A DNA stretch of 60,492 bases, counting the filler. It is 6 parts of 6 records of this genome, joined end to end, with 100 filler letters (N's around TTAATTAATTAA, not from the genome) between each part and the next. Parts side by side here need not be neighbours in the genome. Positions count along the whole stretch, not along the records: positions 35,403 to 42,397 come from DRR723986_18116; 5 more parts are not named here. The stretch is one strand, 5' to 3'. Shown here in pieces: positions 1 to 60,492 of the stretch. The position numbers were made by a program, and so were the translations under genes. The notes beneath the pieces were generated by a model. It did not search any database and had not been told where the DNA came from. It saw only the letters and a list, made by a program, of their open reading frames with translations. The number at the start of each line of letters is the position of its first letter. Position 1 is the stretch's first letter.

Positions 1-6
1 TGTTGG

Positions 7-1017
7 CTATTTGCCGTGGTATTCCCGATACCAGTTGACGAACCTGCCGAGGCCATCTTCGATAGAGGTCGCAGGACGAAAATCGATCATCTTTTCCAAG
101 TCGCTGACGTCAGCGTAGGTTTCGACGACGTCTCCTGGCTGAAGATCCATCAGGTTCTTCTCGGCTTTCTTGCCAATGGCATCCTCCAACACCTCGATGA
201 ACCGACTTAGCTGCTCCGGGTTGTTGTTGCCGATGTTGTAAACGCGGTAGGGGCAGTTGCTGGTGCCTGGATCGGGAGCCATCGGGTCGAAGCCCGCTTC
301 GGCGGTCGGCACGGTGTCAGCCAGTCGCACAAGTGCCTCGACGATGTCGCCAACAAACGTGAAATCGCGCTTCATCTTGCCATGATTGAAGACGTTGATC
401 GGCTGGCCTTCAAAGATTGCCTTCGTAAAAATATAGGCCGCCATGTCCGGACGTCCCCACGGACCGTAAACCGTAAAGAATCTCAGCCCAGTTGTTGGCA
501 GCCCGTACAAATGGCTGTATGTATGCGCCATCAATTCATTGGCTTTCTTGGTAGCGGCGTACAGACTCACTGGGTGGTCGACATTGTCATGCACCGAGAA
601 CGGTTGCCGTTTGTTGCTGCCGTAAACGCTACTGCTGCTCGCATACATGAGATGCTCAACGGAGTTGTGCCGACAAGCCTCGAGAATATTGCAAAAGCCA
701 ACAACGTTGGAGTCAATGTAGGAGTGCGGGTTTGTCAATGAGTAACGAACACCGGCCTGCGCCGCCAGGTGGATCACCCGGTCGAACTTGTGCTGCTGAA
801 ACAACCCATTGATGGCTGCTCCGTCGGACAATTCCATCTGGTGAAAACTATAACCAGGCAAGTCCGCCAACTGCGCAAGACGATCCTGCTTTAATTGCAC
901 GCTGTAATAGTCGTTGATGTTATCAATCCCGACAACTTCAACGCCTTTACTGATCAAGGCCTTTGTAAGGTGCATGCCGATAAAACCGGCGGTTCCGGTA
1001 ACGAGCATTTTGGGCAT
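7..1017 (-). CDS. NAD-dependent epimerase (UDP-glucuronate 4-epimerase-like extended SDR)
   Basis: GTAGFIG Rossmann motif, HLAAQAGVRYS, YAATKK catalytic YxxxK, FFTVYGPWGRPDMA. Confidence 0.9.
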   Translation of the reverse strand: MPKMLVTGTAGFIGMHLTKALISKGVEVVGIDNINDYYSVQLKQDRLAQLADLPGYSFHQMELSDGAAINGLFQQHKFDRVIHLAAQAGVRYSLTNPHSYIDSNVVGFCNILEACRHNSVEHLMYASSSSVYGSNKRQPFSVHDNVDHPVSLYAATKKANELMAHTYSHLYGLPTTGLRFFTVYGPWGRPDMAAYIFTKAIFEGQPINVFNHGKMKRDFTFVGDIVEALVRLADTVPTAEAGFDPMAPDPGTSNCPYRVYNIGNNNPEQLSRFIEVLEDAIGKKAEKNLMDLQPGDVVETYADVSDLEKMIDFRPATSIEDGLGRFVNWYREYHGK

Positions 1018-1316
1018 GAGTTGGACCTGTAACCTTTTCGTTTTCGCGAGCCGTTATCACAACTGTGTGGCCGCCACATTCTAATTCGCGGCGAGATTAA
1101 TCAAAGCACTACGCCCGGGCTAGGTGTGGTGAGAAGAAAATGTAGGACACCCTCTACCGATTATCCCGAGTAGATGTCGCCAAGCCGGCGAAATTGCCGC
1201 CGAGCTGGCAAGGGTGCCTGCGCAATCGCACCCCGCCAGTTTTCCGGCACAGATGCCAACCCAAGGATGAGTGACGCGTGAACTGGGCTATTTGGCCGTG
1301 TTCGACGCGATTCTGT

Positions 1317-2981
1317 TTAGTCCTTGGACGGCGTCAGTGCGTCTTTTTCTAAGAACGGCAGCGTGATGAGATTGCCGGACGCATCGCGACAATCACATTC
1401 CAAGTGCTCAGGGAACAAGCCTTCGCTACCGAGAATCTGAACAGAAACGCCCGTCCGTTCTTCGATGTCGATCACGTCGCGGCGTTTCTTATTGTTCAAA
1501 TAAGCGGCTACGGTGTCGTTGACGCGGATCGTCACTCGGTTCGCTCGCGGTTGCTGGCAAGCCATCATGAGGATTCGCACAACCTCAATGGCCATGCTCT
1601 CGCCCGACTTAACGACTCCACGCCCTTGGCAGCATGGGCAATCGTCGTAGACGCTCTTCTTCAAGCCTGGTCGAATGCGCTGACGCGTCATTTCAATCAA
1701 ACCAAATGGGCTGGTGCGGAGAATCTTTGTCCTTGCCCGGTCACGCTGCATCGCATCGCGGAGCGAACGCTCGACCTTTCGCCGGTGCGACTCGCGGCGC
1801 ATATCGATGAAGTCATTTACGATGACTCCACCCAGGTCGCGCAGTCGCAATTGCCGGGCAATCTCTTTCGACGCGGCCATGTTTAGTTGGAAGGCGGTCT
1901 CTTCTGCAGAATCGTCGGTGCGGAACGAGCCACTGTTTACGTCAATTGCGACGAGGGCTTCAGTTGGATCGATAACGATCGACCCGCCACTTTTAAGCGG
2001 TACTGTTCTCCGCTGAATCATAGCGATCTCTTTCTCGAGATCGTATTTGTGGAAGAGGGGTTCCTGACCCTCGTAGAACTTCAGCCGATCGACATACTTG
2101 GGCATCACAAGCTGAAGGAATTCTCGAGCTCGATCGTAGGCCTCTTTCTGGTCTACCAGAATCGTATCGATGTCTTCGTTGAAGATATCTCGAATCGTGC
2201 GAATGATCATATCGCTTTCTTCGTAGATATTCGCCGGTGCTGGTGTGTTCTGCACTCGCTTAACGAGCACTTTCCACAGCCGCGTCAGGTAGGCCATGTC
2301 GCGCCCGAGCTCTCGCTTGCTGCGCTCTTGCCCCGCGGTACGGACGATGAATCCCAGGCCCTTTGGTGGATTCAAATCTAAAAGAATCTGCCGCAGTTCC
2401 CGTCGCTGTTTTTCGTCTTCAATTTTCCGGCTAACACCGACTCGCCCCAGAGCGGGCATGAGGACCAAGTATCGTCCGGGAATGCTGATGTAGGTCGAGA
2501 GCGTGGGGCCTTTTGAACCAATGCCCTCTTTGATGACCTGTACAAGAACTTCGTCACCGCGTTTGAAAATCTCTTGGATTGGCGGCTTGAATCGAGGCCT
2601 CGTGCTGCGGAAGCTCTTACGTCGCCGCGGGCGGCTTTCTCGACCTTCACGGCCATCTCGACTATCGCCACCACGATCATCGTCGGTGTCCGCACCAGGC
2701 ACGTTGCCTTCCATGATCTCTTCTGGATCGTAGCCAGCTTGACGGAAGTACTGCGCTTCGACGTCGCTGATATGCAGGAAGCCGTTTCGGCCAACTCCAA
2801 AGTCAACGAATGCAGCTTGGATACTCGGTTCCAAGTTGACAATCTTGCCTTTGTAGATGTTCCCTGCGAAATTGTTTTGGCTGGCACGCTCGGTGTACAG
2901 CTCTTCGAGAACGTTGTCCTCCATGATCGCAATCCGGCATTCTTCCGGCTGCGATACATTGACAAGCATTTCGTTTTTCAT
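1317..2981 (-). CDS. Ribonuclease E/G family (catalytic domain only)
   Basis: GNIYKGKIVNLEPSIQAAFVDFG S1 start, IDVNSG, LRLRDLGGVIVNDFIDM, CPCCQGRG Zn-link. Confidence 0.95.
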   Translation of the reverse strand: MKNEMLVNVSQPEECRIAIMEDNVLEELYTERASQNNFAGNIYKGKIVNLEPSIQAAFVDFGVGRNGFLHISDVEAQYFRQAGYDPEEIMEGNVPGADTDDDRGGDSRDGREGRESRPRRRKSFRSTRPRFKPPIQEIFKRGDEVLVQVIKEGIGSKGPTLSTYISIPGRYLVLMPALGRVGVSRKIEDEKQRRELRQILLDLNPPKGLGFIVRTAGQERSKRELGRDMAYLTRLWKVLVKRVQNTPAPANIYEESDMIIRTIRDIFNEDIDTILVDQKEAYDRAREFLQLVMPKYVDRLKFYEGQEPLFHKYDLEKEIAMIQRRTVPLKSGGSIVIDPTEALVAIDVNSGSFRTDDSAEETAFQLNMAASKEIARQLRLRDLGGVIVNDFIDMRRESHRRKVERSLRDAMQRDRARTKILRTSPFGLIEMTRQRIRPGLKKSVYDDCPCCQGRGVVKSGESMAIEVVRILMMACQQPRANRVTIRVNDTVAAYLNNKKRRDVIDIEERTGVSVQILGSEGLFPEHLECDCRDASGNLITLPFLEKDALTPSKD

Positions 2982-3176
2982 AGTAATTTCCTTCGATAAG
3001 GTTGCTTACTGCGTTGCACCGGGGCGCTTCGCTCACGCGGCATACTGCACAACTCAAGAGAACAGGGAGTTTCCTCGGCTGTACTCCGGAACGTCGTGAT
3101 GAACCGCGATCTAATTGTGTGTTTCGTTTTTGCCTCGCGCGAGCGAAGCGGTTGTATTGTGTTTCACTGTTTGCCG

Positions 3177-3821
3177 TTAGCCCTTGGCCACCGGCTCAAG
3201 CAGCTCGACATGTGTCCGCCGCAGTGTTTGTCCCGACTGGAGCAATTCACCGAGCCCAATCTGCTCAAGTAATTCTGATGGCCGTATCGCTGGGCCGTTG
3301 AGTGTGGGCAAGGAAAATGAAAGTTTACCGTTGCTGAGGCCAATCGCGAACTTAGGGTGCTGCAAGTCGCATTCGATTTGTTTGTTGTCTCGCTGTAGGG
3401 TCAAGAGCTCCTGTCCCTGAAGCTCCTGCAAGCGTTGTTCGAGCGAGGCACGATTTTCGTCGGGAATGTCGATTTCGTAGGTTACAAAATCAACTTTGGC
3501 TTTCCCCAGTTTGTAGGTTGGCGATTCGACGCTGAGCAGTTGCATGCCGGCCGGCACTTGAGCTTTGATTTTGGTTTCGATTTCCGCAAGTGCGATCTCA
3601 CCCAGGACCTCCAGCTCGACAATTTCCTCAAGCGCCTCAATTCCGAGGGCAAGTGCGGACGGAAAACTAATCTTGGGCTTCGGGTGAAAGCCTTCGCTAA
3701 ACGCTAATTGCAAATCCGCGCGACGAAGCAAACGCTCCCAAACACGCGCCAAGTCACGGTGGCTAATCCAACGCAGGTCCCCAGCCTTGGTAAATCTGAT
3801 TCGCAGTCGTGTTTTTTCCAT
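3177..3821 (-). CDS. TIGR03936/DUF2344 radical-SAM-linked protein
   Basis: RLRIRFTKAGDLRWISHRDL...FSEGFHPKPKISF N-terminal signature; lies directly upstream of the RNase E/G gene, a usual position for this family. Confidence 0.85.
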   Translation of the reverse strand: MEKTRLRIRFTKAGDLRWISHRDLARVWERLLRRADLQLAFSEGFHPKPKISFPSALALGIEALEEIVELEVLGEIALAEIETKIKAQVPAGMQLLSVESPTYKLGKAKVDFVTYEIDIPDENRASLEQRLQELQGQELLTLQRDNKQIECDLQHPKFAIGLSNGKLSFSLPTLNGPAIRPSELLEQIGLGELLQSGQTLRRTHVELLEPVAKG

Positions 3822-3825
3822 CGCT

Positions 3826-5574
3826 TTACACCTCTTGCACCGTCTCGGGCAGCACGTCTGCTAGCCATGTTTGCATAAAGACGTCAATTTCACGGGCTGT
3901 CTGGAATTCAAAAACGCGTGAAGCCAACTTCTCACACTCTTCTAAGCTCACCTGACGTATAGCCTGCTTGACTGCAGGCAGGGCCGTAGGTGGAGCAGAC
4001 AATTGTCGTACTCCCATGCCAACCAACATCAGGGCCGAGCACGGGTTCGCGCTCATCTCTCCACAAACACTTACATCGATCCCCGCCTTCAGAGCAGTAT
4101 CGACTGAGCTGCGAATCAATCGCAATACTGCTGGGTCATGACCAGCATAAAGATCGGCAACGAACTCGTTTCCACGGTCCACGGCCATCGTGTATTGAAT
4201 CAGGTCATTCGTTCCGATACTGATGAAATCGACTTCTTCAATGAAATGCTCCAACATGACGACTGCCGCTGGGACTTCGACCATCATCCCAACTTCAATC
4301 CGCTCTGGCAAACACTGCCCTTCTTCCTCTAGGTCCTCGATGACTTGTCGAAGCAGCCATCGGGCCGACCGCAGTTCGTGCAGGGTCGTTACGAGCGGAA
4401 ACATGATCTTTAGATTGCCACTGCAACCGGCTCTCAACATAGCGCGCAATTGAGTGCGGAACATTTGCGGCTGACGTAAAGACAGTCGAATGCTCCTGAG
4501 TCCGAGGAACGGATTGGCTTCAGGTTCGTCGATCTGTGTTTGGTCAGCGACTTTGTCCGCTCCGAGATCCAAGGTTCGCATCACCACTGGTCGTCCATCC
4601 AGGGCTCGAACGACACTTAAGTAATTCTCATACTGCTGTTGCTCGGTAGGCTCCTGGTCACAACCAAGATAGAGAAACTCGGTACGATAGAGCCCGACGC
4701 CCTCGGCACCTCGCTGCAAACTGGATTCGACTTCGTATGGGAATTCGATGTTCGCGAGCAGTTTGATGTCGGTTCCATCTGTTGTTCGAGCGGGTAGGTC
4801 CTTGATTTCTCCCAAGCGGCGTGCGCGGTCCGTTCCCGCTTGGCTGCGTTGCAGGTAGCGGTCGACGGTTGCTTGGTCGGGATGCAGGATGACCCTACCT
4901 TGAAAACCGTCGATGATGACATCGCTTCCTGGGTTCACGCGGTGCAAGAATGCTCCAACGCCGACCACTGCGGGCAGCTCCATTCCCCTGGCGACAATCG
5001 CTGTATGCCCCCCGGGACCGCCCACTTCGGTGCAGAACCCCAAGACCTTTGATCGATCGAGATTGGCCGTTTCGCTTGGCGTAAGGTCGTGGCTCATCAA
5101 AATGGATTGGCCGTCACCACCGGTTTGCTCTTCGGGGTTGCCACCCAGTGACTCGAGCAAAATGCGTTCTACGTCGCGGATGTCGCCCGCTCGCTCGCGC
5201 ATGGCTTCGGAACCCATACTGCGAAACGCCTGGGCGTATCGATTGAGGACGGTTGAGATCGCAAATTCAGCGCTATAACAATCCTTTTCAATCAGAAGAT
5301 CCCACTCGCGTTTTAGACTGGGATCGTTGAGGACGCTTTGGTGAGCTGAGAAAATTGCGCCAACGTGTTCACCAAGTGCGTTCGCAGAATCCTGGCGCCG
5401 CTTATCCAGTTTCTGGGAAGCGTCTTCAATGGCCGCGGTTAGGCGGTGTTGCTCACTTGGGCGGTCCGAGGAATCGATCTGCGATCGTGTGATTCGATAG
5501 CCTTCACGGTCAAGGATGAGTACCTTGCCGATGGCAACTCCTGGGGAGACCGCAATACCTTGCAGTTCCAGCAT
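3826..5574 (-). CDS. ptsI: PTS enzyme I (PEP-protein phosphotransferase), paralog 1
   Basis: GIAVSPG, GHTAIVARG phospho-His, GLYRTEF, RTLDLGADK, NPFLGLRSIR, IGTNDL, VCGEM. Confidence 0.93.
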   Translation of the reverse strand: MLELQGIAVSPGVAIGKVLILDREGYRITRSQIDSSDRPSEQHRLTAAIEDASQKLDKRRQDSANALGEHVGAIFSAHQSVLNDPSLKREWDLLIEKDCYSAEFAISTVLNRYAQAFRSMGSEAMRERAGDIRDVERILLESLGGNPEEQTGGDGQSILMSHDLTPSETANLDRSKVLGFCTEVGGPGGHTAIVARGMELPAVVGVGAFLHRVNPGSDVIIDGFQGRVILHPDQATVDRYLQRSQAGTDRARRLGEIKDLPARTTDGTDIKLLANIEFPYEVESSLQRGAEGVGLYRTEFLYLGCDQEPTEQQQYENYLSVVRALDGRPVVMRTLDLGADKVADQTQIDEPEANPFLGLRSIRLSLRQPQMFRTQLRAMLRAGCSGNLKIMFPLVTTLHELRSARWLLRQVIEDLEEEGQCLPERIEVGMMVEVPAAVVMLEHFIEEVDFISIGTNDLIQYTMAVDRGNEFVADLYAGHDPAVLRLIRSSVDTALKAGIDVSVCGEMSANPCSALMLVGMGVRQLSAPPTALPAVKQAIRQVSLEECEKLASRVFEFQTAREIDVFMQTWLADVLPETVQEV

Positions 5575-5983
5575 TAATTGTACACCTAGGCCGCATTGGG
5601 GCGTCTTCGAGATGTCGGTCTACCGCGTTGGATCGCAGCAGCGGGGAACGATGCCCGATGGGCTGCGTGCAACAGGACCGATCATCCGAAAATCAAAAGA
5701 CCAGCAAGGCTGAACTAGGTGCTTTCTGTTGTAAATTGTTGGTTTGTTTCGTGAAGAACCTTCGAGCGGCGGTCGCAGCGAAAGCTCTTAAGGCCCCTAA
5801 GGGAGCAAGGCCTGCATTTGTTTTAGCCGCCAGACCCCAAGCAGCACTACTTCACGGCAAGTGCCACATTGTGTTGGCATTTGCGGTGAAGCAATCGAGC
5901 AAGGCGGATCGTGCAGGACTGCCTGCTCTGGCGACAACTCGTTTTGTATTCGTAAAAGTGTTTCACCGCGGGGGCGGTGTGCG

Positions 5984-6277
5984 TTAGGAAGGCGCAACTT
6001 CCTGGTCAAGTTCGTCGAAACCTCGTTCGAACAACTCGCAAATCATGTCGGCGGCCGCCTGAGCGTCTTCACCAACTGTGCGGAGCGACAGCTCCGTGCC
6101 CTGAGCAGCGCCAAGGGTCAGGATGCTGAGAATGCTTTTGCAATCGCAGGCCTGGCCATCTTTGACGATTTCGACCTGACATTCGAATTGCTGCGCAGCG
6201 CGCGCCAGTGCATCCGCTGGGCGCATGTGAATGCCCAGTGGATTAATGACGGTTACGCTTCGTAAGACTTCAGACAT
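5984..6277 (-). CDS. ptsH: HPr phosphocarrier
   Basis: GIHMRPA (His15 motif) and KSILSILTLGA (Ser46 motif). Confidence 0.93.
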   Translation of the reverse strand: MSEVLRSVTVINPLGIHMRPADALARAAQQFECQVEIVKDGQACDCKSILSILTLGAAQGTELSLRTVGEDAQAAADMICELFERGFDELDQEVAPS

Positions 6278-6394
6278 CAGAGCGGGGCTCGCTAGGCATC
6301 AAAGTGCTGTGAGTCGGTGTTGACCGACTACAACAGCCTGAATCGAATCTGCTTCAAAGTGCTCCACGCGAGAGCACTTCAGGCAGGTTGCATA

Positions 6395-6874
6395 CTAGCT
6401 GCGGACAAACTGATCGTTGTCTGCTTCTTCGAGCAACTGAACAATGTCTTCAGAATTCTTGCTCTGCTTTAGGAAGCGGCAGAACGTTTCATCGCGGAGC
6501 TGGCGTGAGATGTTTTCCAGCGCACGCAGGTGATCTCCAGGGCGATCCGGTGGCGAGACGAGCAAGAAGAACAATTGAACTTTCTCGCCATCGAGGCTTT
6601 CAAAATCGACACCGTCGATGCTAACACCAACGGTTCCAACCAGCTTGTCAACGCTGGGGTGCTTCGTGTGAGGTACAGCGACGCCACGTCCGATGCCAGT
6701 CGAACCCAGTTCTTCACGCTTCATGATAGCGCGAATGATATCGTCCTTGTCTGCCTCTTTGATGTCACCTGCGGCCAGCAACGAATTGACTAGCTCAGTA
6801 ACAACACCTTCTTTGTCGACCGACTCCAAATCGGGGCAGATCGACTTATTGCTAATGAAATCAGAGAACTTCAT
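6395..6874 (-). CDS. PTS EIIA (Fru/Ntr-type), stand-alone
   Basis: REELGSTGIGRGVAVPH motif, HLRAL; start placed at MKFSDF. Confidence 0.9.
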   Translation of the reverse strand: MKFSDFISNKSICPDLESVDKEGVVTELVNSLLAAGDIKEADKDDIIRAIMKREELGSTGIGRGVAVPHTKHPSVDKLVGTVGVSIDGVDFESLDGEKVQLFFLLVSPPDRPGDHLRALENISRQLRDETFCRFLKQSKNSEDIVQLLEEADNDQFVRS

Positions 6875-7005
6875 GAATTGTAACCTTTCCAAGTAGGTAA
6901 CCTGCCGAGAGGGCTCATCCCCTCAATCGAGCCGATTCGCGCCAGCGCGTAGTTGGTGCTTGCTTTTGTACAAGCGGGTCTTCCGAACTACGTTTGCCAA
7001 CGCGA

Positions 7006-7344
7006 TTATTCGGCTTCATCGGCCGGCATAATGTGCTTTACTCCCGACGCTTTATGGCCGGTAGTCTTTTCTTTGTGTTTGCGAAGCTGTTGTTCAACCT
7101 TGGCAATTGCACCATCCAACGCGCTAATGACGTTGGTTGCGGTGGCCGAGGCAACAAAATCTGGAGCGTGTTCTGCAGAAACGTTGATTTCAACGCTCGG
7201 GCTTTCCTGGTGCTGCATGTCAACGATGACCTGTACAGCATTAATGCGGTCCAGAAGCCGTTTCACCTTCTCTGCCTTCTCAGAAATCACAGTTTGATCG
7301 TGAGCAGAGAGCGAGCCGTGTCGAGCAGAAACGTTTACTTGCAC
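7006..7344 (-). CDS. hpf: Ribosome hibernation promoting factor (HPF/RaiA)
   Basis: MQVNVSARH...ALDGAIAKVEQQLRKHKEK pattern; upstream of EIIA, as in rpoN-type clusters. Confidence 0.88.
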   Translation of the reverse strand: MQVNVSARHGSLSAHDQTVISEKAEKVKRLLDRINAVQVIVDMQHQESPSVEINVSAEHAPDFVASATATNVISALDGAIAKVEQQLRKHKEKTTGHKASGVKHIMPADEAE

Positions 7345-7867
7345 GTAAATTACTCCGTGTGCGAATCTTGGTGTGCGTGGCTCGTCGCTTGGTGGAGCGA
7401 CAAACCGGCAGCTATTCCTTCTTCAATCCCAGCGGCCGGCCAAGTGTGCAGCCCGCGCTGTGCATTATTACCTCGTATTAGCCGAAAACGGCGATTTTGG
7501 CTAGACGCAGATCACGTCTGAGCTGCCATTCGGCATCGTTTCGCCCTAGCTCAAAACCCCTCCGAAGGGGTGGTTGCTAGCTCGGCTGGTGGCGGCATTG
7601 TATCCGCTTCAGCTCGCGCGGCCAAACGGGATTGCCACTCATGGGATTGCCACTCAAAAACGACCATTCCAACAGCGGTTTTCCGTGTCGGTCAGGCCGT
7701 CTACCTGCCCGCGGCAGCATTTTTCAACAACAAAAGCGGCTTCTGGGCAGTAGCCTTGCCGATTATCCCTGTAGCGACAATCGACGGCCAAGTCTGCAAT
7801 CCAAGCTTAAGCCTAGCATTTTCGTAACTTCCACAACGCCAATTCCCAAGCCAGGAGCGCACTGAAA

Positions 7868-8206
7868 ATGGCAAATGAGCACCAGATCGTGCTTTGGCTG
7901 GCGTTTGCAGCGATTGGAGTGATCATCCTCAGTAGCTTGGCTCGACGCGTGCAGGGGGTTTTGCACGACCTGCTGCTCGAAAACGTGGAAAATCAACGTG
8001 AATGGTTGAAAAAGAAAGCCAAAGCCACGCACATGATACGCTTGGCCGCCCGCAAAAAGGCGAAGGAAGAGGCCGCCTTCTTGGCTTCGCAGCAAGCCAC
8101 TATCGCTCAAGCGGAAAAGGTTGCCGAGCAAATGTCAGCAGTTGAGACGCTGGTGCAGGCCTCCGAAGCTGCCGGTCAGCCAGTTGATTCGGGGGCTAAT
8201 TCGTAG
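7868..8206 (+). CDS. Hypothetical small membrane-anchored protein
   Basis: ATG with AGGAG upstream; N-terminal hydrophobic helix followed by Ala/Lys/Glu-rich helix. Confidence 0.55.
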   Translation: MANEHQIVLWLAFAAIGVIILSSLARRVQGVLHDLLLENVENQREWLKKKAKATHMIRLAARKKAKEEAAFLASQQATIAQAEKVAEQMSAVETLVQASEAAGQPVDSGANS

Positions 8207-8954
8207 TTGGCCCGGCGGGCTAGCCGCCACTTCAGATCTAAAGCTGGCCTCGCAAGAAGCTGCCGTTACCTGTCTTGATCGGCAGTGAGAGCATATCCAG
8301 GTGCTAAACACGGGGAGCGTTCGGGCGTCCACGCGAGGTGTACCGCTCCCCGTGCGATAGCTTGCAGTTCTAGCTCGATAATTTTCTCTGAGTGCTTCGT
8401 TGGCTGTTGTGCTGCCTTCTCAAGCCGGGCATTTGTTGGCCACAATCGCCAATAGACGCCAACTGCGATCGCCCGAAGGTGCGTGTGAATCGAACGAGTC
8501 GTGACTGGCAAACGCACTGCCTACTAACCACATGGCAATTTTTCGCCCGAAGCGACACGCCTTCGGAAAAGTTTTTCGACTTAGTTTTGCCCACGTGGGT
8601 TTTCGATGAGAGTTCAAGCTCAGACACGTGGCGTTCAAGTCCAGTAAATCGATACAGTGATCTACTGCAGCCCCGACTGGGCTATGTCTCGGGTTTGCGG
8701 TGTCTCGGGTTCGTGTCTCCAGGCTACCTCGCAGTCGGCTTGCCTGCTTTTGTGACGCCGAGACGGACCGGGCTGGCAACTCTTCCCGGCGTTACCACTC
8801 CCGGCGCGAATTCACGTCGGCTATGATTTTCTGACTCTGCTGCTCTTTGAGAAATCTGCTGCCCGCCCAGAAAACAGTGAGCAAGCAGCCGAGCTCGCGA
8901 ACGTCGCCCTGCGCCCGGTTCCTAACAACTGCTGATTGAATCACCGACCCTTCA

Positions 8955-10436
8955 ATGCACTTACCCGGTGAAGCACCTGATTTTGCGACTGAGCCAGCTT
9001 GGGAGCCATTGGTTCGCAAGCTGCCACATACCTGGACTCCCGAGTACTGCTTTCGCCGGCTCAGCAAGCATCCCGGGTGCGTGTGGCTCGATAGCTCGAT
9101 GCAGTCCGAGGCGCTCGGTCGCTATAGCTACATGGGCGTGCTGCCCAGCAGTACAGTCCGAGCGGATAACTTGGCGTCGCGCCCGCTCGAAATCATCAAA
9201 CGCTCCATTTCGGCTGCCAATACAAAACGAATCGTCGAGCTGCCTCCGATGCAAGGTGGCTGGATCGGTTGCCTGGGATACGAGTATGGGGCCGCTCTGG
9301 AGAGAATTCCCGTAGCAAAGACCAACGACTTTGATTTGCCGATCGCGCATTTTGGCTTCTACGACTGCATCCTATGCTGGGATCACACCTTGGGCCAAGG
9401 GTGGATTGTTTCCCAGGGCATGCCGGGCCGAAAAACGGAACGGCGAAGTGCAATTGCGTACCAACGTATGACGCAACTGCTTGCTATCCTGGACGCCCCA
9501 CCACCGGCTACCAGTGCAAGAACGAACCCCAGCAGCGAGCGCTTCGACGGCTACGACAAACGTTTGCCAGCCGATCGCTTGGCGCCTCAGTTCCCGACGC
9601 GCTGGTCGAATCGCTGGTCAAGCAACTTTTCGGCGTTGGACTACCGCCGAGCTGTGGCCCGTTGTGTCGAGTACATTCATGCTGGCGACATTTTTCAAAC
9701 CAACCTCTCCCAGCGTTTGCTTGGCCATGCAACTGCCACATCGCCAGAACTGTACTTGCACCTGAGGCAATGCAGCCCAGCACCATTTAGCGGATATGCT
9801 GACTTTGGTCGCACGCAGATTGTGAGCACTTCACCAGAGCGGTTTATTCGCCTGCAAGATGGCAAGATCGAGACGCGCCCGATCAAGGGCACACGTCCTC
9901 GGCTCAGTGACCCAACTGCGGACAGCGGGATGGCAGAGCTTCTTGCGGCCAGCCCGAAGGATCGCAGTGAAAACATCATGATCGTCGACCTTTTGCGAAA
10001 CGACATTTCACGCGTTGCGCAAGACGATTCGGTCAAGGTGCCTGCTCTGTGTGCAGTGGAGCGATATCCGTATGTTTGGCATTTGGTTAGTGTCATTGAA
10101 GCTGAGTTGGCCGCGGGCCGAGATGCAGCCGACCTGGTCCAAGCAACCTTCCCCGGAGGATCCATAACTGGCGCTCCCAAAATCCGCGCGATGGAGATTA
10201 TTGCGGAGCTTGAGCCGACCCAACGCGGCCCCTACTGCGGCAGTTTGGGCTATTTCAGCTTGACCGGAGATGTCGACTTCAACATCCTGATCCGTACACT
10301 CACTTCCTGCGGTGGTTGGTGGCAGGTGCCCGTCGGCGGTGGAATTGTGGCCACCAGCGATCCTCACCTGGAAGAACAAGAGACCTGGCACAAGGCAGAG
10401 GGAATCCTGCGAGCGATTGATCGAATGGAAAAATGA
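8955..10436 (+). CDS. pabB: Aminodeoxychorismate synthase component I
   Basis: GRYS, GDIFQTNLSQR, SPERF, PIKGT (Lys typical of PabB rather than TrpE PIAGT), ENIMIVDLLRND, FPGGSITGAPK. Confidence 0.88.
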   Translation: MHLPGEAPDFATEPAWEPLVRKLPHTWTPEYCFRRLSKHPGCVWLDSSMQSEALGRYSYMGVLPSSTVRADNLASRPLEIIKRSISAANTKRIVELPPMQGGWIGCLGYEYGAALERIPVAKTNDFDLPIAHFGFYDCILCWDHTLGQGWIVSQGMPGRKTERRSAIAYQRMTQLLAILDAPPPATSARTNPSSERFDGYDKRLPADRLAPQFPTRWSNRWSSNFSALDYRRAVARCVEYIHAGDIFQTNLSQRLLGHATATSPELYLHLRQCSPAPFSGYADFGRTQIVSTSPERFIRLQDGKIETRPIKGTRPRLSDPTADSGMAELLAASPKDRSENIMIVDLLRNDISRVAQDDSVKVPALCAVERYPYVWHLVSVIEAELAAGRDAADLVQATFPGGSITGAPKIRAMEIIAELEPTQRGPYCGSLGYFSLTGDVDFNILIRTLTSCGGWWQVPVGGGIVATSDPHLEEQETWHKAEGILRAIDRMEK

Positions 10437-10474
10437 CGCTGCTCGTAGCCTGATTACCGCATGAATACACTATC

Positions 10475-11278
10475 TTGCACCTACGCACTGGAAACAAGAC
10501 CTTGCTAACGCTAGTCGACAACTACGACAGCTTCCTGCACAACCTGGCCCGATACATTCGGCGTCTGGGTGTTGAAGTGGTCATCCTGCGTAATGACGAC
10601 ATAGGTTTAAGGGAGACGATCGCGAGGTCCTCTGCGGTGCTTTTTTCTCCAGGGCCATGCTCACCCAATGAAGCCGGGCAGTGCCTTGACTTAATTAGGG
10701 CATTTTCTGGCCAGGTGCCCATCTTAGGAGTGTGCCTTGGGCACCAAGCAATCTGCCAGGCCTTTGGTGCGAGCATTGTTCGCGCAAGGCAGCCGATGCA
10801 CGGAATGGTTTCAGAAATTGCGTTCAGTGACAGTCCGCTGTTCGCTGGGCTCAGTTCGCCGAGCGAATTCGCTCGATACCACTCGCTTATTTGTGATGAG
10901 TCCTCAATTCCCGACTGCCTCAAGGTTACGGCCCGCACACACACCGTGTCTGCAGGGACCGGCACGTCAGCGGAAGTCGGCGAGATCATGGCTGTTGAGC
11001 ACGCCGAGCATCCGACTTTTGGCGTTCAGTTTCACCCAGAGTCTGTGCTGTCGCGTTCGGGCTATCAAATCCTGGCCAACTTTCTATCCATCGCAGGATT
11101 GCAGCATGCTCCGCTGCCAGCAAATGACACCGACTCAGGTGAGCAACTGATGCGGGCAGAATCGGGACCAAACACAAGCTTGCAACCCGCAGGCGACGAA
11201 AACTACTACAGCAGCTTTGACACCGATTCACAGTGGCTGGACTACCCGCGGCCCGGATCCGCCCAAGAGGGTGACTAG
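10475..11278 (+). CDS. pabA: Glutamine amidotransferase component II (PabA/TrpG) with acidic C-terminal extension
   Basis: DNYDSF, SPGP, GVCLGHQ, RYHSL, GVQFHPES. Confidence 0.88.
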   Translation: MHLRTGNKTLLTLVDNYDSFLHNLARYIRRLGVEVVILRNDDIGLRETIARSSAVLFSPGPCSPNEAGQCLDLIRAFSGQVPILGVCLGHQAICQAFGASIVRARQPMHGMVSEIAFSDSPLFAGLSSPSEFARYHSLICDESSIPDCLKVTARTHTVSAGTGTSAEVGEIMAVEHAEHPTFGVQFHPESVLSRSGYQILANFLSIAGLQHAPLPANDTDSGEQLMRAESGPNTSLQPAGDENYYSSFDTDSQWLDYPRPGSAQEGD

Positions 11279-11386
11279 TCAGACAGCGCGTCGCGTCTGC
11301 GGCAGGCGGCTAGAAGACAACAGTCAGGCAGATAACGGCCAAGCAGACGACGGCACGGCCGAGCTGCGACTCGCCGAACCAAGAAT

Positions 11387-13147
11387 CTATTGCATGAGAA
11401 TCGGCGCGAGATCTGGCACGATCCTCGAAAGCTCGCGGGTGAGCAGGGTTTGGATCTTCTTGGTGGTGTTCAAACGCAACGATTCTCGAAGTAGCCGGTT
11501 CGCAGTTTCCACTGTTAGATGGGATGCAAGCTCCTTTACGGTCGGAACGAAAGCGGGGCTCATACTGAATCGCCGCAGCCCCATTCCGAGCAAAAGTGCA
11601 AAGGCTTGCGGCTGTCCAGCCATTTCGCCACACAGAGTCACCGGTTTGTCGTGTCGATTGCACGCCTCAACAACACTCTGCAGCACGCGAATCACCGCTG
11701 GGGAAAGCGGTTGACACAGGTGACTGACCTTTGGGTTGTCCCGGTCTGCGGCCATCAAGTACTGGACCAGGTCGTTTGAACCGATCGACACGAAATCCAC
11801 CGACGGAAGCAGTTGATCAATCATGACTGCCGCCGCAGGGACTTCTAACATCATGCCGAAATCAACCTTGCCAAATTCCTTGCCCTCTCCGCGAAGCTGT
11901 TGTTCGGCACGCCTGACAAAGGTTCGCAACCGTCGCAGTTCTTCTAGGTTCGTGACCATCGGGAAGAGGATGCGAACACGTGATGTTTTGTCTTGTCCCG
12001 TGGCTGCTCGCAAGATAGCACGGATCTGCGTCAGAAAAAAATCTGGGTGCTCAAAGGAAAGTCGAATACTGCGCCAACCCATGAACGGGTTAGCTTCCTG
12101 CTGTTCGCGGCCAAGAAACGGAACCGTTTTGTCTCCTCCAATGTCCAACGTGCGAATCGTCACGCTTCCGAGTGGTGCGTTGGCAATTACATCTTGATAG
12201 ATCTGCAATTGCTCTTCTTCGCCCGGAACACTTGAGTGCGTCAAGTACAAGTACTCGGTCCGGTAGAGCCCAATCCCTGATGCGCCCATTGCGAGCGCAC
12301 TGGCAGCGTCAGCTACTCCGTTGATGTTGGCTTCCAACTGCAGGTGGGTGCCATCCTCGGTGATTGCCGGCAAATCGCGGTTGTGCGCCAGCCGATCGCG
12401 CAAGTCGAAAAACTCGCGCTCGAGCTTGCGATACGCGGTCAGCAATTCCTGATCGGGATTGACGATCACATGCCCTTCGCGACCATCGACAATGACCGTG
12501 TCGCCCGTCTTCGTTTGGCGGAGAATCTTCGCAACACCGCTAACCGCGGGTATTCCGCGACTGCGAGCGATGATGGCAGCGTGACTTGTCTGACTGCCCG
12601 CTTGGGTGACGATCCCGTTTACCTCTTTGTCGCCAAGCATCACAACTTGGCTAGGCAACAGTTCGTCTGCGACCACAATCGTTGGACCGCTCAACGCACC
12701 AGAATCCTTGTCCAGAGCGGAGCTTAAGTAGCTTGTCAGCCGTTCTACAACGTCGCGAATGTCAGCAAGACGCTCTCGCAGATACTCATCTTTGGATTTA
12801 TTGAAGACCGCTCGATAGTGATCCAGGAGCTCAGCCAGTGCTGCCGATGCTGATTGTCGATTGTTCTGAATACCGGCTCGGACGCGTCCGACCAGGGTGT
12901 TGTCCAGCAGAATCGTTTCGTGGACAGCAAAAACGGCTGCAGCCTCCTTGCTGACCTGCGTTTCGACCTTTTTCTGCAGTGCCCTGAGGTCATTGATAGA
13001 GCGTTTTCTTGCGTTCTCAAACCGAGCGAGCTCGCCAGGCACTTCGTGCGCATCGAGCAACTGCCGCTCAGGATCCACAAAGACCTCGTGGATGCAGTAG
13101 GCGGTTCCAATAGTCACACCGGGGGATACAGCAATACCTTTTCGCAT
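11387..13147 (-). CDS. ptsI: PTS enzyme I, paralog 2
   Basis: Start at MRKGIAVSPG (the upstream ORF extension is antisense to the next gene); TSHAAIIARS, GLYRTEY, NPFMGWRSIR, IGSNDL, LCGEM. Confidence 0.92.
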   Translation of the reverse strand: MRKGIAVSPGVTIGTAYCIHEVFVDPERQLLDAHEVPGELARFENARKRSINDLRALQKKVETQVSKEAAAVFAVHETILLDNTLVGRVRAGIQNNRQSASAALAELLDHYRAVFNKSKDEYLRERLADIRDVVERLTSYLSSALDKDSGALSGPTIVVADELLPSQVVMLGDKEVNGIVTQAGSQTSHAAIIARSRGIPAVSGVAKILRQTKTGDTVIVDGREGHVIVNPDQELLTAYRKLEREFFDLRDRLAHNRDLPAITEDGTHLQLEANINGVADAASALAMGASGIGLYRTEYLYLTHSSVPGEEEQLQIYQDVIANAPLGSVTIRTLDIGGDKTVPFLGREQQEANPFMGWRSIRLSFEHPDFFLTQIRAILRAATGQDKTSRVRILFPMVTNLEELRRLRTFVRRAEQQLRGEGKEFGKVDFGMMLEVPAAAVMIDQLLPSVDFVSIGSNDLVQYLMAADRDNPKVSHLCQPLSPAVIRVLQSVVEACNRHDKPVTLCGEMAGQPQAFALLLGMGLRRFSMSPAFVPTVKELASHLTVETANRLLRESLRLNTTKKIQTLLTRELSRIVPDLAPILMQ

Positions 13148-13256
13148 GGCGACACTGTAGCAGAGTGGCCCAACAACCACAATTTCAGACCGCTTGTTGT
13201 GTACAATCTGTAGCAATCCCCGCCCCTTCTTCCCACCAACCGAAGGTGACTGTGCC

Positions 13257-14057
13257 GTGAACCGAAGTCTCTTTTGTGCCGGATTATCGTTGTTCGTGTT
13301 TGCAGGAATGACCGCTGCGGTGAGTCCCGCGCCGCTGCTGGATTCCATCTTCGTCAGCCGGGCAATGGCCCAAGAGCCGCAAAGTGGTGGTAAAGAGACG
13401 CAACAAACGGGGGACGCCCGAACAGAATCTGGCCGAACAGATTCTGGCCGAACGAAGGGGCGTGATGCCCAGCGCCAGCCTGGTGAAAAGAGATTAAGTG
13501 ATGAAGAGGCCGTTTCTGGGCCGCAAGCTGGCGAGAAGCTTGGCAAGATTCCTGTCCAGATTGTCCCCCAAGGCAAGCCGGCAGACATCCTGAAGACTCC
13601 CAGCGAGAAGGCCGAACTACGGAGCAAACACAGCGAAGGCCCATTGCTGCTGATCTTCATGAATGAGAAGTCGCGTCCCGGATTCGCGCTCACCCGTTTG
13701 CTCAGTGAATACACCCATCGCCTTGGTAAAGAAAAAGCGCCACCGACCTACTTCATCATGCTCACCGAAGACGCCTCTGGCACAGACAAGTGGCTACGCG
13801 GCATCGCCAAGCACCTCAAGCCCAGCGTCCGACTTGCGGTTGCAGAAGGCGGAATCGAAGGCCCAGGGAGTCTTGGCCTCAATCGGTTGGTCGCGATGAC
13901 GGTACTCGTTTGTGACGACTCTAAAGTGGTCGACAATTATTCACTGGTGCAACCAAGCGCCCAAGTTGACGGTGCGAAGATGATCCAAAGCATCGCAAAA
14001 GTCGTTGGCGACGAAAAACCACCTCGCGTCCGACAGCTCATGCCGCGTGGCCGTTAA
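13257..14057 (+). CDS. Exported hypothetical protein (planctomycete type)
   Basis: Signal-peptide-like N-terminus (…AMAQE), low-complexity linker, SGPQAGEK motif then alpha/beta domain; start uncertain. Confidence 0.65.
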   Translation: MNRSLFCAGLSLFVFAGMTAAVSPAPLLDSIFVSRAMAQEPQSGGKETQQTGDARTESGRTDSGRTKGRDAQRQPGEKRLSDEEAVSGPQAGEKLGKIPVQIVPQGKPADILKTPSEKAELRSKHSEGPLLLIFMNEKSRPGFALTRLLSEYTHRLGKEKAPPTYFIMLTEDASGTDKWLRGIAKHLKPSVRLAVAEGGIEGPGSLGLNRLVAMTVLVCDDSKVVDNYSLVQPSAQVDGAKMIQSIAKVVGDEKPPRVRQLMPRGR

Positions 14058-14173
14058 AGCTCAGTTGCCTCACTCGCAGGTGACGCGTGATCAATCGCGA
14101 ACAGGACAGGAGGCCTCGCTTCCATAGTTACCGAGGCCACCAGCACCGAGGCTACCAGAGAGGAGCCCGTCGC

Positions 14174-16372
14174 ATGAAAGGCCTACTTAGAATTGCCTGG
14201 TCGATTGCTTGTGCGGTCGCATTCAACCAAAGCGCAGTCAGCCAAAGCGCGTTCGCTGACGGACCGCCGTCGAGGGCTGTGAACCGCGCAGTTGACTTCT
14301 CGCGTGATGTGATCCCCGTTTTGACACGGTTCGGCTGCAACTCAGGTGCATGCCATGGCGCATCCGCCGGGCGAGGTTACCTGAAGCTCAGCCTATTTGG
14401 CAGCCGTCCGCGAAGCGATTTTGAGGCGATCGCCCACTCGGCTGCCGGACGGATCTTGGATGTCGACACTCCCGAGCGAAGCCTGTTGCTTCAAAAGCCC
14501 AGTGGCCTGCTCGAGCATGGCGGCGAACAACGGTTTAACACTGACAGCCATGACTATCGCCTTCTGCGCGAATGGATTACTTCACTGCAGGAGCGAGCGC
14601 CGTCGAATCGCAAGAGATTTGAGTCCGTCGAGTCGATCCGATGTTCGACGGCGAATGTAATCGAGCTTACCATTGGCGAAACGACAGAGGTTGCGTTCGA
14701 AGCGACTTTCAAGACGGGCGACATTGAAACAAGCCAAGCCGTGGCACAGCCAAATCTGCTTGTCATCGAAGGAGCTGCGCCATCTGGCGGTGAGGAATCC
14801 CCAGTCACTTACGACGTCAAGCCAACCGCAATTCTGCTGACCGCTCACACCAGAGGCTATTGGCCGATAACGATACGTTACGCCGCAGCCGCAACCACTC
14901 TGCAGGTTTTCGTACGCGACGACAATGACTCGGCGACGCATGCGCAACGCCGTGCAGCGGTGACCGGCGGCAAGCACCAGAATCCAATCGACTCTGCGGT
15001 GCTGGCCGCTGCGGATCGAATTGGCGCGGTGCCAAGCATTGCTGGTTCTCCCCGTCAGCTCGCACGGCGACTCTGGGTAGACTTGTTGGGCCAACATCCA
15101 ACGCGACAGCAATGGAAGGAGGCCGAACGCAGGATTCGCACGGGTGATCTGGCGACGCTGGTTGATGGAATGCTGTCAGACGAACGATTCGCTCTCCGAG
15201 CATCTTCGGAGATTGCCGGTTGGACAGGCTTCGCTGGATCGCGGGAGGCCCTGGAAAGTGACATCGCCGGTTTCATCACCCAACGTGACGATCTTCGAGC
15301 GCTGGCTGCCCAAGTGTTGATCGTTGATGGCAGCTCTTCAGAACGAATCGACACCTTTCACCTTCTCGCTCGAGACGCACGCGCCCGCAGCGAATTGGTT
15401 GCATCGACATGGCTCGGAACGCGGATCGGTTGCGCCCAATGCCATGATCACCCCCTCGATCGTTGGACACAGGATGACTACTTTGGACTCGCTGCGTGCT
15501 GGGCGGAGTTGGAGATTGCTGGCGGTCGGCCCGTTCGAATCCCAGGAAAGAAGACAACCGATCTCCGGTTCGGGCGTCCTGCGCAGCCCAAACTGATCAG
15601 CGGTCAGCAACTCGATCCCGAGCAGCCTGCCGATCTACAGCTAACCAAGTGGGTCGTCGCCTCAGACAACGACCTGTTCGCAAACAACTTGTCGAATCGG
15701 ATTTGGCATTGGCTAATGGGAAGTGGCATTGTTGAAGACGTCGACGATTTTCGCGCGACCAATCCACCCATCAATCCCGAACTCCTAGAAACCTTGCGGC
15801 GTATCCTTCGCGAGAACAGCTTTTCGATGAAAGCCGTCGTTCGGGTAATTGTGCTAAGTGACGCGTATGCTTGCCGCACATCCGATGAAGGGAGCATTCT
15901 GGAGAACCGGCTCGCACTTCGCCGCACTGCCAAGCCGATCGAAATTCCGATCTACGAATTGATACAGCCCGTCTTCGGCATCACTGCAGATACGGAAATA
16001 TCGGCAACGCCCGGCGAGACGATGATGATGGTAGCGACCGATGGCTGTACGCGTGAAGGGGAATGTGCAGACCCGTTTGGAGAGAGTATTGCGTTGGTTA
16101 AAGACCAACGGCTGAACAGGCAAATCCATGACGGCATCTTGCGTCTGCGCGACGATCACCAGGGTGCACCAACAGAGCAAGTGGTTTCAGTATTGCATGA
16201 GAGGTTCTTCGGCATGCCGATCACTGACGAGAAGCTTCGGCAGTTGTCCACCGTCGTGGGTGAGCGCGAATTGCAGATGCCAGTTTCCGATCACCGGTTA
16301 CTCGAAGGGCGTGTACTTGAAGATATCGCTTGGCAGTGGGCGGTCAGTAGAGAATTCCGATTATTGCACTAA
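14174..16372 (+). CDS. DUF1549/DUF1553 (PSD1) planctomycete cytochrome-like protein
   Basis: FSRDVIPVLTRFGCNSGACHG, NPID, RRLWVDLLG, CAQCHDHP..WTQDDY, RIWHWLMGSGIV..VDD...NPPINPELL. Confidence 0.85.
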   Translation: MKGLLRIAWSIACAVAFNQSAVSQSAFADGPPSRAVNRAVDFSRDVIPVLTRFGCNSGACHGASAGRGYLKLSLFGSRPRSDFEAIAHSAAGRILDVDTPERSLLLQKPSGLLEHGGEQRFNTDSHDYRLLREWITSLQERAPSNRKRFESVESIRCSTANVIELTIGETTEVAFEATFKTGDIETSQAVAQPNLLVIEGAAPSGGEESPVTYDVKPTAILLTAHTRGYWPITIRYAAAATTLQVFVRDDNDSATHAQRRAAVTGGKHQNPIDSAVLAAADRIGAVPSIAGSPRQLARRLWVDLLGQHPTRQQWKEAERRIRTGDLATLVDGMLSDERFALRASSEIAGWTGFAGSREALESDIAGFITQRDDLRALAAQVLIVDGSSSERIDTFHLLARDARARSELVASTWLGTRIGCAQCHDHPLDRWTQDDYFGLAACWAELEIAGGRPVRIPGKKTTDLRFGRPAQPKLISGQQLDPEQPADLQLTKWVVASDNDLFANNLSNRIWHWLMGSGIVEDVDDFRATNPPINPELLETLRRILRENSFSMKAVVRVIVLSDAYACRTSDEGSILENRLALRRTAKPIEIPIYELIQPVFGITADTEISATPGETMMMVATDGCTREGECADPFGESIALVKDQRLNRQIHDGILRLRDDHQGAPTEQVVSVLHERFFGMPITDEKLRQLSTVVGERELQMPVSDHRLLEGRVLEDIAWQWAVSREFRLLH

Positions 16373-16576
16373 GAGCAATCTCTCTTGGCTGACCGGCGTC
16401 AACGCGGATGCCTCTTCCGGTAGCCGCCGTGTAAGGCAAAGATCTCGACCGATGCGCCACATGCCGGCGTCTTGGGGAACTTCCTGGCAAGACGTGTGGC
16501 AATTCGCCGTCGGTTGAATCTGCTAAGTTGGCCGGATAAAAGGGGAACTAGAGCGTTTCCAGTTCGGATGTAGCGT

Positions 16577-16676
16577 NNNNNNNNNNNNNNNNNNNNNNNN
16601 NNNNNNNNNNNNNNNNNNNNTTAATTAATTAANNNNNNNNNNNNNNNNNNNNNNNNNNNNNNNNNNNNNNNNNNNN
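16577..16676. other. Assembly spacer (contig join)
   Basis: N44-TTAATTAATTAA-N44. Confidence 0.99.
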
Positions 16677-18567
16677 GGGCGTGCGCGGCATTGCCCGCGA
16701 TCTGGCCGCGCGGGGGCTGGGCCAGCTGAAACCGGTGGAAACCCCCACGATTGCAGGCGCATTTCCCTGCCCCATCGGGGTGGAGATTGCCGAAGACACC
16801 CGCAAAAATGGCTGCCATGTGTTTGCCGGGCGGCTGATCCGTGGGGTGAAAAACGGCCCCAGCCCCGAATGGCTGCAAAGCCAGCTGCGCGCCATTGGCC
16901 TGCGCCCGATTTCGGCGCTGGTCGATGTGACCAATTTCTTCACCTATGACCGCAACCGCCCCTTGCATGTTTTCGATGCAGATAAGGTGCAGGGCAATTT
17001 GCGCATTCACCGCAGCGTGGGCGGCGAAACCATCGTGGGGCTCGATGAAAAAACCTATGAATTCGGCCCCGGCATGGTGGTGATTTCCGATTATCACGGG
17101 GTGGAAAGCATTGCTGGCATCATGGGGGGCGATGCCACCGGCTGCACCGATGACACGGTGAACGTGTTCCTGGAAGCGGCGGTGTGGGACACGGTGCAAA
17201 TCGCCACCACGGGGCGGGCGCTGAAAATCAACTCGGATGCGCGCTATCGCAACGAACGCGGCATTGACCCTGCCTATAATATGCAAGCGCTGGAAGATGC
17301 CACCGCGATGATCATGGCGCTTTGTGGCGGCACCCCGTCTGATGTGGTGGTGGCGGGTGCGGTGCCCGATGTGGCGCGCGCCTATCGCCTTGATCCGGCG
17401 CGCGTGGAAAGCTTGGTGGGCATGTCCATCCCCGCACAAACCCAGCGCGAAACGCTGAGCAACCTGGGCTTTCGCCTCGAGGGCGATATGGCTTGGGTGC
17501 CCAGTTGGCGCCCCGATGTGTTGGGCGAGGCCGATCTGGTGGAAGAGGTGGCGCGCATCGCCTCGCTGACCAAGCTCGAGGGCAAGCCACTGCCGCGCAT
17601 GCAGCCCGGCGTGCCGCGCCCCACCATGACGCCCGCGCAACGGCGCGAACAAACCCTGCGCCGCACCAGCGCCGCCTTGGGCTATAACGAATGCGTCAGC
17701 TACAGTTTTATCGATCAGGCCGCCGCGGCGATGTTTGGCGGCGGCACCGATGCCACGATGCTGGCCAACCCCATCTCGACCGAGATGAGCCACATGCGCC
17801 CCGATCTGTTGCCGGGCCTTTTGCAGGCGGCGGCGCGCAACCAGGCGCGCGGGCAGATGGATCTGGCGCTGTTCGAGGTGGGCCCTGCCTTTCACGGCGG
17901 CGAGCCGGGCCAGCAGCATTTGCAGGTGGCAGGGCTGTTGGTGGGCCGCACCGGGCCAAAAGATGTGCATGCCAGCACCCGCGCGGTAGATGTGTTTGAC
18001 GCCAAGGCCGATGCCGAGGCGCTGCTGGCCGCCATTGGGGCGCCCGAAAAAATGCAAATCCTGCGCGATGGCCCGGCGTGGTTCCACCCCGGCCGCCATG
18101 GCGTGCTGTGTTTGGGCCCGAAAAAGCGCCTGGCGGTTTTTGGCGAAATTCACCCCGGCATTTTGGCCAAGATGGATGTGAAAGGCCCGGCCGTTGCCTT
18201 TACCATTTTCCCCGCCGAAGTGCCCGAGCCAAAGGCCAAATCGGCCAGCCGCGGGGCGCTGGCGCTGCACGATCTGCAAGCGGTCGAGCGTGATTTCGCC
18301 TTTGTGGTGGATAGCGCGGTCGAAGCGCTGACGCTGGTCAATGCCGCGGCGGGCGCCGATAAGGCGCTGATCGCAGGCGTGCGCGTGTTCGATGAATTCA
18401 CCGGCGAAAAGGCCGAGGCGCAGATGGGGGCGGGCAAAAAATCGATCGCCATCACTGTGCGCCTTCAGCCGACCGAGAAAACGCTGAAAGAGGCCGATAT
18501 CGAAGCGGTCAGTGCCAAGATCGTCGAGAAAGTATCGAAAGCCACCGGCGGCGCGCTGCGCGGCTAA
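16677..18567 (+). CDS. pheT: Phenylalanyl-tRNA synthetase beta subunit (5' truncated)
   Basis: RPISALVDVTN, RPLHVFD, AGIMGG, PSWRPDV, DLVEEVARI, VERDFAFVV, FDX-ACB end. Confidence 0.96.
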
Positions 18568-18587
18568 GGCGCTGTGCGCCTGGCACC

Positions 18588-18663
18588 GGCCCAGGTTTTG
18601 GGCCCAGGTTTTGGGCCGGTGTTTGGGGCCGGTGTTTGGGGGCGGTGTTTGGGGCCAGTTTTT
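18588..18663 (+). repeat. G-rich ~13-bp tandem repeat, about 6 degenerate units
   Basis: GGCCCAGGTTTTG x2, then GGCCGGTGTTTGG-like units. Confidence 0.85.
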
Positions 18664-18736
18664 CCCACGCCCAAGCAACGGTTGAGTAGCCGCGCTCCCC
18701 GCGATAGGGTGGGGCCAGAAATGAAATGGGGCAGGC

Positions 18737-19183
18737 ATGCTTAAGGTTTATCTTTCTGGCGAAATTCACACCGATTGGCGCGCAGAAATCGCCCAAGGCG
18801 CCGAGGGGCTTGATGTGGTTTTTAGCGCCCCCGTCACCGATCACGCCGCCAGCGACGATTGCGGTGTGGCGATCTTGGGCGCCGAATCTGACAAGTTTTG
18901 GCACGATCGCAAAGGTGCACAGCTCAACGCCATCCGCACCCGCAAGGCGATTGCCGATGCCGATATCGTGGTGGTGCGCTTTGGCGATAAGTATAAGCAA
19001 TGGAACGCCGCCTTTGATGCAGGCTATGCCAGTGCCTTGGGTAAATCGCTGATTATCTTGCAGCCGCCCGAACATGACCACGCCCTGAAAGAGGTGGATG
19101 CCGCCGCATTGGCCGTGGCGCGCAGCCCTGCGCAGGTGGTGCAGATGCTGCGCTACGTGCTGGATGGCAGTTTGCCTGCGTGA
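18737..19183 (+). CDS. YtoQ family protein (nucleoside deoxyribosyltransferase-like)
   Basis: VYLSGEIHTDWR, VTDHAASDDCG, FGDKYKQWNAAFDAGYA, HALKEVD. Confidence 0.88.
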   Translation: MLKVYLSGEIHTDWRAEIAQGAEGLDVVFSAPVTDHAASDDCGVAILGAESDKFWHDRKGAQLNAIRTRKAIADADIVVVRFGDKYKQWNAAFDAGYASALGKSLIILQPPEHDHALKEVDAAALAVARSPAQVVQMLRYVLDGSLPA

Positions 19184-19806
19184 GCGGCCGTATCGACACG
19201 CCCGAAGATGTGGCCAAAGGGGCCGAATGGCTGGCCGCCAATTGCCCGCGCATGGCCCATGCCTATGGCTTGACCGGCCCCTTGCCGCTGCGCCGCACCC
19301 CTGATGGGTTCACCCAGTTGCTGCGCGCGATTGTCAGCCAGCAGGTCAGCGTGGCCTCGGCCCGCGCCATTTGGGGGCGGTTGCAGGCCGCTGGCATGGT
19401 GGGGCCAGATGCCATCTTGGCGGCAGAGATTGATGATTTGCGCGCCCTTGGCCTAAGCCGGCAAAAAGCCACCTATGCCCAGGCCCTGGCCGATGCCGGC
19501 ATTGATTTTGATGCGCTGCGCACCGCCCCCACCGAGGCGGTTGTGCAAAGGCTGGTGCAGGTCAAAGGGGTTGGTGTGTGGACCGCGGAAATTTACGCGA
19601 TGTTCAGCCTCGGCCATGCCGATGTGTTTGCGCCGGGCGATTTGGCGCTGCAAGAGGCCGCACGCCTGCTTTATGCGCTGCCCGAACGGCCCAAAGAACG
19701 TGCCTTGCGCGAGATGGCGCAGCGCTGGTCGCCATGGCGCGCCGTTGCGGCACGTTTGCTTTGGGAATATTACCACATCGAAAAACAACGCGAGGGAACC
19801 CTATGA
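19180..19806 (+). CDS. alkA: DNA-3-methyladenine glycosylase II (AlkA family, HhH-GPD)
   Basis: IVSQQVSVASA, VKGVGVWTAE HhH, DVFAPGDLAL, WSPWRAVAARLLW. Confidence 0.88.
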   Translation: MSGRIDTPEDVAKGAEWLAANCPRMAHAYGLTGPLPLRRTPDGFTQLLRAIVSQQVSVASARAIWGRLQAAGMVGPDAILAAEIDDLRALGLSRQKATYAQALADAGIDFDALRTAPTEAVVQRLVQVKGVGVWTAEIYAMFSLGHADVFAPGDLALQEAARLLYALPERPKERALREMAQRWSPWRAVAARLLWEYYHIEKQREGTL

Positions 19807-20468
19807 CACGCGTCTTGACCGCTGGCCGCAAAGAGCCGGTTTCTGGCGAAACCCGCTCGGTCGTGGTGTTTTTGCACGGCTATGGTGCCAATGGCGCCGA
19901 TCTTTTGGGGCTGGCTGATGTGTTGGGCGAACATTTGCCCGACACGCTGTTTGTGGCCCCCGATGCGCCCGAAAGCATTGCAGGGCTGCCAAATGGCTAT
20001 CAGTGGTTTCCCATTCCCTGGCTTGATGGCTCGTCCGAGGAAGAGGCCGAACGCGGGTTGCAGGCGGCCAGCGACGATTTGAACGCGTTTTTGGATGCGC
20101 TGCTGGTCGACGAAGATCTGCTGCCCGAGCAAATGGTGCTGTTCGGCTTTAGCCAGGGCACGATGATCAGCCTGCATGTGGCGCCGCGCCGCGAAGACCC
20201 GGTGGCAGGTATCGTGGCCTTTTCGGGGCGCTTGTTGTCGCCGGAAACCCTGGCCGATGAAACCCGCGTGCGCCCGCCGGTTTTGCTGGTGCATGGCGAT
20301 GCCGATGATGTGGTGCCTGTGCAATCGCTGCCCGCGGCCGCCGAAGCCCTGCAAGAGGCGGGTTGGCAAGATGTGTTTGCCCATATCATGAAGGGCACAG
20401 CCCATGGCATTGCCCCCGATGGGCTATCGGTGGCGCTGGCCTTTATGCGCGATAAATGCGGGCTGTAG
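19803..20468 (+). CDS. Phospholipase/carboxylesterase (alpha/beta hydrolase)
   Basis: LHGYGANG, GFSQG nucleophile, HGDADDVV, HGI; ATGA overlap with alkA. Confidence 0.9.
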   Translation: MTRVLTAGRKEPVSGETRSVVVFLHGYGANGADLLGLADVLGEHLPDTLFVAPDAPESIAGLPNGYQWFPIPWLDGSSEEEAERGLQAASDDLNAFLDALLVDEDLLPEQMVLFGFSQGTMISLHVAPRREDPVAGIVAFSGRLLSPETLADETRVRPPVLLVHGDADDVVPVQSLPAAAEALQEAGWQDVFAHIMKGTAHGIAPDGLSVALAFMRDKCGL

Positions 20469-20557
20469 CCACGCAGGCCTAAAGCGGCCCTGGATGCAGC
20501 CCTGAAAACGGCCCTGCGTCATATCCCTGTTAACTGCCTGTGCAAGCCTGCGGTAGC

Positions 20558-20603
20558 CCCCACCATATGGGGGTTGCCGGATAGAATGCACGATATATAG
20601 TGG
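20558..20603 (+). promoter_or_regulatory. Tandem NrdR-box-like sites upstream of HNH gene
   Basis: GCACGATATATAGTGG (20588-20603) matches acaCwAtATaTwGtg; weaker CCCCACCATATGGGGG 30 bp upstream. Confidence 0.6.
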
Positions 20604-20668
20604 TGGCATCTGGGGCGGGGCGTCCCGCCTTGGGGCCTCATGGGCAGACAGGGCAAAGGGCAATTCGA

Positions 20669-21253
20669 ATGGATGGCGACTTTAGAACTGAATTTACCAA
20701 AGACCCCAGCGCGCTGAGGCGCCACCCCGCGCTGGTGCTGAACGCCGATTACAGGCCGCTGTCTTATTATCCGCTGTCGCTATGGCCTTGGCAGGATGCG
20801 ATAAAGGCGGTGTGGTTAGACAGGGTTAGCATCGTGGCTGAATATGACGATGTGGTGCGCAGCCCCTCGACCAGAATAAAAATACCGTCGGTTGTTGTTC
20901 TGAAAGATTATGTAAAACCCCAAAAGCGCGTGGCCTTCACGCGCTTTAATCTTTTTTTGCGCGATGAGTTTCGTTGCCAATATTGTGGCTCGAAAGGGGA
21001 TTTAACCTTTGATCATGTGGTGCCGCGGGCGCGCGGGGGCGTGACCAGTTGGGAAAATGTGGTGGCGGCCTGCAGCCCGTGCAACCTGCGCAAAGGATCG
21101 AAAAGCCTGTCGCAGGCCAATATGCATTTGCGCAAACCGCCCCGCGCCCCGATGTCTGAGGAAATGCGCAACCTGGGCCGTAAATTTCCGCCCAACCACC
21201 TGCACGAAAGCTGGCTTGATTTTCTGTATTGGGATGCCGAGCTGGAGGCATAA
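20669..21253 (+). CDS. HNH endonuclease (McrA-like)
   Basis: ALVLNADYRPLS, RDEFRCQYCG, TFDHVVPRARGG..WENVVAACSPCNLRKG. Confidence 0.92.
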   Translation: MDGDFRTEFTKDPSALRRHPALVLNADYRPLSYYPLSLWPWQDAIKAVWLDRVSIVAEYDDVVRSPSTRIKIPSVVVLKDYVKPQKRVAFTRFNLFLRDEFRCQYCGSKGDLTFDHVVPRARGGVTSWENVVAACSPCNLRKGSKSLSQANMHLRKPPRAPMSEEMRNLGRKFPPNHLHESWLDFLYWDAELEA

Positions 21254-21277
21254 AAGCGCCCCCAAGGGGCGCTTTTT
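21252..21277. terminator. Bidirectional intrinsic terminator
   Basis: AAAAGCGCCCC-CAA-GGGGCGCTTTT between convergent HNH and purB. Confidence 0.85.
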
Positions 21278-21295
21278 GGTTTTATATTCAGCCTG

Positions 21296-21977
21296 TCAGC
21301 TTTCGCCAAAGACCCGTTTGAAAATGGTATCCACGTGTTTGGTGTGGTAATCCATATCAAATTTCTCGTTGATCTGCTCTTCGCCCAAGGCCGCAACAAC
21401 CTGGGCATCGGCCAGCAGCAATTGGCGGAAATCAACCCGGTCTTCCCAAACTTTCAGCGCATTACGCTGCACCATGGCATAGGCGTCTTCGCGGCTGACA
21501 CCGGCCTGGGTCAGCGCCAAAAGCACCCGCTGCGACATGACAAGCCCTGGGAATTTATTCATATTATCCAGCATGTTCTGCGGGAAGATCAGCATTTTCT
21601 CGATCACCCCGGTTAAGCGGTGCAGGGCGAAATCCAATGTGATGGTGGCATCGGGGCCGATCGCGCGTTCGACCGAGGAATGCGAGATGTCGCGCTCGTG
21701 CCAAAGCGCCACGTTTTCCATGGCAGGGATCACCGCCATGCGCACCAGCCGCGCCAGCCCGGTCAGGTTTTCCGTTAAAACCGGGTTTTTCTTATGCGGC
21801 ATGGCCGAGCTGCCTTTTTGCCCCATCGAGAAAAATTCGGCCCCCTCCAGCACTTCGGTGCGCTGCATATGGCGAATTTCGATGGCCACGTTTTCGATGC
21901 TGCTGGCGATCACACCCAGCGTGGCAAAGAACATGGCATGGCGATCGCGCGGGATCACTTGGGTGCTGATCGGTTCG
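21296..21977 (-). CDS. purB: Adenylosuccinate lyase (5' truncated)
   Basis: QKGSSAMPHKKNP, LWHERDISHSSVER. Confidence 0.96.
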
Positions 21978-22077
21978 NNNNNNNNNNNNNNNNNNNNNNN
22001 NNNNNNNNNNNNNNNNNNNNNTTAATTAATTAANNNNNNNNNNNNNNNNNNNNNNNNNNNNNNNNNNNNNNNNNNNN
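21978..22077. other. Assembly spacer (contig join)
   Basis: N run with TTAATTAATTAA linker. Confidence 0.99.
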
Positions 22078-22667
22078 ACGCGCAGTTTCTGCACCATGTC
22101 GGCCTCGGAGCCGAAATCGAGGTTTACTTGAACGGTACACGTCCGACGCATCATGGAGCGGCCCATTGTGCCAACTTTCCCCATGTAATCGTTCATCAAC
22201 GTGTACCGGCCCTTGGGCATCAGTGGTACGTCGTCATGTTTCCAGATTGGTGCAGCACCAAGACCAATAAAGCCAACGCCGATCTCATCAGCGATATCCT
22301 TGACCTCGCGCAGGTGGATATTCACCTCGTCACAGGTTTCGTGGATCGTTTCCAGCGGGGCGCCGGACAGTTCCAACGCGCCACCGGGTTCTAGCGAGAC
22401 ATTGGCCCCGTCTTTTTCCAATCCGATCAGATGCGCGCCTTCGCGCACTTCGGACCAACCGTGCCGGTCACGCAGACCTTCGAGAACCGCAACAATCGAC
22501 CGTTTGCCTTCGAACGGCAGCGCCTTGTGCGTGTCTTTGCAATACCCGAACTTTTCGTGCTCGGTGCCGATGCGCCACTCTTCTTTTGGCTTACATCCAT
22601 CGGCCAAATACTCGGCCAGTTGTTCATGGCGTTCAATCGGCCCACCGCCGGACTGAGGAATGGACAT
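22078..22667 (-). CDS. gshA: Glutamate-cysteine ligase (alphaproteobacterial/plant type), 3' truncated
   Basis: WRIGTEHEKF, SLEPGGALELSGAP, MPKGRY, TCTVQVNLD. Confidence 0.93.
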
Positions 22668-22823
22668 GGGGCGCGCTCCGTCATTCGCTGCATGCATTAT
22701 ATGCCGAGAAGTGGGCAGATTCATGCTGGGTGTCAATGGATGGTCGGCTCAAAGTCTGACCAGATTTTCACGCTTGCGTGTTCTTGCCCCTGTTGTCCAT
22801 GGAAAAACGATCCACCTGCACCT

Positions 22824-23354
22824 CTAGTGCAAGCGCATATGGGGCGGGCGTTCTACGGTGTTGCGCTCCCAAATCACCACCGGAAGGCCGCCTGTTCCCG
22901 TCAATTCGGCAAGCATCCGTTGCGTTTGCAATCCGGGCAACGTGGAAAACACATCAAACAGATCATCCGCGCCCTCGGCCGTAATTGGAATATGCAGCGG
23001 CGGTTGACCGTGTTGATCCAGAATCCAATGAGCCGGCTTTGCTGTTGGGTCCAGCGTCAGCTTTTCCAGATTCTCGGTCGCGATCACGCCCCCGGTCAGT
23101 GGCCCGTAATAGGTGATCTGGCGTTCATCGACCAAAACGATTCCGGGACCGCCGCTGCCGGTGCGAAATCGGGCGCGTTGTATCCCGACAACAACCACAA
23201 TGCTCGCAATCACAATAACAGCCCAGCCGATACCACCCAGCAGCCCACCGGGGCCAGAGATCCAGCTCAGCCCAAGCAGGGCCAATCCGACGCCAGCCAG
23301 AACCTCGCGCCAGCGCCATAATTCAGCTCGGGCTTCGGGGCGGATGAAACTCAT
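22824..23354 (-). CDS. Conserved hypothetical membrane protein
   Basis: MSFIRPE start overlapping the GNAT stop; two TM helices then soluble domain. Confidence 0.75.
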   Translation of the reverse strand: MSFIRPEARAELWRWREVLAGVGLALLGLSWISGPGGLLGGIGWAVIVIASIVVVVGIQRARFRTGSGGPGIVLVDERQITYYGPLTGGVIATENLEKLTLDPTAKPAHWILDQHGQPPLHIPITAEGADDLFDVFSTLPGLQTQRMLAELTGTGGLPVVIWERNTVERPPHMRLH

Positions 23355-24196
23355 GAACGTATCTCCTGTGGTTGACCAAGCAAGGCAATCCGATACCAAT
23401 CGACCTGCTCAAATCCGATCGCCTCATAGGCGCGAGCAGCCGGTGGGTTATTGGCAAACAACACTGCCACTTTTGCCCCGTTTCTTTCGGCTTCCTGTAA
23501 CAAACCCAGTGTCACGTCTCGCCCATATCCACGCCCACGCAGGTCTGAGGGAACATAGACCCCTCCGACCTGCACATGATCAGATACAATGGCATTCAAA
23601 GAGGCCATGGCAACGGGCTGCCCCTCCTTCATCAAGAGACGCACACGCCCGGTTTCAAGGTCTGATCTCGCGCGTGCCGGTGCGATTTTTTTGGCCTCAT
23701 CCGCGCTGGCCTGATTTGTATCGGTGAGATACCGCGCGAACCAGCACTCCAATAGGGGCACATCACTCGGCTCCATCGGGCGACAGTCCACGGTTTGTGC
23801 CGACATTTGTGACAGCTCTAACCTATACAGCGGCTCATCGTGGTTCAGCCGAAATTCACCGCTGTCCAACCCGATGGATAACAACATTGTCTCAACTTGC
23901 GCGGTTGGTCCTGTCATACCCAATACCGTGGACCCGGAAATCGCACGTGCAAACGCAGTGGCCGCGTCGCTGGCGAGGTCGGGCATTTGCACCATCAAAT
24001 ATCCGCCCTTGGTCACACCAAAGACACCAACAATGCCCTCGACCTCCCAAAGAAAGATCCGAGACGAATGCGGGTGGTCGCTGATTCCAACGCCCTGAGA
24101 GGCGAGATTGCTGCGCAAAAACATCGAACTGGCAGCATGTTTTTCCAGAAACGAATCGATGGCAGCCACGTCGCTTTGCGTCGCTTCGCGGATCAC
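23351..24196 (-). CDS. GNAT family acetyltransferase
   Basis: QVGGVYVPSDLRGRGYG acetyl-CoA motif, NPPAARAYEAIGF; GTG start overlapping rsmE stop. Confidence 0.85.
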   Translation of the reverse strand: MIREATQSDVAAIDSFLEKHAASSMFLRSNLASQGVGISDHPHSSRIFLWEVEGIVGVFGVTKGGYLMVQMPDLASDAATAFARAISGSTVLGMTGPTAQVETMLLSIGLDSGEFRLNHDEPLYRLELSQMSAQTVDCRPMEPSDVPLLECWFARYLTDTNQASADEAKKIAPARARSDLETGRVRLLMKEGQPVAMASLNAIVSDHVQVGGVYVPSDLRGRGYGRDVTLGLLQEAERNGAKVAVLFANNPPAARAYEAIGFEQVDWYRIALLGQPQEIRS

Positions 24197-24918
24197 CCCC
24201 AGTCCCCCAAGACTTGCTGCCACACCGTCATGGCAGCCACAGCGGCAGTATCTGCCCGCAGAATGCGGGGGCCAAGGCTGACGACATGGGCAAAGGGCTG
24301 CGCCCACAAACGCTTGCGTTCAGCGTCTGAAAACCCACCCTCGGGGCCGACCAGGATCGCCCAAGGCTGCCCCGGTGTGTGTTCTGCCAATCGTTTTGCA
24401 GCCCCAACTTCGGCTTCGTCGCAGAACATCAATTGCCGCCCGTCGGGCCATTGATCCAACACACGATCCAGCTTTTGCAGCGCCGCAACTTCGGGGACAT
24501 AGGTGCCACCGCATTGTTCGGCGGCCTCAACTGCGTGGGCCTGAAGCCGGTCCTGTCGAATGCGTTCCGAGTTAGTATAGGCGGTTTGGATCGGCAAAAT
24601 CCGCGCTGCCCCCATTTCGGCGGCCTTTTCGACGATGAAATCCGTTCGGGCCTTTTTGATCGGCGCAAACAATAGCCAAAGGTCCGGCGGCATCTGCAGC
24701 GGCTTGGTCTGTTCGACACACGCCAGTACACCACCCCGCTTGCCAGCCTCGGCCACATCGGCCAGCCATTCGCCATCCCGACCGTTGAACAGCAACACCT
24801 GCCCCCCCACGGCCATCCGCATCACGCCAAAAAGGTAATGCGCCTGATCGCGATCCAAAGGAACCGATTGCCCATCCCCTAGCGGGTGCTCTACATACAG
24901 TCTGATCTTTGCACTCAT
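24193..24918 (-). CDS. rsmE: 16S rRNA m3U1498 methyltransferase
   Basis: HYLFGVMR, VEKAAEMG, EAAEQC, VGPEGGF, LGPRILRADTA. Confidence 0.95.
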   Translation of the reverse strand: MSAKIRLYVEHPLGDGQSVPLDRDQAHYLFGVMRMAVGGQVLLFNGRDGEWLADVAEAGKRGGVLACVEQTKPLQMPPDLWLLFAPIKKARTDFIVEKAAEMGAARILPIQTAYTNSERIRQDRLQAHAVEAAEQCGGTYVPEVAALQKLDRVLDQWPDGRQLMFCDEAEVGAAKRLAEHTPGQPWAILVGPEGGFSDAERKRLWAQPFAHVVSLGPRILRADTAAVAAMTVWQQVLGDWG

Positions 24919-24930
24919 GAAAGCCTACAT

Positions 24931-25893
24931 ATGCAAGGCAATGCCCCAACACCAGATGGTCAGGTCGCTGACGCGCCACAAGACAACTGGGTCGACAAAT
25001 ATGCCCCTGCGTTTTCACGCCCCTATCTGCGCCTGAGCCGTGCAGACCGACCAATCGGGACGTGGCTGCTACTGATCCCCTGTTGGTGGGGACTCGCGCT
25101 GGCCATACTGGACGACCAGAGTCCCAACCTGTTTGATCTGTGGATCGCAGTTGGCTGTGCGCTGGGGGCTTGGTTGATGCGCGGTGCCGGGTGCACGTGG
25201 AATGACATAACGGATCGTGATTTTGACGGACAGGTCGAACGCACCCGGTCGCGACCAATCCCGTCTGGACAAGTGAGCGTCCTTCAAGCCTTGGCATGGA
25301 TGATCCTGCAGGCCCTGCTGGGTCTGGCAATCCTGCTGACCTTTAATCAGGCCGCAATCGCGCTTGGTGTTCTTTCGCTGTTGCCCGTCGCTGTTTATCC
25401 CTTTGCAAAGCGGTTCACATGGTGGCCGCAGGTCTTTCTGGGCTTGGCGTTCAACTGGGGCGCCCTTTTGGCATGGACTGCGCACAGCGGATCATTGGGC
25501 CCAGCCGCTTTGTTCTTGTACGCCGCTGGCATCGCGTGGACGCTATTTTATGACACGATCTATGCCCACCAAGACACCGAAGACGATGCCCTGATCGGCG
25601 TCAAATCAACCGCTCGCCTGTTTGGACAGGATACCGCCCGCTGGATGAAATACTTTCTGGTCGCAACCGTGTCACTGATGGGGTTGGCCGTGATCGAAGC
25701 CGGACTGCCCGATGCTTCTTTTCTAGCGCTGGGTCTGGCCTTGGTAGGCCCCTGGGCAATGGGGTGGCACATGACATGGCAGCTGCGTGGGTTGGATATC
25801 GAAGACAACGCAAAACTGTTGCAGCTCTTCCGCGTCAACCGCGACACTGGCTTCATTCCGCTTATCTTCTTTTGTGCTGCACTGCTGGCATGA
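24931..25893 (+). CDS. ubiA: 4-hydroxybenzoate polyprenyltransferase
   Basis: RADRPIGTWLL, GCTWNDITDRDFD..VERTRSRP, YDTIYAHQDTEDD. Confidence 0.95.
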   Translation: MQGNAPTPDGQVADAPQDNWVDKYAPAFSRPYLRLSRADRPIGTWLLLIPCWWGLALAILDDQSPNLFDLWIAVGCALGAWLMRGAGCTWNDITDRDFDGQVERTRSRPIPSGQVSVLQALAWMILQALLGLAILLTFNQAAIALGVLSLLPVAVYPFAKRFTWWPQVFLGLAFNWGALLAWTAHSGSLGPAALFLYAAGIAWTLFYDTIYAHQDTEDDALIGVKSTARLFGQDTARWMKYFLVATVSLMGLAVIEAGLPDASFLALGLALVGPWAMGWHMTWQLRGLDIEDNAKLLQLFRVNRDTGFIPLIFFCAALLA

Positions 25894-25956
25894 TTGCGTC
25901 CGAAGGGCGGGGAAGGTATGACGTCCTCTAAAGACCATACGAAATAGAACTGAAAT

Positions 25957-27891
25957 ATGCGCATCCCTCTTTCGATTGTGGTCGCCTTGACCTTTCTACT
26001 GGCTGCAGGAGTCTCTCTTGTTGCTGCCAGCTTTGCTGTTACTGCAGTAGAAGAAAACTCTGAAATTGCAGTCCGCCGGACGCTCGATGAACAAGGCCAC
26101 GCTTGGGCCGAGGTTCAGGCAGATGGCCTGCGTGTCATTGTGAGCGGCACCGCCAAAGATGAAGCCACCCGCTTTAATGCCCTGAGCGTGATTGGCGGCG
26201 AAGTGGATCCATCCCGCGTCATCGACCAGATGGAAATCACACCCACGGCGGATCTTGCGGCACCACGGTTTTCCGCCGAAATTCTGCGCAATGACTCCGG
26301 TGTTTCCATTATTGGTCTCATTCCAAGCAGCGTTGACCGTGACGCGATCATCCAAGCCCTGCGGGATTTGAATGATGCCAGCAAAGTCACAGACTTGTTA
26401 GAAGTGGCAGACTATCCCAAGCCCACGGGCTGGGACGATGCCATGAGCTACGCGTTGGCGGCCCTTCGCGTGTTGCCCCGTTCAAAAGTCTCGGTAAGCG
26501 CAGGACGGGTCGCCGTGACTGCGATCTCTGACAGTCGCGCGCAAAAGGAAAAGCTTGAACTGAAATTGACCAAAATGGCCCCGCCCAGTCTTAGGATTGG
26601 ATTGGACATTGCTGCCCCTCGCCCTGTGATTACGCCCTTTACGCTGCGCTTCATCCTCGATGAAACAGGTCCCCATTTTGATGCCTGTTCGGCACAGGAT
26701 GCCGTTGCCAAAAAGCGTATTCTCGATGCCGCTCACGCCGCTGGCCTGGAAGGCAACGCAGAATGCACCGTGGGAATGGGTGTTCCCTCCCCGAATTGGG
26801 CGCGCGCCTCACAGCTGAGCATTCATGCGCTTTCAGAACTCAAGATGGGGTCCGTCACCATTGCAGACGCCGATATCACCCTGATCGCCGCCCAAGGCAC
26901 GGATCCGGCGCTTTTTGATCGAGTGATTGGCGAGTTGGAAACAGCTCTGCCAGATGTTTTTGCTTTGCATCCCGTGCTGCCAGAACCTGAGACAACCGAC
27001 ACCGCCGGCCCCCCCGAATTCACTGCCACTCGCAGCCCCGAAGGGTTGGTGCAGTTACGCGGACGCCTGAGCGATGAAAACCTGCGCCGCATGGTCGACA
27101 GCTATGCAAAGGCGGCCTTTGGATCCGCTTCGGTCTACACTGCAACACGGTTGACCCCTGACTTACCCAGCCAGTGGCCGGTGCGTGTCCTTGCGGGACT
27201 GGAAGCTCTGTCATTCCTCAAGAACGGTGCCCTGACGGTGACGCCGGACAAGCTTAGCCTGCGCGGTGTGAGCGAACAGAAAGATGCGAAGTCTGAAATT
27301 GCGCGTCACCTGTCGGAAAAGCTGGGCGAAGCGCAGAATTATGAGCTTTCAATCACCTATCAGGAACCGCCAGAGCCGCTTGATAAGGATATCGCTCCCG
27401 AGGAATGCGAAGCCCGGATCGCGGATATCCAAAGCCGTGCCAAAATTGCCTTTGAACCGGGATCGGCGACAATTGCCACAGAATCGTTGAAAACCGTCGA
27501 TCTGATCGCCGAAGTCCTTGAGGTATGCGGCCCGATCAGAATGGAGATCCAGGGACACACCGATAGTCAGGGCCGTGCGACCATGAACCAACAGCTCAGC
27601 CAGTCACGTGCGCAATCTGTTCTCAACGAGCTCCGCGCCCGCCGTATTTTGACGTCCAGCTATGCTGCTGTTGGATATGGGGAAACACAGCCCATTGGCG
27701 ACAACGACACCGAAGAAGGTCGTGAGGCAAACCGGAGAATTACATTCAGGTACATTCGCCCCACCGATCTGGAAGAAACCGAAACAACGCTGGACACGAT
27801 CGCAGAGCAACCGACTGATGCCACTGAGGGCACATCGGAAACTGCAACAGGCCAAGACACCAAGCCAGCGGATGCTGGAGAGGATCAGTAA
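25957..27891 (+). CDS. BON-like repeat / OmpA-C peptidoglycan-binding protein
   Basis: N-terminal TM; C-terminal IQGHTDSQG..NQQLSQSRA..GYGE..NRRI OmpA-like motif. Confidence 0.88.
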   Translation: MRIPLSIVVALTFLLAAGVSLVAASFAVTAVEENSEIAVRRTLDEQGHAWAEVQADGLRVIVSGTAKDEATRFNALSVIGGEVDPSRVIDQMEITPTADLAAPRFSAEILRNDSGVSIIGLIPSSVDRDAIIQALRDLNDASKVTDLLEVADYPKPTGWDDAMSYALAALRVLPRSKVSVSAGRVAVTAISDSRAQKEKLELKLTKMAPPSLRIGLDIAAPRPVITPFTLRFILDETGPHFDACSAQDAVAKKRILDAAHAAGLEGNAECTVGMGVPSPNWARASQLSIHALSELKMGSVTIADADITLIAAQGTDPALFDRVIGELETALPDVFALHPVLPEPETTDTAGPPEFTATRSPEGLVQLRGRLSDENLRRMVDSYAKAAFGSASVYTATRLTPDLPSQWPVRVLAGLEALSFLKNGALTVTPDKLSLRGVSEQKDAKSEIARHLSEKLGEAQNYELSITYQEPPEPLDKDIAPEECEARIADIQSRAKIAFEPGSATIATESLKTVDLIAEVLEVCGPIRMEIQGHTDSQGRATMNQQLSQSRAQSVLNELRARRILTSSYAAVGYGETQPIGDNDTEEGREANRRITFRYIRPTDLEETETTLDTIAEQPTDATEGTSETATGQDTKPADAGEDQ

Positions 27892-28203
27892 ATGAACCGG
27901 ACCGAATTCATCATTGCGACCGCCATCATCCTCTTTGTCGCATTCGCCATGGGGTGGTTTGCAAACTGGCTGGTCCATCGCGTGACACGCGTTCGCCAAA
28001 GCGACGTAGCCGATCTGGACCGGATGAGCCAAGAGCTACACGAAGCGGAAGAAACCCGCGATCAGGCCATCACGTACCTACAGCAGCGCGAGGCAGAGCT
28101 TACAAATCAGCTAACACAGACCGAGGCAGAGCTGGCAGCGGCCATGGATGGCCTACGTGCCGCGCGTCAAGACGCCGAAGAACTCAGAACGCAACAGGGG
28201 TGA
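27892..28203 (+). CDS. Small membrane-anchored coiled-coil protein
   Basis: Starts immediately after OmpA gene; one TM then heptad-rich helix. Confidence 0.8.
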   Translation: MNRTEFIIATAIILFVAFAMGWFANWLVHRVTRVRQSDVADLDRMSQELHEAEETRDQAITYLQQREAELTNQLTQTEAELAAAMDGLRAARQDAEELRTQQG

Positions 28204-28443
28204 GACGGCCAAGCTCAGCGTAAATAAGACCGAAGATCTCATTTATTGCGCAGTATTTTTTTAATACAACACACTTGAAAAAACTCTCGGGAATTCAGGT
28301 GTTTGGGCTGGGCAAATCCCTCTCAAAATGAAAAGAAGAGCCCCATAATCTTATCCTTGTGATACGCACACTGTCAGGCGGTTTTCTCCAACCTGGGGTG
28401 GCCTGCTTTTGACGGAATGTGCGTGCCCAACAAAGGTCCTGAT

Positions 28444-28932
28444 ATGGGTTTAAAATGCATTGACGTAATGGTTCCGCAACACAAGCAAAGAACCATCCAC
28501 CCCGACGACAGCATTGCCGCCGCCTTCAACACCATCAAAAACAGTCGCGCCCGCTTCCTGCCGGTGGTTGACGAAAACGGCCTCTACAGAGGCGTGTTTA
28601 CAGCACCAACGCTTCTGAAACTTATCCTGCCTCGTGCAGCGACAATTGGCATGGGTGCGGACAGCACCCGCGTGCCAATGGAAAGTCTGGGGTTTATGAA
28701 CCTCAGCAATTCTGATTTTGATGCTCAGCTTGAGCGTTTGAAAGACGAAAAAGTGTCGGACAACATGTCTAATCCGGCCAACATCCCAGTAACCGCCCCA
28801 AACACCCCCGTGATGGAGGGGATTTTTCTGGTCTACAAATTTAAGCGACACGTCATTTTGGTGGAGCCAGAAACCAACCGTTTTGTAGGAACCGTAAGCG
28901 CAAACTCCCTGCTTGATAACGTTCTAAGCTAA
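28444..28932 (+). CDS. CBS-domain pair protein
   Basis: DVM..TIHPDDSI..FLPVVDENG..GVFT and second CBS (VTAPNTPV..GTVS). Confidence 0.8.
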   Translation: MGLKCIDVMVPQHKQRTIHPDDSIAAAFNTIKNSRARFLPVVDENGLYRGVFTAPTLLKLILPRAATIGMGADSTRVPMESLGFMNLSNSDFDAQLERLKDEKVSDNMSNPANIPVTAPNTPVMEGIFLVYKFKRHVILVEPETNRFVGTVSANSLLDNVLS

Positions 28933-28953
28933 CAAGAAAACCGGACAAAACCC

Positions 28954-30318
28954 GTGACAACTCAATCTACTTCACACGGAGGGGCCACCCTCTCCGTTCC
29001 CGATCTTTTGGGCATTGAGCCGCTTTGGATCGCAACCGGCATCCTGATCTTGGTCTATGCTGTCCTCATCACTGAAAAGGTAAACCGCGCCATTTTGGCG
29101 ATGCTGGGGGCCTCGTTGATGGTTCTTTTCGGCATCATTAATCAGGAACAAGCCATTGGCGGGGTGGATTCAAACACACTTGCCCTGCTCATTGGCATGA
29201 TGGTCATCGTGGGCATCACCAGCAAATGTGGCCTCTTCCAATACGTCGCGATCAAGGCATCCAAAGCGGTCAATGCGAACCCAACAGGCATCTTGATCAT
29301 GCTCACGCTGATCACCGCTGTGTTTTCTGCCCTGCTTGATAACGTGACCACAGTGCTGTTGATTGCGCCGATCACCTTGCTGATTACCGATGCACTTGAA
29401 ACACGAGTCTTTCCCTTTTTCATCGCCGAAATTCTGGCCTCGAACGTGGGGGGCACCGCCACGTTGATCGGGGATCCGCCCAATATCATCATCGGGTCTG
29501 CAGCGGGCCTGAGTTTCAATGAGTTTGTCGTCAACCTTGCCCCGATTTCGGCCATTTGCTTGGTCGTCCTGACAGGGATCATTTACCTGATGAACCGCAA
29601 AGAACTGTCCGCGATCCCCGCCGAAGCCAGCGCCCGGATCATGAAATTCAAAGAAAAAGAAGCGATCACAGACAAGCCCTTGATGTTCAAATCCTTGGGT
29701 GTTCTTGGGTTGGTAATCTTTGGATTTGTTGTTGGGCACGGCTACGGCGTTCAGCCCGGCACCTCAGCGCTTGCTGGGGCGGCATTCCTGATGTTGCTGG
29801 CCTACGGTCACCAAGACGGCGAAGAACAATCTGAGAGCGTGCACCACATCTTTGGCGAAGTCGAATGGGTGACCATCTTCTTCTTCGGTGGTCTGTTTGT
29901 GATCGTAGCCGGTGTCGAACATGTTGGCCTGCTTGCATTCTTTGGGGAAAAGGTGCTGGAATTGACCCAAGGCGATTTGATGATGACGTCTTTCTTCATC
30001 TTCTGGGCTTCGGGTATTTTGTCAGCCATTCTGGACAACATCCCCTTTGTTGCCACCATGATCCCACTGATTGAATCCACCGCAGATACATTCGGCGGCC
30101 CCGAGGCGATCGAACCCTTGTGGTGGTCCCTAGCGCTCGGCGCATGCTTGGGCGGCAACGGAACACTTTTGGGGGCGTCAGCCAACCTGACCGTGGCTGC
30201 CTTTGCTGAGAAAGCAAAACAACCCATCGGGTTCATCGCATTTATCAAGATCGCGTTTCCGATCATGATCCTGACGCTGATGATCGCCAATGTGTATATC
30301 TGGCTGCGGTATTTCTAA
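28954..30318 (+). CDS. ArsB/NhaD (IT superfamily) permease
   Basis: LDNVTTVLL, SNVGGTATLIGDPPNIII, LDNIPFVATM, LGGNGTLLGASAN. Confidence 0.9.
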   Translation: MTTQSTSHGGATLSVPDLLGIEPLWIATGILILVYAVLITEKVNRAILAMLGASLMVLFGIINQEQAIGGVDSNTLALLIGMMVIVGITSKCGLFQYVAIKASKAVNANPTGILIMLTLITAVFSALLDNVTTVLLIAPITLLITDALETRVFPFFIAEILASNVGGTATLIGDPPNIIIGSAAGLSFNEFVVNLAPISAICLVVLTGIIYLMNRKELSAIPAEASARIMKFKEKEAITDKPLMFKSLGVLGLVIFGFVVGHGYGVQPGTSALAGAAFLMLLAYGHQDGEEQSESVHHIFGEVEWVTIFFFGGLFVIVAGVEHVGLLAFFGEKVLELTQGDLMMTSFFIFWASGILSAILDNIPFVATMIPLIESTADTFGGPEAIEPLWWSLALGACLGGNGTLLGASANLTVAAFAEKAKQPIGFIAFIKIAFPIMILTLMIANVYIWLRYF

Positions 30319-30336
30319 GAGCGACCGACGAGACAG

Positions 30337-30370
30337 CAAAAAGCGACGCGAAGGCCCCCTTCGCGTCGCT
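30337..30370 (-). terminator. Intrinsic terminator between convergent genes
   Basis: AGCGACGCGAAGG/CCTTCGCGTCGCT stem with T tract on minus strand. Confidence 0.75.
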
Positions 30371-30392
30371 CACTTCAAATCTACAACGCTTC

Positions 30393-30839
30393 CTACCAGC
30401 GCTTTAACGCATCTTCGTCTGCGTCCTTGGCGGCAACCCAATCTGCCCCCTGCCCGGTGATTTCTTTCTTCCAGAACGGGGCACGGGATTTCAGATAATC
30501 CATCAGATATTCAGCCGCCTCGAACGCATCCTTGCGATGCGGTGCAGCTGTTGCGACCATCATAATCTTATCACCGGGGGCCAAGCGACCGTGGCGGTGA
30601 ATGACCAATGCATCTCCCAATGACCAACGCTGCATGGCCTCTTCAGCAATCTTGGCCAAGGCCTTTTCAGTCATGCCGGGATAATGCTCGATCTCCATCA
30701 CATCCAGATCACCGCGCGCCAGATCACGAACCACACCGGTAAAGGTCACAATTGCCCCGTCTGTGGTACCAGCAGCATCCGCAAAAGCGTTGGCTTCGGC
30801 CCCGAAATCAAAAGGCGCTTCCTGAACCAGCACGCGCAT
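30393..30839 (-). CDS. moaE: Molybdopterin synthase catalytic subunit
   Basis: GAIVTFTGVVR, EHYPGM, HRHGRL, MDYLKSRAPFWKKE. Confidence 0.96.
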   Translation of the reverse strand: MRVLVQEAPFDFGAEANAFADAAGTTDGAIVTFTGVVRDLARGDLDVMEIEHYPGMTEKALAKIAEEAMQRWSLGDALVIHRHGRLAPGDKIMMVATAAPHRKDAFEAAEYLMDYLKSRAPFWKKEITGQGADWVAAKDADEDALKRW

Positions 30840-30843
30840 CGGG

Positions 30844-31089
30844 TCAGCCTCCAGTCATTGGGGGAAAAAACGCAACTTCGCGCACACCCGCCAAAGGCGC
30901 ATCAAAATCTGACAGCTCCTGATCCAGTGCCACGCGCAACGCGCTGAGGTCAGAAAACGCAACTTCGTACCGATCTTCTTTAGCGCGCAGTTCGTCGATC
31001 AAATCTGTCACGGTGATTGCGTTGGTTTCGATCCGCTCCTTGGGCAAGCCAATGCGTTCCCGAACCCAAGCGAAATAGAGCACATCCAT
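30844..31089 (-). CDS. moaD: Molybdopterin synthase sulfur carrier
   Basis: VLYFAWVRE, C-terminal EVAFFPPMTGG. Confidence 0.96.
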   Translation of the reverse strand: MDVLYFAWVRERIGLPKERIETNAITVTDLIDELRAKEDRYEVAFSDLSALRVALDQELSDFDAPLAGVREVAFFPPMTGG

Positions 31090-31092
31090 GCG

Positions 31093-31755
31093 TCAACTCT
31101 CTCTTACGTGTGGCAAGGCTTTGCGGAAATAATCCACCCCGGTGATGGCTGTCAGACCGGCTGCCACCCACAAGAGCGACAGTCCAAGCCACCACGTGTA
31201 TTCCATGCCCGCCAATTTCCAGCGCAGCCCTTGCAAATCTTCTTCGCGCCCCATGAGGATATCATCGATCAACTGTGCGTCCATGCCCCAGGCGCTCATA
31301 CCCAAATAGTGCTCAAAAACGCCCTGTCCAAACAGAACAGCAATCGCCACCATTTGAGCGGTGGTTTTCCATTTGGCCAGATTGGTTACTTTGAGCGTCC
31401 CAGCTGTATCGCCAAGGTATTCCCGCAGACCAGATACAAACACCTCACGGAACAGGATCACAGTCGCAGGCAGCACCAACCAAGGGGACATCGACGAATA
31501 GCCTACGATCACCATCAAGGCGATCACGACCATCGCTTTGTCCGCGATCGGATCCAACATCGCGCCCAGTTTGGTTTCCTGTTTCCAGGCCCGCGCCAGA
31601 TAGCCATCGAACCAATCGGTGATGGCCGCAACGACAAACAACATCAACGCAAGCCAATCGGCGTAAGGCCGAGTGAAATACAAGAACATCAGAGCCACGC
31701 CAGGGGCAGCTATCAGGCGCAGCGCGGTCAGAATATTAGGTAAGTTCCACGTCAT
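31093..31755 (-). CDS. pgsA: Phosphatidylglycerophosphate synthase
   Basis: NLPNILT, TDWFDGYLAR..LGAMLDPIADK CDP-alcohol motif; follows uvrC. Confidence 0.93.
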   Translation of the reverse strand: MTWNLPNILTALRLIAAPGVALMFLYFTRPYADWLALMLFVVAAITDWFDGYLARAWKQETKLGAMLDPIADKAMVVIALMVIVGYSSMSPWLVLPATVILFREVFVSGLREYLGDTAGTLKVTNLAKWKTTAQMVAIAVLFGQGVFEHYLGMSAWGMDAQLIDDILMGREEDLQGLRWKLAGMEYTWWLGLSLLWVAAGLTAITGVDYFRKALPHVRES

Positions 31756-31868
31756 GACCGGACCCTACATCGCGACTGGGAAACATGAAAGCCGGGTGCG
31801 GCAAATTCCGTCCCCACAACGACTCTCTGGTTCAGAGTTTTGAGAAACATCATGCGCGCCACATGGCC

Positions 31869-33743
31869 TTAGCCCTTGTCGTGAAAGAAATCATAGATCG
31901 TCTCTGCCAGAGCATCCGATATGCCATCAACCGCTTTGAGGTCTACCAAATTCGCCCGGCTCACCGCCTTGGCACTGCCAAAATGCGCCAACAGGGCCCG
32001 TTTGCGCGTGGCCCCGACGCCGGGCACCTCGTCCAGTGGCGTGGCCCCGATCGCCTTGGCGCGTTTGGCCCGGTGGGTGCCAATCGCAAAACGGTGTGCC
32101 TCGTCCCTCAGACGCTGAACAAAATAGAGCACGGGGTCATTGCGTTGCAGCGCAAAGGCGCGTTCGCCCAAGCGATGGAACTCCTCCTTGCCGTGATCCC
32201 GATCAACACCTTTGGCGACCCCGACCATGGGGATATCCTGAACCCCATGCGCCGCCATGATTTCTGCAACTGCGCTGACCTGCCCCGCGCCGCCATCAAT
32301 CAGCAACAAATCCGGCCAAAGCCCTTTGTCCCGATCCGGGTCTTCCTTTTGCAATCGGGTAAAGCGCCGGTTCAGCACCTCTTTCATCATACCAAAGTCA
32401 TCGCCGGGCGTCAGGTCGTCGCCGCGAATGTTGAACTTGCGATAGGCGTTTTTCATGAACCCATCCGGGCCCGCAACAATCATACCACCCACCGCATTCG
32501 TGCCTTGAATATGTGAGTTGTCGTAAACTTCGATGCGTTGCGGAGGACCGTCGAGCTGAAACGCCTCGGCCACCCCGCGCAACAGCTTAGCCTGTGTCGC
32601 GCTTTCGGACATGCGCCGCGCCAGAGATTCACGTGCGTTTCGAACTGCGCCTGAGATCAGCTCGGCCTTTTCACCCCTTTGCGGAACAAGGATTTCCACC
32701 TTACGCTCCGCTTTTTCACCTAAAGCCTGTTCCATCAGATCGGTATTTTCGATCCCATCAGAAAGGATCAACTGTCGCGGTGGTTCTTTATTGTCATAGA
32801 ACTGTCCTAAAAAGGCTTCCATCACCTCAGCCGCTGACACATCAGGGCCCACCCGAGGATAGAAATCCTGATTGCCCCAGTTCTGATTGGCACGGATGAA
32901 AAAGACCTGCACACAGGCTTGCCCGCTGTCCATGTGCAGCCCGATAATGTCCGCCTCGGCGACGCCACGCGGGTTGATACCCTGCGTGGTTTGAACCTGC
33001 GTCAGCGCCCGAATCCGATCCCGCAGCCCGGCCGCGCGTTCGAATTCCATCGCTTCGGATGCCTCTTGCATCTGAACCGCCAGCTCTTCTTGGATTTTGG
33101 TAGATCGCCCCGACAGGAACCGTTCGGCATCATGCACACTTTCTGCATAGGCCTCTTCCGTGATCAGCCCCACGCAGGGTCCAGAGCACCGTTTGATCTG
33201 ATGCAGCAGACAGGCCCGTGTCCGCCCCGAGAACATCGAGTCCGAGCAGTTCCGCAACAGAAACGCTTTTTGCAGTTGGTTCAATGTCCGGTTGACGGCT
33301 CCCGCGCTGGCAAACGGGCCGAAATAGGTGCCCTTTTCCTTTTTCGCCCCCCGGTGCTTTTTGATCTGCGGAAAGCTGTGATCCTTGGCCACCAATATGT
33401 TTGGAAAGCTTTTGTCGTCCCGCAGCAGAACGTTGTATTTCGGTTTGAGCTGCTTGATCAGATTCTGTTCAAGCAACAAAGCTTCGGTTTCAGTGCGGGT
33501 TGTCAAAAACATCATCGAGGCCGTGGCCGCGATCATGCGTTCGATGCGCCCGGAATGCCCAGGGCGGGAATAGTTCGAGACCCGCGCACGCAGGTTACGG
33601 GCCTTGCCGACGTACAGAACCCGGCTTTCACTGTCCAACATCCGATAGACGCCGGGCGAACTGTCCAACGTCTTTAGATAGCCCTGAATCCGGGCATATC
33701 CTGTAACTTCGGGGTCTGATGAAGGGGCGGGTTGGTCAGTCAT
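31869..33743 (-). CDS. uvrC: Excinuclease ABC subunit C
   Basis: [46 protein letters not shown], HhH tail. Confidence 0.97.
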
Positions 33744-33818
33744 TTTTTCCAGATCTGATTCTTGAATTGTCTGCAATCTTAGCAAGCTTCTTTCAAGAGA
33801 AAATAAGTCCACCAAAAC

Positions 33819-33827
33819 TGTGGATAA
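33819..33827 (-). promoter_or_regulatory. Perfect DnaA box in AT-rich intergenic region
   Basis: TGTGGATAA (= TTATCCACA); degenerate TGAAGATAA at 33831-33839. Confidence 0.6.
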
Positions 33828-34031
33828 CTCTGAAGATAACTTCTAATCCCGTTCAGAATCTCCTTAGTTCCTTGGTCTCACAGCAATCTGCCTAAAAATT
33901 AAGCACAACATTAAGCCCTTGATAGTAAAAGCAAAAATACTCAAAGTGTAGCAAGTATCTGAAAACAAACGCCTTTTTGTAACGCTTTCGTAACAGAAGT
34001 TAACGCGGTGCAAAACTTTTGAAAACTTGTC

Positions 34032-34811
34032 TCATTCTGGGCCTAGAACGTCGGGTGTTTTCCACCCCAAATGCTGCCCACCATCTACGCAAAGCAACTG
34101 CCCAGTTACCGCAGGGGCATCCATGAAATACCCCAAAGCCGCCGTAATATCCGGAGCATTCGCACCACGTCCTGAAATCGTATTCTGACGCTGTGCGGTA
34201 AAATGCTCCAAAGACTGACGATGGCCTTGCATCGTTGGCCCGGGCCCAATTGCGTTCACACGAATGGCTGGAGTTAATGCCTGTGCCGCTGTCTGGGTCA
34301 ATGTCCACAGCCCTGCCTTGGCAAGCGTATATGTCATAAACTCCGGGGTCAGTTTGCGCACCCGCATATCAACCATGTTCACTATCAGCCCAGTGGCAAA
34401 GGGTTCCCCGCTGTCGTCTATTGCTGGCTCCAGCCCTTGAGCAGCCATGGCTTGCGTCAACACAAAAGGCGCACGCAGGTTGCTGTCCAAATGGCGGTCC
34501 CACCCCTCGCGCGTCGCAGAAGCGAGGGTATCATACTCGAATATCGAGGCGTTATTGACCAAACAGGTGATCGGCCCGCCCAAGGCCTCGACTGCAGCTG
34601 GCAACAAGGCCTGTACCTGTGCTTCGTCCAACAGGTCAGCTTGCAATGCGACCGCTGTGCGTCCCATCGCCCGGATCTCGGTCACTGTCTCGTCTGCAGG
34701 TGCTGCTGAGCTGGCATAGTGGACTGCAACATCGTATCCCCGCCTGGCGAGATACAGCGCCATTGCTCGACCCAATCGAATTCCTGCACCTGTCACCAGA
34801 GCTTGAGGCAT
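34032..34811 (-). CDS. Short-chain dehydrogenase (pteridine reductase-like)
   Basis: TGAGIRLG, LVNNAS, YTLAK, VNAIGPG, VDGG. Confidence 0.88.
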   Translation of the reverse strand: MPQALVTGAGIRLGRAMALYLARRGYDVAVHYASSAAPADETVTEIRAMGRTAVALQADLLDEAQVQALLPAAVEALGGPITCLVNNASIFEYDTLASATREGWDRHLDSNLRAPFVLTQAMAAQGLEPAIDDSGEPFATGLIVNMVDMRVRKLTPEFMTYTLAKAGLWTLTQTAAQALTPAIRVNAIGPGPTMQGHRQSLEHFTAQRQNTISGRGANAPDITAALGYFMDAPAVTGQLLCVDGGQHLGWKTPDVLGPE

Positions 34812-34839
34812 GAAAAAGATCTCCCGTTGATGGTCGGGG

Positions 34840-35302
34840 CTAAACCAATACAGAAATCACATAGGTGCAATACAGCACCGTCAGGATCACACCCCAGATT
34901 TTTGTTATGTCGCGCTTGAAGAAAACAAACGGAACCAGCAGCAGCGTTGCGCCTAACATAACCCAAAGATCGAACTCAAGGAATTCAGGATCAACGGAAA
35001 TCTCGCCAAACAACGTAGCGATCCCGACGATGGCCAGCAGGTTAAACATGTTCGAACCGATCACATTGCCCAAAGCCACATCCGCCTGCCGCCGCAAAGC
35101 CGCCATCACGGTCGTGGCCAATTCCGGCAGCGAAGTTCCAACAGCGACCAGCGTCAGGCCAATCACCGTCTCACTTACCCCATAGGTGCGTGCAATAACG
35201 GTCGCGTTGTCGACCAACAAATGCGCGCCCATCGGCAACCCGATAAGCCCCAAGAGCAAATATATGGACACCTTCCAATATGGCATGTCCGGGTCAGCTT
35301 CT
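34840..35302 (-). CDS. Ca2+/Na+ antiporter (YrbG/CaCA), 5' truncated
   Basis: GLTLVAVGTSLPEL, ALGNVIGSNMFN alpha repeat. Confidence 0.9.
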
Positions 35303-35402
35303 NNNNNNNNNNNNNNNNNNNNNNNNNNNNNNNNNNNNNNNNNNNNTTAATTAATTAANNNNNNNNNNNNNNNNNNNNNNNNNNNNNNNNNNNNNNNNNN
35401 NN
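35303..35402. other. Assembly spacer (contig join)
   Basis: N run with TTAATTAATTAA linker. Confidence 0.99.
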
Positions 35403-35829
35403 ATGAGCAGGTTTCCAGTGGGTCGATACACGTTTTCGAACGGTGAAACACGCGCTCCTGGCCCCAGGTAGCCGCGCCCTTGATCCACCGGTTCTGACTG
35501 CTTCGACCGGACCATGAATGTGCCGTGTTCCACCGGATTTTGCCCATGAAGACAGCGCTGGCAACACGCTGCATACATCACGGAAGTCGCATCGGGATCG
35601 GCGCAGACACGCGGCGTTGCGGCGACCATTTTTGGCCAACGGGTTCAGGTTGGCTACTGCTGCCGGCTCACAGCTGCCTGTGGTCAGGCGTCTGATCGCT
35701 GCGGCGCGGCTTCCCCGAAGCAGCCCTTCGCGCATTACGCAGCATTTCCACCTCCCAGATGACCACAATGCGGGACGGTGCGGACGTTCTCCTTACGCCG
35801 CTCCCCGCATTGTGCCACCCGGGATCCGG

Positions 35830-36180
35830 CTACCCCCTTTCCTCGATGATCTCGGTCTGCTTGCCCACGAGGATCAGCGTGGTCTCATGGTCGAGAAACG
35901 TCTTTTCGTCCGGAAAGACCTTTTGCTTGTAGGTCTCCGAGCCGAGCACCGCCTGCATGCCTTCGGGACTGTCGAACCAGATCTCGGCGGTGCCGTCGAA
36001 ATCGGCCTGCGGCACCGGGAAGTCGCCATCGGCCGGGTGGGTCTGGATGTAGCGCAGCACATGGGTCCGGGCTTCCGGAATCGAGCGGAAGAGCGGTCCG
36101 TGCGTCTCGCGGTGGTGCCGCACGAAAGCGGCGTGGTCTATTTCGGGATTGCGCTTGAGCAGCATGGTCATCTTGATCAT
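35830..36180 (-). CDS. EthD family protein
   Basis: IK..LLKR.....F..HHRETHGPL, RYIQ, FDGTAEIWFDS, DEKTFLD. Confidence 0.85.
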   Translation of the reverse strand: MIKMTMLLKRNPEIDHAAFVRHHRETHGPLFRSIPEARTHVLRYIQTHPADGDFPVPQADFDGTAEIWFDSPEGMQAVLGSETYKQKVFPDEKTFLDHETTLILVGKQTEIIEERG

Positions 36181-36192
36181 TGCGTCGATCCT

Positions 36193-37014
36193 TCAGGGAT
36201 GAGGCGTCCAGCGGGGCGCCGTGGTGTCTTCGGGCAGGTCGATGCCGCCGGGATAGGTCAAGAGCTCGAACAACGTGCCCCAAGGGGCGCGGCCGTAGAT
36301 GCCCGCGTTGCCGTCCTTGTCCTCGTTGTTGGCGAGCGGGTGGGGGCCCTTCAGCAAGCTGCCCCCGGCGGCGGTGAAGGCGGCGCAGGCCGCTTCGATG
36401 TCGTCGACGTAGAGGGCGAGGTGCGTAAGCCCCAGATCCTGAAGGCAGGCGGGGTCGGCCTGCGCCCCGTCCTCCATTCGGAAAAGCTCGAGGCACGGCC
36501 CGTTGCCGATCCGCACGAGGCGCATGTGGGTGATCCGCGTGCCCGGCGAAAGGCCGAGCTCCGCCTCCGGGCCTTCGCCTTCCATGTCGGGACCGTCCTC
36601 GGGAAGGACGTCGTAAAGCGTGACGGCTCCGAAAGCCTCGGAAAGGAAACGGGTCGCAGCATCGATGTCGGGCACCGTGAGGCCCGCGTGATCGATCCCC
36701 CGAATGCCGGAGGCCGAGGCCTTTTCGTCGGCGAAGCTGGCGAGGTCGGTCACGCGCGATGCGCCTCCGGTCGCGACCTCCTTTAGCGCCGCGTTGAACT
36801 CTTGGGTGTGGGGCTGGGCGAGATGTGCCTCGAAGGCCGCGTCGTCGCGGTATTCCTCGAGCATCACCACTGCACCGCCGTCTTCCGTAAAGGCCTCGAA
36901 GCGAATGTTGCCGGCCTCGCGGCGCACCCGCCGGGCCAGCGTCTCGACCAGCGCTTCGAGCGTCTCGGCTTGCCCTGCCTTCGGCGTGGCCCTTGCGATC
37001 ATACTGCGTGTCAT
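36193..37014 (-). CDS. ABM (cofactor-free monooxygenase-like) - VOC/glyoxalase fusion protein
   Basis: N-half RREAGN..EEYRDDAAFEAHLAQPH (ABM); C-half IDHAGLTVPD..LELF..HLALYVDD..PWGTLFEL (VOC); GGAG RBS. Confidence 0.8.
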   Translation of the reverse strand: MTRSMIARATPKAGQAETLEALVETLARRVRREAGNIRFEAFTEDGGAVVMLEEYRDDAAFEAHLAQPHTQEFNAALKEVATGGASRVTDLASFADEKASASGIRGIDHAGLTVPDIDAATRFLSEAFGAVTLYDVLPEDGPDMEGEGPEAELGLSPGTRITHMRLVRIGNGPCLELFRMEDGAQADPACLQDLGLTHLALYVDDIEAACAAFTAAGGSLLKGPHPLANNEDKDGNAGIYGRAPWGTLFELLTYPGGIDLPEDTTAPRWTPHP

Positions 37015-37160
37015 GGTTGTCTCCGTCTTGGAATGCCGCGCTGCGGCAGTCTTGGAGGGAAACGGACCTGAAGCAGGGATGTTCCGGCGGGCTCTGGAAT
37101 GGCTGGAGGATCCGGCTATATTTTTCCAAAACTTCAATCATGTGGAAAATTCATCCGCCA

Positions 37161-37877
37161 ATGATCCAGTCGATCACCCGCGCCCTCGAGATTCTCGATG
37201 CCATCGCCCATGCGGGCGGTGCCGCGCCGCTTGGAGAGATCGCCGCAGGAACGGGCCTGAAGACGACAACCGCTCACAATATCCTCAGGACCCTTCAGGA
37301 CGCCGGGTACATCCGCCGCCGCCCCCGCGACATGCGCTATCACCTGGGCGACCGCATCCTGAACCTTGCCCGCGTGGTGGGCGATGACGATGCCCTGCGC
37401 CGCCGCTTGCGTCCTGCGCTCGAGGAGATGGCGGCCCGCACCTCCGAGACGGTCTTCCTCGCCGTGCCCTCCGGTGACGAAGTGTATTTTCTCGACGCGA
37501 TCGAGTGTCCGCGGACGCTGCGTGCCTCGAGCCAGCGCGGCGAGCGCCTCCCGATGGCGGGTTCGGCCATCGGTCTTCTCTTCCTCGCGTTCCTCCCGGC
37601 CCTGCGCCGCCGAATGTTCGAGGTCCACGCGGATCGCATCGGTCCCGGAATCGGAGCGGAGATCGATGCCATCGCCGCCCGCGGCTACGCGCTCGACCGC
37701 GAGAACTGGTCTCCCGGCCTCAATTGCGTCGCCGTCCCTTGGCGCGACGATGGGGAAGTGCGGGCGGGCTTCGGTCTCGCCGGTCCGAGCAGCCGCCTGA
37801 CCGCCGCGCGCCTGAACGAGATGGCGCTGATCATGCGCGAGCTCGCCTCGGGCGCGGTTGGTGTCAGTCAGGACTGA
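37161..37877 (+). CDS. IclR family transcriptional regulator
   Basis: QSITRALEIL HTH, TTAHNILRTL, ETVFL, SAIG, GYALD..GLNCVAVP. Confidence 0.92.
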   Translation: MIQSITRALEILDAIAHAGGAAPLGEIAAGTGLKTTTAHNILRTLQDAGYIRRRPRDMRYHLGDRILNLARVVGDDDALRRRLRPALEEMAARTSETVFLAVPSGDEVYFLDAIECPRTLRASSQRGERLPMAGSAIGLLFLAFLPALRRRMFEVHADRIGPGIGAEIDAIAARGYALDRENWSPGLNCVAVPWRDDGEVRAGFGLAGPSSRLTAARLNEMALIMRELASGAVGVSQD

Positions 37878-38181
37878 AGATGCGGCTTTCCGCAGAGGGG
37901 ATCGGGGCGGACTTGCGGCGCTGCGGCACGCGGGTCTTGACCCTGCAGGGCAGGGGGCGCGCCACCAGACGACCGCTCCCAGCCCAAAACTGCCATTCGT
38001 TCCCACACGTTGCAGAATTTCCGTAGAGTGGTTGCGTTTGAGGCCGTTCTCTAAAATATACACGCGTCGCTGATTTTCAGTTTCACGCAGCCGACCGACG
38101 CATGTTGCATTGGTTAATTCACGTGGGCATTGTCGTCGCGGTGTGCAAACCGCATGCGCTGCCCTTGATCCTAGGTAAAAT

Positions 38182-39633
38182 ATGTTCCGTTTCCAGCGCG
38201 CAAAGACCGCAGCAGATTTCGAACCGTCGACTGATGTATTCCCGACAATTTCCTCTCAGGACATTGCCAAGAATACGCGTCTGAAGAAGCGCGGACGCGA
38301 CGATGGTGCCAAAGACTACCCATCTGCCGATGCCACCGCCCTGTCTTCTGCGGAGCAGGAAGCGATCAATGAATTGACGAGGCGCCGCAAGCGCGGGATC
38401 GACCAGTTCGACCTGCACTACGATGCCTATCAGGGGCGGATCGAGCTTATACAGGGGGCGCTGTCGAAACTCGACAAGTTGGTGGGCGAGCTGCTCAATG
38501 AAATGCAGGCCATGGGCCGGGTCCAGAATGGGACCGCGACGACGTTGCGACGCGCCGTTGCCGACCACCACGCAGGCCTTGAGGCCTATCGCAATCGACA
38601 CAAGTTGGTGGGGGCGCCGAAAGAGGCGCAATCGCTTTGGACCGTGGCCTTCCTGATCTTCCTGTTCTTTGCGGTCGAGATCATCCTTGGCGCCTTGTTC
38701 TTTCAGGAACAAAGCCCGGGAGGTCTGGTTGGAAGCGCGACCTACGCGGTGATGATCTCGCTGGTGAACGTGGCGATCAGCGGGACCCTTGGACATTTCA
38801 GTCGCTATGGCGCGTTGCGCGGCTTTTGGAACAAGGTACTTGGGATAACGTGCTGGCTGCTGTTTTTCGCATTTGCCTTGGCCTTCAACCTGTTCGTCGG
38901 CCACTACCGACGCGCGACGGACGAGATGCCATGGGAGGAGGCTGCCTATGCGATGTTCGACAGCTTTACGCGTGCGCCTTTCGATCTCGGAAGCTTCAAC
39001 GCCTTCCTGATCGCAGCCTTTGGCGTCGTCGTGTCCATCTTTGCCTTCCTGAAGATCCGGGGATGGGAGGACGTTCACCCGGGGTTCAATCGCCTCTACG
39101 ACACGTTGAACGATGCAATCGATGATTACGCCGAAGCCTTCGAGGAAACCCAAGACAAGCTGAAGGACCTGTTCAACGAGTCCAGCCGAGAGATCATGGC
39201 GGAAGCCCATAGCCTGCGCGCTGCTTTGAGAGGCTCGGTCCATGCCCACGCGGGGCAGACGACCCTGGTCACCAACCTGCGCGGCTTTCTGGTCGAATGT
39301 GAACAGTGCGCGAAGACCTTGATCACCACGTACCGTGAGGAAAACGAGAAGGCCCGCAAGGCGCCAAGACCAAAGTATTTCTCGGATTCTTTCACGTTCG
39401 ACGACGCCCCGCATCGGGAGGTCGCCCCCTTCGACGAAAGCAAGATCGAGCCCGAGGTGAAGCGCATCGAAGAGGAGGCCCGCGACGGTGTGGCCAAGAT
39501 CCTCAAGGCCCGGGAAGAGCAGCTCGAGGCGCTTCCTGCACCGTCTGAACTGTTGGGTGAGCGCCAGCCTGAGAAAACTGACACGACCTCTCGTGAGGGC
39601 CGCCTGAAGGTGGTGAACGGCGGAGCCGACTGA
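38182..39633 (+). CDS. Uncharacterised multi-pass membrane protein with flanking coiled coils (gene 1 of 4-gene operon)
   Basis: 483-aa ORF, about 4 central TM helices, helical N- and C-terminal regions; TGATG overlap with next gene. Confidence 0.8.
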   Translation: MFRFQRAKTAADFEPSTDVFPTISSQDIAKNTRLKKRGRDDGAKDYPSADATALSSAEQEAINELTRRRKRGIDQFDLHYDAYQGRIELIQGALSKLDKLVGELLNEMQAMGRVQNGTATTLRRAVADHHAGLEAYRNRHKLVGAPKEAQSLWTVAFLIFLFFAVEIILGALFFQEQSPGGLVGSATYAVMISLVNVAISGTLGHFSRYGALRGFWNKVLGITCWLLFFAFALAFNLFVGHYRRATDEMPWEEAAYAMFDSFTRAPFDLGSFNAFLIAAFGVVVSIFAFLKIRGWEDVHPGFNRLYDTLNDAIDDYAEAFEETQDKLKDLFNESSREIMAEAHSLRAALRGSVHAHAGQTTLVTNLRGFLVECEQCAKTLITTYREENEKARKAPRPKYFSDSFTFDDAPHREVAPFDESKIEPEVKRIEEEARDGVAKILKAREEQLEALPAPSELLGERQPEKTDTTSREGRLKVVNGGAD

Positions 39634-40439
39634 TGGCGAAACGCAAGAGAAGAAGGCGGGGTACAAATCCCCTCGCACCCATCGCGGCTGTCCTGGGGAT
39701 CGGCCTCGTCGCGGCTGCCATGGCGGGAACCTATTACTTTGCCTATCAGGACACGCAAAAGCCGGCGGTCAGCGCAGTTGACCTATGCCCGGTGGACGGA
39801 CATGAGCCCCACCTCGCGATCCTCGTGGATACGACAGATCCGATGACGCTGACGCAGCTGGAACTGGCCCGGCAGCATATCGAGGACAAGATCGACGATG
39901 CCGTCGTCGAGACCCGGATCAGCTTTGCAACGGTCGACCCGGATGGATCGATCCGCCAGGACAGCTTCTTCAGCATGTGCAAGCCAGAGGCGGGCGCCGA
40001 CGTCAGCGTCCTGACGCAAAACCCCCGGCTTGTCCAAGAGCGCTTCCAGTCGGAGTTCGCAGAGCCGATACAGACGGCCTTGGATCAGCTGTTGCGGGTT
40101 CCGCAAGCCGCCTCATCGCCGATCATGGAGGCGACACAGGAACTTGCAGCCCGGATTCCGGGATTCGCGGTGTCCGATGCGCCCCGTGAACTGCTGATCA
40201 TGAGCGACCTGGTGCAGCACTCCGACGTGTTCTCGTTCATCCGCGGCAACGACTGGCAGAGCTTCGTCGAGTCGGGTGGGCCGACGCGCTTTGGCAGCAC
40301 CTACAAGGGGGCGACGGTATCTGTTCTGCGGGTACCACGGATGCCCGACAGAGCGGCGGCCATCGACGATTTTTGGGTTCGATATTTCGATGCTCAGGGT
40401 TTTGACAGGGTGCGCGTCACCCAATTGGGGGACCTGTAA
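39633..40439 (+). CDS. Membrane-anchored vWA-like protein (gene 2)
   Basis: Basic N-terminus plus one TM; AILVDTTD / SPIMEA / LLIMSDL resemble the three vWA MIDAS segments. Confidence 0.7.
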   Translation: MAKRKRRRRGTNPLAPIAAVLGIGLVAAAMAGTYYFAYQDTQKPAVSAVDLCPVDGHEPHLAILVDTTDPMTLTQLELARQHIEDKIDDAVVETRISFATVDPDGSIRQDSFFSMCKPEAGADVSVLTQNPRLVQERFQSEFAEPIQTALDQLLRVPQAASSPIMEATQELAARIPGFAVSDAPRELLIMSDLVQHSDVFSFIRGNDWQSFVESGGPTRFGSTYKGATVSVLRVPRMPDRAAAIDDFWVRYFDAQGFDRVRVTQLGDL

Positions 40440-41917
40440 TGGCCGACGCAAGGAAGCATGGCCACCGAGAGAGTGTCGACACGACATTGCTGATCCTGGC
40501 GTTCATCCTGGGCATCGGGTCGGCCGTCGCGTTGAAGGCCTTCGGGTTCCCGCCGTGGGTGCCGGCCGTCGTCACGGGGAGTGTCATCATCGGGTACGCC
40601 CTGCTCACCTACTTCCCGGACTCGGCGCGGCTCGAGCCCGAACAGATCGGCGACAACTGCTATTACCTCGGATTTTGCATCACGCTGGCGTCCTTGGCAT
40701 ACACGCTCTACGGCCTCAGCGCCGCTGGCAACGACTCCGAGATGTTGGGCGACGTGATCTCGGGCTTCGGCGTGGCTTTGTCGTCTACGGTGGTGGGGGT
40801 CATGACCCGCGTGGTGCTCTTGCAGTACCGCGTCGATCTCGCCGCCCGGGACAAGCAGGCACGGTTGGAGATCAACAAGGCCATGCTCGACTTCAAGGGG
40901 GTCATGAGCACCTCGGTGGTCAACACCAGAGAGACGATCACGGCCATCCGGCAATCCCTCGATGAACACACCACCGAGACGATCAAGCAGAACGAGCGGA
41001 TGCAGAAGGCTTTCGATGACCGTCTCGAGGCGCTTGTCGCGAATGTCGGCAGCGGCGTGCAGGATGTGATGAACGAGGTTCTCGAAAACGGCAAGGACAT
41101 GAACCGGCGCATCGCCGCGAGTTCACGTGCCAACACAGGCTCGATCGAAACTGCATTGAAGAGTTCGATGGAGCTGGTGGCTGCCGACCTGAAGCGCGCG
41201 TCCGAGAAATTGAAGAATGAAATGGAGCTAGCAAACGCAAGCTCCATCAAGGCGCTGGAGCGGGTCGTAGGCGAAGTGTCGGGCGCGATGAAGATGTTGA
41301 GCGACGAGGCCACGAAATCCATCAATGCGGCCCGGGCTGCCCAGGACGAGCAGATGTCGCAATCGATTAAAGCCGTTGCGACAAATGTCCTTGAGGTGGC
41401 AGGTCAGATCGACACTCAGAAGGACAAACTCCGAGAGGCAATCGAAGAATACACCAAGCAAACAAACCTGGCGCGAGGAGAGCTTTCCGCGCTTGTGAAG
41501 GACAGCAACGCCGCGAGGCAGGAGGTCGCCGAGGCAGCCCGAACCGTTGCCATGGCTGCCGCCAAGGCCGCCATATCTGCGGAGCAGGTGGAGAAGGCGG
41601 TATCCCGATCCGTCACCGAGCTTTCTCGGACCCAGCCACGCACCACTCCGCCGGCTACACCCGTGCCTGCGTCGGACCAATCCTCCATAAGGGTTGAAGC
41701 CGTATCGCCAGTCGACGCACCTGTCGCACAGGTGTCGAACAGCCCTGATACGGATGCCAGGACCGCCGCCGAGACACCAACTGGAGCGAGCGGTCAGCCA
41801 TTTTCCTCGAATTCGGAAGGAGCGGCAAAGGCCACCGGTGAGGTCGCGGCTGCGAACCCGCCGGTGAACAAGCCCGGGTCTGGTCTTTGGTCCTTTACAG
41901 GTGCGGGCCGGAAATGA
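40439..41917 (+). CDS. MotA/ExbB/ZorA-like membrane protein with long helical tail (gene 3)
   Basis: 4 TM; YYLGFCITLASL and GFGVALSSTVVG resemble MotA-family channel helices; long coiled-coil then P/A/S-rich tail. Confidence 0.7.
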   Translation: MADARKHGHRESVDTTLLILAFILGIGSAVALKAFGFPPWVPAVVTGSVIIGYALLTYFPDSARLEPEQIGDNCYYLGFCITLASLAYTLYGLSAAGNDSEMLGDVISGFGVALSSTVVGVMTRVVLLQYRVDLAARDKQARLEINKAMLDFKGVMSTSVVNTRETITAIRQSLDEHTTETIKQNERMQKAFDDRLEALVANVGSGVQDVMNEVLENGKDMNRRIAASSRANTGSIETALKSSMELVAADLKRASEKLKNEMELANASSIKALERVVGEVSGAMKMLSDEATKSINAARAAQDEQMSQSIKAVATNVLEVAGQIDTQKDKLREAIEEYTKQTNLARGELSALVKDSNAARQEVAEAARTVAMAAAKAAISAEQVEKAVSRSVTELSRTQPRTTPPATPVPASDQSSIRVEAVSPVDAPVAQVSNSPDTDARTAAETPTGASGQPFSSNSEGAAKATGEVAAANPPVNKPGSGLWSFTGAGRK

Positions 41918-42397
41918 CCGATCAACTCGAGGAATATCGGCAACAGGCCAGTTATCGGCGTGGCACCGTAATGGGTCTTACCGCAGCGGAGGCATTCATG
42001 CTGATTGCCTTCATTCTCTTGACCTTGCTGGTGCTCTGGCGTGTGACGGCCAACGCGGAGAAGGCGCAACTGATCGAAGAGAACACGAGGCTTATCGCGG
42101 CGCTGGACGGGCTGGACGACCCGGCAGCCTTGGCTGCTGCTCTCGTGATACAACGCCGTTTTGCAGGGCTGGATGAGGAGGCTGTGGAGGAAAGCCTTGC
42201 CCTGATGGAGGACGACAAGCTAAAGACCTTGGCTCTTGAGGCGAAAGCCCTTCCGAACGAGGGTTTGCTCGAGCTTACGGACCTGACTCGGGACGGGGCT
42301 TTCCCCGGCGCCCGCGAGAAGCTGGCGCTGTTCGACAAGGTCAGCCTTGGCCCAGACGAAATTGCAGATCTGCTGGATCAACTCACCTTGGCCAAGG
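41914..42397 (+). CDS. MotB/ZorB-like single-pass protein, 3' truncated (gene 4)
   Basis: ATGA overlap with gene 3; single TM GLTAAEAFMLIAFILLTLL with acidic residue at its start; C-terminus lost in gap. Confidence 0.55.
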
Positions 42398-42497
42398 NNN
42401 NNNNNNNNNNNNNNNNNNNNNNNNNNNNNNNNNNNNNNNNNTTAATTAATTAANNNNNNNNNNNNNNNNNNNNNNNNNNNNNNNNNNNNNNNNNNNN
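42398..42497. other. Assembly spacer (contig join)
   Basis: N run with TTAATTAATTAA linker. Confidence 0.99.
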
Positions 42498-42503
42498 CGA
42501 CCT

Positions 42504-42523
42504 CATAAAAGGGCTCTGACCCC
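42504..42523 (+). repeat. REP-like element copy
   Basis: CATAAAAGGGCTCTGACCCC, identical to 47134-47153. Confidence 0.7.
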
Positions 42524-42534
42524 TTTTGGTCCTT

Positions 42535-43188
42535 TTAGTCGGGGTCAGCGCTTTCAGTTTGAAGCAACAGCGAAACCACCATCTCAGCATGTCGATCGAC
42601 GAAGTCGGTGTCGCGTGGCGAACAACCAAACAGCCGTCGGCATTCCTCTTCCGCAGAGAAGACGAAGGCGCTGGCGCCGATAAACAGGTAATAGCGATGG
42701 GGATCGGAACGCCCCCAGAGCAGATCCGCGGCAGCCGGCATCACCTCGGACAGGTTTTTCATCAACGGGCCGATGTGCTGGTCGACGATATAGTCGACAC
42801 GCCAGGATGCGGCCACAGACTCCTGCATCATCAGCCGATTCAATTCCGGGTGTGCGGCGCTGTAGCGCACAAACGCGCGCACCATACCCCTGGCCGCTTC
42901 CATCGGTGCGACCTCTGCCAACAGCTCCACCCTCCCCAGGAAATCACCCGCCAGCGCCTGGAACAGGCGATCGACGGCCTCGCGCCAGAGCTGGTCCTTG
43001 TCGCCGAAGTGGTAGGCCACAAGGCCGCGATTAACACCTGCCTGCTCCTCAAGTTGACGCACCGATATACCCTCGAAGCCTGACAGGCTGAAGGCTGCTA
43101 TTGCCGTATCGAGAAGGGCATTGCGTGTATCAAGGGCGCGTTGCTGGCGGCGACGCTCTCCCTGACCCCTAGTTTTGGTCGACATCAT
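42535..43188 (-). CDS. TetR family regulator
   Basis: TRNALLDTA..FSLSGFEGISVRQL..AGVNRGLVAYHFGDKDQLW HTH. Confidence 0.93.
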   Translation of the reverse strand: MMSTKTRGQGERRRQQRALDTRNALLDTAIAAFSLSGFEGISVRQLEEQAGVNRGLVAYHFGDKDQLWREAVDRLFQALAGDFLGRVELLAEVAPMEAARGMVRAFVRYSAAHPELNRLMMQESVAASWRVDYIVDQHIGPLMKNLSEVMPAAADLLWGRSDPHRYYLFIGASAFVFSAEEECRRLFGCSPRDTDFVDRHAEMVVSLLLQTESADPD

Positions 43189-43226
43189 GATGTCCTTGCG
43201 AGTGGTGAAAAAAATAATACTTGCAG

Positions 43227-43259
43227 AGTGACGAGTTTACAATTATTATTTTCGTCACT
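43227..43259. promoter_or_regulatory. Candidate TetR operator (inverted repeat)
   Basis: AGTGACGA-N17-TCGTCACT in the AT-rich divergent intergenic region. Confidence 0.5.
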
Positions 43260-43281
43260 TTACAAGTTTACTGGTGCAAAC

Positions 43282-44397
43282 ATGACTGATCCCGGTGTAC
43301 ATCCTGATTCTGGCGCGGCGTTTGTGCCTGTCGAGCGTGCCACCGATCCGGTCGTCAGGGTCCACGACCTGGCGATGATCGAATTCGCCGGCCCCGACAT
43401 TGACCGAGCCTGGAAATTCTTCAGCGATTTCGGACTCAAGGGTTCCCGCGACGGCGATGGCAACCTGCAGTTCTCGGCCGAGGCTGGCGCTCCGGTCTGC
43501 CTGGTCTACCGCCCGGCGAAGAAAGCAGTATTCATCGGACCGACCTTTGCCGTCCGCTCCCGCGAGGAACTGGACGCCCTGCACCAGCAAGCAGCAGCCA
43601 CCGCGCCAGCTCCGCTGCCACTGCCGGGCGCGCCTACCGGCGTAATCCTCAGCGATCCCAACGGCGTGGCCGTAAAGGTTGCCGTCTTCGAGGACTGGCG
43701 CCCGCTGCCTGATTGCGGAACGCCTGAAGCGATCAACCGCGGCTGCGAGCGTCCGCGGGTGAATGCACCAGTGCGGCCACAACGCCACCCCTCCAGGGTC
43801 CTGCGCCTTGGCCACATGGTGCTGGGTACGCCGGAGTGGGAATCGACGGCGCGTTTCTACATCGACACGTTCGGGCTGATCCCTTCCGACGTGCAGTCTC
43901 TGCCCGACGGAAGGCCAGCGATTGCATTCATGCGTTGCGACCGGGGCGATGATCCTGCCGACCATCACAGCTTCGTTGTTGGTCGCTTGCCCATCCTCGA
44001 TTTCGAGCACGCCGCCTTTGAGGTACCGGATCTGGATGAGGTCGGCATGGGTGCCGAGGTGTTGAAGGAAAAAGGATTCCGCAGAGCCTGGGGCATCGGC
44101 CGCCACATACTGGGTAGCCAGATATTCGATTACTGGTTCGGCCCCGACGGCCGCAAGTTCGAGCACTTCGCCGACGGCGACCTGTTCGATGCCTCAAGAC
44201 CAACCCGCTATCACGCGATGTCAACAGCCGGGCTGGCTGCCTGGGCGCCGCCCGTGCCGGGTGCATTCCTGCGGCCACGCATGGGATGGCACGAATTCAG
44301 GCAACTGCTGCGCAACCTTTTCGGTGGCTCCTCGTTTGGATTCAGGGAACTCAAACTACTGGGTTCAGCAATGCGCAGCTCAAGCATGCCCGACTGA
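43282..44397 (+). CDS. Two-domain VOC protein, probable extradiol ring-cleavage dioxygenase
   Basis: RLGHMVL, DHHS, HAAFEV, WGIGRHILGSQIFDYW..P.G..FEH metal-ligand pattern. Confidence 0.8.
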   Translation: MTDPGVHPDSGAAFVPVERATDPVVRVHDLAMIEFAGPDIDRAWKFFSDFGLKGSRDGDGNLQFSAEAGAPVCLVYRPAKKAVFIGPTFAVRSREELDALHQQAAATAPAPLPLPGAPTGVILSDPNGVAVKVAVFEDWRPLPDCGTPEAINRGCERPRVNAPVRPQRHPSRVLRLGHMVLGTPEWESTARFYIDTFGLIPSDVQSLPDGRPAIAFMRCDRGDDPADHHSFVVGRLPILDFEHAAFEVPDLDEVGMGAEVLKEKGFRRAWGIGRHILGSQIFDYWFGPDGRKFEHFADGDLFDASRPTRYHAMSTAGLAAWAPPVPGAFLRPRMGWHEFRQLLRNLFGGSSFGFRELKLLGSAMRSSSMPD

Positions 44398-44445
44398 ACG
44401 AAGAACGGGCAACGCCACAGAACAAAGAATAAAGGAGCAAAAGAA

Positions 44446-45411
44446 ATGGCTATCAACGTAGTGAGATTCAACGATGCAGGCACGCCACGCTGGGGCGTGG
44501 TTCACGACCAACAGGTGCAGACCCTTAACAGCCCTGCCCAGACAACAGCAACGCTGATGACAGAGGGACTGGACGAGGCCTACGCGGCCGCCGGAAATCC
44601 GACCCCCGACCGGCAGCTGTCCGAGCTCGAGCTGCTCTGCCCTATCACCAGCGACCGCCAGCTGATTGCACAGGGGCTCAACTACAGCTCACACCTGCGC
44701 GAGATAGGTATCCCTTCAGGCAAGCTGCCCTTCAATACCTTCTTCCGCAAGGCATCCTCTTGCATGGCGCCCGCTGATACAGACGTCATCCGCCCGAGCC
44801 ACGTGCGTCTGCTGGACTACGAGGTGGAGATCGGCCTGGTGATGAAGCGACCGGTGACCGGCCCGCAAGTGGTGACAACTGACAACCTTGCTGACTACGT
44901 CGGCGCCCTGGTCCTGCATAACGATGTGTCGGCACGGGATGTCCAGCTACCGCAGCAGCAGTTCTACAAAGGCAAGAGCTACCGGACCTTCGGGCCTACC
45001 GGCCCCTGGTTGACCCTGGTGGACGCGGAAGACCTGGCCGCGTTGGACGACATCGAGCTGCGGCTGGAGGTGAACGGTCGAGTGCGCCAGAGCAGCCTGG
45101 CTGTAGACCTGTCCTACAAGCCCGCCGAAACCCTCACCGAGCTGACCGCGCTTCAAGACCTCGGCGCCGGCGATCTAATCGTCACCGGCACCCCCGGCGG
45201 CACTGCGGTCAAGGCGCCGCCACCCTTGAAAATGTTCATCGCCCGACTGCTGCCGGATGCAAAACGCTGGGCCATGTTTATCGAGGGCGCGCTCAAAGAC
45301 CCGGACTACCTGAGGGACGGTGACAGAATGGTGGCCTGGGCCAGGACGGCTGACGGCCGCATCGACCTCGGCGCCCAGCACAACACCATCGTACCCGAGC
45401 GACGCTCGTGA
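44446..45411 (+). CDS. Fumarylacetoacetate hydrolase family protein
   Basis: GLNYSSH, FFRK, LDYEVEIG, NDVSARD, KGKS..TFGPTGP, GDLIVTGTPGG. Confidence 0.92.
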   Translation: MAINVVRFNDAGTPRWGVVHDQQVQTLNSPAQTTATLMTEGLDEAYAAAGNPTPDRQLSELELLCPITSDRQLIAQGLNYSSHLREIGIPSGKLPFNTFFRKASSCMAPADTDVIRPSHVRLLDYEVEIGLVMKRPVTGPQVVTTDNLADYVGALVLHNDVSARDVQLPQQQFYKGKSYRTFGPTGPWLTLVDAEDLAALDDIELRLEVNGRVRQSSLAVDLSYKPAETLTELTALQDLGAGDLIVTGTPGGTAVKAPPPLKMFIARLLPDAKRWAMFIEGALKDPDYLRDGDRMVAWARTADGRIDLGAQHNTIVPERRS

Positions 45412-46955
45412 ACGCTGTGCAGCACGCCAGTGTACTGATTGTTGGCGCCGGCCCAACAGGACTGACGCTGGCGAACCTTCTTGGCTGCGAAGGCATCGAC
45501 ACGCTGGTTATCGAGCGCAATCCGGGCTGTGTGCCGGAACCTCGCGCCATAGCAATCGATGGCGAATCGCTGCGCACAATGCAGGCAATAGGACTGACTG
45601 ATACCGTATTGCCCACCGTGAAACAGGGTTTTGTCGCCGATTACATCAACGGCGCCGGTGAACAGCTGTTCACCACCGATCTCAGGCCGAAGCCCTACGG
45701 TTTCTGCCTGCAGAACAGTTTCGACCAGCCCACGCTGGAAAGGCAGCTACGGGCCGGACTAGACCGCTTTGATTGCGTCCAGGTCCGCTACAGCACCGCG
45801 TTGTCTGACTTTCGCCAGGATGACAATGCGGTGACGGCTATGCTCGAGCCGGTAGACGGTGATCCCTACACGGTGACCGCCGATTTCCTGGTGGCCTGCG
45901 ATGGGGGTCGCTCCACCGTGCGCCAGCTGCTTGGCATAGAGATGCGCGGTGACCGACTGCCGCAAAAGTGGCTGGTGGTGGACACGGTGGACCGGAAGCT
46001 CACCGGCGAACCGGAGTGTCGTTTTTTCTGCGACCCGGCACGACCGGCCATGACCCTGCTACGACCGGCCGGCGAGCGTCGCTGGGAATGGATGTTGATG
46101 GAGGGTGAGTCTGATGACGACATGCTGTCGGACCAGCGGATCAGCGAGCTGCTCTCGCCGCACACCGATCCTGACCAGGTGCAGGTTTATCGCAGGTGCG
46201 TATACGGTTTCAGCGCGGTGGTCGCAGAGCGGTTCCGCGAGGGGCGTATCTTTCTCGCCGGTGACGCCGCCCATATGACGCCACCTTTTGCCGGCCAGGG
46301 CCTGAATGCCGGCATTCGCGACGCGCGCAACCTGTCGTGGAAGCTTGCTGCCGTCAGCGCGGGGCGCATGCCGATGGCGCTGCTCAACAGCTACAACCTT
46401 GAGCGACACGATGCCGCCAAGGAAATCGTTGACCTTGCGGTGATGCTGGGCGACCAGATACAACCGACGGATGCGCAGGCCGCGGCGGAACGGGATGCCG
46501 TGTTCGCGGAACTCAACAAGAATCCTGACCAGGCCGCGTCCTTCGGGCGCGATATCATCGCCCCATTGTTCGATGTGCGATTGAAACAAGGCTGGATGGG
46601 CACTGACCCACAGGCGGGTCGACTCCTGCCGCAGCCGGAAATATCGACTGGCGGCCAGGCCTCACTGCTCGATGACAGCCTTGGCGACGGTTTCATTGCA
46701 CTCAACGGCCTGGGAACCCCTGTGCCGGATACCTGGCGGCAACACCCGCTGTGGCAGGCGCTGCGTCCCACCGAACACCCGCTGGACCCATCGCTGCAGG
46801 ACTTTGCCGGCCCTGGGCCCGGCTCGCTACTGCTGATTCGGCCGGACCGGTTCGTGCTGGCAACGCTCACCACAGACAGCGCGTTCGACACGTTGGAGGA
46901 GCTAAACCGCGCACTCTCGGCCATGACGGAGTCGCCTGACCCTGAAGGGGTTTAG
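45408..46955 (+). CDS. FAD-dependent aromatic monooxygenase (MhpA-like)
   Basis: GAGPTG, PRA, ACDGGRS, FLAGDAAHMTPPFAGQGLNAGIRD, IRPDRFV. Confidence 0.9.
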   Translation: MNAVQHASVLIVGAGPTGLTLANLLGCEGIDTLVIERNPGCVPEPRAIAIDGESLRTMQAIGLTDTVLPTVKQGFVADYINGAGEQLFTTDLRPKPYGFCLQNSFDQPTLERQLRAGLDRFDCVQVRYSTALSDFRQDDNAVTAMLEPVDGDPYTVTADFLVACDGGRSTVRQLLGIEMRGDRLPQKWLVVDTVDRKLTGEPECRFFCDPARPAMTLLRPAGERRWEWMLMEGESDDDMLSDQRISELLSPHTDPDQVQVYRRCVYGFSAVVAERFREGRIFLAGDAAHMTPPFAGQGLNAGIRDARNLSWKLAAVSAGRMPMALLNSYNLERHDAAKEIVDLAVMLGDQIQPTDAQAAAERDAVFAELNKNPDQAASFGRDIIAPLFDVRLKQGWMGTDPQAGRLLPQPEISTGGQASLLDDSLGDGFIALNGLGTPVPDTWRQHPLWQALRPTEHPLDPSLQDFAGPGPGSLLLIRPDRFVLATLTTDSAFDTLEELNRALSAMTESPDPEGV

Positions 46956-47105
46956 TCGACTGGACCAGCTCCAACGCAACAGACGGTCGTCCGTGATTCC
47001 GGGCTGCAAAGCGAAAATCACAGTGCTGATGTCTCCCTCCCACAAACGCGCCAGTGAAAACGGCACCGCGGAGACCCGGCATCAGAAAAAAGGCAGGCAA
47101 AAACC

Positions 47106-47183
47106 AAAAAAGGGGTCAGAACCCATAAAAAAGCATAAAAGGGCTCTGACCCCATTTAGACCCCATTTACCCCCATTTACCCG
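47106..47183. repeat. Inverted REP-like pair plus short tandem repeat
   Basis: GGGGTCAGAACCC (47112-47124) inverted to GGGCTCTGACCCC (47141-47153), then CCCCATTTA x3. Confidence 0.7.
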
Positions 47184-47404
47184 TAGAAGGGGCGGATGTG
47201 CTTGCCAGCGTGTGATGTGGTTCAATAAAATCGATCGAAAGCGATGCAGCTATGGCCAACATCGCAGTATAGTAAGGAATTATTTGGATACTCCCCCCCC
47301 CGTTCAGCGGGGTGATAAAAGCATAGAGCTGCTGCGTAATTGCACTGATATCAGCGACAACGCTTTACGCAGCGGCGATCGTAACTACCCGCAGGATGCG
47401 AGCC

Positions 47405-50400
47405 ATGACCACCTTCAAACTGTTTGCCCTATCCCTGTTCACTGCTGTGTTGCTCACCGCCTGCGGCGATGGTTCTGGGGGCAGTTCCGGTTCAGGGGGC
47501 GACACCGCGGTTTATGAGCTGACGATCAGCGGGCCCGACAGTGTTGAGCGCGGTGCGGTAGTCACCCTGAGCGCGCAAATTACCCGCGATGGTGTGGCCA
47601 CCGAGCCTGACGATGGCTATACCTGGTCACAAGTGGACGGCGAAGAGGTGGGCCTGACCGTTGGCGAGGCCAGCGACGAAGTCTTCTTCTATGTCCCGGA
47701 CAGCGGCGACAGCGTCACGGTGCGGGCCGAGGCGGTGGCCGATGGCAGGAACCTGTCCGGCACTTTCGAAGTCGCCATCACCGATGTGGCCCCCTCAGCA
47801 GGCGTGCCCGAGAGCCTGGAGATACAGGGTCCCGTGCGTGTCGGTATCGGCCACCAGGTGCGTTTGAATGCGGTCTATACGCGCAACGCCGAGATCAGTG
47901 ATGCTGCGGTCACCTGGCAGCAGGATGATGGCCCGGCCGTGGGTACCTCCACCGACGGTATGGCACTGGAGTTCACCGCGCCCGATATCAGCATCGACAC
48001 GCCGCTGTTGTTCAGCGCCACGGTGGAGCAGCCTGACGGCATTCTGCTGGTCACCTTTTATGAGGTGACCGTCACGGTTGGCGAGATCGGTTTCGGCAAT
48101 CAGGTGAATCCGGATGGCCAGCAGCTGCCGCAGAGCGGTCTCGGCCAGGCCAACCTGACCCAGCGCCCGGTGCTGCCTGGCGCCACGGTATTACTCACCA
48201 GCCAGGGGCTGTTGACCGGAGGCGGCACTGGCGTGACCTACCAGTGGCAGCAGACCGGCGGCACGCCGGTACAGCTGATCAATCCGAATAGCGCCAATAC
48301 CAGTTTTGTAGCGCCGCAGCAGGCGGGCGGCGCCGGCCAGAAGCTCACCTTCGTGGTGACAGCCACGGGCCCGGGAGGCCAGTCGGCCACCCAGACCCAG
48401 GTGGTGAATGTTGCGCGGCCTTCGAATTTTGTGCCATCCCAGGCGGGCGCCCAGCACCAGGTGTACAACGGCCATGGCCCGATCACCCTGACCGCGGGCA
48501 CCCTCGGCGGCGCCCAGCCACTCAGCTACGCCTGGTATGAGGGCACTACCGTGACCGGTGGTAAACCCATTACCGGTGCGACCGGTGGTTCCTACACCGT
48601 AACTCCGCCCAGCGTGAACCAGAACACCACCTTCAACTATGTGGTCAGGGTTACCGATGCCAATGGCCATACGCTGGATATCCGCCACTCGATAGACGTT
48701 GTGAGCGGTGGCCAGGGCGGCGGGCAGCCGCCCGCCAACAGCCAGCCTCTGGCCGTGACTTTCCCCAGCCAGGCACCGCTGACGGTCATTGAAGGTGATC
48801 GGATCGCGCCGGTGGCCGCGGCCAGCGGCGGCAGTGGCAACTATGCCTACCAGTGGTCGGTAGATACCGGCAAGGTCGGCGTTATCAGCGGCCAGAACTC
48901 TGCGACGCCTATTTTTGAGTTACTGGGTACCGGCGGGGCCAGCCAGAAGGTCTACCTCACGGTGCGCGTAACCGATGGCACCACGGATGCTAACGGCTCG
49001 CCCACCCAGGTTACCCAATCGATCGCTCTCACGGTCCTGCCGGTATTTCGAATCGACAATCACCAGAATCAGGCCGGCAGCGCCGGCGGAACCGGCCCCG
49101 GGAGCTCGACCAATACACCGGCGGTGGTGGAATCGGGCAAGGCCTTCCACCCCTCTGTCGGGGTGCAGCAAACCGGTAAGGCTGGCGGCAGTTTCAGCTA
49201 CCAATGGACCATTGCCAGTCCGGACCCCCTGCCTCCGGGGCTGACAGTCAACATCGCCGGAGCCAACACCCAGAACCCGGTGGTAGTCGCCAGCGGTGCC
49301 AGCGGCAATACGCAGATACGCCTCAAGGCGGTGGTCACCTACACGGCCCCCAATGGCAAGATCTACACGCAAACCACAGGGTCAAGCTTTACCTCAGCGC
49401 CGGCGACAACCCCGCTGCGCCCCGGAATGACCATTTCGCTGCCCGGACATGCCGACGTGCACCCCGGACGTACCGTGCACCCCAGCGTCAGTGTGGCCAA
49501 CCCGGTCGGTACCCCGCGCTACCAGTGGGCACAGGTGAGCGGCCCCGCGGTGACTCTTGTCTCGGTAGACAAGGCCAGTACGGAGTTCGTGGCGCCAAAG
49601 GTCTCCGGACACAGCGATATCGTGCTGGAAGTAACCGTGTCTGACGCCTCTGGTAACCCGCCCAGGGTCGGCAGGGTCACCTACTCAGTGGACCCGCTGG
49701 TACCGCCTTCGCTGGCGATGACGGTCGTCCCGTCTGCCGGCGGCAATGTCTACGAGAACCAGCTCGTTAAGCCCACGGCAAAAGTATTGCACGCGGAGTG
49801 CGGCAGTTCGGGTGCTGGCTGCCCGGCCTATCAGTGGAGTGTTACCCGGCAGGCCAATACCACTATCAGCCTGAGTAATGCCGATACGGCGGCGCCTTCG
49901 TTTGTCGTTCCCGCGGGCGGTGGCGTGCTGGAGCTGGAGGTGGCGGTTACCGATGATCGCGGCACGGAGCGTGGCAGCGTGCGTTATCAATTCGTGGACA
50001 GTATTGAGGTTACGACCAAAGCGCCAGCTTCCGGTGTCGCGGAGGGTGCAAGTGTTCAATTGCTGGCCTCCGTTATTAACAACAGTGGCCAGGTCAGCTA
50101 TCAGTGGACGGCGATAAACAACGGAAAGTTGGTCAAGCTGAAAGATGATGACACCCGGCAGGTAACGGTTGTTGCACAAGGTGTCGACAAGGATAGCGTG
50201 GTGACACTGAGAGTGACGGCCAAGGATGCCTCAAACAATGAGGCCAGCGCAGATGTCAGCCTGACGATCAAGAATCGCCTGTTCTCGGTTGATGTGGGTG
50301 CGGACCAGGTAGTGCCGCTGGGCCAGTCGACCTCCCTGCACGCTGTGGCCAGCGGTGGGCTGCCGCCCTTCAGCTATAGCTGGAGCCCGGCGGGTCTACT

Positions 50401-52468
50401 GAACGCAACTACCGGTGATTCGGTAAGTTCGAAGCCACTGAGTCAGGCTGGTGCAGGCCTTCCAGTGTTCGTCACGGTGACCGATGCCATTGGCAACCAG
50501 GCCACAGATAACCTGGTGCTGACCTTTGGCGGCCAGGGCCAGCAACTGGCCATCGCGGGTGGCAAGTCGGTGGCTATTGCCGGCCTGGAGGCTGTGATGT
50601 CTGCCCAGGTACTTAATGCCGACCCGGCGGCAACCCTCGTCTGGGTATGGAAGCAGCTCACCGGCCCGACGGTGGCGCTGAGTGATGCCTCGTCCAGCGC
50701 CCCGCGCTTTACTGCCCCCAACAACAAGGGTGAGCTTACCTTCGAGACCACGCTCACCGAGAACGGCGGCGCGGCGCGCTCAGCGACCCGGGTATTCACG
50801 GTGGATGTGATCGACCCTCCTGCACTGGCTGTCGCGACCACGCCAACGCTGTATGGCTTAAAGGGCGGTACCTTGTCGTTGACTGCGCAGGTAACCCTGG
50901 CGGACGGCTCTGCGGCCGCGCCCGTGGACGTCAAGCGAATTGAGTGGAAAGAAGGTAACCCGGCCTGCGGTCACGTGATCAACAATGGTAGCGCCACCGG
51001 GCAGACCGACCTGACCGCGACCGTAACCCTCAGTGGATCTGTAGGCACCTGTATCTTCGAGGTGATCGCCACGGAGCCCAATGACCAGACCGTCAAGCAG
51101 CAGGTCACTGTTCAGGTCACCGAGCCGGTGGTATTGGCCCCGGACCAGGGGAGCCAGAACGTCAAGGCCGGCAGCCCGGTGCAATTGACGGTGCCTGTGG
51201 CGGCAGGACGACAGGTGACCTGGACCCAGACCGGCGGTACGTCGGTGACGATAAACAACGGCAATACCGCGCAGGCCAATTTCAAAGCGCCGGAAGCGCC
51301 CAACGGTGATTTGACCCTGACCTTTGAGGCAAAAATCAAGGACCCGGATGAAACGGTTACCGTCACGGTCCTGGTGCACAAGCCGCAGCTGTCATTAACA
51401 TTTAGTCCTTTACAAGCCACCCTTGACCCGGGCGGCAAGGTGGTCTTTTCATTAACGGTTCTTGATAAGGATACCGGCTTGGCTGCGGACCCCACCGACT
51501 ATACGGTGTTCTGGAAACTGACAAATCTTCAACCCTATAGTTCCTTTATTCAGGCAAAGCCGATCGTAAGTCCCAGTAATGTGTTGGAGCTGACGCGCGA
51601 TGCTGACAATACTAAGGGGTTCCCGGGTCCAACCACGGTCACCATACCGGTGAGAGTGTCGTCGACAACGGCCGGGCAATATGTAGGTGCGACTGACGTT
51701 GTGTCTGTTGTCGTGTCTCCCAAGGCAGTCACTACCAGCACGGGAACTGGCACCACGATTACTGGTGCCCCCTCGCAAGCACCTTCGGCTGCTGCTTTCC
51801 TCTCAGCCTTGCTGGCGGTCAACACTGATCTAAACAGCGGCGTCTTCCCAGCCGGTTCTGAACAAACCCTGCATGGGGCACTTCCTCGGCCTTTTAAGGG
51901 CACTTATGAGTGGAAAAATGGGCCTTTCCTTAACCCTAATACTGGCGACAATCCCAAGGCCCCATTCAAGCCGGTGGCAGCCTGTGCTCGAAACACCGGT
52001 ATCATCGAGGTGACAGCTACGCTCACAGAGCCTCCAACCCTGAAAGGCAAGACGGTGACCACTACTCTGGAATACAAATCCGCGCGTGAGGGGAAGCCAC
52101 CGAGCTGCGTTCTTTGCCGGGGCCCCAAGTTTATCTGCGAGCGAGCGCATGCGGTTAAGCAGTGCGGCAAACCAGAACAACAGTACTGCGTTAATGACGT
52201 AGAGAACCTGACCGATGGCTCCCGCTATGTGACGCGCCGCTGCGCGACCAAGAACGAGGTTGAAACATTTCTCAACAAAGGGGAGAACGCCCTCGACAGA
52301 TGTAAGAAATATAATGTGAAAGAGCTTTCAGATACCCATTTTTCCTGCAGTTATGCCTGTAAAGGCGAAAACTGTAATCTCGAGACTGTTCCCAGCATCA
52401 ACCGTGTCAATGATGAGAGCGACCTTGTTGCCACACCAACTGATCCCTGCCCCCCGGAAACGCCCTGA
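47405..52468 (+). CDS. Giant surface lipoprotein with PKD/Ig-like repeats and Cys-rich C-terminal domain (putative adhesin)
   Basis: Lipobox LLTA-C; about 14-15 repeats with Y.W.Q..G / F.AP / VTVTD motifs; 10-Cys terminal domain. Confidence 0.88.
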   Translation: MTTFKLFALSLFTAVLLTACGDGSGGSSGSGGDTAVYELTISGPDSVERGAVVTLSAQITRDGVATEPDDGYTWSQVDGEEVGLTVGEASDEVFFYVPDSGDSVTVRAEAVADGRNLSGTFEVAITDVAPSAGVPESLEIQGPVRVGIGHQVRLNAVYTRNAEISDAAVTWQQDDGPAVGTSTDGMALEFTAPDISIDTPLLFSATVEQPDGILLVTFYEVTVTVGEIGFGNQVNPDGQQLPQSGLGQANLTQRPVLPGATVLLTSQGLLTGGGTGVTYQWQQTGGTPVQLINPNSANTSFVAPQQAGGAGQKLTFVVTATGPGGQSATQTQVVNVARPSNFVPSQAGAQHQVYNGHGPITLTAGTLGGAQPLSYAWYEGTTVTGGKPITGATGGSYTVTPPSVNQNTTFNYVVRVTDANGHTLDIRHSIDVVSGGQGGGQPPANSQPLAVTFPSQAPLTVIEGDRIAPVAAASGGSGNYAYQWSVDTGKVGVISGQNSATPIFELLGTGGASQKVYLTVRVTDGTTDANGSPTQVTQSIALTVLPVFRIDNHQNQAGSAGGTGPGSSTNTPAVVESGKAFHPSVGVQQTGKAGGSFSYQWTIASPDPLPPGLTVNIAGANTQNPVVVASGASGNTQIRLKAVVTYTAPNGKIYTQTTGSSFTSAPATTPLRPGMTISLPGHADVHPGRTVHPSVSVANPVGTPRYQWAQVSGPAVTLVSVDKASTEFVAPKVSGHSDIVLEVTVSDASGNPPRVGRVTYSVDPLVPPSLAMTVVPSAGGNVYENQLVKPTAKVLHAECGSSGAGCPAYQWSVTRQANTTISLSNADTAAPSFVVPAGGGVLELEVAVTDDRGTERGSVRYQFVDSIEVTTKAPASGVAEGASVQLLASVINNSGQVSYQWTAINNGKLVKLKDDDTRQVTVVAQGVDKDSVVTLRVTAKDASNNEASADVSLTIKNRLFSVDVGADQVVPLGQSTSLHAVASGGLPPFSYSWSPAGLLNATTGDSVSSKPLSQAGAGLPVFVTVTDAIGNQATDNLVLTFGGQGQQLAIAGGKSVAIAGLEAVMSAQVLNADPAATLVWVWKQLTGPTVALSDASSSAPRFTAPNNKGELTFETTLTENGGAARSATRVFTVDVIDPPALAVATTPTLYGLKGGTLSLTAQVTLADGSAAAPVDVKRIEWKEGNPACGHVINNGSATGQTDLTATVTLSGSVGTCIFEVIATEPNDQTVKQQVTVQVTEPVVLAPDQGSQNVKAGSPVQLTVPVAAGRQVTWTQTGGTSVTINNGNTAQANFKAPEAPNGDLTLTFEAKIKDPDETVTVTVLVHKPQLSLTFSPLQATLDPGGKVVFSLTVLDKDTGLAADPTDYTVFWKLTNLQPYSSFIQAKPIVSPSNVLELTRDADNTKGFPGPTTVTIPVRVSSTTAGQYVGATDVVSVVVSPKAVTTSTGTGTTITGAPSQAPSAAAFLSALLAVNTDLNSGVFPAGSEQTLHGALPRPFKGTYEWKNGPFLNPNTGDNPKAPFKPVAACARNTGIIEVTATLTEPPTLKGKTVTTTLEYKSAREGKPPSCVLCRGPKFICERAHAVKQCGKPEQQYCVNDVENLTDGSRYVTRRCATKNEVETFLNKGENALDRCKKYNVKELSDTHFSCSYACKGENCNLETVPSINRVNDESDLVATPTDPCPPETP

Positions 52469-52481
52469 CGTGTTTTCGCTA

Positions 52482-52512
52482 CTGCCCCGGAGCGCCTGGC
52501 GCTCTGGGGCAG
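52482..52512 (+). terminator. GC-rich hairpin after adhesin gene
   Basis: CTGCCCCGGAGCGC-CTG-GCGCTCTGGGGCAG; weak U tract. Confidence 0.5.
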
Positions 52513-52661
52513 GTCAGTTCCACAGTTTTCAGGGCTATCGCAGTCCTGCGGCGCATACACCTGCCGTTAACCCTGTCTTCCGGCAAAGCGCTGGACGGCA
52601 ATAGCCTATGGTGTAATGCTATTGGTTCGGGTTACATCAATAATCGACGGGTTCCAGGGCC

Positions 52662-52991
52662 ATGGCTGACAACACCGGCGATCGTGACGAAGACCTGAAC
52701 CGGGAGACCGGAGAGCCGTCTTCGACTGATTCGCAGCCAAAAGTGATTGCGAAGAAGGTCACGCCACGGGCGACGGAACTGGAGCCTACGGTGTTCCTTG
52801 GCGACGATGCGGATGACGATCAGTTAGACCCGACCGTGGTGCTGGGCGACAACCAGAACGACGGCCAGTTGGATCCCACGGTAGTGCACGCGCTGGAGTC
52901 GGTGGGGTGTGACCAGATCTGCTCGAATATACCCAGCCGGTTGGATACTTCGGATGTTCCCCGCCAAAGCTCACGGCCCCACTGTGTTTGA
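52662..52991 (+). CDS. Short acidic ORF with three L(D/E)PTV repeats, possibly a truncated gene
   Basis: LEPTVFLGD / LDPTVVLGD / LDPTVVH; coding-like 5' part. Confidence 0.4.
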   Translation: MADNTGDRDEDLNRETGEPSSTDSQPKVIAKKVTPRATELEPTVFLGDDADDDQLDPTVVLGDNQNDGQLDPTVVHALESVGCDQICSNIPSRLDTSDVPRQSSRPHCV

Positions 52992-53055
52992 CTTCAACTC
53001 TGTCGGAGTCGACGCAGCATGCTGTCACCAGGCAATATCGGCGGATCACGCCCGT

Positions 53056-53964
53056 TTAATCCCTCATGCCCTGATGGCGGACATAATCAAGACTCTGATC
53101 CAAAGCCTTGGCCAGAGCATCCAGCAGCTCATCTATCTGTTCTTCAGTAATAATAAGTGGCGGGCATAAGGCGAGCGCCGTGCCACCAACAGCGCGGGCG
53201 ATCAGCCCGTGATCAGCACAGGCTTGCTGCAGGTAAGCGGCAGCCGCCGGAGGCATAGGCTCAGCACTCTTCTTGTCGGCGACGATCTCGACTGCCGCGA
53301 TAAGCCCGCGGCCGCGAACCTCCCCCACCAACTCATGCTCTGCCAGACGCGCCAGCTTGGACTGAAAGTATTCGCCCACGCGAGCGGCCTTGGCGAAAAT
53401 ATCATCCCGCTCATAAATCTCCAGCGTCTTTAAGGCTACCGCACAGGCCAGGGGGTGGCCGGAGTAGGTATACCCATGACCAAAGACGCCGACTGCGGCA
53501 GAGGGCTCGACCAATGCCTCGTACATATCACCTCGAATCGCAGAAGCGCCGATGGGTACGTAAGCCGACGAGAGCTGCTTGGCCAGGGTCATCATATCCG
53601 GGCTTTTTATATTGACTGTTGTACAACCGAAGTCGTTACCCGTACGCCCAAAGCCGCATATCACCTCGTCCGCCCAGAACAGGATATCGTAGCGATCAAG
53701 CAAGGCCTGAACCTTTTCATAATACCCCGCTGGCGGAACAATCACGCCACTGGCTCCGGTAATCGGCTCAGCCAGGAATGCCGCAATCGTTTCCGGACCT
53801 TCCGCCAGTATCAGTCGCTCCAGATTGCCCACGATGCGCTCCACAAACTGCGCCTCGCTTTCGCCGGGCTTTGCGCCACGGTAATAGTGCGGGTGATCTG
53901 TGCGCAGAACACCAATGGCCTCGATGGGCGGATCGACCTGCCTGCATTAACTGGTCCAGGTTGA
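53056..53964 (-). CDS. Class III (omega) aminotransferase, 5' truncated
   Basis: IAAFLAEP, DEVICGFGRTG, TLAKQLSS PLP lysine, HGYTYSGHP. Confidence 0.92.
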
Positions 53965-54064
53965 NNNNNNNNNNNNNNNNNNNNNNNNNNNNNNNNNNNN
54001 NNNNNNNNTTAATTAATTAANNNNNNNNNNNNNNNNNNNNNNNNNNNNNNNNNNNNNNNNNNNN
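53965..54064. other. Assembly spacer (contig join)
   Basis: N run with TTAATTAATTAA linker. Confidence 0.99.
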
Positions 54065-54498
54065 CATCCCACCCTTGGTTCTACCGATCGCTCGACCACG
54101 CCCCCCTTTTTTGCCCGCAGGCTGGAGGCCGTGCGGTGCGCCTTGAGATGGGTCGCGTCAATCATGACGGTGCTTGTCTCGGCCCCCTTATTGGCCAGCT
54201 CGACAAGGATCCTGCCGAAGACGCCCATCTCGCTCCACCGGCGCCATCGGTTATAGAGTGTCTTGTGAGGGCCGTATTCCCTGGGCGCATCACGCCAGCG
54301 CAAGCCATTGCGATTAATAAGTATAATCCCACTGAGGACGCGCCTGTCATCGACTCTCGGACGGCCTCGGCTCTTCGGAAAGAACGGTCGAAGGCGCTCC
54401 ATCTGCGCCTCCGTGAGCCAAAAAAGATCGCTTATGGTGCAGGTCTCCACGACGCCCCTGCATCACCTTGTCCGTCAAATCTTAATGAGGCCTGACCC
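54065..54498 (-). mobile_element. IS5-family (IS427-like) element, left part with frameshifted transposase
   Basis: LFWLT..GRPRVDDRRVLSGI..NGLRWRDAP..YGPHKTLYNRW..MIDATHLKAH; A6G6 slippery run leads to GRAIGRTKGG in another frame; terminal IR GGGTCAGGCCTCATTAA next to CTAG. Confidence 0.9.
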
Positions 54499-54501
54499 TA
54501 G

Positions 54502-54612
54502 GATTACAGCTGTAACCCGGATTGTCCGATCAACATCATCGTGCCCTGGTCGGCGGGGGGGGCAACTGATCCAGTCACCCGTCTCGTCGCGCCTATCTTG
54601 GAAGAGGCACAG
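54502..54612 (+). pseudogene. Bug/TctC (tripartite tricarboxylate receptor) gene remnant
   Basis: Frame reads PDCPINIIVPWSAGGATDPVTRLVAPILEE, the Bug N-terminal motif; no start and no continuation. Confidence 0.6.
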
Positions 54613-54667
54613 CGCCAGGTTGTCTGTCGCACGAGAGACGGCCTGGCTCCCTCGTGCGACGTAGCGC

Positions 54668-56314
54668 TCACGCCTCGGAATGCAGACTGGGCACGCCGCG
54701 ACGCGCACGGATCGCGTCCTTGATGACCGCCTTTGCCAAGGCTAAGCACATCAGGAACATGACGAGGCTGAAGGGCAGCGCACCGATCACCATGGCAGTC
54801 TTGATGGCGCCCAGCCCGCCGACCAGCAGAAGACCACCGACGACTAGGCTGAGAGCCACGCCCCAGAAGATGATGTGCGCTCGGCCCTTCGGGCTTTCCT
54901 CACCGGCTGCGTTGATGGTGTTTACGATCAGGATCGCCGAGTCCGCCGTGGTCACGAGGTAGGTCAGCAGCAGCACCACGACGATCGCGGCCATGATCCA
55001 GGCCAGTCCGCCACTGAGCATAAGGTCCAGCATGACGAAGAGCTGGCTTTCCTGCCCCGCGCTCGAGATCGCATCAGCCGCCGTCCCGTTCAGGGTCATG
55101 TCAATGGCCGTTCCGCCGACCAGCGCGAACCAGACGAAGCACATGAGCGACGGCACGATGATCGCGCCAATGACATATTCGCGGATGCTGCGCCCGCGCG
55201 AGATCCGGGCAAGGAACACGCCGACGAAAGGTGCGAAGGCGATCCACCAGGCCCAGTAGAAGACCGACCAGCCGCCTTGCCAAGCCGCCAGAGCATCACC
55301 GGTCTCGGTGCCGTCGGCGTGCCAGACCGTGAACAACAGGCTCGGCAATTCCACGACATAGGCGATCAGCCCGTCGAACAGCGCGGTGAACCCGAAGAAG
55401 GTCGATCCGAAAAGTATAAAGAACGCCAGCAGGAAAAGGCTAAACCCCATGTTGATGTTCGAGAGCCACTTGATGCCCTTGCCCACGCCCGACAAGGCCG
55501 ACAGCGTCGAGGCGCCAAGGATCACCACCAGCGCCAGGACAATGCCCGCCGAACTGGGCTTGCCGTCGGCCAGGACGATCCAGTCACCAAGTCCCACGCG
55601 ACTGAGCCCGGCGATGAACTGCTCGACGCCAAATCCCAGCGTCTGCGCGACGCCTAGAATGGTAGCGACCACCGCGACGATATCCACCACATGCCCGATC
55701 GGCCCCGACAACCGGGTGCCAAACAGCGGGGTCAGCGCAGAGCGCACAGTCAGCGGCAGATTGCGGCGATAGGAAAAGTAGGCCAACGCCAGCCCGACCA
55801 GTGCATAGCAGGCCCATGCGGAAAAGCCCCAGTGCAGGAAGGACCAGACATAGGCAGCGGTCACGTTGTCGGCGCCCGATGCGGTGGTCTGTCCGAGGAT
55901 GACATTGGGGTTGTCGGCGAAGTGATACATCGGCTCGGCTGTGGCGAAGGTCAGCATGCCCACCCCGATGCCCGCCCCGAACATCATCGAGAACCACGAG
56001 AACCGCGTAAATTCCGGGCGATCTTCGGACAGGCCAAGTCTCAGCCTGCCGGTCATCGGCACCAGGGCAAGGCCGATGCACAGCAGAAAGAACGCTGCCA
56101 CGACGTAGATATACCAAGACGCAAAGCTCTTCAGGATCGCGCCGTTCAGCGCGTTCAGGACGGTCTCCGCGTTATGCGGCAGGGCGATGGCCCAGACGAT
56201 CAGCGCGCTGACCAGCAGCTTGGACGGGATCGCCACGCTCTTGGCGAAGCCCGAGTAGAACCCGCGATCTGCAGTCGGGATATCCAGTTCCATCAAAGGG
56301 GGTTTGTTTGTCAT
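54668..56314 (-). CDS. BCCT family transporter, probable DMSP importer (DddT-like)
   Basis: SWFSMMFGAGIGVG, HWGFSAW, GIKWLSN, FYWAWWIAFAPFVG.FLARISRGR; downstream of dddD. Confidence 0.88.
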   Translation of the reverse strand: MTNKPPLMELDIPTADRGFYSGFAKSVAIPSKLLVSALIVWAIALPHNAETVLNALNGAILKSFASWYIYVVAAFFLLCIGLALVPMTGRLRLGLSEDRPEFTRFSWFSMMFGAGIGVGMLTFATAEPMYHFADNPNVILGQTTASGADNVTAAYVWSFLHWGFSAWACYALVGLALAYFSYRRNLPLTVRSALTPLFGTRLSGPIGHVVDIVAVVATILGVAQTLGFGVEQFIAGLSRVGLGDWIVLADGKPSSAGIVLALVVILGASTLSALSGVGKGIKWLSNINMGFSLFLLAFFILFGSTFFGFTALFDGLIAYVVELPSLLFTVWHADGTETGDALAAWQGGWSVFYWAWWIAFAPFVGVFLARISRGRSIREYVIGAIIVPSLMCFVWFALVGGTAIDMTLNGTAADAISSAGQESQLFVMLDLMLSGGLAWIMAAIVVVLLLTYLVTTADSAILIVNTINAAGEESPKGRAHIIFWGVALSLVVGGLLLVGGLGAIKTAMVIGALPFSLVMFLMCLALAKAVIKDAIRARRGVPSLHSEA

Positions 56315-56458
56315 CTCTCCTCCGTTCAGACAAATGAGGACCGGACAGCCTCCTCCGTTTGCCGCGCAGGGCTGCGCGACAGAGCTGTTCCGGGCCGTTG
56401 GGAAACTGCGGTGCACCGCAAGGCAGGGGCAGGCAAATCTGCTCGCCCCGAACTCCCC

Positions 56459-58969
56459 TCAGCTGGGCAGGTATTCCGTGCTCCAGCTTTCGCTGAGCTG
56501 TCCGGATTTCAACATCTTCTCGATAGCCGCTTCGGAGTAGCCGAGGTCGGTCAGGATGGCGCGCGTCGACGCACCGAACTTCTCAGTGGGCGACAAGGCG
56601 GAAACCTTTCCGCGCGTCGAACGCACCGCGTAGGGATCAAGTTGGATCACATCGTGGCCACTGGGATGGTCGCTGTATTGCGAGAAGGAATAGCTGCCGC
56701 GATCGGTGCCGGGCGTGCCGTCCGGTTCCCGCGTGTTCTCGGAGCGCAGCGCGTCGATGTTGTTGCAGATGGCACAGCCGATGTCCGCCGCGCGCAGGCG
56801 TGAGATCCACTCCGTGGCGGGGTGCATCTGAAAGGCTCCGGCCAAGTAGGCAGCCCGTTCGTCTTCGGGCAGGTCCGGCAGATCCGACAGATCCTCGACA
56901 TTGCGGAAACGCGGAAGATCGCTCTCATACGCGCAGAGCAGCATGTAGATGCCCGATGCCGTGCTGTAGAAACGGCTCAGGGAGTCGTAGCCGTTGACCT
57001 CCGGACCGGACGGTTCGTCGAACAGTCCCCGGCCGCGGAAATCGTAGGCGAAGGGCACCTGAAGCAGTCCGCTGTTGGCTGAAAGCGACGTCCGGCCGCG
57101 TCCGATCCGGCCAAATCGGTGTTTCTGGTAGAGCGCGGCAGCCACGGCCAGCGCCCCGCCGAAGCCGCACATCACGTCGATCGTGCCGACGTGCGCGTGT
57201 TCCTCAGGGCGGTCCATCGAGCCGCCGAAGCGCAGCATGATCCCAGTGGTTGCCTGCACGAGGTCGTCATAACCGATGTAATCGGTGCGCGTGCCGCGCC
57301 GGACACCGCCGAAGCAGTCTAGCTTGCAGAAGATCGCCTCGGGGTTCAGTTTGCGCAGGCTTTCCGCGTCCAGTCCCATGCGCCTGATCTGGCTGTCCGG
57401 CGCATTCCAGAAGATCACGTCGACGGACTTCACGAGATCTTCGAAGACCTTGCGCCCATGCTCCGATTTGACGTCAGCGAGGATCGACTTCTTCCCTCGG
57501 CCTTGGCTGAGACCGTAGATCACCGTGTTCCAGCTGTCATACAGCGGCTGCGCCGGGTCGATCTTGATGACCTCCGCACCGAACCGCGCGAGGTAGCTGG
57601 CCGAATGCGGACCGGCAATGACGTTGCACATGTCCAGCACGCGCACGCCCGAAAGCCAGCCCTCCTGTTCGACGCCGTCTTCGGCATCCGGGATTTCTGT
57701 GCGCAGCTTGCGAAGCACTTTAAGCGCCTCGTCGAAGGTCACCCAGCGGCGCGGCGCGGGGCTCAGAGCCTCCTCACCGCTTTCCTCCATCCAGACCACC
57801 GGGCCTGGCTGGATCATTTCGCCGTATTCCGGATCCCAGACGTCGATCATCAGGCCCGAGGTTTCGGCGTATTCGTCGTTGATCCATTCCTGAAGCCAGC
57901 GCTGCGGCGCACCCGGAATGCCGGCCCGACCGAACATCCGCTTCCACTCGTGCGAGGTGCGGGTCATGAAGACCTCTTTCATCCGCGCAGCGATCTTGTC
58001 GGCCCAGAACTTCGGCATTGGATAGACCCCGAGCGACGTATCAGACACCCATTCGGACTGCGGCTTGTAGGTGTCTTCCTCTTCCTGCAGGCCCTCGGCG
58101 ATCATCTCGTCATATAGGCCCAGCACCTCGAGACAGCGGCGCGCGTGATACTTGTGGCTCGGGCAGACGACATAGAACCCGCGCCCGTCTTTGCACATGT
58201 AACTGCGGAAGAACGGGTCGAGCAGTTCCTGCAACTCCGGGTAGGTGACATTCATCGGCAGGCCCTCGATGCGGCGCCGCTCGATCTCAATTTCCCGCTG
58301 TGTCAAGTATCGCACCGGCATGTCGCCGACCTTGATGGAGTTGTAGCACAGTCCCTCCATCACCGCCGCCGCCAGAGGCACCTCGATCTGGTCGCCAAGC
58401 CCGGTCAGCTGCCGCGATTGCAGCGCCAGCACCGTGGCGGAGGCCGCGATCTGCGAGGCATAGGCCGATGCCAGCGGCAGCGGCGAGAAGGATGGGTTCA
58501 GCCCCATCAGCACCCGGTTCAGCCCCATGTCGGTGAAGACCCCGGAGCTGGCCGCGACGACGCTTTCAAAGGCGCGCTGCTCACGGCGCTCCTCGTCGTT
58601 CGATGCAAAGCCCGGAAGGGACACCGTGATCAGCTCGGGGCGCTCCTTGCGCATCTCGGCAAAGTCGATCCCCAGCGCGGTAAGCTTTCCGGGGCGGAAG
58701 TTCTCGACGATGATGTCGGCCTCCGCACACAGGGCCCGGACCTCGGCCAGACCCTGTTCGGACTTGAGGTCGAGGTTCACGATCAGCTTGTTGCGCATGA
58801 GCGTGGCATTGGCCGGGCTGTCCCACATCGGGCCATCCGGCGGGTCGATATGAACGACCGTCGCGCCAAGATCACCCAACAACATGGCGACGGCAGGCCC
58901 CGCGATATACTGCCCGAAATCAACGACCTTGACGCCGGTGAGCGGCAGGTTTGAAAAAGAAGTGCGCAT
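56459..58969 (-). CDS. dddD: Tandem-domain class III CoA-transferase, probable DMSP CoA-transferase/lyase
   Basis: About 836 aa with two CaiB halves (PLTGVKVVDFGQYIAGP; LSGVRVLDMCNVIAGP), GYDDLVQA catalytic Asp; flanked by BCCT and GMC genes. Confidence 0.85.
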   Translation of the reverse strand: MRTSFSNLPLTGVKVVDFGQYIAGPAVAMLLGDLGATVVHIDPPDGPMWDSPANATLMRNKLIVNLDLKSEQGLAEVRALCAEADIIVENFRPGKLTALGIDFAEMRKERPELITVSLPGFASNDEERREQRAFESVVAASSGVFTDMGLNRVLMGLNPSFSPLPLASAYASQIAASATVLALQSRQLTGLGDQIEVPLAAAVMEGLCYNSIKVGDMPVRYLTQREIEIERRRIEGLPMNVTYPELQELLDPFFRSYMCKDGRGFYVVCPSHKYHARRCLEVLGLYDEMIAEGLQEEEDTYKPQSEWVSDTSLGVYPMPKFWADKIAARMKEVFMTRTSHEWKRMFGRAGIPGAPQRWLQEWINDEYAETSGLMIDVWDPEYGEMIQPGPVVWMEESGEEALSPAPRRWVTFDEALKVLRKLRTEIPDAEDGVEQEGWLSGVRVLDMCNVIAGPHSASYLARFGAEVIKIDPAQPLYDSWNTVIYGLSQGRGKKSILADVKSEHGRKVFEDLVKSVDVIFWNAPDSQIRRMGLDAESLRKLNPEAIFCKLDCFGGVRRGTRTDYIGYDDLVQATTGIMLRFGGSMDRPEEHAHVGTIDVMCGFGGALAVAAALYQKHRFGRIGRGRTSLSANSGLLQVPFAYDFRGRGLFDEPSGPEVNGYDSLSRFYSTASGIYMLLCAYESDLPRFRNVEDLSDLPDLPEDERAAYLAGAFQMHPATEWISRLRAADIGCAICNNIDALRSENTREPDGTPGTDRGSYSFSQYSDHPSGHDVIQLDPYAVRSTRGKVSALSPTEKFGASTRAILTDLGYSEAAIEKMLKSGQLSESWSTEYLPS

Positions 58970-58995
58970 GGTTCCTCCGCGGTTGGACGCACGTG

Positions 58996-60492
58996 TCATT
59001 GGCCGGCTAAGATCCAGCGGGCCGCTTTTTCGGCGATCATCAGGGTGGGCGAATTGGTGTTGCCGCTGGTGATTTCCGGCATGATGCTAGCATCGACCAC
59101 CCGCAGCCCGTTGACGCCCTTTACCCTCAGATGTGGGTCAAGCACGGCGGTGTCATCATCGGCACGTCCCATCTTTACAGTGCCGACCGGGTGAAAGATC
59201 GTGTTGGCGATGTCCCCGGCCAGCTTCGCGAGCTCGTCGTCGGTCTGGTACTGGATGCCAGGTTTGAATTCCTCGGGCCGGTAGCTGGCCATCGCCGGCT
59301 GCGCCATGATCCGCCGCACCTGGCGCAGGCTGTCGGCCGCGACCTTGCGGTCGTCCTCGGTGTCCAGGTAGTTCGGCGAGATCATCGGTGCGTCGCGGAA
59401 ATTGGCCGAGCGCAGGCGCACGGTGCCCCGGCTGCTGGGGTTCAGGTTGCACACGCTCACGGTCATGGCCGGGAAAGCGTGCAGAGGTTCGCCGAACGCA
59501 TCGAGGCTCAGCGGCTGAACGTGATATTCGAGGTTTGCATGCGCCCGCGTCTCGTCGGAGCGGGTGAAGGCGCCAAGCTGGCTGGGCGCCATGCTCATCG
59601 GGCCGGACCGCCGGAAGACATATTCCATGCCGATGGTCGCCTTGCCGAACAGCGTGCTGGCGAGGGCGTTCAACGTCCGTGTCCCGGCGACCTTGTAGAC
59701 CGCGCGAATTTGCAGGTGGTCCTGCAGGTTCTCTCCGACCGGTGCGTCGCGCAGGATCTCGATACCAAGCGGCCGTAGCACTTCTGCCGGCCCGATCCCG
59801 GATAACTGCAGGATCTGCGGCGAGTTGATCGCACCGGCGGACAGGACCGTCTCTCGCCGTGCGGTTACGGTGGCCGTGCGGCCATTGTGATTGACTCGCA
59901 CGCCCGTGCAGCGCACCGAACCGTCCGCCCCTGTCTCGAATGTCAGCTTCTCGACCTGCGCCTGGGTCCAGACCGTCAGGTTGCGTCGCTGCCTGGCGGG
60001 CCGCAGGAAGGCCTTGGATGTGTTCCACCGCCATCCCGACCGCTGGTTGACGTCGAAATAGCCGACGCCGGAATTGTCACCACTGTTGAAATCGTCGGTT
60101 TTCTGCACGCCCGTCTGCTCTGCCGCATCGGCAAAACTGTCGAGCACATCCCAGCGCAGGCGCTGCTTTTCGACACGCCACTCACCGCCATGTCCATGCA
60201 TGTCGGAAAACCGCTGGTTGTCGCCCATCTTCGGATCGGCACCACCGTCCAGCTTGTAGTGATCCTCATGCGCCTTGAAATCGGGCAGAGAGCTGTCCCA
60301 GGACCAGTCTTCCTCGCCTGTCAGTGCAGCCCAGTTGTCGTAGTCGCGGGCCTGCCCACGCATGTAGATCATGCCGTTGATCGAGGAACAGCCGCCCAGG
60401 GTCTTGCCACGCGGATAGCGCAGGGTCCGCCCGTTCAGGCCTTTGTCGGCCTCAGTGTTGTACATCCAGTCGGTGCGCGGATTGCCGATGCA
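58996..60492 (-). CDS. GMC flavoprotein oxidoreductase, probable 3-hydroxypropionate dehydrogenase (DddA-like), 5' truncated
   Basis: PRGKTLGGCSSINGMIY, SAGAINSPQILQLSGIG, GENLQDH, FHPVGT, GNTNSPT; directly upstream of dddD. Confidence 0.85.
   Translation of the reverse strand, partial: CIGNPRTDWMYNTEADKGLNGRTLRYPRGKTLGGCSSINGMIYMRGQARDYDNWAALTGEEDWSWDSSLPDFKAHEDHYKLDGGADPKMGDNQRFSDMHGHGGEWRVEKQRLRWDVLDSFADAAEQTGVQKTDDFNSGDNSGVGYFDVNQRSGWRWNTSKAFLRPARQRRNLTVWTQAQVEKLTFETGADGSVRCTGVRVNHNGRTATVTARRETVLSAGAINSPQILQLSGIGPAEVLRPLGIEILRDAPVGENLQDHLQIRAVYKVAGTRTLNALASTLFGKATIGMEYVFRRSGPMSMAPSQLGAFTRSDETRAHANLEYHVQPLSLDAFGEPLHAFPAMTVSVCNLNPSSRGTVRLRSANFRDAPMISPNYLDTEDDRKVAADSLRQVRRIMAQPAMASYRPEEFKPGIQYQTDDELAKLAGDIANTIFHPVGTVKMGRADDDTAVLDPHLRVKGVNGLRVVDASIMPEITSGNTNSPTLMIAEKAARWILAGQ

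Follow-up and report, generated by a model that had tools for sequence, protein, structure and literature searches.

Layout and conservation of the cassette

The DNA studied here (the window) is 60,492 nucleotides long and consists of contigs chained through N spacers, of which the contig analysed occupies positions 35403-42397. On this contig lie four ORFs, designated g1 to g4, and a short leader:

38081..38181, + strand: upstream leader travelling with the cassette; DNA similarity to the related locus L001 begins at its 5' end
38182-39633, + strand: g1, ORF of 483 aa
39633-40439, + strand: g2, ORF of 268 aa
40439-41917, + strand: g3, ORF of 492 aa
41914-42397, + strand: g4, 5' part only, ORF interrupted by the N spacer from 42398

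Because the contig ends at 42397, g4 is cut after 161 residues (of about 540 codons). The overlap junctions are exact in the sequence (TGATG at 39631, TAATG at 40437 and ATGA at 41914), and the four co-oriented, coupled ORFs of the original prediction are thus confirmed in both coordinates and junction strings. A search of 37700-42397 revealed no sigma-70-like promoter. In blastn searches the window contig matched L001, the closest related locus, at 86.4% over 38081-41601 and at 83.2% over 41911-42397, and nothing upstream of 38081, a point 101 bp 5' of g1, matched this locus. The flanking genes of these close relatives also differ, with EthD, ABM/glyoxalase and IclR genes in the window and an HTH_3 gene in L001, which agrees with the earlier assignment of the cassette to an accessory fragment. 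Metabolic genes surround the window copy.

We examined synteny in 69 non-redundant related loci, restricting counts to loci with room on the contig. g2 precedes g3 in 55/55 such loci and g1 lies upstream of g3 in 36/36, while tblastn detects g4 after g3 in 34 of 41; in six of the seven tblastn misses an ORF bearing the g4 N-terminal motif YRRGxxLGLTxAE directly follows g3. The order g1-g2-g3-g4 is therefore kept in every related locus that extends sufficiently. As gauged by g2, the family comprises 3,389 representatives at 50% identity. It is frequent in Pseudomonadota of marine and soil origin, with a patchy distribution: of 401 genomes drawn from the whole phylum, 13 contain it. Neither g1 nor g2 nor the system as a whole is named by any PADLOC, Pfam or NCBIfam model, no named system matches the cassette, and our literature search found no description of it.

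g3 and g4 as a putative ion-driven motor

Membrane segments of the four proteins were taken from hydropathy and an AlphaFold model, except for g1, for which hydropathy was used. In g3, three hydropathy segments exceed the threshold and a less hydrophobic helix lies at 67-95, so that we assign four TM helices (17-128). These are followed in the AlphaFold model by long cytoplasmic helices at 99-224 and 233-395, giving a tail of roughly 265 residues, and by a disordered, Pro/Ala/Ser-rich C-terminal end (395-492). The four TM helices and long helical tail originally predicted for this protein are thus upheld. The family shares a conserved hairpin, GDNCYYLGFxxTL ... ISGFGVALSSTxVG, in which G78, T82, F110, G111, A113, L114, S116, T117 and G120 are invariant among 40 sequences, and the two motifs on which the original prediction had based a MotA/ExbB relationship are the most conserved part of that family.

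Several comparisons bear on this relationship. When aligned by hhalign with 10 MotA_ExbB proteins, g3 scored 36.4 (prob 64%) over its last two TM helices, pairing GDNCYYLGFxFTL with xxAPxLGLxGTV and GFGVALSSTIVG with GIxxALxTTxxG, versus controls of at most 21.9 in 40 column shuffles, 18.8 for the reversed profile and 13.6-18.2 for g1, g2 and g4. Pfam MotA_ExbB was matched by 26 of the 40 family members at E<=1, all below the curated cut-off, and the window's own g3 gave no MotA_ExbB match at E<=1. This is the sole many-member Pfam family in g3 besides helical or coiled-coil ones (Apolipoprotein in 32 members, Baculo_PEP_C in 22 and ApoLp-III in 21). A Foldseek search of 350,542 chains ranked TolQ chains first, with no match reaching E 1e-3. 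No single line proves the MotA-type identity of g3; we conclude that it is a divergent member of the MotA/ExbB/TolQ superfamily. Its best profile-profile match is likewise of the TolQ/ExbB type, from which g3 differs in having four TM helices and a long tail.

The N-terminal 161 residues of g4 available in the window contain a YRRGxxMGLTAAE motif, one TM helix (22-40) and the first portion of a helical linker in the periplasm. Glu26, located within the TM helix at the position of the ZorB SDLM motif, is invariant in 31 sequences, in accord with the single-pass protein with an acidic residue at the start of its TM segment that had been proposed. The residue is Glu rather than the usual Asp, which the Zorya paper calls universally conserved. 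The closest g4 homologue, from L001, is 86% identical over the available part; where g4 is cut off, this homologue continues into sequence that includes a type II ZorB-like domain of the OmpA type and a nuclease domain of the SNase type. Pfam OmpA is found in 29/31 g4 homologues, SNase in 5 and GmrSD_C in 3. Against the PDB, the best solved relative of the g4 profile is type II ZorB (8vvi_A, E 1.3e-31), ahead of MotS (1.1e-14), MotB (3.9e-13) and PomB (1e-8), and the motif GH(A/T)SSxW...AYxxNxxLSQxR is common to g4 and type II ZorB. Full-length homologues thus carry the peptidoglycan-binding domain expected of a MotB-like partner. Since the OmpA motif reads GHASS and not GHTD in the window's clade, wall binding is not assured. 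The domain is of the OmpA type, unlike the TolR/ExbD fold.

The proposal of a ZorAB-like motor pair is therefore supported, with a reservation: g4 is ZorB-like and g3 is a MotA/ExbB relative, but g3 does not belong to the ZorA family by sequence. Its hhalign score is 27.2 against type II ZorA2, whereas ZorA1 and ZorA2 score 86.8 against each other, and it lacks similarity to type I ZorA N-terminal regions (score 12.8); ZorA models match g3 in the tail only. Like the type II A subunit, g3 joins a compact TM domain to a long helical tail in the cytoplasm, but it has two N-terminal TM helices where ZorA2 sequences apparently have one, and its tail is shorter than the about 500 residues of E. coli ZorA, the A subunit of the solved type I ZorA5B2 complex. 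In the excerpted text of the E. coli ZorAB study (PMC11946911), ZorB Asp26 contacts ZorA Thr147 and Ser184. T82, S116 and T117, all invariant, sit in the g3 helices that match those bearing these contact residues.

The MotA/ExbB likeness might instead be convergent or too weak, in which case g3 would be a helical membrane scaffold and g4 a wall-anchored nuclease holder. Such a reading draws on the sub-threshold Pfam matches and on the g4 Glu in place of Asp, but it must contend with a profile match that falls exactly on the two channel helices and well above every control, with the invariance in g3 of the polar residues (Thr, Ser) that line the channel of solved motors, with the unambiguous kinship of g4 to ZorB and with the placement of g4 directly after g3 through overlapping stop and start codons. 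We consider it quite improbable. Under the motor interpretation, g3 would be the channel-forming A subunit, pentameric by analogy and extending its helical tail into the cytoplasm, and g4 the B subunit of a 5:2 assembly, with the ion-binding carboxylate Glu26 of its TM helix inside the g3 ring.

The nuclease and the two additional membrane proteins

The original prediction anticipated an effector beyond the contig end, and a nuclease indeed forms the missing g4 C-terminus or is encoded by a neighbouring gene. Complete g4 genes are present in 32 non-redundant loci, 25 of which have a nuclease, either fused to g4 or located nearby; no nuclease was found in the other seven, three of which have <1 kb of contig beyond g4. 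The C-terminal nuclease, present in most full-length g4 homologues, is either SNase or GmrSD_C/HNH depending on lineage, and further lineages have an unfused secreted or TM-anchored SNase gene beside the cassette. The g4 SNase domain matches S. aureus nuclease at E 5.3e-16, with positions aligning with D19, D21, R35, E43 and R87 invariant (18 sequences) and the Ca-ligand position D40 occupied by His in the window's clade. Enzymes of the SNase type are generally Ca-dependent DNases that cells secrete. The placement of the nuclease after the ZorB-like domain, conserved Cys residues in g2 and in the SNase domain, and a signal peptide or TM anchor in 6/6 stand-alone SNases among those listed predict that the nuclease is extracytoplasmic. 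A periplasmic nuclease is out of reach of cytoplasmic DNA, which leaves the long cytoplasmic tail of g3 unexplained.

Type II Zorya also has a nuclease effector, ZorE, an HNH nickase according to the excerpted text of PMC11890865. Unlike this tail-recruited cytosolic protein, the cassette nuclease lies at or beside the periplasmic B-subunit end and has export signals. The cassette contains neither the ZorC nor the ZorD of type I systems and differs from type II systems in starting with two extra conserved membrane proteins, g1 and g2, for which, in keeping with the earlier claim that they resemble no described partner, Zorya has no counterpart.

The second gene had been called vWA-like, and a vWA fold was found in its periplasmic domain (about 54-268), which follows an Arg-rich N-terminus with seven Lys/Arg and a single TM helix (14-32). 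It has two invariant Cys residues, C52 and C116, and a non-canonical metal-site motif (D66-x-T68-D69-P, S162-P-I-x-E166, S191-D192). Like TolA/TonB, g2 crosses the membrane once, carries a periplasmic domain and is encoded beside motor genes, but it lacks the TolA/TonB C-terminal domain, long linker and conserved TM-helix His. A TM-tethered periplasmic vWA domain beside a MotA/TolQ-family gene also recalls the tethered vWA 'force transducers' near tolQ(R)-like genes, of which the excerpted text of PMC12204202 (Mol Biol Evol 2025) describes two types: one with a TolA/TonB-like helix, an SHLS motif and a linker of roughly 100 residues, the other with a TolR-like helix, a conserved Asp and no separate B subunit. 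In contrast to both, g2 has an unconserved TM helix with neither feature, a short linker and a separate B subunit, g4; a nuclease is mentioned 0 times in the same excerpted text. Most likely, g2 is a membrane-tethered sensing or docking module.

g1, an orphan inner-membrane protein, spans the membrane with four TM helices (155-292), flanked by N- and C-terminal cytoplasmic helical regions, as judged from hydropathy and alignment. Its helical ends are probably coiled coil, a view based on the alignment and on noise matches to coiled-coil or helical proteins. Across 32 homologues, Glu166 in TM1 is invariant and the motifs GLLGG, NLxVAHFRDA, DPYPGY and YRDANRxAR..PAP are conserved. None of the 32 matched a Pfam family, and no PADLOC or NCBIfam family matched g1; PDB comparison returned coiled-coil noise only, the ESM Atlas unnamed clusters only, and no similarity to g3, MotA/ExbB or ZorA was seen. 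g1 is a candidate partner of the g3 cytoplasmic tail.

Genomic context and proposed function

PADLOC defence matches occur within three ORFs of the cassette in 9/27 loci (a raw count) and comprise ThsB, Dsr1, PDC-S41, a CBASS-type phospholipase with WYL, McrBC-like proteins, methyltransferases and DEDDh. Mobile-element genes (relaxase, resolvase, Prim-Pol/DUF3987, DUF3631 and transposases) likewise lie within three ORFs in 9/27, and the union of both classes covers 15/27, again a raw count. Plasmid carriage of g2 homologues (24 records), the patchy distribution of the family and the differing flanks of the window and L001 copies add to this conflict context. Counting against a conflict role, the other 12 loci, and likewise the window locus, have ordinary or unknown neighbours only, and g2 is absent from the phage records.

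This context admits a weapon of mobile elements: a system made of the same parts and carried on plasmids or islands would serve entry exclusion or act against competitors by destroying, in the periplasm, DNA brought in by conjugation or transformation. The mobile-type neighbours would fit such a role, as would g2 homologues on 24 plasmid records (11 typed conjugative), a cassette adjoining a thermonuclease gene on pRL11, a conjugative plasmid from Rhizobium johnstonii 3841, and the finding of g2 in 0/50,697 phage records. We nevertheless deem it unlikely, as many loci adjoin anti-phage genes (Dsr1, ThsB, CBASS-type effector, McrBC), the closest solved relative of g4 comes from an anti-phage system, and a plasmid address says little for the large replicons of rhizobia and Paracoccus, because these resemble chromids.

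Equally doubtful is a housekeeping or nutritional envelope machine, in which a motor-anchored periplasmic nuclease would serve phosphorus or nucleotide scavenging or DNA uptake and g1 and g2 would be structural. The secreted nature of SNase-type DNases and the export signals of the stand-alone SNases are in line with this idea, as are the abundance of the family in marine and soil Pseudomonadota, the metabolic surroundings of the window copy and a PBP1A-type gene upstream of the cassette in two loci. Against it stand the rarity of the family within the phylum, the defence or mobile neighbours, the unlike flanks of close relatives and the swapping of nuclease type between lineages. Effector-type swapping is usual in conflict systems.

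From the homology, domains, topology signals, gene order and genomic surroundings observed, the cassette is probably an undescribed bacterial defence system. With somewhat better than even confidence, we take it to be an undescribed Zorya-related envelope system that combines a MotAB-type ion-driven motor with a periplasmic nuclease effector. The destruction of foreign DNA in the periplasm has a precedent in T4 superinfection exclusion, where mis-injected phage DNA is degraded by periplasmic endonuclease I; unlike the cassette, exclusion relies on a general housekeeping nuclease together with phage-encoded Imm/Sp and has no dedicated motor-tethered nuclease. In our model the periplasmic part of g4 would run from a helical linker through a peptidoglycan-binding domain like that of type II ZorB to a nuclease at its tip. 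An invading element that disturbs the envelope would cause the peptidoglycan-binding domain to engage the wall, which would open ion flow as proposed for ZorAB, and the tethered nuclease may then cut foreign DNA exposed in the periplasm before it enters the cytoplasm.

Layout and conservation of the four-gene cassette

ORF calling in the window recovered the four plus-strand ORFs of the original prediction at exactly the positions proposed for them, together with the stop/start overlaps by which they had been said to be linked (TGATG at 39631, TAATG at 40437 and ATGA at 41914).

Genes of the cassette
38182-39633, + strand: g1, ORF of 483 aa
39633-40439, + strand: g2, ORF of 268 aa
40439-41917, + strand: g3, ORF of 492 aa
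41914 into the spacer at 42398, + strand: g4, ORF with 161 residues present

Spacers in the window, each made of 44 N, 12 bases and 44 N
16577-16676, spacer
21978-22077, spacer
35303-35402, spacer
42398-42497, spacer
53965-54064, spacer

Because the window consists of at least six contigs joined by such spacers, neighboring stretches need not be adjacent in the genome. The cassette is carried by a contig of 6,995 bases (35403-42397), whose upstream region (35830-37877) contains ordinary genes for an EthD-domain protein, a fusion of ABM monooxygenase and glyoxalase, and an IclR-type regulator, and the setting of this copy is a metabolic neighborhood and not a defense island. A promoter scan of positions 37700-42397 detected no sigma-70-like promoter across the cassette region, and terminator-like sites in the cassette, internal ones included, showed no excess over shuffled sequence.

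None of the four window proteins could be named by Pfam, NCBIfam or PADLOC, all matches being sub-threshold or compositional, and no Pfam model reached threshold for g1, g2 or g3. A collection of 5.8 billion proteins yielded 74 relatives of g3, almost all of them without a name. Two comparison loci came from species genomes, L001 from a Methylocystaceae MAG and L002 from a Roseovarius MAG, and metagenome contigs were represented by the best 80 of 216 matches. Near-identical loci were merged to give 69 non-redundant loci. In this set, whose metagenome share is drawn from those best 80 of 216 matches, g2 immediately precedes g3 in 55 of the 55 loci with room for it, g1 lies upstream of g3 in 36 of 36, and g4 follows g3 in 34 of 41 by tblastn. 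In six of the seven tblastn misses the ORF directly after g3 starts with the g4 signature YRRGxxLGLTxAE; at the seventh, L065, no ORF with this signature follows g3. When 2,637 ORFs from loci L001-L082 were compared all against all, there was no further gene family present in at least four loci beyond g1-g4, the nuclease described below and antisense shadows. Between the window and L001, the closest genome locus, DNA similarity starts 101 bp before g1 and the flanking genes are unlike, from which we conclude that the cassette moves as a unit.

Relationship of g3 and g4 to motor subunits

The original prediction described g3 as MotA/ExbB-like. An alignment of 40 homologues places the conservation mainly in two helices, LEPExIGDNCYYLGFxxTLxSLAYTLY and VISGFGVALSSTxVGVxxRV, and the invariant residues include G78, T82, S116, T117 and G120. 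When the profile of the N-terminal 165 residues was compared by hhalign with ten MotA_ExbB proteins from two reference genomes (G001 and G002), it scored 36.4 (probability 64%, E 6.4e-5). Residues 68-149 aligned with positions 149-228 of a TolQ-like protein, the match coinciding exactly with the last two TM helices, and the g3 motifs fell on the MotA_ExbB motifs xxAPxLGLxGTV and GIxxALxTTxxG. Controls against the same set scored at most 21.9 for 40 column shuffles, 18.8 for the reversed alignment, 18.2 for g1, 17.0 for g2 and 13.6 for g4; for scale, this TolQ/ExbB set scored 41.9 against ZorA1 and 43.5 against ZorA2. Profile similarity over the two channel-lining TM helices, with the conserved Gly/Thr motifs, stands above the controls and supports the MotA/ExbB-like assignment. 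Pfam MotA_ExbB (PF01618) matches 26 of the 40 family members below threshold (best E 9.2e-5) and, helical and coiled-coil families aside, is the only family that matches many of them. The window g3 gave no match to this model at E≤1, and the L002 homologue, with 20 bits, did not reach the curated cut-off of 22.9.

The AlphaFold model of g3 (mean pLDDT 69.6; 80-94 in the TM part) contains helices at 2-34, 40-58, 67-95, 99-224 and 233-395 and then a disordered end, the last two helices providing the long helical cytoplasmic tail that is a feature of Zorya A subunits. Homologues range from 332 to 560 aa and differ in tail length. The disordered end (about residues 395-492; window 41600-41914) is rich in Pro, Ala, Ser and Thr and is unconserved relative to L001 even as DNA; in many homologues it closes with a short conserved basic motif, hydrophobic-x-x-F/L-x-x-R-S/K-R/K.

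Could g3 simply be a member of the ZorA family? In hhalign its TM region scored only 12.8 against the N-terminal regions of nine type I ZorA proteins and 27.2 against those of eight type II, as against 86.8 for ZorA1 versus ZorA2, and on sequence we rejected this assignment. The PADLOC and NCBIfam matches of the window g3 to ZorA, LmuB and JetC are weak and confined to the helical tail and were discounted as coiled-coil noise, as were apolipoprotein and designed-bundle matches in a PDB profile search. Judged from these comparisons, g3 appears to be a separate branch of the MotA/ExbB/TolQ superfamily with a ZorA-like architecture, and g3 and ZorA lie at about the same distance from TolQ/ExbB. 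As a separate observation, in 45 of 301 genomes the type I ZorA model matches very long ORFs (900-2,865 aa), many in number, over their N-terminal ~230 residues; fusions of MotA-like domains to giant tails or to other domains are therefore common, and most are uncharacterized.

Full-length homologues of g4 are 305-726 aa long, and all carry an N-terminal YRRGxxxGLTxAE motif, with Glu26 inside the single TM helix. This residue is invariant in 31 sequences and present in seven more divergent copies, so that the acidic TM residue of the original prediction proves to be a conserved carboxylate near the cytoplasmic end of the helix; it is Glu in g4, whereas ZorB (SDLM at the same place in type II) and MotB have Asp. 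Behind the TM helix comes a helical linker of very variable length, which fits a spacer tuned to the distance of the cell wall. Connecting the TM helix to the OmpA-like domain, the linkers of L042, L055 and L071 contain internal tandem repeats, and linker length spreads several-fold between lineages. Pfam OmpA matches 29 of the 31 homologues (best E 7.8e-8), the L001 protein scoring 23 bits against a cut-off of 27.2; the window copy ends before this domain.

In a search of the family profile against all PDB sequences, the closest solved relative of g4 was the type II ZorB of Sulfuricurvum kujiense (8vvi_A, E 1.3e-31), with MotS (1.1e-14), MotB (3.9e-13), PomB (1e-8) and OmpA-type domains following far behind. 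An unusual motif, GH(A/T)SSxW...AYxxNxxLSQxR, is common to g4 and type II ZorB, and the clade of the window has GHASS in place of the OmpA-like motif GHTD. On this evidence g4 is a clear relative of ZorB, the strongest specific tie of the cassette to Zorya. A complex prediction for four copies of g3(1-150) and two of g4(1-70), which left alignments unused and departed from the natural 5:2 ratio, reached 0.22 against a mark of 0.34.

Disrupted g4 genes were seen at two loci. That of L028 consists of two overlapping ORFs (9119-9751 and 9748-10626), probably split by a frameshift, with the OmpA and HNH domains in the second. At L055 (9349-14502), g4 is apparently interrupted by ~3 kb with a DNA methylase-HNH gene and an IS1595 transposase, and its OmpA/SNase part picks up again at 13717-14502.

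The associated nuclease and the proteins g1 and g2

Pfam identified a staphylococcal nuclease (SNase) domain fused behind the ZorB-like domain in five of 31 g4 homologues (best E 8.3e-16) and a GmrSD_C/HNH domain in three of 31 (best E 5.4e-14), and found SNase in seven neighboring ORFs as well. The g4 protein of L001, which is 86% identical to the g4 fragment of the window, is among the nuclease-fused forms. We then counted nucleases with family-specific HMMs on six-frame translations and with Pfam on neighbors, using the 32 non-redundant loci with a complete g4. A nuclease is present at 25 of these: at 14 it is fused to g4, at L028 and L055 it resides in the distal piece of the disrupted g4, and at the remainder it is encoded separately, no more than a few hundred bases away to one side or the other. 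With these models no nuclease was detected at seven of the 32 loci (L012, L013, L024, L032, L043, L044 and L068), three of which (L012, L013 and L024) have less than 1 kb of contig beyond g4. SNase also occurs near six further loci of the most divergent clade (L054, L056, L060, L062, L064 and L070). On plasmid pRL11 of Rhizobium johnstonii 3841, RefSeq labels three of the proteins hypothetical and another an "OmpA family protein", and it annotates a convergent gene as "thermonuclease family protein".

Against S. aureus nuclease the SNase family profile gave E 5.3e-16. In S. aureus numbering, the positions aligned with D19, D21, R35, E43 and R87 are invariant in 18 sequences, and the D40-equivalent position is His in the clade of the window. 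All six stand-alone SNases inspected start with a signal peptide or TM anchor, and the fused nuclease domains stand behind a periplasmic domain and contain many conserved Cys residues; together these features place the nuclease outside the cytoplasm.

From alignment and hydropathy, g1 carries two long helical regions, probably coiled coils and both predicted to be cytoplasmic, with four TM helices in between. An invariant Glu lies in TM1, and the conserved motifs are GLLGG, NLxVAHFRDA, DPYPGY and YRDANRxAR. No relative with a name or structure was found for g1 (no Pfam match, noise only in the PDB, and unnamed clusters only in the ESM Atlas), nor was similarity to g3, MotA/ExbB or ZorA detectable by hhalign (scores of 16-21). 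A second A/B motor pair formed by g1 and g2 is unsupported by these results.

The vWA (Rossmann-like alpha/beta) fold of g2 was identified by fold search only: its profile matched no PDB sequence, the Pfam VWA model matched 0 of 36 members, and in the ESM Atlas a vWA lead appeared only at rank 29 (0.84). The canonical vWA MIDAS motif is DxSxS ... T ... D. In the alignment g2 departs from it with D66-x-T68-D69-P70, in which Pro takes the third place; conserved residues include S162 and D192. The TM segment of g2 varies and conserves neither a His nor an Asp.

Comparison with Zorya, genomic setting and proposed working

The cassette has in common with Zorya, and with type II in particular, the B subunit and the overall motor design. 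It departs from the definition of Zorya on two counts, its A subunit falling outside the ZorA family and the ZorC/D, ZorE or ZorF/G partners being absent, and differs in the compartment of the effector. As originally predicted, g1 and g2 resemble none of those partners; g1, g2 and g4 gave no PADLOC match at E≤1. We know of no defense system other than Zorya that uses a rotary ion motor. Membrane-tethered vWA proteins encoded next to tolQ-like motors have been put forward as candidate force transducers (PMC12204202). As described there, these have a TM helix with an SHLS/His motif or a TolR-like helix with Asp, and g2 has neither; that paper also makes no mention of a nuclease. In the literature covered by full-text searches, including work on Zorya structure and MotAB evolution, there was no published account of this set of genes, no fourth type of Zorya and no periplasmic nuclease tethered to a motor.

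A profile search for g2 returned 3,389 representatives at 50% identity among 1.84 billion, 2,376 of them at E≤1e-10. Of 401 genomes taken evenly from across the phylum of reference genome G001, 13 carry the gene, as do 24 plasmid records (Rhizobium 12, Paracoccus 6, Sinorhizobium 3, Microvirga 2, Tistrella 1), 11 of which are typed as conjugative; none of 50,697 phage records contained a relative. Scanning up to three ORFs per side at 27 longer loci (138 proteins), we found matches to PADLOC defense models near the cassette at nine loci and mobile-element genes at nine. The union is 15 of 27; these raw counts are suggestive.

Defense-related neighbors matched by PADLOC models
ThsB
Dsr1, directly upstream
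PDC-S41 with a ZacB-like protein
CBASS-type phospholipase with WYL
McrBC-type proteins
Type II and type III methyltransferases
Type IV restriction-like helicase
DEDDh

Other neighbors were seen at single or few loci. A gene for a PBP1A-type penicillin-binding protein lies just 5' of the cassette at two unrelated loci, L118 (R. johnstonii 3841 pRL11, 285192-290347) and L028 (3493-4881), the latter gene being accompanied by an alpha-2-macroglobulin MG10 fragment; this could be chance or a tie to wall surveillance. A type VI secretion VgrG gene adjoins the cassette on Paracoccus aminovorans plasmid IV (L117), and a gene for a 1,782-aa RHS/PT-HINT toxin does so at L004 (7022-12367).

By homology, g3 and g4 would form a motor of the MotAB/ZorAB type. 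In Zorya, ZorB Asp26 faces ZorA Thr147 and Ser184 (PMC11946911), and by analogy g4 Glu26 would face the invariant Thr/Ser residues of the g3 helices. From assembly onward we infer the following steps. The ZorB-like domain would anchor g4 to the wall, where g4 would carry or recruit the nuclease. The tethered vWA domain of g2 is most likely a sensor or docking part; on the cytoplasmic side, gating or relay of a signal may fall to the g3 tail and g1. Breach of the envelope by an invader would activate the motor, and the nuclease would then cut foreign DNA exposed in the periplasm. Against this mechanism stand a cytoplasmic tail that has no explained role beside a periplasmic effector, the GHASS motif and the His-for-Asp replacement in the clade of the window, and the loci that lack a nuclease.

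We rate the cassette as a probable motor-based conflict system. A more far-reaching and rather doubtful proposal is that it represents a new class of immunity seated in the periplasm, in which a ZorAB-like ion-driven motor and a vWA sensor hold a nuclease on a long periplasmic arm, so that upon envelope breach invading DNA would be cut in passage, before it reaches the cytoplasm, while the cytoplasmic tail and the coiled-coil protein g1 would gate or report the event.

Nothing in the literature searched combines a membrane-tethered vWA domain with both a MotAB-type motor and a nuclease. As a large natural variant of the Zorya motor design, the cassette is a second motor-based candidate, and because its effector is fused to the periplasmic end of the motor, the coupling of motor and effector, still open for Zorya, becomes directly testable; R. 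johnstonii 3841, with the system on plasmid pRL11, offers a tractable host. If the proposal is true, this would be the first dedicated defense system to have its effector act beyond the cytoplasm, and the 5:2 motor would have been put to use in immunity a second time, independently. If the nuclease acts in the periplasm, the innate immunity of bacteria would gain a compartment, with mis-injected or transiting DNA as the target, and on a bolder reading the cassette would define periplasmic DNA interception as a mode of immunity.
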